32,000 bases of DNA, from contig NZ_CP060530.1 of the NCBI RefSeq assembly GCF_016806735.1, positions 720,001 to 752,000 of the forward strand. Reading direction: 5' to 3'. Source of the stretch: Candidatus Micrarchaeum sp. (GTDB lineage: Archaea > Micrarchaeota > Micrarchaeia > Micrarchaeales > Micrarchaeaceae). The notes under the pieces were generated by a model. The model had not been told where the DNA came from and did not search any database. It worked only from the letters and a program-made list of their open reading frames with translations. Shown piece after piece: positions 1 to 32,000 of the stretch (within the stretch, counting starts at the first letter, position 1; each line of letters starts with the position of its first letter). The position numbers were made by a program, and so were the translations under genes.

Positions 1-693
1 ATTAAGCACAATACTTTGCCTTGGTGTTTGTGATAGGTTAACTATATTATTTACCCAACATGTAGTGTTACGGGCAGTTGCATTAACGTAATAAAATCCA
101 CTCACATTATATTGCGCAGAGAAGCAAGTTTGTCCAAAATAACAATTTGTATAGTCTGTAATAGTTATCTGATCTGTCCAGTTTGCAGTCTGAAAGACAA
201 CCTTCGAGTTATATGTTATCGATGGATAATACAAGAAGATGTAGGCAAGAATTAGTGGTACAACTATAAATGCAATCACATAGCCAATCATTTGTTTTTT
301 CCTAGATGCAGAGATTATTTCGCCACTGCTCATTATTATGCCCCCAGCCAAAGCGACCAAAGGACCTATAAAAATATTAGACAACGTAGCAGCAGATGCA
401 TATAGCCACATTACTGAACCAATACTAACTACAATACCTCGCCTTATAATTAACCCAATTGGGATTGCAAATAGAGTTAATAAGATTGCCAATTGAGGTA
501 GTGAAGTAACGGTTAGTCCTTGGCCTGCTAATACACCAAATGCACCAAAACCAAATATCGAAAATATTACATCATAATAAAATGTTGCTAGACTTGTTGG
601 TGAACCAGCAAAAATCATCCACTCTACAAATAAAGAGATAAATACGATTATTGCACCAAAGAAAATTATTCCTTGGGCACCCCTTATATGCAT
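1..693 (-). CDS. multi-pass membrane protein of unknown function, incomplete at the window edge
   Basis: Not in the supplied track because no stop lies inside the window. I read all 231 minus-strand codons by hand: ATG at 693-691, upstream in-frame TGA at 714-712, no stop down to base 1. The translation MHIRGAQGIIFFGAIIVFISLFVEWMIFAG... has several hydrophobic spans followed by a polar N/T/C-rich region. About 32% GC. Confidence 0.6.
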   Translation of the reverse strand, partial: MHIRGAQGIIFFGAIIVFISLFVEWMIFAGSPTSLATFYYDVIFSIFGFGAFGVLAGQGLTVTSLPQLAILLTLFAIPIGLIIRRGIVVSIGSVMWLYASAATLSNIFIGPLVALAGGIIMSSGEIISASRKKQMIGYVIAFIVVPLILAYIFLYYPSITYNSKVVFQTANWTDQITITDYTNCYFGQTCFSAQYNVSGFYYVNATARNTTCWVNNIVNLSQTPRQSIVLN

Positions 694-970
694 GTTAGAA
701 CCTTCTAAAATTCATAATTGCTATGTTTTATACTTATGATGTGACTCGGGATAATTTTTCATTTTTCTGCCTACTTTTGTTTTTCGCTGTATATAGTACT
801 TGATTTTGCTTTATTTATCTTTGTAATATAATAATTTCAGCAGGAAACTTTTTACATTTTTTGAATTGCTAAAACTATTTTAGAATTATGCTTTAAAGAA
901 ACATGAAATTTTCCGATGGCAGATTTTTGCTTCGACGCCAAAAATAGTGGTGCAAAATCTCTTCACTAGA

Positions 971-999
971 TATAACTCCTAAACAGAATAGGGAGTAAG
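971..999. repeat. left copy of an imperfect direct repeat that matches the 3' end of tRNA-Pro plus its 3' flank (att-like)
   Basis: tataactcct-aaacagaat-a-gggagta-ag aligns with tataaccccc(at)aaacagaat-g-gggagta-gg at 4051-4081. Roughly 27 of 31 aligned positions match, with one 2-nt indel (hand alignment). Confidence 0.45.
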
Positions 1000-1177
1000 C
1001 TAATCGCCTGTAAAATGGACGTTGTGGAATGTATATCACTTGCTATATTTCGGTATACAATTCTGTGTGCTTATTGTGCTGATTATTATATACTTATCAA
1101 GCTTAAATTTAACATGCCAGAACTCTGAATAAATTTGGATACACAGATATTAGCAATAAGATGCTTAGATTAACGCA

Positions 1178-1313
1178 ATGAGACCGCAAAAAGTTAGGCA
1201 TAAATAAGTCAACTCTGTAGTATATGCAGAAGCACATAAGAGAAGGCAAGAGAATCAAGGTTTATGGCAAAGTTAGGGTAAAATTAAATAGTGTTGTTTA
1301 TGGGTTTATTTGA
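1178..1313 (+). pseudogene. degenerate paralogue of the small basic HTH-like gene at 2345-2554
   Basis: The frame through 1188-1313 reads KKLGINKSTL*YMQKHIREGKRIKVYGKVRVKLN, with an in-frame TAG at 1218-1220. It resembles IGLSKMQMFRLKKKIKEGKKIVLKRKTVKKL in the 69-aa ORF. The only upstream ATG (1178) is in another frame. An intact 29-codon ORF remains at 1224-1313. Confidence 0.3.
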
Positions 1314-2328
1314 TAGATTTAAAGAAGCAAATAACTTTATTAGCAAGCTTTCAAATGACTTGTTTAAATGCAACATTTGTGGCATGCTCAGCAAGAATCA
1401 ACAGTCTATGCAAAATCACGTTGCTGGATTCCACAGCGAATACGTATTCTATAAACGTAAATATGGAAAAATTCCAGATATAGCAACAACCACTTGGATT
1501 AATATTTATTATAGAATATTGTATATGCCGCCTTTAAATTGGTCTGATAAACAGATAGAACTGGCTGCGAGCACGAATAAAGGCTTTATTATGAATGTTA
1601 CAAGAAGCATTCGACGGGTAGTTATTGATGGAAAAACAATTGGATATGTTAATCCTGTTTTAGGTGTAAATCCTCTTTTTAACTCACCCCCTCTTTATGG
1701 CCGACGTGCGTATATTCTTTTAGATCCGATTAACGGTAATACTTTTCCAGTTTCTAGAGAAGTTTTTGAAAGTATCAGTAAAGGAACGGCTTTAGAATAT
1801 CCCTTCCGTAGAGTTCACACAGTTAAGAGTACACCATTAAATGGGAATCAGAAACTAGTTGAGTTTTTAATTAGATTTAGAGAAGGAGGCTGGAACGGCC
1901 TGAGACTAGAGGATAAGAAAATACGTACTAAAGAGATACTTCCAACAGAAAGAATAACCTACGGTTATTCACCTTTAGATTTTATTCCAGATGCAAATAT
2001 GTTTATTGAGCTAGATAAAGCCTTGACGAAGGCGTTTAATATCGTGGATTTCAAATTTACTACAGTGACAGTCTTCTTTGATGAAACCGGCGAACCTTGC
2101 GTTCAAGCTAGGATTGGTGGAACGCTATACGTAGAACACCGCATAGTTGATAGAATTAAATTAGCAAAAGAAGCACCAGAAATAGAAAAAGCATGTTTTG
2201 GAGATAAAGGATTAACGGATTTTATCGAATTTGAGAAAAATTATGTAGAGAAGAATAAAGGAAAAGACACAGAGACGATTAAAGAATGGTTAAATGCAGT
2301 GAACAAACTTATGAAGATAAAAACCTAA
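1300..2328 (+). CDS. hypothetical protein with an N-terminal C2H2 zinc finger
   Basis: Track ORF 1291-2328 starts at GTG; the first ATG is at 1300. CNICGMLSKNQQSMQNHVAGFH fits C-x2-C-x12-H-x4-H (nt 1369-1434). The remaining ~290 aa have no motif I recognise. Confidence 0.7.
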   Translation: MGLFDRFKEANNFISKLSNDLFKCNICGMLSKNQQSMQNHVAGFHSEYVFYKRKYGKIPDIATTTWINIYYRILYMPPLNWSDKQIELAASTNKGFIMNVTRSIRRVVIDGKTIGYVNPVLGVNPLFNSPPLYGRRAYILLDPINGNTFPVSREVFESISKGTALEYPFRRVHTVKSTPLNGNQKLVEFLIRFREGGWNGLRLEDKKIRTKEILPTERITYGYSPLDFIPDANMFIELDKALTKAFNIVDFKFTTVTVFFDETGEPCVQARIGGTLYVEHRIVDRIKLAKEAPEIEKACFGDKGLTDFIEFEKNYVEKNKGKDTETIKEWLNAVNKLMKIKT

Positions 2329-2344
2329 ATCTCTCACTTTTGTA

Positions 2345-2554
2345 ATGTTCAGTGATAACATAGGTAGGTTGCTTATGCAGGAGAGAATGGCGGTAAAAAA
2401 GGTAGTAGCAGAGTTTATTAAGAATATGATAACAAAAGACGCCATACACATCGGACTATCGAAAATGCAGATGTTCAGGTTGAAGAAAAAGATAAAAGAA
2501 GGAAAAAAGATAGTGTTAAAAAGGAAAACGGTAAAGAAGTTAACGAGGGCGTAG
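2345..2554 (+). CDS. small lysine-rich, probably DNA-binding (HTH-like) protein
   Basis: 69-aa ORF. An alternative start is ATG 2375 (MQERMAVKK...), preceded by aggtag. The C-terminal half is very basic (RLKKKIKEGKKIVLKRKTVKKL). The stop lies 2 nt before the next gene's GTG start. Confidence 0.5.
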   Translation: MFSDNIGRLLMQERMAVKKVVAEFIKNMITKDAIHIGLSKMQMFRLKKKIKEGKKIVLKRKTVKKLTRA

Positions 2555-2556
2555 AC

Positions 2557-3387
2557 GTGAAAACACCAGAATTGGTAGTAAGGCCACTTAATTTTACTCT
2601 GAGCAAAAAGGTAACTTTCCCTATAGCAAATGAAGACCTTACACCTATAGCTAAGCACTTAAGAAAATTAAGAGGTATGAGATACTACCTCGGAATCTGT
2701 GGAGGCGGAACTCAAAATCTGTATCTTTTTCAGATACTAGATAAGTCGAATAAATTTAAATGGAGACGACTTATAGACAACGATAAGGAACAACTGCTAA
2801 ACTTTATGGATATAAAAGATGCTCTTCTGTATTCAAATGGCGACCTTCATTATCTATCAAATCTCGCTAAACGCCAACATGCAGTTGAAGGGATTTATTC
2901 CAGATACTTCTATTTCCTTTTTAAAAACAAGTCTCGTGGCTTTGAAGAAACAAATCTGAAAAGACCGAGACTAAAGGATATGGAGATAGAATTGGTCTAT
3001 AGTGAATTTTTGAACTATATTACGAATGAAAAACTGCCAAGAGGAAAATATTTTATTTATCTTTCCAACATATTTGGTTATACAAAAATGTCTCGAAGAC
3101 TATGGTGGATAAGGAGATTGACTATATTAAAAGAAATACCACATGGTAATTTTAAAACACTTAAATTGAGGGCAGAATTGAGGTACACACTCAAAGAGCT
3201 TCAAAGTACAGTAGCCAAAAATAAGAACATACTTGATGGTTCAGTAATGTTAGTGTGGATAGGAGGTGTAAAACTGAGAACAAAATCTAAAAGTATCGTA
3301 TTGTTTAAGAAAACAAATGGAAAGATAGAGATACTTACTGAAGTATCAATAACCGACAACGATAACCACATTTGGTCGAGAATATGA
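2557..3387 (+). CDS. hypothetical protein (276 aa), island-encoded
   Basis: Long ORF with a GTG start immediately after the upstream stop. Its stop overlaps the next start (ATGA). No catalytic motif was recognised. I looked for tyrosine-recombinase R..HxxR..Y and HUH Rep motifs and found none convincing. Confidence 0.6.
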   Translation: MKTPELVVRPLNFTLSKKVTFPIANEDLTPIAKHLRKLRGMRYYLGICGGGTQNLYLFQILDKSNKFKWRRLIDNDKEQLLNFMDIKDALLYSNGDLHYLSNLAKRQHAVEGIYSRYFYFLFKNKSRGFEETNLKRPRLKDMEIELVYSEFLNYITNEKLPRGKYFIYLSNIFGYTKMSRRLWWIRRLTILKEIPHGNFKTLKLRAELRYTLKELQSTVAKNKNILDGSVMLVWIGGVKLRTKSKSIVLFKKTNGKIEILTEVSITDNDNHIWSRI

Positions 3388-3668
3388 GATTCTTTGGTAA
3401 CAGTATGTTTCCAACACTAAAATCAGGTAAACCAGTAAAAATTATCCCAATCAGACATTGTACTTATAAAGATGTTAAAGTCGGTGATATAGTTTCTTAT
3501 TGGTCTAGCGGTTTTAATAGAGATGGAAAACCTCGCTTTTGGCATAAAGCAAACGTAGTCCATCGAATAATTGGTAAAACTCCAACATGCGCCTTAATCA
3601 AGGGAGATAACAGAGAATATGTAGAAAAAGTGTTCTACAATAAGATAAACGGCAAAATTCTACTTTAG
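3384..3668 (+). CDS. miniature type I signal-peptidase-like (S26/S24-fold) protein without a membrane anchor
   Basis: The 94-aa protein MRFFGNSMFPTLKSG...VKVGDIVSY...VVHRIIGK...IKGDNRE carries the conserved signal-peptidase boxes in canonical order: SM-PTL with the Ser nucleophile, GDIV, HR-I-G at the general-base position, and GDN. ATG 3384 overlaps the upstream TGA. The track starts at TTG 3372. Confidence 0.6.
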   Translation: MRFFGNSMFPTLKSGKPVKIIPIRHCTYKDVKVGDIVSYWSSGFNRDGKPRFWHKANVVHRIIGKTPTCALIKGDNREYVEKVFYNKINGKILL

Positions 3669-3678
3669 TTTTGTAACA

Positions 3679-3954
3679 ATGATATTATGTCTTACATTAC
3701 CGCCCCTTCTGTTGCGTGATAGTTACGTAACAACCGCAAACAATACTTGCCAATATGAATGTGGTGCTGATTACTTTTGTAATGTTGATAGTTCTTGCTA
3801 CAACAATAAATGTGTTTCGTGTAATTCTGGCTATGTATTAGGCAGTGATGGACTATGCCATCAAGAATGTGGCAGTTCAACAACTCACTGTACTGGTTCA
3901 AATTCATACTGCTATAATAATCAGTTTGTGTCGTGTCCTACGGGTTCTATTTAA
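3679..3954 (+). CDS. Cys-rich small secreted protein with an internal duplication
   Basis: It has a hydrophobic N-terminus (MILCLTLPPLLL) followed by two related modules, CQYECGADYFCNVDSSCYNNKCVSCNSG and CHQECGSSTTHCTGSNSYCYNNQFVSCPTG. There are 12 Cys in 91 aa. Confidence 0.55.
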   Translation: MILCLTLPPLLLRDSYVTTANNTCQYECGADYFCNVDSSCYNNKCVSCNSGYVLGSDGLCHQECGSSTTHCTGSNSYCYNNQFVSCPTGSI

Positions 3955-4050
3955 GGACTAATAGTCAATGCTATTACAGTTAGACTGCAATCCCTCTCTT
4001 TCTCCGTGCTAAAGCTATGTTGGAAGAAGGCAACATTTGGGGCTTCTATA

Positions 4051-4081
4051 TATAACCCCCATAAACAGAATGGGGAGTAGG
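4051..4081. repeat. right copy of the att-like direct repeat, overlapping the last ~10 nt of tRNA-Pro
   Basis: See 971-999. This copy spans the tRNA 3' acceptor strand (4071-4080) and about 20 nt of 3' flank. Confidence 0.45.
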
Positions 4082-4143
4082 AGATTTGAACTCCTATAGC
4101 GAGCGCCCAAGGCTCGCAGTCTGCCAGGTTAGCGTAACTCCCC
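4071..4143 (-). tRNA. tRNA-Pro (anticodon UGG); CCA not encoded
   Basis: Minus-strand sequence: GGGGAGTTACGCTAACCTGGCAGACTGCGAGCCTTGGGCGCTCGCTATAGGAGTTCAAATCTCCTACTCCCCA. It has a perfect 7-bp acceptor stem, a 5-bp anticodon stem CGAGC/GCTCG with loop CTTGGGC, and a T-arm AGGAG-TTCAAAT-CTCCT. The D-loop has the GG, but the D-stem pairs poorly (see findings). Confidence 0.75.
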
Positions 4144-4185
4144 TTTTGCAGTATTTATTAGTCGAATGCTTTTTTATTACTTTGT

Positions 4186-6165
4186 TTACCAGAGATTCAC
4201 GTTGTCGTGCTTGGTTGCTATCGTTCTTTTTTTGCTTAGCTCCTTGAATTCCTTTTGGAACGACTCGTGGGTTATTGCAGGAATCAATCCCCTGAATTTT
4301 TCTGGAGAATGCGGGTCTATAAGTACTAGCCTCTTCGACTCTTCCGGCCTTGCCTTGCCCTTGTACATCTGCGCCCAGGCTATGAAGAACCTTTGCTCCT
4401 GCGTGAAACCGTCAATCAGCTTTTCTTTGTATCCGCTTTTCTTTAACGCCATCTTAAGCGCGTCGAAAGCTATGTTTATGCCGCCCAAATCTGCTATGTT
4501 CTCTCCCAATGTGAGCTTGCCGTTTACCTTTAGGCCAGGCATCACCTCCAATGAGCCGTAAAGCCTTGCGACCTTCTCTGCCTTTGATTTAAACTTGTTT
4601 TCATCAGTCTTCCGCCACCATCCCTTCAGGTTGCCCTTCTTGTCATAGCGGCTGCCCTGGTCGTCGAACCCGTGCGTCATCTCATGACCTATGACTCCGC
4701 CTATGCATGCATAGTTAACTGCATCGTCCTTGTTTGCGTCGAAGAACGGAGGCTGGAATATCCCGGCAGGAAATACGATCTCGTTTAGCGAGGGATTGTA
4801 GTACGCGTTGACTGTGGGAGGAGTCATTCCCCATTCGTTCCTGTCGACTGGCTTCCCTATTCTTGATATGTCCCTGTCGAATTCGAACGCATAGGCCATC
4901 TGGAAGTTCCTTACCAAGTCGTCCCTTTTTAATAGGAGCTTTGAATAATCCCTGAATTTCTTCGGATATCCTATCTTCTGGTTTATCGAAGCGAGCTTGT
5001 CCAATGCCTTCTTCTTTGTCTGCTCAGACATCCAGTCTATCTTTTTTATCCTTTCCGCGAAAGAGCTTCTCACGTTGGCAACAAGCTCATCTGCTTTCCT
5101 TTTTGTCTTTGCATCGAAGTTCTGTTTTACATAGAGCGCGCCGAGGGCCTCGCCTATCATGTAGTCGATGAGAGATACTCCGCGCTTCCAGCGCGGCCTT
5201 GGTGATTTCTGGCCGGATATTTTCCTGCCGAAGAAGCCGAAGTACTCATTGTAAACCGCCTTGTGCAAAAGCCCCGAATATGTGTGCAGCACTAACCACG
5301 TAAGATACGCCTTTGCCTTATTCAGCTCCAGTTCTGGAATCATCTTTTCCAATTTATCGAAGAATTCAGGCTGGCCTATTATTGCGTAGCTTATACTCTT
5401 TGCGCCTAGAGCCTTGTAGTATTCCTCTAGGCCCAATTTCTTGTACCTTGAGCTTATCTGCTTTATCGTCATTTTGTTGTAATTCTTCCTGTCGTCCCTG
5501 AGCTCTACGTTGGTGCGCTGGACCTTTGCCAATTCCGTCTCTATGTCCATTACGGCTTTTGCGTCAGCCATCGCATACGAAGGCTTCGAGCCATAGAGGG
5601 TGAAAACGCTCTTTATGTGTTTGACATATTCTTTTCGAAGCTCTGCGAACTTTGGGTTAAGGTAGTAATCCCTGTCAGGAAGCGAGGTTCCTCCCTGCCA
5701 CGTATAAAGCGCGTATATTTCACTGTTTTTTATGTCGGATGTTACGTAAGAGCTGAAGAAAGCGTTTACGCCGATGCGGGCCAGCTCTCCAAGCAGAGAA
5801 GGAATCTTTTCTATGCTTTCCATGTCCCTTATTTTTTTCATTATCGGCATTACGGGCTTGAATTTCAGCCTTTCTGCGAGATTCTCGTTCATGTACGAAG
5901 AGTAGAAATCGCCAACAAGGCGTTCTGTATGGCTATCGGGCTTGCCATTGGCGCATTTCTCTGCTATGTCCTTAAGTATGAGCATGTTGGCTTCGTAGAG
6001 TTCGTCGAAAGAACCTATTCTTGTCTTTTCTTTTGGTATGTCATGCGTTTTTAGCCAACTGCCGCTTGAGTAAGAATAGAAGTCGCCGAACGGGTCGACA
6101 GACCTGTCCATGTTTTTAACAGAAAACCCTATTTTATCCAATACTGATTTTTTATTGGCTGCCAT
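4186..6165 (-). CDS. pepO: M13-family zinc metalloendopeptidase (neprilysin/PepO-like)
   Basis: 659 aa. It has the HExxH motif in VIGHEMTHGFD and the family-typical GENIADLGG and NAYY motifs. No N-terminal hydrophobic segment is present. Confidence 0.92.
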   Translation of the reverse strand: MAANKKSVLDKIGFSVKNMDRSVDPFGDFYSYSSGSWLKTHDIPKEKTRIGSFDELYEANMLILKDIAEKCANGKPDSHTERLVGDFYSSYMNENLAERLKFKPVMPIMKKIRDMESIEKIPSLLGELARIGVNAFFSSYVTSDIKNSEIYALYTWQGGTSLPDRDYYLNPKFAELRKEYVKHIKSVFTLYGSKPSYAMADAKAVMDIETELAKVQRTNVELRDDRKNYNKMTIKQISSRYKKLGLEEYYKALGAKSISYAIIGQPEFFDKLEKMIPELELNKAKAYLTWLVLHTYSGLLHKAVYNEYFGFFGRKISGQKSPRPRWKRGVSLIDYMIGEALGALYVKQNFDAKTKRKADELVANVRSSFAERIKKIDWMSEQTKKKALDKLASINQKIGYPKKFRDYSKLLLKRDDLVRNFQMAYAFEFDRDISRIGKPVDRNEWGMTPPTVNAYYNPSLNEIVFPAGIFQPPFFDANKDDAVNYACIGGVIGHEMTHGFDDQGSRYDKKGNLKGWWRKTDENKFKSKAEKVARLYGSLEVMPGLKVNGKLTLGENIADLGGINIAFDALKMALKKSGYKEKLIDGFTQEQRFFIAWAQMYKGKARPEESKRLVLIDPHSPEKFRGLIPAITHESFQKEFKELSKKRTIATKHDNVNLW

Positions 6166-6189
6166 TTGATTACCGAATTGTTGCTCGTT

Positions 6190-6354
6190 TTAAGTCCTTC
6201 CACATCTTTCTTTTTTCTGTTCTTCGCTCCTATTTAGCTTTTTTAAGCTTGATGTCTCATCAGCCATCTCTCTCATTGCAATTGCGTAGGCAATCCCTTT
6301 TGTTTCTTTTTCAGGTGTTTCGAGTTTTTCCTCCCTGCACTTAAAAATCGGCAT
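6190..6354 (-). CDS. possible small protein (54 aa)
   Basis: Below the track's length cut-off; translated by hand as MPIFKCREEKLETPEKETKGIAYAIAMREMADETSSLKKLNRSEEQKKERCGRT*. A GAGG lies about 12 nt upstream of the ATG. It sits in an otherwise empty 330-bp gap between pepO and rfcS. Confidence 0.35.
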   Translation of the reverse strand: MPIFKCREEKLETPEKETKGIAYAIAMREMADETSSLKKLNRSEEQKKERCGRT

Positions 6355-6495
6355 ACTCGTTTTTGCCTCTTAACTAATTTAGCGGTTTCGCAAAAATGCG
6401 CGCATTTTTATGCCTTATTGCAGTGTTTTCTCCACGCACGTGCATAGTTAAATATTTTTACCCGAAAATAGTCAATGCTAATGCTGATGATTATC

Positions 6496-7461
6496 ATGCC
6501 GAATCTTGATTTGCCTTGGACGGAAAAATACAGGCCCAAAAGCCTTGAGGAAGTCATAGGCCAGAAGCCGATAGTTGAAAGGCTTAAGTCCTTCATAAAG
6601 GGCAGCAACTTCCCAAACATGATATTTGCCGGAAGCGCGGGAATAGGGAAGACCACATGCGCCATTGCACTTGCCCGGGACCTTTACGGGACGGATCTTG
6701 AAGGTGCCTTCAAAGAGCTGAACGCAAGCGATGCGAGGGGAATAGACGTAATAAGAGGAGAAGTAAAGAACTTCGCAAGGACCGTATCCATTGCCAGCGT
6801 GCCTGTAAAAATTATATTTTTGGATGAAGCTGACTCGCTTACCGCCGATGCGCAGCACGCGCTCAGGCGCACGATGGAGAAGTATTCATCCGAGACAAGG
6901 TTCATACTCAGCGCCAACTACGCCAGCAAGATAATAGAGCCCATACAGAGCAGGTGCGTAGTTTTCAGGTTCAAGCAGCTCACTTCGGCAGACATGCGCA
7001 AATATGTAGAAAGGATAGCAGGGGAAGAAGGGCTTGAGATGGATGACAAAGCGATTGAGGCGCTTATTTATGTTGGAGACGGAGACATGAGGAAGCTTAC
7101 CAACGTCCTGCAGAGCGCTGCGATGTTCTCAAAGAAGATAACTGAATCGGAAGTCTACAACGTAGCTTCAAGGGCAAGGCCTACGGAAATAATATCTATG
7201 CTCAAATACAGCGTCGAAGGCAACTTCGAGAAGGCAAGGGAGGAGCTTGACACGCTGATGCTGAAGCACGGGCTTGGCGCAGAAGACATACTGACCCAGT
7301 GCTACAGGGAAATACAGTCAATGAATATAGATGAAAGGGCCAAGCTCAAGACGATAAGTTACATAGGCGAATGCAACTTCAGGGTAGTTGAAGGAGCGAA
7401 TGAACGCATACAATTAGAAGCGTTCCTTGCAAACCTGTCTCTAATAGCCAAGGGCCAGTAG
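6496..7461 (+). CDS. rfcS: replication factor C small subunit
   Basis: PWTEKYRP N-terminal box, Walker A GSAGIGKTT, Walker B LDEADSLT, and the SRC motif (QSRCVVF). The track ORF starts at 6475. ATG 6496 (MPNLDLPW...) gives the usual N-terminal length. Confidence 0.93.
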   Translation: MPNLDLPWTEKYRPKSLEEVIGQKPIVERLKSFIKGSNFPNMIFAGSAGIGKTTCAIALARDLYGTDLEGAFKELNASDARGIDVIRGEVKNFARTVSIASVPVKIIFLDEADSLTADAQHALRRTMEKYSSETRFILSANYASKIIEPIQSRCVVFRFKQLTSADMRKYVERIAGEEGLEMDDKAIEALIYVGDGDMRKLTNVLQSAAMFSKKITESEVYNVASRARPTEIISMLKYSVEGNFEKAREELDTLMLKHGLGAEDILTQCYREIQSMNIDERAKLKTISYIGECNFRVVEGANERIQLEAFLANLSLIAKGQ

Positions 7462-7474
7462 GCATTTTGGAAAT

Positions 7475-8191
7475 TCAGGAAGCCGGTGCAGATGCTGACT
7501 GCTGCTCTGCATTCTGCTTTTCGAAAATCAGCTCTAATGTTCCGGCATAGTCAAATTCAGGGGCCTTTATGTAAAAGCTCGCTACGAAGCTGCTCTTGTT
7601 GTCTATAGTGAAGGGCAGCTTGGGCTCAGATCCGACGAATTCGAAGGGCTTGTTAACTGAAACACCCTTCACAGTGTCATTGTAAGTCAGTATCCTGTAC
7701 ATCTGCATAGATATCTCGAAATTGGATCCCTTCTCGATGCTCTTTACTTCTCCGTGCTCGTTTACCTTGACTCTTTTTTCGCCGTTCACTGCGATTATGT
7801 CTGGCAGCTCAACGTGCACCATTTCTACAGGCTTTGGTACCATTTTGAGCACCAGCGGGCCGCTGTAGTTGTACTCAGGAGCACTTACCTTGATGTTGAA
7901 TTCTATAGATTCTCCGGATTTTATCGAGGCCGGAAGCTGCGGCTCTACGCTCACTAGCTTGAACGGGCTCCTTACCTCTATCCCCTGCACGATTTCCGTA
8001 GTATCGGACTTCTTTAGGAATGAGAGGCTTTCGTAGTTCTTGTTTGTGAATGGAATCTTGAGATCGAATTCGCGCTCGGATATCTTCCTCCCGGGAAGCC
8101 CGTGCATTGAGTTCTTCCAGTATATGCTTATTCCGGTTATGTCGCCGCTGTAGTTCGATTTCTTCTTTAGGAAATTGAGGCTTATCTTCAT
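7475..8191 (-). CDS. hypothetical protein with two repeated beta-rich domains
   Basis: 238-aa ORF. An internal repeat aligns PFKLVSVEPQLPASIKSGESIEFNIKVSAPEYNYSGPLVLKM with PFEFVGSEPKLPFTIDNKSSFVASFYIKAPEFDYAGTLELIF. The C-terminal tail is Q/A/S-rich. Confidence 0.75.
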   Translation of the reverse strand: MKISLNFLKKKSNYSGDITGISIYWKNSMHGLPGRKISEREFDLKIPFTNKNYESLSFLKKSDTTEIVQGIEVRSPFKLVSVEPQLPASIKSGESIEFNIKVSAPEYNYSGPLVLKMVPKPVEMVHVELPDIIAVNGEKRVKVNEHGEVKSIEKGSNFEISMQMYRILTYNDTVKGVSVNKPFEFVGSEPKLPFTIDNKSSFVASFYIKAPEFDYAGTLELIFEKQNAEQQSASAPAS

Positions 8192-8275
8192 TCGAACACT
8201 CCAAGCAGGCTATGCGGCGTTTAAAGTTAAATAGTGTTTTGACAAGTTCTTTTACGGGATTACAGCATTTTCGGC

Positions 8276-8623
8276 TTATTGTGTCCTGACGCGCGTGAGT
8301 ATTATCCTGTTCTTGGACCTTTTGCGCGCGATTGGCCTTTTGCGCATTCCGTGCAGATAAACGACTTTTGAGACCGAAGCGGAACGCTTGGGCTGCACAA
8401 GTGCAAGGTCGCTGCATTTTATAACGTTTTTACGCCCGGCGTAATTGGCGTAGAAAGAGGCTTCGCCAACCAGTTCGTTGACCGTCTGTTCGAGCTCCTG
8501 TTCAAGAGTTATTACCGCTTTCTCGTTTATCTTCTCGGCGCCTGCTTCTTTGAGGAACTGCTCTATGTCATATAAGCTGAAACTCCTTTGTTTTACCAAT
8601 CCAACACCCTCAAAATAAGCCAA
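8276..8623 (-). CDS. archaeal histone-fold protein with a long basic C-terminal extension
   Basis: The core LYDIEQFLKEAGAEKINEKAVITLEQELEQTVNELVGEASFYANYAGRKNVIKCSDLALV matches the HMf-type pattern (AGAE..., long alpha-2, AGRK-x-I/V-K loop, D-L/I-x-LA). The start is TTG at 8623 (alternative TTG at 8599). The last 39 aa contain 13 K/R. Confidence 0.75.
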   Translation of the reverse strand: MAYFEGVGLVKQRSFSLYDIEQFLKEAGAEKINEKAVITLEQELEQTVNELVGEASFYANYAGRKNVIKCSDLALVQPKRSASVSKVVYLHGMRKRPIARKRSKNRIILTRVRTQ

Positions 8624-8705
8624 GACAAGTTGGCAAATAGTTATTAAAACTAAGGTTTTTAAATGGAAGCAAATTCGTGCTAATAGCGGCAGTATAGGTA
8701 TTTCG

Positions 8706-9632
8706 TCATGCGAGCAGCGAGCCTATTACGCCATAAGCTATCGCTATTGTGATGTTGTCGTCAAGCTTGTTGCCAAGACTTTCGAAAAGGGCGAGGAGCA
8801 GGGCTATAGGTATGCCTATGTATCCTACGAGCAGAAGGCCGAATACCGATCCGAGGATGAAGTAGGAGAGCGTACCTGCATAGCTCTTTTTCCTGTTGTA
8901 TGGGAGCTTTGCACTCCTGCCGAACCTGAGCCCGAATATGGTTGCGATGGGATCGCAGAAGAGCAGTACCGCTATCCCGAAGAGCGCAACCTTGAAGTCA
9001 GGGTACAGCGACAGAAGTATCGTAAAGCCTATTGCCAGGAATATCGCACCTCTGCCATAGAATACGCCGCTCTTTTCGAGGTTGCGCAGAACGGACAGGT
9101 GCTTTGACTTGGAATTTGCGGAAAACGCTATGCCGAATATGCCAAGAAGCACCAAATAGAAAGAGAGGTAGAATCCCGAAATACTCATCAATCCCAGAAC
9201 TGCGACAAGCACTATACCCATAAGTATCTGCAAGTAATCCCTGCGCAGTTCTATGGCAACGTCCTGCTTCTGCGCTTTTGGCTTCTTTGATTCTATTCCG
9301 GAAGAAGCTACTCCATAGAGGGCGCCAATGCCAAACGCCATTGTGGCATAAGTAGTAGCTATGCCATAATGCACGCATATAAGGAATAGCACAGCTATGA
9401 TGCCTAGAGCAATATAGAAGATCGCAAACCTCTTTACAGCATAGGCATACATTAAGCAGAACGATAGCAGCAGCATCGCTATCAGCGATGCAGAGAGGTA
9501 CGACATTCCGTACTTTATAAGCGAAAGTGCAATGAACGCCAGTATCCCGATTATTGAAATGTGCCTGCGCGTGTAGTATTCAGTAAGGAAAACGGCAGCC
9601 AGAATGATTATTGATATAAGATAATAGTACAA
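8706..9632 (-). CDS. polytopic membrane protein, dolichol/polyprenol-kinase-like (CTP-transferase-1 superfamily)
   Basis: 308 aa, with roughly 8 or more hydrophobic spans. The C-terminal motif CDPIATIFGLRFGRSAKLPYNRKKSYAGTLSYF resembles the D-x-x-A-x-x-x-G...K-(S/T)-x-x-G-(S/T) signature of dolichol kinase / CDP-alcohol-forming enzymes. TTG start. The family call is from memory only. Confidence 0.55.
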   Translation of the reverse strand: MYYYLISIIILAAVFLTEYYTRRHISIIGILAFIALSLIKYGMSYLSASLIAMLLLSFCLMYAYAVKRFAIFYIALGIIAVLFLICVHYGIATTYATMAFGIGALYGVASSGIESKKPKAQKQDVAIELRRDYLQILMGIVLVAVLGLMSISGFYLSFYLVLLGIFGIAFSANSKSKHLSVLRNLEKSGVFYGRGAIFLAIGFTILLSLYPDFKVALFGIAVLLFCDPIATIFGLRFGRSAKLPYNRKKSYAGTLSYFILGSVFGLLLVGYIGIPIALLLALFESLGNKLDDNITIAIAYGVIGSLLA

Positions 9633-9694
9633 TCAAGCACCGCGTGCGTCTCCCGCACATGCATTCGGGAGCGTTTATTCTATATTGCCTGGCT

Positions 9695-11590
9695 TTATAT
9701 TAATGTTATTATCCACGCAGCAACGAAGAATCCGGCAGCTATTATCGCAGGTATCAGTATCTTTGCCGTGGCTATCATGGAATCCATTGCCGTCAGCATC
9801 TTCTCCCTCTGGTTTATCCCCCATATATAGAAGTTCTTCATCGTCTCCGAGTACCAGAATAGGCTGGCCGTTTTCATGTTTGACATTGCAGAAGTTACCA
9901 TTTTGTCAAGCTCGGAGCTCATCTTGGAATAGCTTGAAGTGCTGCCTAGAACGTTGCTGGCTGTCTGCCTGAGCGAATTGACATAATGCGTATCCGTAGT
10001 GTAAAGCTCAAAATCGATGTTGAATTTTTTAGACAGGTGAGCCAGTATCCTTTCCCTGAACTTCGGGTTCATGTTGTTGGCGTTGAACTGTATTATTCCG
10101 AAGTCCCTGCCGCCTATACGGAACACTATTGCATTAGAATTTCCTGGAGCAAGGTCCTTGGGGTTGCCGAGCTTCTCGCAGATGTTTGCCGATGCTGAAC
10201 CAACCTCCAATGTTTTTGACGAAGATATTTTTGATAATCCCTTTATAGCTTCCAGGTAATCCTTGAGCACCTTGGAATCGAATTTTACCGCTGCGAGTTC
10301 ATCGGCGGGTGCAGTTTCATATCTGGAGTTGTGAGCATCCACCACTGTTATGTTCTTGGCAAATCCGGAAAGCGCATGCTTTATTATTACTGAAGCTTCC
10401 GGAGTTATGTCTTCCGTGACGCGAGGAGCCCTGGTCAGCGTGGCGATTGCCGAATCGCCGAATTTTATGAGCTTGACCATAGCGCCGTTTGATTCTCCGT
10501 AATAATATGAATATTCCTGATCCTCAGTGCCCTGCCTGAAATGCTTCATCGTGTTGTCTATAGTGCGCCTGAGCTGTGAGAACTGGTCGCTGGATATGGC
10601 GTTGTAGTCCTCGTTTATCGATGAATGCAGGACCACGCCGTTGGCCTTGTAGCGCAAATTTATGTGGCGCTCTATGAGATAGGGAAAATTGCTGCTGCCC
10701 AGGGTGCCAACAGGGCCGAAATGTATGTTTGGCACGGTTATGACGAATATGGGCTTTCCAGATTTTCCAGTACATACTATCGAGTCTACGCCTATGTCGG
10801 CCTTTTCGCCGAAGGGCTTCTTGACTTTCCTGTTCGGGACGGCAATGTTTATGCTGAAGAGCCAGTTCTGTATCATCTGTGAGAACGTGTCTATGCCGCT
10901 GAATCCGAGGCTTTTCTTTATCGGGGAGTCTATGAAATATATTATTGTATAGCTTATCAGAAGGAATACGAATATTGCTGCGTATAGCTTTATCAGCATG
11001 ACGCCGATTGGAAGCGTTACGCCGAAAAATATCACGCTGGCCGGGAGGAAGAATATCAGGTTTATTGTGGGCTGCAGCAGCGAGAACATTGAAGCGTTCT
11101 TGGACCTGTTCATTATAAGCTTGTTGACGAAAATCCACCATGCAAATATGCTGGCATCTCCGACTATTATGGCAGCGAGAGCTAGGGCGTATGAATGGAA
11201 TATATAGAATACAGCGCCGGAAAATATCAGGAATATACCGTAGGTAAGCTCCGCGAGTAGGGAAACGAATATTATGTATTTTACGCGTATGTAGCTGCGA
11301 ATGGCCTTGAACAGCATTATGTTTATTGTGGTTGGGACTATTATGGCAAGTATGCCTCCTATCGCACCGCTTATTAGGGCGTAGGCAAAGCCAGAAAGAG
11401 GATCGGAGATGTGTGCTATATAAGCAGTTATTGGGCCTACGACAAGCCCGAGCAGCACGAGCATCGCGTAGAGGCTGGCAGAGCTCGGAAGGTTCTTGGC
11501 GAACATGCTAACATGGCTCAGGGCACCTGTGTAACTTTTATCTGCCATAAAATGCACTTTATGCTTGATGCGTTGTGCGGGCGCTTGCAT
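9695..11590 (-). CDS. large membrane protein with a soluble central domain (possibly archaeal DUF2070-type)
   Basis: 631-aa ORF. It has about 7 N-terminal TM spans, a ~330-aa hydrophilic region and a C-terminal TM. An alternative start is M15 (11548, MADKSYTG). The DUF2070 assignment is an unverified recollection. Confidence 0.75.
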   Translation of the reverse strand: MQAPAQRIKHKVHFMADKSYTGALSHVSMFAKNLPSSASLYAMLVLLGLVVGPITAYIAHISDPLSGFAYALISGAIGGILAIIVPTTINIMLFKAIRSYIRVKYIIFVSLLAELTYGIFLIFSGAVFYIFHSYALALAAIIVGDASIFAWWIFVNKLIMNRSKNASMFSLLQPTINLIFFLPASVIFFGVTLPIGVMLIKLYAAIFVFLLISYTIIYFIDSPIKKSLGFSGIDTFSQMIQNWLFSINIAVPNRKVKKPFGEKADIGVDSIVCTGKSGKPIFVITVPNIHFGPVGTLGSSNFPYLIERHINLRYKANGVVLHSSINEDYNAISSDQFSQLRRTIDNTMKHFRQGTEDQEYSYYYGESNGAMVKLIKFGDSAIATLTRAPRVTEDITPEASVIIKHALSGFAKNITVVDAHNSRYETAPADELAAVKFDSKVLKDYLEAIKGLSKISSSKTLEVGSASANICEKLGNPKDLAPGNSNAIVFRIGGRDFGIIQFNANNMNPKFRERILAHLSKKFNIDFELYTTDTHYVNSLRQTASNVLGSTSSYSKMSSELDKMVTSAMSNMKTASLFWYSETMKNFYIWGINQREKMLTAMDSMIATAKILIPAIIAAGFFVAAWIITLI

Positions 11591-11652
11591 GCCCGCTTAA
11601 AAAATGCAGCAAATAGCTTATTAAGCCGTTTTGTCGCTGCGCTTCTTGATAG

Positions 11653-12360
11653 CTACTTCCCGTACCTTCTCTTGCGCCTTGAGAATTCGCTTATTGCTGC
11701 ACTCAGGTCTGCCTTGCCGAAGTCAGGCCAGTACTTATTGCTAAAATAAAGCTCCGAATAAGACGACTGCCACGGAAGAAGCCCAGACAGCCTTTCCTCC
11801 CCCGAAGTCCTTATTATCAGGTCCGGATCCGATATCTTGGCTGTCCTGAGGTTCTTTTTCAGCGAGTCCTCGCTTATGGAGCGGGGAGCCGCACCTGAGG
11901 CCAGAAGCTTCTTCGCAGCGTAGAGTATGTCGTCATGCCCCCCGTATGCCAGAAGCACGTTTATGTAGAACTTGTCATACTTGGCAGTACGCTTTTCGAC
12001 GCTTGAGAGCGCCTTGTTTACCGCTTTCGGTATAAGCTTCCTGTTGCCTATTATTTTTAAGCGTGCCTGTGTGTCGTCCAGCATCTTCAGTATCTCCTTG
12101 TCATAAGCCGCGCGCACGTAGAGCTTGTAGAGTATGCTTAGCTCCTGGCTTGTCCTTTTCTGTATATTTTCTGTGGACAATGCCCAGACGGTCAGGCTCT
12201 TCGAGCCGAAACTTTTCAGCCACAGCGAGAATTTTACGAACTTCTTTATCCCGTAGTTGTAGCCGTTAAAGAGATTCATCTTGTTGGTCTTAGCCCATCT
12301 CCTGTTGCCATCGGGAATCAATGCTACGTTTGCGGGGATTATGAGCTCTCTGTTAGACAT
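11653..12360 (-). CDS. uppS: cis-prenyltransferase (undecaprenyl / di-trans,poly-cis-polyprenyl diphosphate synthase)
   Basis: IPDGNRRWA motif near the N-terminus and IRTSGEERLSGLLPWQSSYSELYF near the C-terminus, both diagnostic of UPPS-family enzymes. Confidence 0.93.
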   Translation of the reverse strand: MSNRELIIPANVALIPDGNRRWAKTNKMNLFNGYNYGIKKFVKFSLWLKSFGSKSLTVWALSTENIQKRTSQELSILYKLYVRAAYDKEILKMLDDTQARLKIIGNRKLIPKAVNKALSSVEKRTAKYDKFYINVLLAYGGHDDILYAAKKLLASGAAPRSISEDSLKKNLRTAKISDPDLIIRTSGEERLSGLLPWQSSYSELYFSNKYWPDFGKADLSAAISEFSRRKRRYGK

Positions 12361-12508
12361 TACTGCACCTAGTTAACGCCACTTCAAATACCTTTTATTG
12401 TTATTAATTTAAATTCTTTACTAAAATCTTTGCAGGGACAAACATGCCGAACCGTTTCAATTATAAACTATTACAACATAATAATATAATAAACAAGCAC
12501 GGCTTGTT

Positions 12509-13735
12509 GTGGTGCATTTTTTGATCAGGGATATGCTTTTTTATGAGCCCGAAAACCTCGACTCGATAAAGGGAAACGAGAACGCCATAGCAGAGCTTAG
12601 GCGCTTCGCGCTTTCTTACAAGATGGGCAGGCGCGAGAAACCGCTGCTAGTCTACGGGCCCACAGGCACTGGCAAGAGTTCCGCCATAAGGCTGCTGGCC
12701 AGGGAGAACGGCTGGAATGTTGTAGAGCTGACAGCCAGCGATTACAGGGACAAGAGTGCTATAAGCGGAACGCTTGCCGCGGCTTCGCAGTCCAGGGGGC
12801 TCTTCGGAGGCAGGAACCTTATAATGCTCGATGAGATAGACGAGCTTAGCCCAAGGTTCGACAAGGGGGCGAGCACTGCCATAAGCGAGCTCATAAGCAG
12901 CTCCAAGAATCCGATAATAATGATTGCGAACGACATGTGGGACCAGAAGATAACGTTCCTTAGGGGCGCAACAACGCCTGTTGAGTTCAAGAAGCCCAAG
13001 CAGTTCGTAGTCGAGGAGATACTTGCAAGCGTAGCTTCCGAAGCCGGAATAAAGGCAAACAAAGATGTTATAACGGCAATAGCCAGGCGCTCCAACGGAG
13101 ACGTCAGGAGTGCGATAGGCGACCTCCTTATACTCGGCGACGCTCCCGACGAGGCGCTGGATTACATAGGGCTAAGAGATAGGAAAGGCTACATATTCGA
13201 GACCCTTGACAGGATATTTCTTTCCAACACTATAGCAGCGCCTCTTCGTGCGATAACAAATGCCGAGGATGCAGGCGACATGCTCATAAAATGGATAGAC
13301 CAGAACATACCGAAAAGGTATTCTTACATTTCTGACATAGCGACAGCATATGAGAACCTGGCCGAGGCGAGCATATATTATACAAGGGCTATAAGGGCAC
13401 AGTATTACACTTATTGGAGGTACATGAACGTCATGATGTCCAGCGGCGTGGCGCTGTCGAAGAACGTTTATCCCAGGGTTACTGCACGCTACGAATTCCC
13501 AAAGGCCATAAAAGAGCTGAGCGCCACGAAGGGCGAAAGGTCCATAAGCAACGAAATCGCAAAAAGGCTGCAGAGGCAGATACACGAAAGCCTCTCGAAA
13601 ATAAAAGAGCATTACATACCGCTCATTGCCGCGATGGTGAAGAATTCAGAAGAAGAGGAAATCAGCGATTTCCTTGAAAGCAAGTACGGGCTTGAGCAGA
13701 AGCAGATAGATTTCCTTAAAGCCATGAAGGTTTAA
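12509..13735 (+). CDS. rfcL: replication factor C large subunit
   Basis: AAA+ clamp-loader motifs: Walker A GPTGTGKSS, Walker B MLDEIDEL, sensor region GDVRSAI. The track start is GTG 12509; ATG 12533 (MLFYEPENL...) is an alternative. Confidence 0.88.
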   Translation: MVHFLIRDMLFYEPENLDSIKGNENAIAELRRFALSYKMGRREKPLLVYGPTGTGKSSAIRLLARENGWNVVELTASDYRDKSAISGTLAAASQSRGLFGGRNLIMLDEIDELSPRFDKGASTAISELISSSKNPIIMIANDMWDQKITFLRGATTPVEFKKPKQFVVEEILASVASEAGIKANKDVITAIARRSNGDVRSAIGDLLILGDAPDEALDYIGLRDRKGYIFETLDRIFLSNTIAAPLRAITNAEDAGDMLIKWIDQNIPKRYSYISDIATAYENLAEASIYYTRAIRAQYYTYWRYMNVMMSSGVALSKNVYPRVTARYEFPKAIKELSATKGERSISNEIAKRLQRQIHESLSKIKEHYIPLIAAMVKNSEEEEISDFLESKYGLEQKQIDFLKAMKV

Positions 13736-15120
13736 TCTGCGAGCCTGGATGCGATTTCTGTGTAGAGCAGCGCCAGGAAATCGCGCATAGCGTACTCGTC
13801 CTCCAGCTTGACGCTGGCCGCCTCATTGTGGCCTCCGCCATTGGATATGTAGTCAGTGTCCTCCTTCATTTTGGATATCAGCGAAAGCAGGCGCAGCTTC
13901 CCTGAAAGCTCCTTGCTCACGCGTATTGATGCAAGGCTTTTGTTGTACACTATTGTTATTGATGGTCCGAACTTCTCGGCTACGGAATCGCTGAATATCG
14001 ATGTAAACCTTCCGTGCCTGACATAGCCGTAGTAGTTTTCCGATATGTGTGAATAATCGAGCGTTACCACTGTGGCATTGCCGGCCTTGCGGGTCTTTAG
14101 GTATTTCATGCCCTTTGACACCGCTTCGTCCATCTGGGATTTCGCCTGCGTGAAAACCAGCTTGTGAGATGATTCGTCCTCTATCGTCGCTATTATGTTT
14201 TTCGGCGTAACGTTGCTGCCCCTGGCGCTCGCGTCTGTAGTCATTGCGTCCATTATCACAGCAAGCTCCGAAGGCTCTGGGTCGTCTTCGGCATAGGCGC
14301 TGTGGTCGCTCAAAAGCGATGCCTTAGTCAGGTTCTTTACCCTGATGCCCGAAAGCTTTCCGGCAACGGCGCATGTCAGTGCTCCTGCAGTAACGTCGGA
14401 GCCGAAGCCTTCGAGCCATGGGTTGAGGTACGAATAAACTATGTCTCTCTTGAAACCTTCATAGACCGGATGGTGGTCAAGCCATGCTATGTCCATGGAC
14501 CCCTGTGCGTTTTTGACTGCCGTCTCGCTCTCCTCAAGCGTGCCGAAATCCGTCATAAGCAAAAGGGGCTTAATCGCGGAATGGTATGATGATAGCCTGA
14601 GCCTGTCATAGGATAGCGATTGCATTGTATATGCTACGCCCTTGTTCATTGTCCATATGCAATTAGAAGTGCACAGCCTTGTCTCTTTTGCAAGCTTCTC
14701 CAGAGCCCTGTATAGCGCTACGGCCCCGGAGGCACCATCCCCGTCGTTGTGGAAGCGTATTATTATCGGGGCACCGGATATAAAATTTAAAATGATCCTT
14801 CGCGCTACGGCCGTAAGCTTTTCCTCCATTGATGACAATGCCTCGTCCAGGGGTTTTATCCCTATCTTCTGCAAAGGATGCAGCTCAATATTTGAGGCCA
14901 GAGTCGATATTGTGCTTTCCAATTGATGCATGTCCGCCTTCCTTCCGGTTATATCCTTGGCCTCAAGCTGAAGGTCGGACTTTGAATTATCGAGCACCAC
15001 TATGTCCAACGGCTCTGCTATCGCAACAGAATACAGCTGCAGCTGGGTTTTGCCAAGCAGCGTGCAGAGTTGCATCCTGTTTGAAGTTTCCTTAACGCTA
15101 GAGACTATGAATTCTTCCAT
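13732..15120 (-). CDS. DHH/DHHA1 phosphoesterase, RecJ/Cdc45-like (GAN-type nuclease candidate)
   Basis: Motifs in order: HNDGDGASG (DxD), TDFG, WLDHHP (DHH), GGGHNEAAS (DHHA1 GGGH). At 462 aa it is similar in size to archaeal RecJ homologues. It lies next to rfcL. Confidence 0.8.
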   Translation of the reverse strand: MEEFIVSSVKETSNRMQLCTLLGKTQLQLYSVAIAEPLDIVVLDNSKSDLQLEAKDITGRKADMHQLESTISTLASNIELHPLQKIGIKPLDEALSSMEEKLTAVARRIILNFISGAPIIIRFHNDGDGASGAVALYRALEKLAKETRLCTSNCIWTMNKGVAYTMQSLSYDRLRLSSYHSAIKPLLLMTDFGTLEESETAVKNAQGSMDIAWLDHHPVYEGFKRDIVYSYLNPWLEGFGSDVTAGALTCAVAGKLSGIRVKNLTKASLLSDHSAYAEDDPEPSELAVIMDAMTTDASARGSNVTPKNIIATIEDESSHKLVFTQAKSQMDEAVSKGMKYLKTRKAGNATVVTLDYSHISENYYGYVRHGRFTSIFSDSVAEKFGPSITIVYNKSLASIRVSKELSGKLRLLSLISKMKEDTDYISNGGGHNEAASVKLEDEYAMRDFLALLYTEIASRLAD

Positions 15121-15239
15121 TGATATCCTTTCCCGTTATGCAATGCCGCAGATTTTACTTTTTATCTGCAGATATTTGTATTTATGTATTGAATTGGCGT
15201 GCAATGGCAGCCATGATATAACATTTTTGAACTGGTGCT

Positions 15240-16277
15240 TTACGTAGAAGAATTAGACTGCCTGCTTGCCACTTCCGACACGCACGTGTTTTGGACGCTT
15301 GAATTTGTTATTGGAGAGCAGTAGGTTGCATTGACGTATGAAACCGCAAACCCTATGAAGCACGCGTTCGTAGTGGCCGAACCCCCGTATATGCCGGCTT
15401 CATCGCACTTTGATATTACTGTCGAAAGATTTAGAACCTGCTTTGGAACAGTGACTGAATTCACGTAGTATTCGCATGCCGTCGATATAGAGCCGTACAT
15501 GTTCCCGCAGGTGCTCAGATTGTCGAACGCTACGGCTACAGAATAATAGCAGACATCGGAATTTGACGCATTCAGCAGTATTAGGCCTGAAGAAGAAAGC
15601 TTTGAACTTTGGTTTTGTGGAAGCAACCCCAGAAGGCCGGCAGTAGGCACGCCGTTGCCGGAAGTATGATCCATTTCCGAGCAGTAGGACGGATTTCCCG
15701 TCTTCATTGCAAGAACATATGAGCTTGAGGCAGTGCAATTCCCGTACATGGCGGAATTGCTTATGCCGGAGCAGTACGAAACGTCGCTGAAGTTATTCGC
15801 CTTGGCAAATGAGTATAGGCACTCGGATTTTGACGAGGAGTTCTGCAAGCTCGCGCACAAAGCTTCGTTGCCAGTGGCTATGCTGAGGTTGCCCACGCAC
15901 GAATCTGCGATTGTGCCGTTGCTTATCGAAGTGCATACTGAAGCGTTCTTTGTCGAATAAGCTACGTTTTCAAGGCACGATTCCTGGAGCTGCTGCGAGG
16001 ATATGCTGTGGCACATGGTCGAATTTCCAGTAGCTTCTGCCTCAGCCGTGAAACAGCTGTTGCGCTGGGTAGAGAAAACTACGCTTGAACAGCCCTTGGG
16101 CGAATCAATGTATATAGCTGCAGCAACTGCTGCTATGATTATTATGGCTAGGAGGATCCCGATGCGTATGTAGTCGTTCCTGGATTTCTGCTGTTTTTGC
16201 TCCTCATTATTGCCGCTCGGCTTATCCTGCTTTTTTACCTGGTCACTGTCCTTATTTTTATTTTCCTGAGGCTTCAT
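15240..16277 (-). CDS. membrane-anchored Cys/Ser/Asn-rich repeat protein (predicted surface glycoprotein)
   Basis: K/Q-rich N-terminal tail, one TM (IGILLAIIIIAAVAAAIY), then ~26-28-aa repeats with two Cys each (for example CHSISSQQLQESC..., CTSISNGTIADSC..., CSPITNSSVQNTC). It carries at least a dozen N-x-S/T sequons. Confidence 0.8.
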   Translation of the reverse strand: MKPQENKNKDSDQVKKQDKPSGNNEEQKQQKSRNDYIRIGILLAIIIIAAVAAAIYIDSPKGCSSVVFSTQRNSCFTAEAEATGNSTMCHSISSQQLQESCLENVAYSTKNASVCTSISNGTIADSCVGNLSIATGNEALCASLQNSSSKSECLYSFAKANNFSDVSYCSGISNSAMYGNCTASSSYVLAMKTGNPSYCSEMDHTSGNGVPTAGLLGLLPQNQSSKLSSSGLILLNASNSDVCYYSVAVAFDNLSTCGNMYGSISTACEYYVNSVTVPKQVLNLSTVISKCDEAGIYGGSATTNACFIGFAVSYVNATYCSPITNSSVQNTCVSEVASRQSNSST

Positions 16278-17017
16278 TAAGGAATTTCACCCATCTGGTC
16301 TACGGTATATATGTTGAACCCCCCGGAGGTTATTTCGTAAGGGGCCAAGGCCCAGCTGTGGTTTGTGCCGCGCATCTTTACCACCTCGGCTGTAAGGGTC
16401 CTACGGTCCTCCCTGCTCATCTGGTAGAGCATTATTATGCCGTCGAATATGAAGAATTCGGGTGAATATTTGAGCTTGTCCCTGTCCGCAAAATTTATCT
16501 CTACCGTGAGCAACGTGGTTACGTTGAGCCTGCGCAGGTTTGACATCAGCATAAGCATGGACCTGCGGTAATGGTACTTGTCCACAAGCATTAGCTTGAG
16601 CAGGGATATGGAGTCTATGACAACACATCTGGCGTTGTTGCGCTTGACTATGGCTTCTATGTCGGATATTATGTTTCCGAAGGAATAAGATGCAGAATCG
16701 CTTTCGGTCTGCAGCCTTGAGGATGGATCTTCACCATCTATTATTATCGTCTGGTTTTTGATAAGGTCGTCTATGTCCTTGAAATCTTTGAAGGCCTGCT
16801 TCACGTTGCTGAGCAGCACCTCTGGCTTTTCTTCTAGGGCTATGAAAGCCCCAGGTATTCCTGCCTTGGCGTTACGGTAAAGTATTTCGAATGAGAGCAG
16901 AGTCTTTCCGGCTCCAGGGCCTCCGGCAATTATCGTCTGATTGTGCTCCGGAATCCCTCCGTCAAGCATCGAGTCAAGGCCTTCTATTCCGGATTTTATT
17001 CTCGTTAGCTCACTCAT
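16277..17017 (-). CDS. single-domain KaiC-like (RecA-superfamily) ATPase
   Basis: IKSGIEGLDSMLDGGIP, Walker A GGPGAGKT, Walker B CVVIDS, 246 aa. Its stop overlaps the downstream start (TAATG sharing base 16277). Confidence 0.88.
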   Translation of the reverse strand: MSELTRIKSGIEGLDSMLDGGIPEHNQTIIAGGPGAGKTLLSFEILYRNAKAGIPGAFIALEEKPEVLLSNVKQAFKDFKDIDDLIKNQTIIIDGEDPSSRLQTESDSASYSFGNIISDIEAIVKRNNARCVVIDSISLLKLMLVDKYHYRRSMLMLMSNLRRLNVTTLLTVEINFADRDKLKYSPEFFIFDGIIMLYQMSREDRRTLTAEVVKMRGTNHSWALAPYEITSGGFNIYTVDQMGEIP

Positions 17018-17098
17018 TTTACCACGCCAAGATTGAATTGCAATCGCACATTTAAATAGGTTTTCAACGGAATTATCATTTATAGTAGGAGTGCCAGC

Positions 17099-17884
17099 AT
17101 GATGAAGCGCCTGATTTATATAGGCTTGTTGCTGCTAGCGATAAGCATAGTGTCGTATTACGCGATATTCTCTGCTCTGGCCAGCCCTACGAGCTCGGTT
17201 TTGGGCCAGAATATTACCAGGATTTACGACAACTACACCCTCAGCGGCAATGCGATAAATGTTTTCAGCTTTAACTCTACCCCTGACAATGCCAGCATAT
17301 ATCTCGAAAGGTCGGATGTACCTTTGGATGTGATCCTGCTGAACGGCACGGGATACGGCTTGTGGAGAACCGAGGTCAATGGTTCTGCTACGGCAACGGG
17401 CTATCTGACCCTGGCCAAAAGCCTCGAAGGAAGGGGAGCGGTAATAATATACACTAACATAACCAACGCGACCATACCGGTGACTTTTTCAAAACCTGTT
17501 TATTCCCAAAATGAATCGAATCTTTCCCTAGGCATATTGGGCGCGGGCAGATTCTACGTTCTGTCTGCCATCTCGCCGAGCTCAGCGGTAAGCAAAGCAA
17601 CCGTAAAAAGCACGCTGGCCGAGGGCATTACGCTGGGCAACAGCGCAAACAGGCTTAGCGAGTTCAGCCTTGCAGGCATAACGGTTACGATAATGCTAAT
17701 CGCCGGGCTCATAATAATATTGATAGGCATAATGAAGCAGGATAAAAAAAAGCAGAGCGAGGAGATAAAGCAAGAGGTCGTAGATAAACTTTACAAAGGC
17801 ATAAAGAATTCCAGCTCCGAAGATTTTGCTGAACGCAAACCCAAGCACAGGGCAGGAAAGGAAGAATCAGGCAGGGGAAAATAG
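17099..17884 (+). CDS. bitopic surface protein with dense N-glycosylation sequons
   Basis: N-terminal signal/anchor (LIYIGLLLLAISIVSYY), about 10 N-x-S/T sequons, a C-terminal TM (ITVTIMLIAGLIIILIGIM) and a Lys-rich cytoplasmic tail. Confidence 0.8.
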   Translation: MMKRLIYIGLLLLAISIVSYYAIFSALASPTSSVLGQNITRIYDNYTLSGNAINVFSFNSTPDNASIYLERSDVPLDVILLNGTGYGLWRTEVNGSATATGYLTLAKSLEGRGAVIIYTNITNATIPVTFSKPVYSQNESNLSLGILGAGRFYVLSAISPSSAVSKATVKSTLAEGITLGNSANRLSEFSLAGITVTIMLIAGLIIILIGIMKQDKKKQSEEIKQEVVDKLYKGIKNSSSEDFAERKPKHRAGKEESGRGK

Positions 17885-17962
17885 CCCGGACTGAGACGCC
17901 TGCACAAGCTATTTATACGTTTCCTGTCTATATGTAGTTAGACAAAAGCCAAAGTTGGTACT

Positions 17963-18655
17963 ATGGACGAACTTGCAGAAAAAATAGCAGGAGAGATAGC
18001 ACTGTCTGAAAGCCCAGGTAGCGTAATGAAAAAGTGGAGGGAGCTTTTCGGCGTGACGCAGGCCGAGCTTTCGGGAGCCATAAAAATATCCGCATCAACG
18101 ATAAGCGATTATGAAAGCAACAGGAGGCTGAGCCCCGGAGTTGCGATAATAAAGAGATTCGTGGGAGCGCTTTTCGAGATAGACGAAAGCAGGGGCAGCA
18201 CAGTCAAGGCAAGCCTGGAAAAGTTCGCAGGACAGCAGAAGAACGAGGAACTGCCATATATAATACACGATTTCAGCATGCCGATAACCGGCTCGGATTT
18301 CAACAGGATAATAGAGGGCAAGGTCATAGCCAACCCAAACCAGCTGGACAACATAAAGCTGTTTGGATACACGAAGCTGGACAGCCTAAGGATAATATTG
18401 GAAATGCAGCCTGCAGATTACCCAAAGCTTTTCGGCTCGACTACTGAGCGCGTTTTCATATTCCAAAACGTCAGCACCGGAAGGTCGCCGCTTGTGGTGA
18501 TAAGAGTAGCCCCGATAAAGCCAAGGATAGTGGTAATACACAACCTGACAAATATAGACAAGCTCGCGGTAAAGATAGCCCAGATAGAGAAGATACCTCT
18601 ACTTACGAGCAAGCTCTCAATGGAAGAGATCGAGGCAAGGCTGAGCAAGGTATAA
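17963..18655 (+). CDS. XRE-family HTH transcriptional regulator with an archaeal C-terminal domain
   Basis: MKKWRELFGVTQAELSGAIKISASTISDYESNRR is a classical Cro/C1-type HTH. A TATA-like ctatttatacg lies about 45 nt upstream. Confidence 0.85.
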   Translation: MDELAEKIAGEIALSESPGSVMKKWRELFGVTQAELSGAIKISASTISDYESNRRLSPGVAIIKRFVGALFEIDESRGSTVKASLEKFAGQQKNEELPYIIHDFSMPITGSDFNRIIEGKVIANPNQLDNIKLFGYTKLDSLRIILEMQPADYPKLFGSTTERVFIFQNVSTGRSPLVVIRVAPIKPRIVVIHNLTNIDKLAVKIAQIEKIPLLTSKLSMEEIEARLSKV

Positions 18656-18687
18656 GCCCAAGCTTATGAGTCGATAAAGCCAGGTTT

Positions 18688-19422
18688 TCAGCCCCACACG
18701 TCAGCATGGATTTCGTTCTGCGGAACATTGAGCTGCACAAGGGCATTTTTTATTGCCTGCACGAAAGGCAGCGGGCCGCAAACGTAAGTCGTCCTGTCAT
18801 TAATGTCAGGGGCAGCTTCTTTTATCATGTCGGCGTTCACGTGACCCGTCTTTCCTGACCAGCCGTCTCCCTCCTGAGGTCTTGTAACGGTTATAAGCAG
18901 CTTTATCCCAAGCTCGTCCTTGAGCTGCATGAGCTCGTCCTTCCTTATTATTTCCGTTGGGAACTTTATGCTGTATATTAGTATTACATCGGTCCCTGCG
19001 TTTATCTTCTTTATGTGCCTTAGCATCGACATGAAGGGCGCAAAGCCTGTACCTCCGGCTATGAAAAGCACCTTGTTGTTTTCTTCTGGGACGAACTGGA
19101 ACTGCCCATATGGCCCGGTTATCTGGTATTTGTCTCCTGGCTTTGACGTAGTAAAATAGGATACGTGGCCTCCGTGCTCCTTTACAACGTAAAATTCCAT
19201 CTCTTCTGAGTTTGGCTCAGAGGCTATGGAGAATGCCCTGCCTATGTAGAGCTTTCCAGTATCCTTGTCGATACCGGATATCATCGCAAACATCCCGGCA
19301 TCGAAATTCATAGTGCTTGAATCGACTGCCTTGAGCCTTACCAGCTGCACTTCCGGGGTTTCGCTTTCGGATTTCGTAAGCTCGTAAACTTTTTTTGAAA
19401 CCGGATATATCTTTCCTGCCAT
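18688..19422 (-). CDS. FNR-family FAD/NAD(P)-binding oxidoreductase
   Basis: RAFSIAS (the R-x-Y/F-S FAD motif) and LFIAGGTGFAPFMSML (NAD(P) motif). The track ORF extends to 19494, but ATG 19422 (MAGKIYPV...) avoids translating the AT-rich promoter. Confidence 0.85.
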   Translation of the reverse strand: MAGKIYPVSKKVYELTKSESETPEVQLVRLKAVDSSTMNFDAGMFAMISGIDKDTGKLYIGRAFSIASEPNSEEMEFYVVKEHGGHVSYFTTSKPGDKYQITGPYGQFQFVPEENNKVLFIAGGTGFAPFMSMLRHIKKINAGTDVILIYSIKFPTEIIRKDELMQLKDELGIKLLITVTRPQEGDGWSGKTGHVNADMIKEAAPDINDRTTYVCGPLPFVQAIKNALVQLNVPQNEIHADVWG

Positions 19423-19456
19423 TGATACCACTAAATCGAAATTTTTTATTTTCTCT

Positions 19457-19476
19457 TTTATATTAATTAATATAAA
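19457..19476. promoter_or_regulatory. perfect 20-bp AT palindrome (bidirectional TATA-like element or operator)
   Basis: tttatattaattaatataaa equals its own reverse complement (checked by hand). It lies 35-54 nt upstream of the FNR-like start at 19422. Confidence 0.35.
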
Positions 19477-19589
19477 GTGTTTGTAGCTTTGCACTGTATT
19501 TTCAGTTTATGTGCGCCGTTGCTTTTGGTTTTGCAATCTGGCAGAAGCAATGCGAAAACCTATAAATATTACATTTGCAGTATCATATT

Positions 19590-19605
19590 CGTTCCCAAGG
19601 GAACG
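19590..19605. promoter_or_regulatory. 7-bp-arm inverted repeat between the TATA box and the Shine-Dalgarno site of the 155-aa gene
   Basis: cgttccc-aa-gggaacg. It sits about 25 nt downstream of cctataaatatt (19559-19570), directly abuts GGTGA (19605-19609) and precedes ATG 19616. Confidence 0.35.
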
Positions 19606-19615
19606 GTGAATATTT

Positions 19616-20083
19616 ATGGTAGAAAGCACTGGGAGAAAACCCAAGAGCGCGGATTACAAAGGCACCGCAGTTGTTCCAGTTTCAGGAAACGATTTATACA
19701 ATTTGAAAGAGCTTGACATTAAAAAGGAGTATCTTCTAAATGTCGTGCTGCCGTTTGCACATAGCTTGGAGTCCAATCCAGTGGATGTTTTAGTTGAGGA
19801 TAGGGCTGGCTATGGATACATAAGAAGGCTGGTAGCCGAAGTTCTGCCGAGCGGAAGCGTAGGGCTTTACGACATAACTACCAAAAGGAAAGTTCCTGTG
19901 TCTGAGTACAGCATTTCATTCAATGAAGAAGGAAGAATATGTGGAGCCACGGAAGACAGGAATCTTGATGGAAAGCACGTGAACGTAGTTTATGAAGTGG
20001 ATGAAACGCAGGAAGGACACAGGAGATCTTTCAAAGCACATTCGTCCAGCGTTACAGTAAGCCTTAAGCAGGGCAACAGGTAG
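19616..20083 (+). CDS. hypothetical protein (155 aa)
   Basis: ORF with a GGTGA SD 7 nt upstream and a TATA-like box. No motif recognised. Confidence 0.7.
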   Translation: MVESTGRKPKSADYKGTAVVPVSGNDLYNLKELDIKKEYLLNVVLPFAHSLESNPVDVLVEDRAGYGYIRRLVAEVLPSGSVGLYDITTKRKVPVSEYSISFNEEGRICGATEDRNLDGKHVNVVYEVDETQEGHRRSFKAHSSSVTVSLKQGNR

Positions 20084-20183
20084 ATAACAAAGTTATACGT
20101 TGGATCCGGAGTGGTTGGCGAGGACATATTGGAAGAGATAAAGTTCCCGAACAACTTTGTACAGGTAATAACCTTACGGCCTG

Positions 20184-20546
20184 ATGAATAAAGACGCTAA
20201 AATGGTGAAACCAATGGCTAGGAAAAACAATCCTACGGAGAAAGGAGTTATGGAAAATGTCCTTAAGGAAAGCAATGCGAAAATGATATTTGACAAGGAC
20301 GAAATGGCAGTCATAAAGGATCTTGCAGTCAACAACAGCGACGCTTTGCGCGTGGTGAATGACATCATACTGGCACACAACAACGAGAAGGGCTACGTAA
20401 TGGACATATTGGATGAATTGCTTAAGAATGATTTTACCGGAAATTCCCTAATATCGCTATATGAAAACTGCGACAAGGACGTAGAGCTTCTCATATGGAA
20501 CGTCGAGAGTGAAAGGCTGGGAATGATGCGCAGAGAAGATCTCTGA
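20184..20546 (+). CDS. hypothetical protein (120 aa)
   Basis: ORF with host-like composition. There are several candidate Met starts (M1, M7, M11). No motif recognised. Confidence 0.6.
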   Translation: MNKDAKMVKPMARKNNPTEKGVMENVLKESNAKMIFDKDEMAVIKDLAVNNSDALRVVNDIILAHNNEKGYVMDILDELLKNDFTGNSLISLYENCDKDVELLIWNVESERLGMMRREDL

Positions 20547-20585
20547 TTTTTATATTCTTTCGCTTTTTGATTCGAAGCCCGTACA

Positions 20586-21887
20586 TCAGATGTACGAGCT
20601 TATCCTTTTTTGCATTATTATCTCTCTCAATAGCCTGCTGTTTGCTATCCAGTTCGCCGGCTTTATTTCCATTTTCTGGGATATGAACTGAAGCATTTCA
20701 GCAGTATCGTGGAGTATTGTCGGCTTTGTCTCGAGTGTTTCCCTGACGTGCTCCCTGACATTCCATACCCCAACTGGCATTATATAGCCTTCGTGAACCT
20801 CCCTTAATATCAGGGCCATTGCCTGTTTCTTCATGCCCTGCAGCTTTTCGGTTGTTGCTAGCCTTCCGGAGTAGTAGCAGCCGCCTATCTCAGCGTATGT
20901 CTTCCTGCCTTTGTAACCCTCGTACGAGCCGTATATTGATATGCTTTTACCGTCTGCATTCCATACCGTCTTTGGGTAGAAAGCTTCTATGGATTCGTAC
21001 TGCCAGGAGCCAGGAATCAGGAATATGAGCCAGCGGTTGTCAAGGGCAACGTTGTAGAAAGCGTGTATCGCGTCTATGCTCTCATAGCCCTTTATCTCTT
21101 CCCTCATTGTTTTTGATATGGTATCGTCTACGGCAGTTATGCTCCATCTTGTGGGCACGAACTTGCGGGAATTTTTCAAACCGAATAGCCCTGCTGAAAG
21201 GGCCTTCTGTATAGATGAAACTTCCAGACCCTTTTTATAAAGCTCGTTTATGGCAGTGGTGGCCTTGGCGTCTGTGTCGAAATGCATGGATTCTATCATG
21301 CGGTCGGCCTTGAAATTGTAGACCTTGAAATCGCGTATCTTGGCGCTTGGGCCGAAAGGCTGGGCTTCATCTAGAACTTCAGGCTTCATGAAGGGCTTAC
21401 CTGCAAACCCCAATTCCGCATCTGCAGGCTTTTCGGCCATTGCCAGGCTCTGGACAAATTCCGGGACGCCGCGCTTTTCCACGTCGTGTATGCTTGATAT
21501 CTGCATGCCACGTACCAGCTTTGACCTCATCTCGACTATCTTTTCTATGCCGAAGGGTCTCCAGCGCTCTGGCATGCCCATTAGCGACGTGTCCCCGAAC
21601 TCCGGAGGCACCATCGGCCCTATGAACACCTTTGGATATCCGAACCTTCCTATGAATATGTCGGTAGGTGAACTTCCAACTATCTCGCTTGATTTTAGTA
21701 TGTGCATGGTTTTTGCATTATAGTAATAGCGCAGAAGCGCCGGGTCGCGCATGTGAGCGTACGCTATCGCAGAGCGCTTTACAGGTATGTCCAACTCCGC
21801 TATCTCTTTTATTGCGCTATGCCTGTCAAAAGCCATCAAGGATATTTCCACTTCAATATATTTATCATTTGGGTTGGTCGTTAGCAA
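20586..21887 (-). CDS. Nre-like (DUF650/DUF651) putative DNA-repair protein with a C-terminal PIP-like box
   Basis: IGRFGYPKVFIGPMVPP and VPTRWSITAVDD resemble my recollection of the archaeal Nre family. The extreme C-terminus QKRISSYI fits Q-x-x-I-x-x-Y-I. The likely true start is M18 (21836), about 27 nt downstream of gataaatatatt. Confidence 0.65.
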   Translation of the reverse strand: MLTTNPNDKYIEVEISLMAFDRHSAIKEIAELDIPVKRSAIAYAHMRDPALLRYYYNAKTMHILKSSEIVGSSPTDIFIGRFGYPKVFIGPMVPPEFGDTSLMGMPERWRPFGIEKIVEMRSKLVRGMQISSIHDVEKRGVPEFVQSLAMAEKPADAELGFAGKPFMKPEVLDEAQPFGPSAKIRDFKVYNFKADRMIESMHFDTDAKATTAINELYKKGLEVSSIQKALSAGLFGLKNSRKFVPTRWSITAVDDTISKTMREEIKGYESIDAIHAFYNVALDNRWLIFLIPGSWQYESIEAFYPKTVWNADGKSISIYGSYEGYKGRKTYAEIGGCYYSGRLATTEKLQGMKKQAMALILREVHEGYIMPVGVWNVREHVRETLETKPTILHDTAEMLQFISQKMEIKPANWIANSRLLREIIMQKRISSYI

Positions 21888-21931
21888 CTTTTTTAGACTT
21901 CTTTGGGCAAGTGTCTACATATAGTGGTCTC

Positions 21932-23020
21932 ATGGCAAAAAAGCAGGATATTGGCTCCAGGCTTAAGCGAATCTTTACCGGGGCCGAGTTTGACAAGGCA
22001 ATAATAATAAATACCGGCTCAAAGGACAGCAACTTTTTGTATCTCAGCGGATTTACCAGCGGCGTTTTTGAGGACAGCGTTCTCATAGCAGATAAGAAAA
22101 GCATGACCCTGCTTACCAGCGTGCTGGAATACGACATAGCAATCGAGCAGGCTCCAAGCTCGATGGAAGTAAAATGCGTAAGTTCAGGAAAAGAGCAATG
22201 GAATGAGATAAAAAAGGAGATAGGAAAAGACACTGTCGGAATTGATTATGGATTCCTTCCTTACGGATACGCAATGGCGCTTAAGAAGAATATTCCTGGG
22301 GCAACTTTCAAGGATGCCACGGAAAGATTTGCAGACGCGAGGGAGATAAAGGACGGATATGAGATATCCCTAATGAAGAAGGCTGTTTCCATAACCAAGG
22401 AATCGCTCAGGGAGATACCTTCTTATTTCAAGGACAACATGACTGAAAAGGAGCTTAGGGCTAGGTTCGAATTCCTCATGGGAGAAAAAGGAGGCGAGGG
22501 ACTTGCATTCGACAGCATAGTCTCATTTGGGCAGAATGCTGCACTGCCGCACCATATGCCTGACGAAACCAAGCTAAAGGCGAATGAATTTGTTCTTTTG
22601 GATGTTGGCGCAAGGTATCAAAATTATTGCGCAGACGTTACGAGGACGTTCCTCTTCAAGCCGGACAAATCCACAATGAAGTACAAGCGCATGGAAGCCA
22701 TAATCGATACAGTAAAGGAAGCGCAGGCCCTGGGCTTGAGCTATGTCAAGGACGGCGCTGACGGAATGACAGCGCATACAGAGGTCTCGAAATTCATAGA
22801 CAGCGCAAGGAACGGAATTTACAAGGGGCGCTTCATACACTCTCTGGGCCACCAGGTCGGGATAGACGTGCACGATGGAACCGGATTGACTACCAGAAGC
22901 AAAGTGTTGAAGAAGGGAATGGTGGTAAGCGACGAGCCGGGAATATACATAACTGGGTTCGGCGGTGCGAGATTCGAGGACGACGTCCTTGTAGGCAAGG
23001 GCCATTCATCATTTCTTTGA
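21932..23020 (+). CDS. M24-family Xaa-Pro aminopeptidase/dipeptidase
   Basis: Metal-ligand motifs LLDVGARYQNYCADVTRTF, HSLGHQVGIDVHD, SDEPGIY and ARFEDDVLV. The track ORF (21668) runs antisense through the Nre-like gene. ATG 21932 (MAKKQDIG...) is the sensible start. Confidence 0.9.
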   Translation: MAKKQDIGSRLKRIFTGAEFDKAIIINTGSKDSNFLYLSGFTSGVFEDSVLIADKKSMTLLTSVLEYDIAIEQAPSSMEVKCVSSGKEQWNEIKKEIGKDTVGIDYGFLPYGYAMALKKNIPGATFKDATERFADAREIKDGYEISLMKKAVSITKESLREIPSYFKDNMTEKELRARFEFLMGEKGGEGLAFDSIVSFGQNAALPHHMPDETKLKANEFVLLDVGARYQNYCADVTRTFLFKPDKSTMKYKRMEAIIDTVKEAQALGLSYVKDGADGMTAHTEVSKFIDSARNGIYKGRFIHSLGHQVGIDVHDGTGLTTRSKVLKKGMVVSDEPGIYITGFGGARFEDDVLVGKGHSSFL

Positions 23021-24907
23021 GCTTTTTGACAGCCTTGCAATTATCCCGTTCAGCTCAGAGCCGTCGACATTTAGCCTGTGCTCTGACATGAATGACTTTA
23101 TGAAAAGCGGCAGCGCGTTCCTGTCAGAAAGGTCTTTTCCCTTTAGCTCTTTTGAAACCATTTCTTCAAGCTTCTTTCCGGTAATCCTGCCCAAAGCGTT
23201 CGCCTTTATTATTTCAGTTATGGCAGCTTTTGGCTCTTTTGCTGCGAGCCTGAGCAGCTGCTCTACCGCTTGCTTGGCAACTGCGCCTTCGGAAAACATC
23301 TCGAATATCTGCTTTATCCTTTCATTGCCTATTGATTCCACGTCCACTCCGTCGCGTTGCAGCTCCCTGAACTTCTGAAGCAGAATGTTGGCAACGAATT
23401 GCTTGTCTATCGAAGCGTTTTTTGTAATTTCCCTGTAGAGAGGCAGCTCCGTTGAAAGCATCATGCGCTCGGCCATATCCTCTGAGCCAAACTCAGATTT
23501 TAGCTTTGAGCGCTCCTCTTCCACGCTTATCCTGCGCTCTTGCGCAGAAACAAGCATTTCATCCGATACATATATCGGCTTGATGTCAGTCTCGGGGTAC
23601 ATCCTTGAGCCCCCTGGCAGCGGCCTCATGAACCTCGTGGTATAAAGTTCCCTGTTATCTACAGCTCTGGTCTCAGGAGGTATTATTTCCATAGCCATTT
23701 TTGCCCTTTCCATTGCGAGCCTTAGCGCTTTTTCAGCTATATCGGCTTTTGCGGCAACCATTATGAAGGAATCGCCATCGGAAAGCGATAGCCTTTTTCT
23801 TATTTCCGCCAATTCGCTTTCATTTATGCTGTATTTCCCCATGTCCTCATCGCTATGTATTATCCCCTTAACTCCGGCCATTTTGGCGTAATCGCTTATC
23901 TCGCTTCCAAGCCTCCTGCCAGGATTGACCTCCATGCCTATTGCTCCATTGAAATTCTTGAGCTTGAATCCGAATACTGAACCACCTGACTTCAATGAAG
24001 AAAGTATGAGTTTCGATTCAGTTGAAGCGAATATTTCAGTCAAATCGATTTGGCTTTCAGAGACTTCTGCATTTCTCGATTTCAGGAGTTTTGCGATTTC
24101 CAGGAGCTTTTGCTGGCGTACTACCTCGTTCTCTATGTACTTGTCCATATCTGCAAGCTCTTGCAGCCCTTTTATCTCTATTCGCGAGCCGCCTTTTATC
24201 GAAACGTTTACATCCTGCCTTATGGAGCCTATGCCCCTTTGCACAAGGCCAGTGAGCCTGAGAAGCGTCCCTATGTGCAGTGCCACTGATTTCGCTTCCT
24301 TTGGCGTTCTTATATACGGAAACGTGTCTATCTCTATCAATGGTATGCCAATCCTAGAAGTATCATATTCAGCATAAGATTCGGCATTCTTTATTATGCC
24401 TGCGCTCTCCTCTTCCAGAAACATGGAGGGAACGTCTATGCCATTGCCGTTGACGCTTATTCGCCCATTAAGGCCGACCAGGGTGCTCCTTTGGAATGCG
24501 CTGGGATTGCTCCCGTCAACTACCTCTTTTCTCATAGGCTCCAGCTCTGCCGGAACCTTCATTTCCATGGATGCTGCAAGTTGCAGCGCTATTTCAAGCG
24601 CATCTCTGTTAATTGTATGTGGCGGCTCTTCGTCTATATCAACAAGGCACGCATGCACGTCGTTGAGCTTGTACATGAAGCTCCTGTCTTTAAGCTCCTC
24701 AAACTTTGCCGATCTGTCTATTTCTCCCAGTTCACCCGCAACCGCACGCTGATGCCTTATGACATCGTGCCTTGGCGGCAATTCGTCAAGTATTGCGCTG
24801 CAACTGCAGAACAGCTTTTCTGCCGTTGCTAGCCTTTGATGTATCTCTAGCCCGCACATGAAGCCCAGGCTTTTGTAGTATGCTTCGTCATGCATTTTAT
24901 CGCTCAT
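23009..24907 (-). CDS. gatE: Glu-tRNA(Gln) amidotransferase subunit E
   Basis: 632 aa with an N-terminal GLEIHQRL motif and GatB/E architecture. ATGA overlap with the gatD stop. Confidence 0.95.
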   Translation of the reverse strand: MSDKMHDEAYYKSLGFMCGLEIHQRLATAEKLFCSCSAILDELPPRHDVIRHQRAVAGELGEIDRSAKFEELKDRSFMYKLNDVHACLVDIDEEPPHTINRDALEIALQLAASMEMKVPAELEPMRKEVVDGSNPSAFQRSTLVGLNGRISVNGNGIDVPSMFLEEESAGIIKNAESYAEYDTSRIGIPLIEIDTFPYIRTPKEAKSVALHIGTLLRLTGLVQRGIGSIRQDVNVSIKGGSRIEIKGLQELADMDKYIENEVVRQQKLLEIAKLLKSRNAEVSESQIDLTEIFASTESKLILSSLKSGGSVFGFKLKNFNGAIGMEVNPGRRLGSEISDYAKMAGVKGIIHSDEDMGKYSINESELAEIRKRLSLSDGDSFIMVAAKADIAEKALRLAMERAKMAMEIIPPETRAVDNRELYTTRFMRPLPGGSRMYPETDIKPIYVSDEMLVSAQERRISVEEERSKLKSEFGSEDMAERMMLSTELPLYREITKNASIDKQFVANILLQKFRELQRDGVDVESIGNERIKQIFEMFSEGAVAKQAVEQLLRLAAKEPKAAITEIIKANALGRITGKKLEEMVSKELKGKDLSDRNALPLFIKSFMSEHRLNVDGSELNGIIARLSKSSKK

Positions 24908-26238
24908 ACAAGAAAATCCTCATAGTCACTTCTGGAATTTATCTCTCCCGTTAAATTGGAGTTCAGCATTTTCTTTGCGGTTATTGCATCGTAGTTGCCA
25001 AGCAGCCATGCAAGCTTGACGTATGCGGTTTCCGGGGTCATGTCCTCGCAGTAGATAACGCCTGCTCCGGAGAGAAGCCTTAGGTTCCTGTATACGTTTG
25101 GGTTTACCCTTCCGTAAAGGCATTGCGAGGTCATTCCGACAATGACTCCTTTGTCTACTGCTTTTTTGATGTTTGGAAGCCATGAGTAATTCTCGTGCTG
25201 CGTCGATACAGGAGTATGGCCCAGCCCAGTGCCCTCTATTATTATGCCCTTGTAGCCCTTGGCCACGTAATAATCTATTATCCCTGGGTCGGAATTTGGA
25301 TAAGCCTTGACAAGCGCAACATTTTTCTCAAAGCCAACCATCGGCTCCTTGCTTTTCTTGTCATGCTTTGCATGTTCGGCATCCTTTGAAAGGTAATTTA
25401 TCTCGCCTGAATACGAAACTGTAGCGATATACCCTTCGTTTATGGGCCTGAAAGCGTTCCTTCTTGAGGTGTGCATCTTCCTGGCCCTGGTGCCCCTTAT
25501 GAATCCGCATTCGTCATCCGAAGAGGTCTTGTGCATGCATATGCCTACGCCTTTTATTTCAGAGCGCGCGGCCAGCACCACCGAGCAGAAAAGGTTCATG
25601 AAAGCGTCCGATGAGCCCCTGTCGCTGCTCCTTTGCGCGCCGGTAAGCACCACGGGTATGTTTATGCCATTAAGCATGAATGAAAGAGCCGCAGATGCAT
25701 AGTGCATAGTGTCAGTCCCTATCGTAACTACGACACCGCGAGAGCCTTCCTTCTCGGCCTCGTATACCTGCTTAGCTATCTTTTGCCATTCCAGGTATGA
25801 CATGTCCTCGCTTGATATGCTGAAGAGCGGATCTACTTTCAATTCCGCCACGTTGGCAAGTTCCGGCACCTCGTAGAGCAGCTCTTCTGGCTTGAGAAGC
25901 ATGTAGACCCCGCCGGTTTTGTAGTCGAGCTTGCTCCCTATCGTGCCCCCTGTGTATATGAGCGTAACCTTTGGCAGGGAGCTTTTCTGTGTTATTTTTG
26001 AATGTGGAAATTCGTGAACCGGCACGCCCTTCCTTATTTTTGTTATCTTTGCGCCATCAAACCTGAGCCCTGCGTTGTAGCCATTTTTCATCTTTAAGAT
26101 TATGATCTCTTCGGAATTCGCTTCGGTGCTTGGCATCAGCTCTCCTTCTTCGCTTATGCCTTCGGCTTCCACCTTTATTATGTCCCCAAACTCTATGCCG
26201 TTAGACTTGAGGAACTCGGTTATTTTCTTTCCGTACAT
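24904..26238 (-). CDS. gatD: Glu-tRNA(Gln) amidotransferase subunit D (asparaginase-like)
   Basis: Asparaginase motifs LIYTGGTIGS and TIGTDTM. The track start is TTG 26259, overlapping the mtaB stop. ATG 26238 (MYGKKITEF...) is preferred. Confidence 0.93.
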   Translation of the reverse strand: MYGKKITEFLKSNGIEFGDIIKVEAEGISEEGELMPSTEANSEEIIILKMKNGYNAGLRFDGAKITKIRKGVPVHEFPHSKITQKSSLPKVTLIYTGGTIGSKLDYKTGGVYMLLKPEELLYEVPELANVAELKVDPLFSISSEDMSYLEWQKIAKQVYEAEKEGSRGVVVTIGTDTMHYASAALSFMLNGINIPVVLTGAQRSSDRGSSDAFMNLFCSVVLAARSEIKGVGICMHKTSSDDECGFIRGTRARKMHTSRRNAFRPINEGYIATVSYSGEINYLSKDAEHAKHDKKSKEPMVGFEKNVALVKAYPNSDPGIIDYYVAKGYKGIIIEGTGLGHTPVSTQHENYSWLPNIKKAVDKGVIVGMTSQCLYGRVNPNVYRNLRLLSGAGVIYCEDMTPETAYVKLAWLLGNYDAITAKKMLNSNLTGEINSRSDYEDFLV

Positions 26239-26255
26239 TCTCTTTTTGCACCAGT

Positions 26256-27542
26256 TCAAACTTTAACAGGCTCAGCATACAATGCATTGGATGTTGCATT
26301 ATAAATCCTTGCCGTAATCCTTGAGCCAAGGGAAAGGCCGGAAGCGCTTGCAGCCCTAGGAATTACTATCTGCCTGTAGCTGTCGTCCCTTCCATTAACG
26401 GAAGAGGCATTGCTTTCTGTAAGAAGCACGCTTTCTTCGGCTCCTATTGCGCCTGCGTTCTTGGACGCCTGCATGGCCCTGACCTCCCTGGAAAGCTCCG
26501 CGCTTCTCTCTTTTATAACATTGTCATCAAGCTGCTTCATTCTTGATGCGGCAGCGTGCGGCCTTTTTGTGAACTTTGATATGTTCGTGACTTCAGGCTT
26601 GAATTCCTTGAGGGCTTCCAGCGTTGCGTCAAAGTCGGCTTCGGTTTCCCCGGGGAAGCCCACTATTATATCCGTCTCTATCGTTATGTTCTTCACTTTT
26701 TGCCTTATCTCTTTTACAATTTCGAGGTACTTTTCAACAGTATAGCCCCTGCGCATCGATTCCAGGACGGAATTGCTTCCTGACTGCAGAGGTAGATGCA
26801 GGAACTTGTATACGTGCTCGTTTTGCATTGCATCTATCAGCTCGGCATAATACCTGTGCAGATGCTCTGGATTCAGCATTCCGATCCTTATCCTAAAATC
26901 TCCTTCGAAAGAGCATGCCTTTCCGACAAGCTCGGCTATGTTGGTGCCCTTGTCTATGCCGTAAGCCCCGGTATCTTGCGCCGTGAGCTCGAGCTCCTTT
27001 GCCCCGTTCCTTATGCTGTAGGATATTGCATTGAGTATTCCGGCCTCGGAAAAGCTGTTGAGTCTGCCCCTTGCGAATTTCGTTTCGCAGAACGAGCACG
27101 AGCTCAGGCATCCGTCGCTTAGCGGTATCTTGGCTATTATCGATTTGCCAGGCACGTAGAGCCCTATCCTGTCGTACCTGCTCTCGCCCATCAGCATGAC
27201 TCTTTTCCCCGAAGCCGTATCCATTACTGCTTGGGGCATTCCAGCTATGTTCTGTATCTTGGCTATGCTTGCGCTTGGGGCATACCTGCTTATTATGTCG
27301 CTGTTGGCGCCTGCCATGCACCCAGTGACGAGAATCTTCTTGCCGCTTTCCTCAAGCTTTGAGAGCCTGTACGTTATCCTGTTCTGGGTTGCGCCTTTCA
27401 CGGTGCACGTATTGAGCAGGACAACGTCCGCGTCGGCCTCACTGGAGCAGGTCTTTATACCTGCGCCACCCATTGCGCTGGCTATGAGCTCGCTGTCGGC
27501 CTGGTTGAAAGTGCATCCGTACGTCTCTATGTATACCTTCAA
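26256..27542 (-). CDS. mtaB: radical-SAM methylthiotransferase, MiaB/MtaB (CDKAL1-like) family
   Basis: N-terminal UPF0004 cysteines (YGCTFNQ, NTCTVK, TGCM), a radical-SAM CLSSCSFC (C-x3-C-x2-C) motif and a C-terminal TRAM-like segment. TTG start at 27542. Confidence 0.9.
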   Translation of the reverse strand: MKVYIETYGCTFNQADSELIASAMGGAGIKTCSSEADADVVLLNTCTVKGATQNRITYRLSKLEESGKKILVTGCMAGANSDIISRYAPSASIAKIQNIAGMPQAVMDTASGKRVMLMGESRYDRIGLYVPGKSIIAKIPLSDGCLSSCSFCETKFARGRLNSFSEAGILNAISYSIRNGAKELELTAQDTGAYGIDKGTNIAELVGKACSFEGDFRIRIGMLNPEHLHRYYAELIDAMQNEHVYKFLHLPLQSGSNSVLESMRRGYTVEKYLEIVKEIRQKVKNITIETDIIVGFPGETEADFDATLEALKEFKPEVTNISKFTKRPHAAASRMKQLDDNVIKERSAELSREVRAMQASKNAGAIGAEESVLLTESNASSVNGRDDSYRQIVIPRAASASGLSLGSRITARIYNATSNALYAEPVKV

Positions 27543-27681
27543 AAACGCACCATAGGTATTGGTTGTTATTGATTATTAATAGCCGTAAAAAGCTAAAACA
27601 CTTATGAAAGGAAACGTTCTTCTGATTAGTAGTTTGGCCACAATTTAAGCTTTTACAGGACTATATGCACAAAACGCAGAA

Positions 27682-27693
27682 ATATATTTAAAG
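27682..27693 (+). promoter_or_regulatory. TATA-like box for micro-ORF A
   Basis: atatatttaaag lies about 47-58 nt upstream of ATG 27740. It is conserved in unit B as gtatttaaag. Confidence 0.4.
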
Positions 27694-27739
27694 ACTGCTG
27701 TTCCATTTTGCTTTGAAATATAAAATATTGGGTGAAAAA

Positions 27740-27817
27740 ATGAAGGGAGGAACAAACGGCGGGAAAATCATAGGAGGACCACACAGCGGAATCGTTGGAG
27801 GACCACACGGAGGATAA
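27740..27817 (+). CDS. Gly/His-rich micro-protein (25 aa), MKGGTNGGKIIGGPHSGIVGGPHGG
   Basis: Hand-translated and too short for the track. GGTGA lies 6 nt upstream of the ATG. A TATA-like box is upstream and T-runs are downstream. The first 8 codons and the whole 5' region are duplicated at 28138-28230. Confidence 0.45.
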   Translation: MKGGTNGGKIIGGPHSGIVGGPHGG

Positions 27818-27825
27818 TCTAAATA

Positions 27826-27858
27826 TTTCTTTTACTTTTTCTATCAGATATTTTTATT
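27826..27858 (+). terminator. oligo-T tracts (archaeal-type terminator) after micro-ORF A
   Basis: tttcttttactttttc and tttttatt begin 9 nt after the stop codon, on the plus strand only. Confidence 0.35.
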
Positions 27859-27865
27859 GTTAGTT

Positions 27866-28129
27866 CTATTTGTATAATGTTCTTTTCTGCGGTTGTATGG
27901 ATTTTCTCTTTACAAGGCTAAGGTATTGATCACTGTAAAGATTGTCGAACTTCCTGCAGATATTTATTATTATAGTTTTTAGGATTAAAGAATCAGATTT
28001 TACGCCTTTTATTACCTTAAAAAGATCGTTTTCTATGGCCTCAGTATCACTCTCTTTTAATACAGGAGATATATGGAATATTCCGTCAGGGGTTTCAATG
28101 TCGTAGGTTAGGATTCGCCTTTTACAAGG
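27866..28129 (-). pseudogene. 5'-truncated remnant of an Lrp/AsnC-like gene (paralogue of the C-terminus of 28301-29716)
   Basis: An 87-codon open frame without a start: PCKRRILTYDIETPDGIFHISPVLKESDTEAIENDLFKVIKGVKSDSLILKTIIINICRKFDNLYSDQYLSLVKRKSIQPQKRTLYK*. It aligns with ...DMETPDGIFYLFPVLKEEDIEKIKGELSETIKGVKFDSLIIERMIIGNICYRKFDNLYSDQYLALVKKKLISAQKRTLY... Confidence 0.6.
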
Positions 28130-28151
28130 TTATACCCCAAAACGCAGAAAC

Positions 28152-28161
28152 GTATTTAAAG
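28152..28161 (+). promoter_or_regulatory. TATA-like box for micro-ORF B
   Basis: gtatttaaag occupies the same position relative to ATG 28208 as the box in unit A. Confidence 0.35.
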
Positions 28162-28207
28162 ACTGCTGTTCCATTTTGCTTTGAAATATAGGATATTGGG
28201 TGAAAAA

Positions 28208-28237
28208 ATGAAGGGAGGACCAAACGGCGGAAGATAA
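28208..28237 (+). CDS. truncated copy of the micro-ORF (9 aa, MKGGPNGGR)
   Basis: It has the same SD and start context as 27740. Relative to copy A, 48 nt carrying both GGPH repeats are missing, with the frame kept. T-runs lie at 28242-28260. Confidence 0.25.
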   Translation: MKGGPNGGR

Positions 28238-28300
28238 GGAATTTTATTCTCTTTTGTTCTAATTAAGTTTAGATTTTATTATGTCGATTTATTAGGTATT

Positions 28301-29716
28301 TTAATTATTATTTGATTTAGTAATATATAACGTTCTTTTCTGTGCCGATATAAGTTTCTTTTTTACCAATGCCAAGTATTGATCACTATAAAGATTGTCG
28401 AACTTCCTGTAGCATATATTTCCTATTATCATTCTCTCTATGATCAGCGAATCAAATTTAACTCCTTTTATTGTTTCGGAAAGTTCGCCTTTTATTTTTT
28501 CGATGTCTTCCTCTTTTAATACTGGGAATAGGTAAAATATCCCGTCTGGGGTTTCCATGTCGCATATATAAGAGAACCTGCTTATTGCTTTATTTGGTTC
28601 ATTTATTATATACTTGTGATGGTTATATTTAGAATTTATAAATTTTTCCTTATTCGTTATATTTTCAAGTATTATGGCATCATATCTTTTGTTTATAGTG
28701 GTTACTGTAAGCGTAGACCTTAATATTGCGCTCTTTCCTTCTTCGTTCATTAAATCTTCATAAGCCCTTTTTGCACTGCCTATTGGAAGATTATATTTTC
28801 TGTCTATCGATGCAAAACTTTTGGTACTGTCTTCGTTCAATTCACAGAGAATGGCGTATTCCCTGTACATCAAGCTAGATGCACCGGGTTTTTCTCCGTG
28901 CTTCTTCCGACGCCAGACCTTCTCTTTTAGAACATCGAAAAACTCTTGGCGTAATGGTACAAATCCATAATCCGTCGCAATTGGAGTTATGTACCACTCT
29001 GACTCTATGCCCTTAAGCACTGCTGCTGTCCTTATGCTGTCTAGGACATCTGCAACCACGTTGTTGTTTTCCGCAACACAGAAAATAGCAAGATCGTATG
29101 TACCCTTGGCAGCAAGGGCAAGCTGCACTCTTGGGTTCTTTTCCAGTGCTGCCCTTACTGCTTCGTGGCTTGGCTTGTCGCTTATGAATTTTGCGAGAAT
29201 CATGTACTCGGAAAAGCCAAGGTTGTTCATGTTAAGCTCGAGCGTGTACTTTATCCCCAGGATTCTTTCCAGCCTTTTTATCCTGTATTCCAGCACATGC
29301 AGCGGTATTCCCGTAATTGAGGAAATCCTTGCATGGGGAAGCCTCGAGTTCATGCTTAATGCTTCCAGCAGCAGAATGTCTTCGTTGCCAAGAGCCTCGT
29401 CAAGCGTTCTTTCAGAAGCGGCTTTCCTTTTTTCCTCAAGTTCCCTCTGGTGTTCAATCATTTTATTGTATTCGAATTCCAGGGCCTTAAGCCTTGCTTC
29501 GCTCTGTTTTGGCTTTGCAGGTATTACTACGCCGTTATCGGTTATCCATCCTATATAATGAGTTATCTTTACCGGCTTTTTTCTTTTGCTGTCCCATTTG
29601 CTCGTGGCCTCAAATACGCAGAATCTTTTGTTTAAGAATTTCAGCTCTATATGCCCGCCGTAAGACTTTTTGAGCTCATCGAAGACCTCTTTTATCTTTA
29701 TGGGAGCTTCCGCCAT
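28301..29716 (-). CDS. two-module Lrp/AsnC-family transcriptional regulator with an extra N-terminal domain
   Basis: Module 1: DILLLEALSMNSRLPHARISSITGIPLHVLEYRIKRLERILGI (HTH) followed by a RAM-like region with PRVQLALAAKGTYDLAIFCVA. Module 2 begins at M283: YAILCELNEDSTKSFASIDRKYNLPIGSAKRAYEDLMNEEG plus a RAM-like C-terminus. Residues 1-100 have no assignment. Confidence 0.85.
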   Translation of the reverse strand: MAEAPIKIKEVFDELKKSYGGHIELKFLNKRFCVFEATSKWDSKRKKPVKITHYIGWITDNGVVIPAKPKQSEARLKALEFEYNKMIEHQRELEEKRKAASERTLDEALGNEDILLLEALSMNSRLPHARISSITGIPLHVLEYRIKRLERILGIKYTLELNMNNLGFSEYMILAKFISDKPSHEAVRAALEKNPRVQLALAAKGTYDLAIFCVAENNNVVADVLDSIRTAAVLKGIESEWYITPIATDYGFVPLRQEFFDVLKEKVWRRKKHGEKPGASSLMYREYAILCELNEDSTKSFASIDRKYNLPIGSAKRAYEDLMNEEGKSAILRSTLTVTTINKRYDAIILENITNKEKFINSKYNHHKYIINEPNKAISRFSYICDMETPDGIFYLFPVLKEEDIEKIKGELSETIKGVKFDSLIIERMIIGNICYRKFDNLYSDQYLALVKKKLISAQKRTLYITKSNNN

Positions 29717-29808
29717 GCAAAGGCCGATTTTATTTATTTTAATTATATTTCCGCGTTCAAGTTATTTATTGGTTCCTATGGGTATACAAATCTAAAATAT
29801 TAAAAAAT

Positions 29809-29835
29809 CTTTTAAAAAATGCGATTTTTTAAAAG
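29809..29835. promoter_or_regulatory. perfect 12-bp inverted repeat with a 3-nt spacer (candidate operator)
   Basis: cttttaaaaaat-gcg-attttttaaaag (arms checked by hand). It lies in the 307-bp divergent intergenic region, between two copies of the TATA-like 11-mer attttatttat (29727-29737 and 29869-29879). Confidence 0.45.
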
Positions 29836-30023
29836 TATGGTTTGGACGTAAGGGCAGTGAAAAGGCAAATTTTATTTATAAAGAAAAGCCCATAATCTTA
29901 CTCAAGCAATATGTGGGGGTTGAGGATAATGAAGAACAGTGGGATAATGCTTTTCGCTATGCCTCTTGTTTTCCACCCATGTACTATTTCCCCACATACT
30001 GCTTCATGTTAATAGGTGGGAAT

Positions 30024-30143
30024 ATGTTTGGATGGAATAAAAGGAAGAATGAAGTTGTTGTTGCAGATAACAACGACAACAGGCCAGTAAAGATGGTCCA
30101 GATATCAGAGAACGTTTACAGGTTCGTCTGGGCAGACGAATAA
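30024..30143 (+). CDS. micro-protein (39 aa), first gene of the divergent operon; start uncertain
   Basis: MFGWNKRKNEVVVADNNDNRPVKMVQISENVYRFVWADE. The ATG is preceded by taataggtgggaat, the same SD context as the next gene (taataggtggggaa-ATG at 30164). The track's longest version starts at GTG 29913 with no SD. A 27-codon ORF in another frame (29929-30012, MKNSGIMLFAMPLVFHPCTISPHTASC, with GAGG 5 nt upstream) is an alternative reading of that upstream stretch. Confidence 0.4.
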   Translation: MFGWNKRKNEVVVADNNDNRPVKMVQISENVYRFVWADE

Positions 30144-30163
30144 TAACGCTAATAGGTGGGGAA

Positions 30164-30502
30164 ATGAGTCAAAAACAAAAAGGGAGCGGAAGCGCTGCGA
30201 AACAGCGCGTTAGGGATCCGAAGAAGTTCTTCGTTGTGAAAAGGAATGGAAAGACGTACCACAAGTTCTTTTTAATAAAGCCGAAGCAGGGAATGGACCT
30301 CAACATGCTTGCGAACGATCTTGCAGCACTTCCTGACGTATTGGAGGTTTACGCCACCGAAGGAACCATAGGATTCATGGTAAAGGCAAGATTCGACGGA
30401 GAAAAAGAGCCGGAGCAGGTAGCGCAATACATAGAGAAGAATGTTTCAAAGGACTACGGGACTCTTGTCAGCTACATAAACTTCAAGAGGTGCGCAAGAT
30501 GA
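30164..30502 (+). CDS. stand-alone RAM (Lrp/AsnC ligand-binding-type) domain protein with a basic N-terminal tail
   Basis: FFLIKPKQGMDLNMLANDLAALPDVLEVYATEGTIGFMVKARF matches the beta-alpha-beta-beta pattern of AsnC-type effector domains. No HTH is present. The SD is GGTGGGG. Confidence 0.7.
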   Translation: MSQKQKGSGSAAKQRVRDPKKFFVVKRNGKTYHKFFLIKPKQGMDLNMLANDLAALPDVLEVYATEGTIGFMVKARFDGEKEPEQVAQYIEKNVSKDYGTLVSYINFKRCAR

Positions 30503-30750
30503 GCCTCAAAATGTGGTATTTGAAGCATTTCGACAAGGACAGGCTTCTGGATGAACTCTCGAAGCCTGCAGAGGGGGAATATGTTGTGATCAGGGATGGG
30601 CCAAATACGTCGGTACGCGTGCCGGTAGAAGAACTTGACGGATATATCAATTACCTGAAGGACAAAGCTGCAATCTGCATGGATGAATACAAAAAGTATA
30701 ATAAAGAAAGAAAGTCGGGCGATAGCGTTAAATTAGGTGATGAAATATGA
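30499..30750 (+). CDS. hypothetical protein (83 aa)
   Basis: ATG 30499 overlaps the upstream TGA (ATGA) and has GAGGTG 7 nt upstream. The track begins at GTG 30490. No motif recognised. Confidence 0.65.
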   Translation: MSLKMWYLKHFDKDRLLDELSKPAEGEYVVIRDGPNTSVRVPVEELDGYINYLKDKAAICMDEYKKYNKERKSGDSVKLGDEI

Positions 30751-31166
30751 GTAAAAATGATAGTAAGGACAAAGAAACAACTGGTAGAGTTCTGTTGAGA
30801 AAAGAGAATCAACAGAAGTTAGAGGGTAGAGTCGTGTCTTATGGCAAAGCAGACACTATGTGCGGAATCGCTATGCATTTGACTCCAGAAACTAAATATA
30901 TTCCTGTTACAATTCCAAAGCCATTGATACTATTAGTAGAGGATGGAACAATACACGAAGCAGAGCTTAATCCAGATATATTTTACGCCTCAGATGCAAT
31001 AATAATGAAAACTGGTGGCGAGCTGGCACATATAGCTGTAATAGCCAGAGAACGTGGCATATTGGCAGTGTCTGAAATACCAGTTGATAAAATAAAGAAC
31101 GGAACTAAAGTAACAATAAAGACTATTGATCTGGAAGACGAAATAAAAGCTTTGGTAGAATTTTAG
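30747..31166 (+). CDS. stand-alone PEP-utilizing-enzyme mobile (phosphohistidine swivel) domain protein
   Basis: DAIIMKTGGELAHIAVIARERGILAV matches the GG-x-(T/L)-(S/A)-H-x-A-(I/V)-x-A-R-E-x-G-I-P-x-V signature, including the phospho-carrier His. ATGA overlap with the upstream gene. Confidence 0.8.
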   Translation: MSKNDSKDKETTGRVLLRKENQQKLEGRVVSYGKADTMCGIAMHLTPETKYIPVTIPKPLILLVEDGTIHEAELNPDIFYASDAIIMKTGGELAHIAVIARERGILAVSEIPVDKIKNGTKVTIKTIDLEDEIKALVEF

Positions 31167-31178
31167 TGAAGTGATATT

Positions 31179-32000
31179 ATGGGCAATATATCAAAAGAGA
31201 ATAAATATGCATTAATTAATGATACGGATATTTCAAGAATAAAGCTTGCAAAAATGTTTATTGATACGAGTAATAATCCTGATGCAGTTGTTGAAGATTT
31301 TGTTAAACGAGCGCTCAAAAATTATAATATATTATATGGGGTGAAAGATAGTGGAAACCTGCTAAAGTTAAAATGTAATAGCAAAGAAGGGCTCATATTA
31401 TACAGAGATGCATATTTGGAGCTGATAAAAATAAAAGACAGTATTTATAATAATGAAGTGCAAAAATTTGCAGTTTCTATATTTGGGAAAAAGTTCAATG
31501 ACTTATCTGTAGAAGAGCTTGGAATATTTAAAGAAATAATGCGTTTTAGTATAAATGTGTACAGGCTGAATATTCCGCTGTCTATAAACTTCAAGCCAAT
31601 AGCTTATGCAAATATGGAACGAATAAAATACGAAAGGCATCTATCTACAAGAGATTATATGTCTATACTTTCATTGGCGCACGAGTCTGGAATGTCAGAG
31701 TACAGAAGAATGCATATCGCATACTGTGTAGAACAGGATAAAGAAGTCAAGCAGAGAAAGTTCAAAGAGCTTTTAGATCTTTATCACCTTGGTTCTGAAA
31801 GGCTCGCACTTATTAGGATTTCCAATGACTTCATTAATGGGATACCGCAAGGCTATTTAGAGAAACAGAACAAACCCGCTTATGTAAATGTTGATGAAGA
31901 AATAAGTGCCATATTAGACCTTATAAACTTTGACAACTATTACAGCTTATTACATAGGAAACGCCTTTCATCGCTTGCCGATGCTTTTCTGAGAGGTTAT
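31179..32000 (+). CDS. hypothetical protein, incomplete at the window edge (at least 274 aa)
   Basis: Not in the track. I translated 274 codons from ATG 31179 without a stop (MGNISKENKYALINDTDISRIKLAKMF...LADAFLRGY). Very AT-rich: 22% and 27% GC in two 60-nt samples. Confidence 0.65.
   Translation, partial: MGNISKENKYALINDTDISRIKLAKMFIDTSNNPDAVVEDFVKRALKNYNILYGVKDSGNLLKLKCNSKEGLILYRDAYLELIKIKDSIYNNEVQKFAVSIFGKKFNDLSVEELGIFKEIMRFSINVYRLNIPLSINFKPIAYANMERIKYERHLSTRDYMSILSLAHESGMSEYRRMHIAYCVEQDKEVKQRKFKELLDLYHLGSERLALIRISNDFINGIPQGYLEKQNKPAYVNVDEEISAILDLINFDNYYSLLHRKRLSSLADAFLRGY

Follow-up and report, generated by a model that had tools for sequence, protein, structure and literature searches.

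A Conserved Convergent Micro-ORF Beside a Mosaic, Tandemly Duplicated Gene Tail in Candidatus Micrarchaeum

Organization of the Locus

The window, i.e., the whole 32-kb stretch of Candidatus Micrarchaeum DNA that was analysed, contains a gene for a 471-residue Lrp/AsnC-like protein. The 3′ end of this gene is present a second time downstream, and each copy is faced by a micro-ORF on the opposite strand (Table 1). The locus is base-identical in four independent assemblies of the strain, over 3.8–9.7 kb, and so faulty assembly does not account for the tandem repeat. Ca. Micrarchaeum harzensis A_DKE, the host strain, is in cultivation, with published RNA-seq reads (BioSamples SAMN15702898 and SAMN15702859; PMC8975820).

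Table 1. Features of the duplicated region (window coordinates); promoter, ribosome-binding, and terminator elements are candidates.
Feature	Position	Strand	Content	Basis
Unit 1, distal	27650–28117		Remnant and module 1	Repeat search, MAFFT, segment identities
Module 1	27670–27762	+	TATTTAAA 27685–27692, SD GGTGA 27731–27735, ATG 27740, first codons	
Micro-ORF 1	27740–27817	+	MKGGTNGGKIIGGPHSGIVGGPHGG and stop; grown by in-frame 24/27-nt repeats of a GGP[NH]xG core	
5′-truncated remnant, C-terminal half of RAM2	27866–28129	−	87 open codons (28129–27869) and TAG stop (27868–27866)	
Unit 2, gene-proximal	28119–28575		Active 3′ end of the 471-residue gene and module 2	Repeat search, MAFFT, segment identities
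Module 2	28138–28230	+	BRE/TATA TATTTAAA 28153–28160, 5′ UTR, SD GGTGA 28199–28203, ATG 28208, first codons	
A6 (T6 on the gene strand)	28203–28208	−	Between micro-ORF SD and ATG; candidate archaeal terminator	Read from sequence
Micro-ORF 2	28208–28237	+	MKGGPNGGR and stop	
Gene for fused double Lrp/AsnC-like protein, 471 aa	28301–29716	−		Sub-threshold Pfam/NCBIfam, AF2, Foldseek
Hypervariable AT-rich C-terminal third, codons about 320–471	28301–28759	−		Sliding pN/pS, GC

The 471-residue protein consists of an N-terminal β domain, a long helix, and two successive units, wHTH1-RAM1 and wHTH2-RAM2. Curated sequence thresholds do not place it in the Lrp/AsnC family. That is, the Pfam models HTH_24, HTH_AsnC, and AsnC_trans_reg score 18.5–21.2 bits, under gathering cut-offs of 21.9–27, and the NCBIfam LysM model matches residues 111–231 at 3e-8 with 33.5 bits against a cut-off of 180. 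The AF2 model (pLDDT 86) predicts two HTH+RAM units, with the winged HTH and the β-α-β-β-α-β fold of RAM domains. A Foldseek search with the model gives NirDL as the best match (1e-11), along with many Lrp/FFRP structures at 1e-6 to 1e-4 and TM(target) of 0.7–0.78. The homologues all belong to Micrarchaeota or to mis-binned relatives.

Each 93-nt module faces the 3′ end of this gene or of its copy. The TATTTAAA element is conserved, lies 47 nt upstream of the ATG, and is preceded by a purine-rich BRE-like stretch; by its sequence, it would be an opposite-strand promoter directed at the gene’s 3′ end, as in a cis-antisense pair. A conserved TTCCATTTTG sits between the TATA element and the expected start site of module 2. 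The T6 tract is the first oligo-T past the stop codon of the Lrp-like gene, and if it is used as a terminator, the gene’s 3′ UTR would be antisense to the entire micro-ORF. Promoter, terminator, and micro-ORF translation are predictions from the sequence.

No module copy was found among viral contigs, and so nothing points to carriage by a virus or mobile element; the literature searched holds no report of the module. A metagenome scan for the pattern TATTTAAA-N8-TTCCATTTTG proved too loose, returning 120 chance matches and no real module. An operator held in common with the gene’s own promoter was considered and rejected: an 18/20 match between 27673–27692 and 29738–29757 is lost in other strains and is probably just a BRE/TATA resemblance.

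The homologous part of the remnant spans 27866–28116. No ATG, GTG, or TTG is placed early enough for even a 25-codon ORF. The encoded protein is 68% identical to the C-terminus of the 471-residue gene and has lost the family-invariant G432 and, by one-codon deletions, two further codons. It is most closely related to the active gene ends of contigs L005 (83% nt identity) and L008 (80%); the remnant of L008 itself has an in-frame stop. The first-pass annotation took the 87-codon open frame to be unexpected under neutrality. It is not very surprising, since the frame is still open in 10–31% of copies in a neutral simulation of 20–40 substitutions, and we reject it as strong evidence of selection. 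The segment is a displaced tail in which decay has begun. Nevertheless, dN/dS among the remnant copies is 0.13–0.29, under the prediction for plain decay, and therefore “displaced and decaying” may be too simple a description.

Uneven Divergence of the Two Units

The two units, each about 460 bp long, differ greatly in identity from segment to segment. The 93-nt blocks match at 88 of 93 positions (94.6%), with five mismatches and no indels, as found by both repeat search and MAFFT. The rest of the unit copies the 3′ end of the Lrp-like gene, and this gene-derived part, 27857–28116 versus 28301–28575, matches at 179 of 260 positions (68.8%) with 15 gap columns. The block’s left flank, 27650–27669, is 74% identical, the spacer plus micro-ORF tail, 27763–27856, is 40% identical with 20 gap columns, and beyond the tandem unit, identity is at a background of 34%. 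At the rest-of-unit identity, 88 or more matches in 93 have a binomial probability of 5e-13. The 32-kb window holds two copies of the block only.

The computed alignments bear out the earlier description, made by hand, of a diverged tandem duplication of the gene 3′ end together with a convergent promoter and micro-ORF, and they reproduce its uneven identity segment by segment. The contrast that had been drawn between the block and the adjoining coding DNA has two sources, however. The module is indeed far better conserved, but fast turnover of the gene’s C-terminal third, a mosaic cassette discussed below, contributes equally.

Selection or gene conversion had been put forward as the cause, and there are data in favor of both. 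The segment TTCCATTTTG...GGGTGAAAA-ATG is nearly invariant in every close relative, and modules can be recognized beside genes that are 47–62% identical. As to conversion, the BRE/TATA part is homogenized in the lineage of the window, L005, and L006, with 5 mismatches in 75, versus 14–16 in 75 between the module copies of L008 and L009, which have the window’s duplication too. The unit 1 junction, CCTTTTACA, is also present in L006, L008, and L009.

Could a gene-conversion tract that merely happened to fall on the block, with no function of the block’s own, account for the pattern? The divergence of the L008 and L009 module copies is near that of their tails, and therefore the very high block identity is specific to the lineage of the window and L006, in favor of such an account. 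Against it, the TTCCATTTTG...GGGTGAAAA-ATG segment hardly changes across genomes whose gene tails are 60–83% identical, and the micro-ORF architecture is kept beside genes only about 30–47% identical. This cross-lineage conservation largely refutes conversion as the sole cause, which we regard as extremely unlikely.

A Micro-ORF Family in Micrarchaeota

The first-pass annotation proposed looking for the module next to Lrp-like genes elsewhere, and it is found there. An nhmmer search places it convergent to and downstream of homologous genes in L005–L009, L013, L012, and L019 (gene identity 47–89%), and a further copy follows the first Mancarchaeum paralogue. The sample compared is small and made up of metagenome contigs that are not phylogenetically independent; those of L005–L009 come from acid-mine-drainage sites. 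The other flank varies, with MtaB here, RFC in L012 and L019, and FtsZ in L013; the micro-gene is linked to the Lrp-like gene. A RiPP precursor for the neighboring radical-SAM gene is rejected because the micro-ORF keeps its place beside the Lrp-like gene where the neighbor is a different one, and also because that neighbor is the housekeeping MtaB (TIGR01578, 391 bits).

Among relatives down to about 30% protein identity, 39 homologous gene ends were compared, and 19 of them have SD-led, Gly-rich micro-ORFs immediately downstream in convergent orientation; at the other 20, no micro-ORF is found by the criteria applied. The family numbers about 40 members, mostly of 6–12 codons. Within a few nt, the ATG is preceded by an SD-like motif, in most cases GGTGA, GGTGG, or AGGT, and the stop is followed by T-rich DNA. 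The peptide of micro-ORF 2 has an identical copy in L007. By strand, 35 micro-ORFs are convergent and none is on the gene strand, against two in 204 kb elsewhere (Poisson 3e-75). ORFs of 7–12 codons are called as genes on no contig examined. Across these Micrarchaeota contigs, then, a conserved, strand-specific, and unannotated micro-ORF family is tied to one regulator family, which makes it a concrete candidate for regulation by small peptides or antisense transcripts among DPANN archaea.

The mode of sequence change speaks to whether the ORF or the nucleotides matter. Synonymous variation is seen at Pro (CCA/CCT) and Ser (AGC/AGT) codons. Gly takes up 161 of about 355 sense codons (~45%) versus 6.5% in the window’s genes, and GGA makes up 78% of the Gly codons versus 30% in the window’s genes; therefore, part of the pattern may reflect local AT bias or a function of GGAGGA at the level of RNA or DNA. 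One might accordingly suppose that the module is a non-coding small RNA, or a 3′-UTR or terminator element of the Lrp-like mRNA, in which GGAGGA/UCCUCC is functional and the ORF incidental. The 6-fold enrichment of GGAGGA on the convergent strand and the excess of GGA over genome usage would agree with this, and the A6/T6 tract could act as the gene’s terminator. However, 38 of the 39 GGAGGA hexamers in these zones are in the GGA-GGA (Gly-Gly) frame of a short, SD-led ATG ORF, micro-ORF length changes are in frame, and some lineages, such as L010, encode the P-N-x-G peptide core in different nucleotides that lack GGAGGA. Neither strand of the module has a significant fold (z-scores −0.8 to +1.3), and Rfam gives no match at gathering score, its sole sub-threshold hit being a chance match at E = 0.67. 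We consider a non-coding element to be quite improbable.

The Gly content brings up another possibility. Lrp-family proteins are amino-acid sensors, and translation of the micro-ORF might set the extent of readthrough of the T tracts into the antisense of the regulator’s 3′ end, tuning the regulator to the supply of Gly-tRNA. Consistent with this are the abundance of Gly codons with their strong GGA preference, the T-rich tracts past every micro-ORF stop, and the arrangement in L045, L046, and L048, where the ORF ends 3 nt from the gene’s stop codon and a T7 tract lies inside the gene’s antisense. On the other hand, the fold scores above offer no alternative hairpins, no co-oriented gene lies downstream, and leader-peptide attenuation is, to our knowledge, not established in archaea. 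Such a glycine-sensing leader is, in our estimation, very unlikely.

A Mosaic C-Terminal Third

The regulator gene is mosaic in its C-terminal third. Between the window and L006, sliding pS is 0.5–0.95 in this third versus 0.0–0.16 in codons 1–200; between L007 and L008, it is about 0 to codon 320 and then 0.72–0.95, the two having different tails. Thus, strains differing by 0–0.16 over the first 320 codons show a synonymous divergence of 0.5–0.95 in the tail. GC is 0.25–0.33 in the C-terminal third versus 0.42–0.48 upstream. A diversity-generating retroelement is rejected as the source, as mismatches fall on A (23/108), C (24/48), G (13/37), and T (21/67), are not adenine-specific, and are accompanied by indels. 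A C-terminal domain that is mosaic and built like a cassette, to the degree seen in a surface antigen or toxin, is unusual for a cytoplasmic regulator-like protein and points to strain-level diversification of the regulator’s sensing.

At least three independent duplications of tail-plus-micro-gene units have occurred. In L019, a second module is accompanied by a 25-codon remnant that is 100% identical, its sister L012 having a single unit; L022 has three units; Mancarchaeum has whole-gene tandem copies. The repeated module interrupts metagenome assemblies at the locus.

It is tempting to propose that the 5′-truncated downstream tails are silent cassettes, each forming a specificity pair with its cognate micro-gene, that recombine into the expressed gene and swap the C-terminal half of the effector-binding RAM2. 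L005 and L008 have, as their active gene end, the tail type found silent in the window and L006 (C-terminal identity 80–83%), and the non-coding spacer of the silent and active forms matches over at least the first ~25–45 nt. L007 and L008 have different tails despite full identity over 320 codons, active and silent copies within L006 and L009 are similar in patches, the start-less remnants nonetheless have the low dN/dS given above, and the arrays arose repeatedly. Against switching, the strain assemblies are identical over 9.7 kb, with no high-frequency switching seen, disabling changes are present in two of the four remnants, neither a recombinase nor a defined site for recombination is found, and inter-strain homologous recombination with an occasional unequal crossover gives the same pattern. 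We consider switching to be unlikely. Also unlikely, to a greater degree, is a full system in which silent tails with their own micro-peptide genes diversify the effector-binding domain and the micro-peptide is the cognate ligand or partner; if true, a DPANN archaeon would have a specificity pair of peptide and receptor.

A Proposal for the Locus

The explanation that we consider probable combines purifying selection on the micro-gene, gene conversion in this lineage, and a recombining gene-tail cassette, as follows. The 93-nt block would be the functional 5′ part of a micro-gene in its own right, with a BRE/TATA promoter of archaeal type, ~28 nt of 5′ UTR, a GGTGA Shine–Dalgarno sequence, the ATG, and the first codons; its product would be a Gly-rich peptide, usually of 7–12 residues. 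Across the lineage, the micro-gene would be partnered with the fused double-Lrp-like gene of Micrarchaeota, always tail to tail with it and just downstream. Purifying selection would keep it nearly constant, and gene conversion would additionally have homogenized the two module copies in the strain’s lineage.

The C-terminal third of the gene, in turn, would behave as a recombining AT-rich mosaic cassette with near-saturated differences between otherwise near-identical strains. Unequal recombination would repeatedly duplicate the unit of gene tail and micro-gene, the window holding one old duplication. Its proximal tail would be expressed within the gene, while the start-less distal tail would be displaced and in early decay beside an intact distal micro-gene. 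The repeat in the window would then be uneven because the micro-gene stays near-constant while the adjoining regulator tail is duplicated, swapped, and left as fragments.

As for function, the mRNA of the micro-gene is predicted to be fully complementary to the 3′ UTR of the regulator transcript, and therefore a sense/antisense couple would form, and the Gly-rich peptide translated from the micro-gene may act on the regulator or together with it. The micro-gene may work through the peptide, the antisense, or both.

Comparison with Known Systems

The locus resembles the CdiA-CT/CdiI and Rhs orphan modules in its conserved 5′ body and variable C-terminal cassette, in the tandem 5′-truncated tails that lie downstream with a small gene after each, and in that one cassette is active in one strain and an orphan in another. 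That is, the variable C-terminus and the truncated copies of an orphan CT/immunity array are present, and its toxin and delivery domains are absent. In contrast to those systems, the protein is regulator-like, with only Lrp-like domains found and neither a toxin nor a secretion domain, and the small gene has a convergent orientation, has 7–12 codons, and is fairly conserved rather than hypervariable. PADLOC gives no match, and a defence system is rejected.

The Neisseria pilE/pilS system likewise has start-less, 5′-truncated copies beside an expressed gene, with mosaic sharing, and the partial copies at the present locus are promoter-less and start-less in the same way. The differences are that there are one or two cassettes, that the target is a cytoplasmic regulator-like protein and not a surface antigen, and that no within-strain variation is seen; the expressed copy does not vary among the four strain assemblies, although consensus assemblies would miss rare variants.

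With leader-peptide attenuators such as trpL, hisL, and leuL, the locus has in common a tiny SD-led ORF rich in the codons of one amino acid and followed by T-rich DNA. It lacks their mutually exclusive RNA hairpins and their co-oriented structural operon; downstream of the micro-ORF, there is only the antisense of the Lrp-like gene or of its remnant. Moreover, the locus is archaeal, and its ORF is convergent to a regulator gene.

To the Lrp/AsnC (feast/famine) regulators and the fused double Lrp-like fold of NirDL/AhbAB, the 471-residue protein is similar in its two wHTH and RAM units within one chain and in its best structural matches, which are NirDL and Lrp/FFRP proteins of archaea or bacteria. 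It differs in its added N-terminal β domain and long helix, in sequence matches under the Pfam and NCBIfam cut-offs, and in a hypervariable second RAM domain. We know of no convergent micro-gene partner reported for that family.

Finally, cis-antisense pairs at convergent gene ends have been reported from archaeal transcriptomes. The locus would share with them two facing promoters and predicted transcripts that overlap across the 3′ UTR. It would stand apart in that, besides the overlap being a predicted one, the partner is a conserved and putatively translated micro-ORF.

The tandem units and their uneven identity

Each of the two units that lie head-to-tail at the 3′ end of the Lrp-like gene has a 93-nt block (the module) that holds a predicted BRE/TATA promoter, 5′ UTR, GGTGA Shine-Dalgarno sequence (SD) and the first codons of a micro-ORF. 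Between the two copies, repeat search and MAFFT agree on 5 mismatches and no indel, as counted by hand in the first-pass annotation. In the computed alignment, the block is 94.6% identical versus 68.8% (179/260) for the segment from the gene's 3′ end; the 20 nt left of the block reach 74%, the micro-ORF tail plus spacer 40% with 20 gap columns, and the background beyond the unit limits 34%. With the expectation set by identity in the rest of the unit, the probability of at least 88 matches in 93 is 5e-13, and the uneven divergence proposed earlier is upheld. The window contains only two copies of the block, and the locus shows no base differences among four independent assemblies.

Features of the locus (window coordinates)
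Feature	Position	Strand	Remarks
Lrp-like gene	28301-29716	minus	471 aa
Tandem units (two, ~460 bp each)	27650-28575		repeat search and MAFFT
93-nt block, two copies	27670-27762; 28138-28230
Remnant	28129-27869	minus	87 open codons; TAG stop 27868-27866
Micro-ORF 1 repeats	27764-27815	plus	24/27-nt in-frame copies of GGP[NH]xG core, giving 25 codons
Predicted transcription starts	near 27712-27716; 28180-28184		~22-25 nt past TATTTAAA
Low-GC tract	27550-28850		both units and C-terminal third of gene
Second hypervariable block	28997-29116	minus	codons ~200-240, first RAM domain (RAM1)
Motif TATACCCATAGGAACCAATAAATAAC	~29765-29792	minus	45-70 nt upstream of Lrp-like start codon
112-aa protein	30164-30502	plus	weak sub-threshold AsnC-type RAM-domain match

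The low-GC tract (GC ~0.29-0.34 vs. 0.46-0.55 in flanking genes and 45.8% in the genome) is found in all strains and is thus a property of the locus, not a recent import. Contigs L004, L007, L056, L057 and L058 (metagenome or SRA) end inside or just past the module, a pattern that breaks in assembly caused by the repeat would produce.

The Lrp-like gene and its remnant

All Lrp/AsnC model matches to the 471-aa protein fall under the curated cut-off. Its AF2 model, from 26 homologues (pLDDT 86), runs from an N-terminal beta domain through a long helix to two wHTH + RAM units, and Foldseek groups it with the fused double Lrp-like NirDL (1e-11) and many Lrp/FFRP regulators. The duplicated piece, residues ~386-471, comprises the second half of the second RAM domain and the C-terminal helix. 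Left of the locus lie the housekeeping methylthiotransferase MtaB and then GatD. Upstream of the Lrp-like gene, the 112-aa protein is encoded on the other strand; this neighbour is conserved, with counterparts in L009 (2216-2554), L013 (458-805), L042 (1662-1997) and L056 (2218-2556), so that the locus perhaps has three conserved parts. The motif TATACCCATAGGAACCAATAAATAAC is a candidate operator for autoregulation of the Lrp-like gene; the window, L005-L009 and L057 all retain it, and Mancarchaeum does so less strongly.

The remnant, in the distal unit, has no ATG, GTG or TTG start early enough for even a 25-codon ORF; relative to the aligned family, the invariant G432 is missing and two single-codon deletions are present. 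Its open frame was confirmed, but the earlier view that this is unexpected under neutral decay was not: in simulation, 10-31% of copies were still open after 20-40 neutral substitutions, which makes the open frame by itself weak evidence of selection.

A micro-gene family convergent to Lrp-like genes

Contigs encoding close and distant homologues of the Lrp-like gene (L-numbers) were compared. An nhmmer profile of the window's two modules located the module beyond the 3′ end of the homologous gene, in convergent orientation, in L005-L009 (76-89% protein identity), L013 (47%), L012 and L019 (47-48%) and likewise L056-L058; in the complete genome of Ca. Mancarchaeum acidiphilum, it follows the first paralogue of a tandem pair. 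The suspected pairing with Lrp-like genes therefore recurs elsewhere. The aligned modules share TATTTAAA, 8 nt and TTCCATTTTG, followed by a GGTGA-type SD a few nt before the ATG. About 40 micro-ORFs were gathered, their peptides including MKGGPNGGR (window unit 2 and L007), MKGGANSGG, MMGGPKGG, MGGPRGGG, MNGGPNGGG, MEKGPAGGG, MKGPLGGN, MEGPAGGY, MEGGSG, MREGGGGG and, in L022, MDDPGNGD.

A census by criteria independent of similarity to the window (SD-led, Gly-rich, at most 600 nt from the gene end) found at least one micro-ORF at 19 of 39 gene ends; 35 micro-ORFs were convergent and none lay on the gene's strand, and the remaining 204 kb of locus DNA held just 2 that were SD-led and Gly-rich (Poisson 3e-75). 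The architecture is thus conserved and strand-specific. The micro-gene remains with the Lrp-like gene when the flank changes between MtaB (window), RFC (L012/L019) and FtsZ (L013); for this reason, and because MtaB is a housekeeping neighbour, a RiPP reading was rejected. DGR, mobile-element and defence-system readings were rejected after testing. Two or three SD-led Gly-rich micro-ORFs follow serially behind one gene in L018 (4573-4736), L024 (4573-4735) and L056 (4442-4556), and look like micro-ORF operons. The distal copy of L006 has the same expansion as micro-ORF 1, split into two ORFs by an in-frame TGA.

Of the 39 GGAGGA hexamers in the micro-ORF zones, 38 are read as GGA-GGA within a short ORF that starts with ATG; micro-ORF lengths change by multiples of three, and the P-N-x-G core is retained despite different nucleotides in some lineages. 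These sequence patterns are evidence that the reading frame matters, and they disfavour a module acting purely as non-coding RNA; fold analysis and an Rfam search found no RNA structure or family accounting for its conservation. GGA makes up 78% of Gly codons in micro-ORFs vs. 30% in the window's genes, so GGAGGA may also have a role at the nucleotide level, or local AT bias may contribute. A glycine-sensing leader would need hairpins and a co-oriented target gene, and the micro-ORF has neither.

A mosaic gene tail

Sliding pN/pS was computed along the Lrp-like gene for strain pairs. Between the window and L006, pS is 0.04-0.16 over codons 1-200 and 0.53-0.85 beyond codon 320; L007 and L008 are essentially identical to codon 320 except for codons 240-280 (pS 0.46); beyond codon 320, their pS is 0.72-0.95. 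The dN/dS, 0.05-0.3 throughout, indicates old, functional alleles under exchange and argues against positive selection or decay. The tail is AT-rich in all strains (GC 0.25-0.41 vs. 0.40-0.53 upstream), and its type is independent of position. The window's silent remnant is most similar to the gene ends that are active in L005 (83% nt) and L008 (80%), and all three have the start of the non-coding spacer in common, at least its first ~25-45 nt. L005 has one unit only, directly adjoining MtaB. A constrained micro-gene stands in contrast to the mosaic tail beside it.

A second variable block spans codons 200-240. Here, pairs of unlike block type (window-L005, L005-L006, L005-L008, L009-L057, window-L009) show pN 0.25-0.35 and pS 0.59-1.09; one type, IIFYEAENNTILSLDLDSIR, is common to P0004 and P0006.

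A silent-cassette switching system fits several of these features, namely start-less remnants with low dN/dS and a tail type whose state, active or silent, differs between strains; however, the four assemblies show no within-strain variation, and damage is present in two of the four remnants.

History of the duplication

The duplication joins CCTTTTACA to the tail that begins at ~codon 386, and the window, L006, L008 and L009 have this junction in common, which points to one old event with later mosaic exchange. Between the two copies of the module, L008 and L009 show differences at 14-16 of 75 positions and the window at only 5, so the near-identity of the BRE/TATA part in the window needs homogenisation on top of selection. 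Gene conversion alone, as an explanation of the conserved block, fails against the cross-lineage conservation of the module; of the two forces suggested in the first-pass annotation, selection or gene conversion, both appear to have acted.

Tail and micro-gene units were duplicated independently in further lineages. L019 has a 25-codon remnant (100% identity) and a second module, and its sister L012 a single unit; L022, whose gene shares just 40% identity with that of the window, has three units, in which the promoter and UTR have once more diverged far less than the fragments of the tail; in Mancarchaeum, the whole gene is present in tandem, together with a second module that has degenerated and a piece of the gene's N-terminal part. 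There (L180:3381-6769, CP019964), the two full paralogues are nearly identical over their last ~44 aligned residues; past them come the degenerate module (MVGGY) and a 60-aa ORF, the N-terminal piece of a third copy, and a tRNA-like sequence lies nearby.

A ~49-nt segment from BRE/TATA to TTCCATTTTGCTGTG is inverted relative to the micro-ORF in L007 (1998-2058) compared with L008 (1895-1945). It sits at the end of an ENA contig, flanked by CAACAGCA/TGCTGTG, and a fold-back explains the final 4 nt better than a clean inversion does. Either an artefact or a genuine inversion of the promoter could account for it.

Proposed working

From the predicted starts, the micro-gene mRNA would be ~90-130 nt long, ending in T-tracts beyond the stop codon. 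A TATA box ~25 nt before the ATG of the Lrp-like gene suggests that its mRNA is leaderless. The first oligo-T past that gene's stop is a T6 complementary to the micro-ORF SD-ATG spacer, and from its position the 3′ UTR of the gene would run antisense across the entire micro-gene. We favour, from these sequence features, a sense/antisense couple whose Gly-rich peptide is translated; the peptide, RNA pairing or both may be the active part.

The literature searched yielded no published description of the module. The ingredients, small ORF, convergent antisense transcription, tandem duplication and gene conversion, are each known; their configuration here is seemingly undescribed so far.

Follow-up and report, generated by a model that had tools for sequence, protein, structure and literature searches.

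A glycine-rich micro-ORF family convergent with double Lrp/AsnC genes in Micrarchaeaceae

Bacterial attenuator leader peptides, such as those of hisL, pheL, thrL, and leuL, are encoded by very short ORFs that are preceded by a strong ribosome-binding site, enriched in one amino acid with a codon or isoacceptor bias, otherwise free in residues and length, and followed soon after the stop codon by a termination signal. The same traits were found in the micro-ORFs described here, which were identified in Ca. Micrarchaeum harzensis A_DKE and related archaea: Gly accounts for 49% of the family residues after Met1, and GGA for 76% of the family Gly codons as against 32% genome-wide. However, alternative terminator/antiterminator hairpins are lacking (RNAalifold on 28 copies returned 0 pairs), and there is no co-directional biosynthetic operon, the next gene being a convergent regulator in 39 of 39 informative cases. 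In addition, the host is an archaeon with oligo-T termination, and the same amino acid is enriched in all paralogous copies.

In RRNPP-type and related peptide-receptor cassettes of Gram-positive bacteria and phages (Rap-Phr, PlcR-PapR, and AimR-AimP 'arbitrium'), a small peptide gene is likewise tightly linked to the gene of a cytoplasmic regulator, many paralogous pairs carry pair-specific peptide variants, and the active peptides have 5–10 residues. Those peptides are processed from precursors of 40–60 residues with export signals, whereas the ORFs considered here have 5–13 codons and no signal peptide; their receptors have TPR folds and are usually encoded co-directionally, whereas the partner here is predicted to have an Lrp/AsnC fold and is always convergent. 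FFRP proteins (FL11, LrpA, LysM, and Ss-LrpB) share HTH and RAM modules with this partner, and their palindromic boxes resemble the candidate operator found here, a 13–20-bp AT-rich dyad just past the TATA box. The partner differs from them in being one chain that holds two modules and an N-terminal domain without a clear structural relative. We know of no micro-ORF that has been described as a member of an Lrp regulon.

Functional ORFs of 6–11 codons are represented by the MAGDIS hexapeptide uORF of the S-adenosylmethionine decarboxylase mRNA and by insect tal/pri; the latter, which encodes 11-residue peptides, also resembles the present family in carrying tandem similar micro-ORFs on one transcript, and its output acts on a transcription factor. 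Both are eukaryotic and unrelated in sequence, and the uORF controls a downstream ORF on its own mRNA, which is absent here. The microcin C gene mccA (7 codons) is of similar, heptapeptide size and has a ribosome-binding site of its own, but its peptides carry a C-terminal Asn and undergo adenylation by the adjacent MccB, whereas C-termini vary in the present family; no MccB-like enzyme gene was found among the ORFs annotated around the window copies. Type I toxin-antitoxin and other cis-antisense pairs are marked by overlapping convergent transcripts; for the module described here, a putative overlap is implied by gaps of 7–80 nt and by the placement of T runs. A type I toxin is small and hydrophobic, whereas the peptide here is hydrophilic, Gly-rich, and not a membrane toxin. 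The module, which may be regarded as kin to regulatory micro-ORFs and cis-antisense pairs, has traits of leader peptides, peptide-receptor cassettes, Lrp operators, and micro-uORFs, but defining features of each are lacking.

Anatomy of the window locus

The A_DKE genome is a single contig of 989,838 bp with 45.8% G+C, and the window, i.e., the whole stretch of 32,000 nt that was analysed, covers its positions 720,001–752,000; window coordinates are used below. The first of two plus-strand copies of the element (copy A) begins with an upstream box, cTTTTAC (27650–27657), located approximately 30 nt 5′ of the TATA box and characterized by near-invariant T11, T13, and A14 in alignment A2. It is followed by a candidate archaeal promoter at 27675–27692, composed of a BRE-like cgcagaaa and the TATA box TATTTAAA (27685–27692). 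This block is the best-conserved part of the element among 28 in-genus and 53 family copies, and its consensus suggests a promoter function. Between the TATA box and the Shine-Dalgarno (SD) sequence, a dyad-symmetric block, GTTCCA...TGAAAT (27700–27729), was found as a candidate operator; it overlaps the transcription start, which is predicted at approximately 27715 from the TATA spacing.

The SD sequence GGTGA (27731–27735) is separated by 4 nt (aaaa) from the ATG of micro-ORF A (27740–27817), which consists of 25 codons and a TAA stop (27815–27817) and encodes MKGGTNGGKIIGGPHSGIVGGPHGG. The nucleotide motif ggaggaccacac is present twice in it, at 27773–27784 and 27797–27808. A repeat search detected three units of 24–28 nt (family D3), which lie in tandem in one frame at 27740–27763, 27764–27790, and 27791–27817. 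Downstream, a plus-strand oligo-T tract of T3, T4, and T5 (27826–27840) is a candidate archaeal terminator of the micro-ORF transcript, and its T4 and T5 runs (27830–27840) are located 13–25 nt past the stop. The initial annotation, which was made from the sequence of the window, had already pointed out the Gly-rich ORF with its repeated nucleotide motif, the TATA-like box, and the oligo-T after the stop, all of which were confirmed. It had also recognized the SD, although with a spacer of 6 nt, and its Gly content of 48% is corrected here to 44% (11 of 25 residues).

The second copy (copy B) has its promoter, operator-like block, and SD at 28138–28207 on the plus strand. The repeat shared by the two copies, which are 95% identical over it, spans 93 nt in copy B (28138–28230) and reaches into the 8 initial codons of micro-ORF B (28208–28237), a 9-codon ORF of family-typical length encoding MKGGPNGGR. 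Convergent with it on the minus strand lies the partner gene (28301–29716), which encodes a 471-aa double Lrp/AsnC protein; the gap between the two stops is 63 nt. Between copies A and B, the minus strand at 27866–28105 retains a double-Lrp gene's 3′ end as a remnant of 79 open codons without a start codon, with 68% identity to residues 386–464 of the neighbouring 471-aa protein. With two nearly identical promoter-to-start copies and a 3′ remnant in between, we therefore concluded that the region is a tandem duplication of the element, the micro-ORF, and the last ~80 codons of the neighbour gene. The duplicate of element plus gene fragment is also present in the relatives G003 and G005. Independent partial duplicates of other regulator paralogs were observed in G003 (contig C29) and G002. 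Such recurrence indicates either that the 3′ ~240 nt of the regulator gene are functionally tied to the micro-ORF or that tandem duplication is recurrent at this site. Two further features of the surroundings were recorded. Copy A adjoins a divergent radical-SAM (MiaB-like) gene; a radical-SAM gene also flanks the A_DKE element that has no partner regulator, and this correspondence is probably a coincidence. The region upstream of the partner gene contains a perfect AT-rich palindrome at 29809–29835, cttttaaaaaat gcg attttttaaaag, which is unrelated to the dyad of the micro-ORF promoters.

Micro-ORF B is 48 nt shorter than micro-ORF A, with the frame kept. This difference had been described in the initial annotation as an in-frame loss from copy B; the difference itself holds, but its polarity is the opposite, the family norm being 5–13 codons. 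The counterpart of copy A in G003 has 9 codons (MKGGPNSGG) with identical downstream sequence, and in G005-like genomes both copies are single-unit. On metagenomic contig L086, which carries a regulator with 89% identity, these three units are split into ORFs of 8 and 16 codons: MMRGQSGG and a stop, att, and then MGGANSGIVGGPKGGG and a stop, in one frame throughout with a 3-nt indel. In more distant relatives, one unit of 8–9 codons occupies the counterpart of copy A. Given the split form in a close relative and the single units in distant ones, copy A is the derived form: 48 nt were gained through tandem duplication in the A_DKE lineage, and an internal stop and restart were lost in A_DKE, leaving an in-frame fusion of three units.

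The micro-ORF family and its partner genes

The promoter, leader, and start occur five times in the A_DKE genome, twice in the window and three times elsewhere, where they precede MMGGAGGH, MMGGSQ, and MTGEDSY. BLASTN searches detected 4–6 copies of the element per genome in six of the seven genomes of the genus, and all 28 distinct in-genus copies combined a GGTGA-type SD with an ATG and a short ORF, 5–9 codons long except for the 25 codons of the window copy. In related genomes, approximately 50 family copies were found; BRE/TATA, the conserved dyad block, and the ATG were present in every one, and a GGTGA-type SD preceded the ATG in all copies checked but a few. ORF lengths across the family ranged from 5 to 13 codons, as in MGGAGGH, MGGGGGQ, and MKGGPNGGR. 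All five A_DKE elements (at 277k, 359k, 648k, 747k, and 748k) are on the plus strand, and all partner genes on the minus strand.

A sequence-only model of the element, derived from the in-genus copies, matched 18 of 61 family genomes; one weak match, G020, proved to be the start of an ordinary gene and was left out. A second, broader model gave no match outside the family among 151 genomes of the class. In Ca. Mancarchaeum acidiphilum, the ORFs read MEKGPAGGG, MVGGY, and MKGPNGT. In genera that the model had missed, convergent Gly-rich micro-ORFs were recognized behind the regulators: MGGTGGGA, MDGGGPGGG, MYGGATGGGGT, MIGGAGGVGDP together with MGGSAGG, and MDPGHGSTG. The genome-wide background of Gly-rich micro-ORFs, counted without an SD requirement, was 0.009 per 330-nt strand window; when an SD was required, nine entries remained genome-wide, six of which (at four loci) were family members. 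In total, the module is present in at least 13 of the 29 sampled genera. One unpublished genome (G059), whose genus is otherwise represented, is included in the counts of 61 and 151 genomes and in that of regulator-bearing genera given below, although none of its sequence was drawn on.

In 44 of 47 copies, a run of at least four T followed the micro-ORF stop (median distance, 19.5 nt), and T made up 45% of the 100 nt downstream; runs of at least five A, which would act as terminators for the regulator, were found in only 10 of 47. Multi-unit arrays with two to six units 5′ of one regulator were detected at four loci, namely L047 (G064:C29:12967–16066), L057 (G073), L058 (G071), and L100 (G075). 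Some array units have a full promoter, and others only an SD, an ATG, and a stop; examples are MGGAGGC, MGGSGGC, MGGSSGS, and MDGGASGS in G064 and MNGGNGGGG followed by MNGGNSGGG in G073.

No hydrophobic segment or export signal was found in the family ORFs of 5–13 codons, and the C-terminal residue is variable (G, D, Q, T, H, C, S, Y, A, K, R, or N). These compositions bear on the metal-binding role that the initial annotation had considered, taken here as binding through the His residues of the GGPH repeats. Copy A does contain two GGPH motifs, and His or Cys is the last residue of some members (MGGAGGH, MGNAGH, MGGGGGC, and MGGSGGC); nevertheless, His and Cys amount to 2% and 1% of the family residues, the wide range of C-termini speaks against a metal ligand there, and GGPH is limited to the lineage of the A_DKE strain. 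Metal binding is thus unlikely as a family trait, and a His-based metal-binding peptide is very improbable as the explanation of the locus. As for the statement that no described family looks like this ORF, it holds for Rfam and for the literature searched, in which no description of such ORFs or of their pairing with Lrp genes was found; the A_DKE paper (PMC8975820) makes no reference to Lrp, small RNAs, or peptides. The ORF does, however, have relatives: micro-ORF A is an enlarged member of a large, conserved, and previously undescribed family.

The partner protein was examined by structural modelling. Its AF2 model (pLDDT 88) consists of an N-terminal β-rich domain of helix and β-sheet (residues 1–66), a long helix (73–102), and two HTH+RAM modules (105–251 and 284–431). 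Its profile matched PH1519/FL11 (3.4e-14), LrpA (1.4e-11), and AsnC (7.6e-8) in the PDB over residues 104–235, whereas single-sequence Pfam scores were under the gathering threshold. In a Foldseek search with the model, the fused two-module NirDL ranked first, followed by many Lrp/AsnC regulators with TM scores (target) of 0.7–0.78. As modelled, the partner has the Lrp/AsnC (FFRP) fold, with a winged HTH followed by a RAM domain (β-α-β-β-α-β). NirDL, the best structural match of the two-module part, is a siroheme decarboxylase and hence an enzyme, and a function other than regulation is therefore conceivable. The N-terminal domain had no Pfam or NCBIfam match; when residues 1–104 were folded alone (pLDDT 84) and compared with 48,161 chains, the best Z score was 5.2, within noise.

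The regulator family was found in 25 of 29 genera, with 1–12 copies per genome. A_DKE has three full paralogs with mutual identities of 28–31%, as well as one fragment, and an element is located tail-to-tail with each. Among 46 distinct elements, 39 had a paralog or its 3′ fragment at most 1.5 kb downstream, and the orientation was convergent in all 39, with stop-to-stop distances mostly of 7–80 nt; elements without a paralog downstream were mostly at contig ends. A link to the adjacent regulators had been suggested in the initial annotation and is strongly supported by this pairing, the convergent form of which had not been foreseen. The nucleotide identity of the element between paralogous loci (72–95%) far exceeds the identity of the partner proteins (28–31%), which argues that the element is strongly constrained or homogenised between copies. 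These results showed that the micro-ORF and the convergent double Lrp/AsnC gene form a two-gene module that is inherited and duplicated jointly, and it is very likely that this is a real functional module in which the micro-ORF is coupled to the regulator.

Several individual loci deserve mention. In G044, seven of the 12 double-Lrp matches of the genome are clustered within 23 kb (contig C11, 34.7–57.9 kb), and a locus of this cluster (L107) has the convergent micro-ORF MDGGGPGGG. The third Mancarchaeum paralog, P0031 (L041, 2821–3320), has two tRNA-like genes downstream and no element; the micro-ORF is therefore not kept by every paralog. The sole A_DKE element without a partner regulator (L003, G000:C1:357593–360665, element at ~1486–1595) precedes MTGEDSY, which contains one Gly; its neighbours are a radical-SAM gene on one side and, on the other, a P-type ATPase gene, of which the C-terminal part adjoins it.

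Evidence bearing on translation

The 3′ end of the A_DKE 16S rRNA is ...GAUCACCUCA, the UCACC of which pairs with GGTGA(T), and GGTGA(T) is therefore the canonical SD of A_DKE. We note that the end is not ...CACCUCCU, and that the 16S rRNA gene (G000:C1:203642–205644, L085) has 2,003 nt against a model of 1,478 positions, implying an insertion of ~500 nt. The complementarity of the micro-ORF SD to the 16S 3′ end amounts to 5–6 bp, at the correct spacing before the conserved ATG. Where the usual ATG is mutated, an in-frame ATG is found one codon upstream (ATG AAG/AAT/GAC/GAT/GAA GGA GGA), and tandem units regenerate complete sets of SD, ATG, and stop. Along the edges of the minimum spanning tree, 46 synonymous and 83 non-synonymous codon differences were counted in the ORF frame, with an excess at third positions, as compared with 17/124 and 31/107 in the shifted frames on the same edges. 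Several peptides recur unchanged although their coding DNA differs at one to five positions, stop-codon swaps included; for instance, the encodings of MGGGGGQ differ at 5 nt and those of MGGSSGS at 4 nt. In distant genera, Gly is retained with mixed GGT, GGC, GGA, and GGG codons.

This codon-level comparison, which had been proposed in the initial annotation, was favourable in its comparison of frames but not in the narrower test: non-Gly codons in close pairs showed no significant synonymous excess (6 vs 15, expected fraction 0.16, p = 0.12). Because of this outcome, the coding signal rests on the frame comparison and on the anatomy of the ORF. Third-position freedom in GGN is also expected from a (GGN)n motif of RNA or DNA. 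Moreover, the nucleotides of the micro-ORF are nearly identical between genera whose regulators share 47–48% identity, and together with the GGA bias this argues that selection acts at the nucleotide level as well. Taken together, the micro-ORFs are likely translated, a possibility that the initial annotation had raised; the frame-specific substitutions favour translation but do not prove it.

The same observations can be read in another way, in which the promoter drives an sRNA antisense to the 3′ end of the regulator, or a purine-rich or G-quadruplex RNA, and the frame from ATG to stop is incidental. The conservation of nucleotides including third positions, the GGA bias, and the non-significant test of non-Gly codons are compatible with such an RNA, as is the implied 3′ overlap with the regulator gene, and a two-tetrad G4 motif is present in 30 of 47 ORFs. 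Nevertheless, the G4 motif is absent from the other 17, and no conserved structure was detected by RNAalifold (0 pairs on 28 copies). The fold of 27712–27860, which the initial annotation had called for, was no better than those of shuffled sequences (z −1.67; 12 of 200 shuffles folded equally well), and its pairs simply join the U-rich tail to the purine-rich 5′ portion. No Rfam family was found either: at E values of 10 or less, a scan of 27000–29000 yielded no more than three matches of chance level, far under the gathering scores. An RNA also leaves unexplained the 5–6-bp SD at correct spacing with its conserved ATG, the replacement of a lost ATG one codon upstream in frame, the SD-ATG-stop units regenerated in tandem repeats, and the mixed codons with which distant genera keep Gly. 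A structured sRNA is thus disfavoured, and a non-coding RNA in general is improbable. Two specific forms were considered and set aside: a G-quadruplex, in view of its motif in only 30 of 47 ORFs, and a sponge for the anti-SD, which is weakened in that GGAGG pairs with only 4 nt of the 16S 3′ end (...AUCACCUCA), as against 6 nt for GGTGAT.

Candidate operator and coupling to the regulator

The dyad block begins 6–7 nt past the TATA box and overlaps the predicted transcription start. In the genus Micrarchaeum it has the form ATTCCA-N8-TGAAAT, and in other genera dyads such as CATTCCA-TTT-TGGAATG, CGTTCCA-GTG-TGGAATG, and TTCAAT-TTTGG-ATTGAA are located at the same position. Elsewhere in the A_DKE genome, no such operator-like motif was found; it occurs only at the elements. 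Archaeal Lrp-type repressors that bind just downstream of the TATA box block the recruitment of RNA polymerase. As the dyad overlaps the start site where such repressors act, the partner is the obvious candidate to bind it, and the block is probably an operator for the partner regulator, an assignment that is tentative because the arm spacings differ between genera (3, 5, and 8 nt).

At the other end of the module, the plus-strand T runs often lie inside the Lys/Glu-rich C-terminal codons of the regulator, and the regulator has no T runs of its own ahead of the micro-ORF. With the stops 7–80 nt apart, T runs at or inside the end of the regulator, and none for the regulator itself, the predicted transcripts of the micro-ORF and the regulator are expected to overlap at their 3′ ends.

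On this basis, we propose a translated Gly-rich micro-ORF module functionally coupled to the regulator as the best overall explanation, with a probability of roughly 0.55. In a more specific form, the partner bound at the dyad would block the recruitment of RNA polymerase to the micro-ORF promoter. When the promoter is free, the transcript from ~27715 would load ribosomes on its 26-nt leader via the perfect SD, and the short, GGA-biased ORF would be translated. This translation may sense the supply of Gly-tRNA or the translation capacity and would set how far the small transcript reaches antisense into the regulator mRNA, and the translation-dependent antisense reach would thereby close a feedback loop between regulator and micro-ORF. 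This cis-acting loop, which combines a regulator-controlled promoter with a translation-dependent antisense run, is put forward tentatively, at clearly less than even odds. The enrichment of the same amino acid in all paralogs, unlike in the amino-acid-specific bacterial attenuators, counts against it, and we know of no archaeal precedent for leader-peptide control of termination.

Another possibility is that the Gly-rich peptide of 5–13 residues is itself the product and acts in trans as a ligand of its cognate double-Lrp protein, e.g., at the RAM-domain interface, by analogy with the peptide-receptor cassettes; the effector peptide considered in the initial annotation is a similar idea. Such a role would agree with the strict pairing with the regulator, with the expansion of the regulators, of which a genome may carry up to 12, frequently in clusters, and with the multi-unit arrays, in which each unit with its own SD, ATG, and stop resembles dosage or diversification of a product. 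Peptide classes of paralog groups, with motifs such as GGPNGG, also persist across genera, as in the group of the window regulator with MKGGPNGGR, MKGGPNSGG, MNGGPNGGG, and MEKGPAGGG. However, the gene of a trans-acting peptide would not require a convergent, near-abutting position in 39 of 39 cases. The ends of the peptide are not conserved (one 25-mer in A_DKE against an 8-mer and a 16-mer in a close relative), the non-Gly residues turn over fast (MGGAGGH, MGGSDGQ, and MGGSGGD beside regulators ~80% identical), and the candidates have no export signal. To our knowledge, peptide ligands of RAM domains have no precedent. We consider a peptide ligand unlikely, but it ranks next after the coupled, translated module. 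The Gly/GGA composition, the tolerated fusion and splitting, and the fast change of non-Gly residues fit a leader-peptide-like sensor better than a defined peptide, and the strict convergent geometry argues for coupling through transcription.

DPANN archaea such as Micrarchaeum have genomes of ~1 Mb and very few known regulatory circuits. Despite these small genomes, 1–12 regulator copies are kept, with a micro-gene beside the regulator in about half of the sampled genera, and conservation of this micro-gene is far stronger than that of the regulator. Genes of 5–13 codons are invisible to annotation pipelines, and the micro-ORFs could represent an unrecognised gene class of Micrarchaeaceae, in which promoter-bearing, SD-led ORFs of 5–13 codons act, through their Gly-rich products or through being translated, in one-to-one signalling loops with double-Lrp paralogs; in this full form the proposal is speculative and rather doubtful. 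If true, the micro-ORFs would rank with the smallest known conserved genes that encode proteins, and they would provide either a leader-peptide-like sensor in archaea or a ribosomally made oligopeptide that serves as ligand of an Lrp/RAM regulator, in each case the first of its kind. Some 60 variants occur naturally, the genomic partner is fixed, and the host is in cultivation and covered by published omics data, so that the function of these tiny ORFs is directly testable. A feast/famine regulator tuned by translation of a Gly-rich leader, if this is how the module works, would constitute a new form of nutrient sensing in an obligate amino-acid-importing symbiont.

Follow-up and report, generated by a model that had tools for sequence, protein, structure and literature searches.

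A strain-variable cassette encoding a free phospho-histidine swivel protein and a stand-alone ATP-grasp protein adjoins a conserved regulator-linked unit in Candidatus Micrarchaeum

Results

Gene organisation at the locus

The window analysed here is a 32,000-nt stretch of the Ca. Micrarchaeum genome (989,838 bp), whose contig carries on beyond window base 32000, and features past that base are given window-equivalent positions. Near its right end, a two-module Lrp/AsnC-like regulator of 471 aa is encoded on the minus strand (28301..29716), divergent from a plus-strand string of mostly small genes. These encode a 39-aa micro-protein (30024-30143; Micr_00799 in the complete genome), a RAM-only protein of 112 aa (30164..30502), an 83-aa protein, p83 (30499..30750), a stand-alone phospho-histidine swivel protein of 139 aa (30747..31166) and, after a gap of 12 nt, a 354-aa protein, p354 (31179 to window-equivalent 32243, with the first 274 codons in the window), followed by an alpha/beta hydrolase of 221 aa (window-equivalent 32266-32931) and a stand-alone PPDK_N ATP-grasp protein of 292 aa (window-equivalent 32953-33831). 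The p83 gene overlaps the 112-aa ORF, and the swivel gene the p83 gene, each through ATGA.

When the sequence was re-examined, the ORFs, both overlaps, the 12-nt gap, the phospho-carrier His95 and the layered base composition described in the first-pass annotation were all borne out, and the string is, as described there, tight and translationally coupled. GC content is 0.46-0.47 at 30200-30600, 0.37-0.385 in the swivel gene and 0.285-0.295 at 31100-31600, so that the 22-27% given for the last gene was slightly too low. The swivel protein had been considered an orphan, and no partner domain is indeed recognisable inside the window; the partner, however, lies 953 bases past its end. Following the contig beyond 32000 for a PPDK_N or kinase partner, as the annotation had proposed, reveals a stand-alone PPDK_N ATP-grasp gene two genes downstream in the same operon, i.e., ATP-grasp and His-bearing swivel genes stand together in one co-oriented gene string. 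The 39-aa, 83-aa and 274+-aa (p354) proteins, described as unknowns, matched no family in Pfam, NCBIfam, PADLOC or PHROGs. As judged by comparison among strains, the locus is made of two joined units, one conserved in Micrarchaeum and the other a strain-variable accessory segment.

The conserved regulator-linked unit

Similarity among eight strains, which represent three genomic contexts, starts at a TATA-like element, TTTATTTATAAA (29871..29882, plus strand), which forms the left edge of the conserved block and which archaeal promoter geometry suggests as a putative promoter. It is followed by a highly conserved 5' leader (29886..30023, plus strand; 4 variable sites in 137 nt) containing a candidate uncalled ORF of 33 aa (29911-30012), whose product has the C-terminal end HPCTISPHTASC (CTISPHTASC). 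Within the leader, pN/pS is 0.06 in the 33-aa frame versus 1.41 in a 76-aa frame, and the shorter ORF is a possible uncalled gene. Versions of the first ORF with 76 or 54 aa were rejected given the latter ratio and a 1-nt indel before 30024, which breaks the frame in five of the eight strains. A structured RNA in the leader is unsupported, with no Rfam match at E up to 1, a fold z-score of -1.6 and no covariation or compensatory changes.

The gene for the 39-aa micro-protein shows a pN/pS of 0.14 across strains, many synonymous differences and in-frame single-codon deletions, and its product, which contains neither Cys nor Thr, has an invariant C-terminal FVWADE; on this comparative evidence it is a real gene under purifying selection. 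The ORF is preceded by TAATAGGTGGGAATATG, and the near-identical TAATAGGTGGGGAAATG precedes the 112-aa ORF (repeat D10); within the window, TAGGTGG occurs solely at these two sites. The 112-aa protein matches the Lrp/AsnC RAM domain in Pfam (E 5e-5, just under the cut-off) and the RAM domain of PH1519 in the PDB (E 0.002), has a pN/pS of 0.04 and belongs to a 90%-identity cluster of 77 members. The basic tail attributed to it is rather an N-terminal arm, since the strongly basic stretch covers residues 1-35 and the C-terminus carries only a short NFKRCAR.

In the 471-aa regulator, HTH_24/HTH_AsnC matches cover residues 113-151 and a RAM match residues 183-232, along with matches to an NCBIfam LysM-type regulator (E 3e-8) and to PH1519 in the PDB (E 1.6e-4). 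For both the regulator and the RAM-only protein, every Pfam match falls just under the gathering cut-off; these matches agree with the NCBIfam LysM and PDB PH1519 matches. In cassette-free strains, the corresponding divergent position is occupied by homologous regulators of 444-446 aa, 28-29% identical along their full length, and a 57%-identical homologue is found elsewhere (L024), where the operon is absent. Repeats around 29716-29737 and 29858-29879 would be candidate binding sites for the 471-aa regulator.

The operon of the conserved unit thus comprises one or two micro-proteins (39 aa and possibly 33 aa), the RAM-only protein and a small helical protein, p73 or p83. In most strains, the RAM-only gene and the micro-ORF occur with p73 and a homologous regulator and have no swivel or ATP-grasp gene; both the RAM-only gene and the 39-aa gene are found with and without the cassette. 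According to these distributions, the upstream unit (Lrp-like regulator, 39-aa ORF, RAM-only protein and p73) is a separate conserved module.

A strain-variable segment delimited by an empty-site allele

The strain-variable segment of 3.78 kb extends from 30497 to window-equivalent ~34274 (its left part, 30497..32000, lying in the window) and carries the genes for p83, the swivel protein, p354, the alpha/beta hydrolase and the PPDK_N ATP-grasp protein. It is delimited by an empty-site strain (L032), which has the micro-ORF, the RAM-only gene, p73, zn70, IleRS and the same flanks, without the cassette. Relative to the empty-site allele, nucleotide identity is at least 94% up to ~30496, where it drops to 70-80%, and lies under 50% after ~30600. 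The first gene of the segment, p83, is a diverged allele of the p73/p74 of cassette-free strains, to which it aligns along its whole length; p73 has a weak Prefoldin_2 match. GC3 is 0.29-0.36 for the swivel, p354, hydrolase and ATP-grasp genes, compared with 0.50-0.64 in neighbouring genes. The mosaic assembly that had been suspected can thus be seen directly from the empty-site allele and from GC3, and the cassette, by this comparison, is separable and present in only some strains of the species.

No relics of YcaO, C39 or radical-SAM genes were found by tblastn in the 443-nt cassette tail. Neither were relatives found among viral contigs, phage records or plasmid records; PADLOC models of anti-phage defence gave no match and PHROGs only noise-level ones, and an origin as a defence system, phage or plasmid was rejected on these searches. 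A search of the supplements of PMC8975820 for expression data on Micr_00798-00805 returned none.

Domain content of the cassette proteins

The swivel protein scores above the cut-off of PF00391 (29.5 versus 23.1 bits). Its motif GGELAH95IAVIARERG aligns with GGRTCHAAIIARE of PEP synthase 2OLS and retains the phospho-carrier His, as judged with the conserved motif G-G-x-x-x-H-x-A-(I/V)-x-A-R-E. The hydrolase displays the Ser, Asp and His motifs of serine alpha/beta hydrolases (GKS106FGG, GDSDP and ADH191S). The ATP-grasp protein matches PPDK_N with 200 bits (E 6.7e-59), and its best PDB matches are rifampin phosphotransferase (RPH) entries, at the top, and PEP synthases. In the 90%-identity clusters of these three proteins, most of the listed variants are full length, a few hydrolase variants being shorter (209-217 aa).

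For p354, a search of 1.84 billion representatives recovered just three relatives. Both of those that could be placed taxonomically are Micrarchaeota, and no relative outside Micrarchaeota was detected. All three carry a fused C39-like peptidase that retains the Q/C/H/D residues, while p354 itself lacks their DUF3335/C39 domain and has a Tyr in the column of the catalytic Cys. Its AF2 model is all-alpha with moderate confidence (pLDDT 67), and that of p83 shows a helix-helix-hairpin-long helix arrangement (pLDDT 70). Foldseek searches with both models, a check that the first-pass annotation had called for, gave no significant match in the PDB, the best E for p354 being 0.24, although a model of pLDDT 67 may miss a very remote relationship; the p354-family profile had no match in the PDB either, and neither in sequence nor in fold does p354 resemble the rifampin-binding domain or another acceptor domain. 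Homology of p354 to the unknowns of 322 and 331 aa that adjoin swivel genes at two other loci (L012 and L006) was not retained: BLASTP was negative, and a colinear hhalign alignment to the L006 protein is only suggestive (E 0.011, probability 3.7%) and is not counted as evidence.

Related loci link the cassette indirectly to peptide-modifying genes

Homologues of four cassette genes occur at one Micrarchaeota locus (L020/L023), with identities of 50% for the hydrolase, 33% for the swivel protein, 36% for the ATP-grasp protein and 28% for the p354 domain. This cluster additionally contains a SagD-type YcaO gene (TOMM_cyclo_SagD, E 6e-56), a radical-SAM gene and a 29-aa Cys/Thr ORF. Swivel homologues lie directly upstream of a p354-family gene both here (His kept) and at L017 (37.5% identity, His replaced by Tyr); at L017 the ATP-grasp gene is lost together with the phospho-His, and such cassettes therefore decay. 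More broadly, the closest relatives of the ATP-grasp protein (L012, 41% identity) are again found in the order swivel, unknown of ~320-350 aa, X, PPDK_N, and at L006 a hydrolase, a 42-aa ORF and a radical SAM/SPASM gene accompany a DUF3335-swivel fusion. Related clusters have small ORFs ahead of the swivel gene, and the motif IKIEEV is shared by two of these ORFs; the similar IKIKEVF at the N-terminus of the 471-aa regulator is probably due to chance, as its homologues do not conserve it. Except for one weak fragment (in L016), the cassette relatives are not linked to RAM proteins.

YcaO is absent from the window and its locus (L002) and present only in the related L020 cluster. Because this genome's locus has neither a C39 domain nor YcaO nor a radical-SAM gene, its link to peptides is indirect. 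Full-text literature searches for YcaO or RiPPs combined with PPDK_N, PEP-utilizing or dikinase gave nothing relevant.

Discussion

Taken together, these data make it reasonably probable that the cassette encodes a three-component RPH/HpeHI-like dikinase and a hydrolase acting on an acceptor, probably a peptide. By analogy with PEP synthase, RPH and HpeHI, the ATP-grasp protein would pyrophosphorylate His95 of the swivel protein, which would hand the beta-phosphate to an acceptor held by p354, while the hydrolase would process the substrate or the product. The candidacy of p354 as acceptor-binding component is suggested by its gene position and by the fusions of its relatives. A peptide, or a compound derived from one, is the probable acceptor, because those relatives are all fused to a catalytically intact C39-like peptidase and one cluster adds the SagD-type YcaO, the radical-SAM gene and the 29-aa Cys/Thr ORF. 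A bolder and rather doubtful version of this proposal would make it a RiPP tailoring or immunity system, in which a three-component dikinase of the PEP-synthase type phosphorylates a ribosomal peptide via a free phospho-His carrier and the substrate is recognised by an all-alpha domain specific to Micrarchaeota, to which a C39 leader peptidase is normally attached; DPANN archaea would thereby gain their first system of this kind, one that strains exchange as a cassette.

Recognition of the split dikinases of the PEP-synthase/RPH superfamily as a family of small-molecule kinases is recent. One of these dikinases, phenylphosphate synthase of Thauera, has three subunits, with the ATP-grasp domain as a separate polypeptide, an essential swivel His and a substrate other than pyruvate. 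Experimentally established members of the superfamily are the two-component HpeHI (PMC12167813) and RPH, whose mechanism runs via phospho-His (PMC4844700). The present system shares with RPH and with the PRK06241 "PEP synthase-like" small-molecule dikinases a PPDK_N ATP-grasp domain and a His-bearing swivel, but RPH is one chain of 860 aa with a rifampin-binding domain, whereas here three separate proteins are found and no similarity to that domain could be detected in the presumed acceptor component. HpeHI of Rhodococcus likewise has the ATP-grasp domain on its own polypeptide, requires the swivel His and uses a substrate other than pyruvate (PMC12167813). In contrast to HpeH, however, where the swivel is fused to the acceptor-binding domain, the swivel is here free, and the phenolic substrates and bacterial catabolic operons of HpeHI give way to an archaeal (DPANN) context linked to peptidase, YcaO and radical-SAM genes. 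TOMM/YcaO RiPP clusters with C39 leader peptidases resemble the related L020 cluster, with its SagD-family YcaO, C39-like domain, radical-SAM gene and short Cys/Thr ORF, but their hallmark genes are absent from the locus studied here, and a PPDK_N/swivel dikinase is no described component of such clusters in the full-text literature searched for the combination.

The nucleotide-binding and swivel domains are also homologous to those of PEP synthase and pyruvate phosphate dikinase, and the ATP-grasp protein is annotated as "putative phosphoenolpyruvate synthase", its best NCBIfam matches being PEP synthase models. A standard gluconeogenic enzyme split into separate genes, named in the first-pass annotation as what would overturn its view, is nevertheless extremely improbable: the ATP-grasp piece does exist, but Pfam and NCBIfam detect no PEP/pyruvate-binding TIM barrel (PEP-utilizers_C, PF02896) in the operon proteins, and therefore this is not a split PEP synthase. 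Scores are moreover far under the equivalog cut-offs (160 versus 598 bits), and conspecific strains live without the cassette, which would be unexpected for central metabolism. The integrated sensing module that was originally envisaged, a phosphorelay with RAM domains as amino-acid sensors and the swivel as phosphate donor to the regulator, would account for the co-oriented and translationally coupled RAM-domain and phospho-carrier genes. It is very unlikely, as the regulator/RAM unit and the phosphotransfer cassette come apart in natural strains, the RAM-only gene and micro-ORF mostly occurring without swivel and ATP-grasp genes, and as the cassette relatives lack a consistent RAM neighbour.

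A resistance or immunity function, itself a specific version of the dikinase reading, would have the dikinase inactivate a toxic peptide or antibiotic by phosphorylation, in the manner of RPH, and the hydrolase degrade the compound, which could for example come from the host community or from YcaO-type clusters in related Micrarchaeota. The cassette varies among strains and has a foreign composition, the core biosynthetic genes of the related cluster are all missing while dikinase and hydrolase are kept, and RPH is the closest solved structure to the ATP-grasp protein; given that no toxin, transporter or target was identified, and that the evidence does not distinguish an inactivating from a biosynthetic role, we regard this version as conceivable and rather improbable. 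RiPP-type maturation of a local precursor, i.e., the 39-aa or 33-aa product phosphorylated by the dikinase and trimmed by the hydrolase, would fit the small ORFs ahead of related swivel genes, their shared IKIEEV and the HPCTISPHTASC end of the 33-aa candidate. Yet both micro-ORFs are conserved at 90% or more in many cassette-free strains, and the locus offers no leader peptidase, YcaO or radical-SAM gene. We therefore hold this scenario to be quite improbable; the local micro-ORFs are members of the conserved unit and exist without the cassette, and the 39-aa product is free of Cys and Thr, so that they make poor substrate candidates. The cassette could also be a non-functional remnant of a larger YcaO/C39/radical-SAM cluster in mid-decay, as p354 lacks the peptidase domain of all its relatives, with Tyr in place of the catalytic Cys, and the L017 copy lacks both the His and the ATP-grasp gene. 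Such decay is unlikely here: none of the five ORFs is disrupted and they are tightly packed, His95, the hydrolase motifs and a full-length PPDK_N match are all kept, and the cluster variants are, apart from those few hydrolases, mostly full length. The dikinase reading, with a probable peptide acceptor, thus remains the one that we favour.

If it is right, a free swivel and an unrelated acceptor module would widen the split-dikinase family, and the homologous clusters would tie that family to peptide chemistry of the YcaO/C39/radical-SAM kind in DPANN archaea, a group in which secondary metabolism and interactions with hosts have, to our knowledge, hardly been explored. Micrarchaeum is a tiny symbiotic archaeon. 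The cassette represents a presence/absence polymorphism in populations like Ca. Micrarchaeum harzensis, and an organism of this kind is kept in stable co-culture (PMC8975820). The cassette proteins are small and expressible, and the hypothesis is directly testable.

Full-length feast/famine regulatory proteins have stand-alone RAM partners (demi-FFRPs), as in Pyrococcus FL11/DM1. Similarly, the Lrp-like regulator adjoins a RAM-only protein, and weak PDB matches point to PH1519 and to 75-aa AsnC-like RAM proteins; by this analogy, the likely role of the RAM-only protein is to bind a small effector and modulate the regulator. Unlike in the known pairs, the regulator is a double module of 471 aa with an extra 110-aa N-terminal domain, and the RAM protein bears a basic N-terminal arm. 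In this regulator-linked unit, the comparison among strains also validates the 39-aa gene and flags a possible uncalled gene of 33 aa.

The swivel gene and its ATP-grasp partner

On the plus strand, the small-gene string consists of a 39-aa micro-ORF (30024-30143), a 112-aa RAM-only ORF (30164-30502), p83 (83 aa, 30499-30750), a 139-aa swivel ORF (30747-31166) and the ORF of p354, an all-alpha protein, which starts at 31179 and runs past the window end. These positions, the ATGA overlaps at the starts of p83 and the swivel ORF, and the 12-nt gap before p354 are exactly as placed by the first-pass annotation. Upstream of both the 39-aa and the 112-aa ORF lies nearly identical DNA, TAATAGGTGGG(G)AA(T)ATG, with a TAGGTGG site each; no other TAGGTGG occurs in the window. 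For the PEP-utilizers swivel domain, the 139-aa protein scores above the Pfam cut-off, and it does retain the phospho-carrier His (His95), as had been noted. The 112-aa protein resembles RAM domains (E 5e-5 in Pfam; E 0.002 to that of PH1519), and the divergent 471-aa gene (28301-29716, minus strand) encodes a two-module Lrp/AsnC-like regulator. No match was found for the 39-aa, 83-aa and 274+-aa products in Pfam, NCBIfam, PADLOC or PHROGs.

An identical 139-aa protein occurs on contigs listed in 48 blocks of the collection (23 contigs read), including a 989,838-bp Candidatus Micrarchaeum sp. genome. One of these loci, L002, is identical to the window's final 2 kb (adding 20746 to an L002 position gives the window position) and extends it downstream. 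There, the p354 gene reaches its stop, giving a full length of 354 aa, and is followed by genes for a 221-aa alpha/beta hydrolase (Abhydrolase_11, E 1.6e-21) with Ser/Asp/His motifs present (GKS106FGG, GDSDP, ADH191S) and for a stand-alone 292-aa PPDK_N ATP-grasp protein (E 6.7e-59), and then by a 533-nt spacer, a 70-aa zinc-finger protein (zn70) and IleRS. The nucleotide-binding partner of the swivel protein is therefore encoded in the same gene string, and the domain is not the orphan it had been taken for. The closest solved structures of the ATP-grasp protein are rifampin phosphotransferase (RPH) and PEP synthases; a PEP/pyruvate-binding barrel is absent from all proteins of the string (Pfam and NCBIfam).

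A strain-variable cassette

Other Micrarchaeum contigs were reached through variants of the RAM-only protein and the micro-protein. In seven of them, the micro-ORF, the RAM-only gene and a p73/74 gene are followed directly by CTP synthase. In an eighth, L032, the same trio is followed by zn70, IleRS, PLD and Big_1 as at the window's locus, but the swivel, p354, hydrolase and ATP-grasp genes are all missing; L032 is an empty site for the cassette. Aligned with L002, it is 94% identical as far as L002 9853, and 97.7% identical again from L002 13529. A sliding comparison of the two places the left break at ~30496, at the RAM-only stop and p83 start, where identity, at least 94% up to that point, drops to 70-80%, and to less than 50% after ~30600. 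These breakpoints delimit a variable segment from window position 30497 to ~34274 (3.78 kb), which holds the p83, swivel, p354, hydrolase and ATP-grasp genes and includes a tail of 443 nt; p83 is a diverged allele of p73/74, alignable over its whole length. GC3 agrees with this picture, being 0.29-0.36 in the swivel, p354, hydrolase and ATP-grasp genes, 0.50-0.57 in the micro-ORF, RAM-only gene and p83, and 0.52-0.64 in flanking housekeeping genes.

The mosaic assembly suggested by the first-pass annotation is thus confirmed by both the empty-site allele and the GC3 contrast; the GC layering behind it is real, although its lowest values are ~28-29% rather than 22-27%. From the natural variants and GC3 it also follows that the RAM/regulator and phosphotransfer parts are separable, which does not fit a RAM-linked sensing module. 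What stands of the earlier reading is its mosaic character and an uncharacterised phosphotransfer function, but neither the orphan status nor the sensing module. Separately, the locus L001 (GCA_001889985.1) diverges from L002-L005 ~6 kb downstream of the cassette, from about L001 17000, and carries a phage-type integrase gene from L001 19296 onward, which indicates a second strain-variable region near the cassette.

Relatives of p354 and of the cassette

Sequence searches leave p354 almost an orphan: among 5.8 billion clusters, a word-based search returned only itself, and exhaustive phmmer over 1.84 billion representatives returned three relatives at 29-37% identity, two of which were located in the reference-genome collection, both in Micrarchaeota MAGs. 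Each relative is ~550 aa long and joins a p354-like all-alpha domain to a DUF3335/C39-like peptidase domain, missing from p354, that retains its Q, C, H and D. A swivel homologue lies immediately upstream in two of the three.

Locus L020 (= L023) encodes homologues of the cassette's hydrolase (50% identity), ATP-grasp protein (36%), swivel protein (33%) and p354 domain (28%), along with a YcaO protein that best matches the SagD family of thiazole/oxazole maturases (E 6e-56), a radical-SAM enzyme, a 433-aa protein of no assigned family and, ahead of the swivel gene, a 29-aa ORF, MAKIKIEEVFEIENAGLTLVCTTGKPNSV. This ORF shares the motif IKIEEV with a 33-aa ORF of L017, where a swivel homologue stands beside a p354-C39 fusion (7559-7999; = L022 9412-9945). 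Because Tyr replaces the phospho-carrier His there (GNVASYMSCIARE) and no ATP-grasp gene is nearby, the L017 cassette appears to be a decayed version with an inactivated swivel copy. The ATP-grasp proteins most similar to that of the cassette (37-41% identity) likewise stand alone, in similar gene skeletons: L012 has a swivel, a 322-aa unknown, a SPASM fragment and ATP-grasp, and L006 a 42-aa ORF, a 331-aa unknown, a DUF3335-swivel fusion, a radical SAM/SPASM gene and a hydrolase. More distant stand-alone ATP-grasp/swivel pairs occur in Woesearchaeota and elsewhere, in unrelated contexts. The contig of the closest p354 relative (P0123; L016, 3-185 and 1878-6688) carries a RAM-only homologue fragment that is 30% identical across 60 aa, and encodes an Lrp/AsnC regulator of 143 aa, a homologue of asparagine synthase and a predicted Zn protease (DUF2268); it lacks swivel and ATP-grasp genes.

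A putative three-protein dikinase

In the dikinase superfamily, phosphate passes from ATP through pyrophospho-His and phospho-His to an acceptor, as in RPH (PMC4844700) and the two-component HpeHI (PMC12167813). On this chemistry we propose a three-protein dikinase, in which the 292-aa ATP-grasp protein would charge His95 of the free swivel protein, the latter would pass the phosphate to an acceptor held by p354, and the serine hydrolase would work on the substrate or product. The role of p354 as acceptor module is proposed from its adjacency to the swivel gene, its link to C39-like domains, which are fused or adjacent to p354-type proteins and in L006 joined to the swivel itself, and the lack of another candidate; neither the p354-family profile nor Foldseek of the model gave a similarity in the PDB in support of it. 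The peptidase, YcaO and radical-SAM associations of the relatives point to a peptide acceptor, and the cassette could serve either in tailoring or, as an orphan, in immunity/resistance. The local micro-ORF products are poor substrate candidates, since they are conserved without the cassette. Overall, the cassette is predicted to encode a PEP-synthase/RPH-type dikinase made up of several components, the third of them lineage-specific, and it is strain-variable in a cultivated DPANN lineage.

The regulator-linked unit and its surroundings

In a comparison of eight strains from three genomic contexts, similarity sets in at a TATA-like element (29871-29882), the left recombination boundary of the trio, and the conserved block runs from the leader through the 39-aa ORF and the RAM-only gene to p73. 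The divergent regulator is present in every context, at only 28-29% identity between contexts; in L026-L031, L033 and L032, in three genomic neighbourhoods, the trio is at least 90% nucleotide-identical yet lies beside such dissimilar regulators. Among feast/famine regulatory proteins, a full-length Lrp-type regulator can work with a RAM-only partner; such a pair, with weak PDB matches, may be the closest analogy to this unit.

Comparison among strains shows that the 39-aa ORF is a real gene, because it has many synonymous differences, single-codon in-frame deletions and a pN/pS of 0.14 (0.04 for the RAM-only gene), and because a 1-nt indel just before its ATG destroys the frames of 54/76-aa versions in five strains. 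The ~137-nt leader (29886-30023, plus strand) is more conserved in nucleotide sequence than the neighbouring genes (pS 0.058 versus 0.15-0.23). It contains an uncalled 33-aa ORF, MWGLRIMKNSGIMLFAMPLVFHPCTISPHTASC (29911-30012, plus strand), starting ~6 nt past the predicted transcription start, with pN/pS of 0.06 in this frame versus 1.41 in the 76-aa frame, over four variable sites only. The candidate product is identical in seven of eight strains and has no match in a 15-billion-protein collection. A 15-bp inverted repeat (29904-29918/29990-30004) would sequester the ATG at 29911; the leader RNA gave no Rfam match, significant fold or covariation.

The divergent intergenic region holds a direct repeat, TG(C/A)AAAGGC(C/A)(G/A)ATTTTATTTAT, in two copies 142 nt apart, over the regulator start codon (29716-29737) and over the TATA-like element (29858-29879, plus strand), which are candidate regulator-binding or promoter sites. 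The regulator N-terminus, MAEAPIKIKEVFDELKK, resembles small ORFs before the swivel genes of L020 (7429-7518) and L017 (7407-7508) (MAKIKIEEVFEIEN..., ...KNIKIEEVSS...), a likeness that is probably due to chance, as regulator homologues do not conserve the motif. Finally, a degraded tandem duplication of ~460 bp (27670-28137 versus 28138-28600) covers the regulator 3' end and its downstream region. A remnant of the final 79 codons survives at 27872-28102 (minus strand, 68% amino-acid identity), and the duplication accounts for the 'empty' 758 nt that separate the MiaB-like gene from the regulator.
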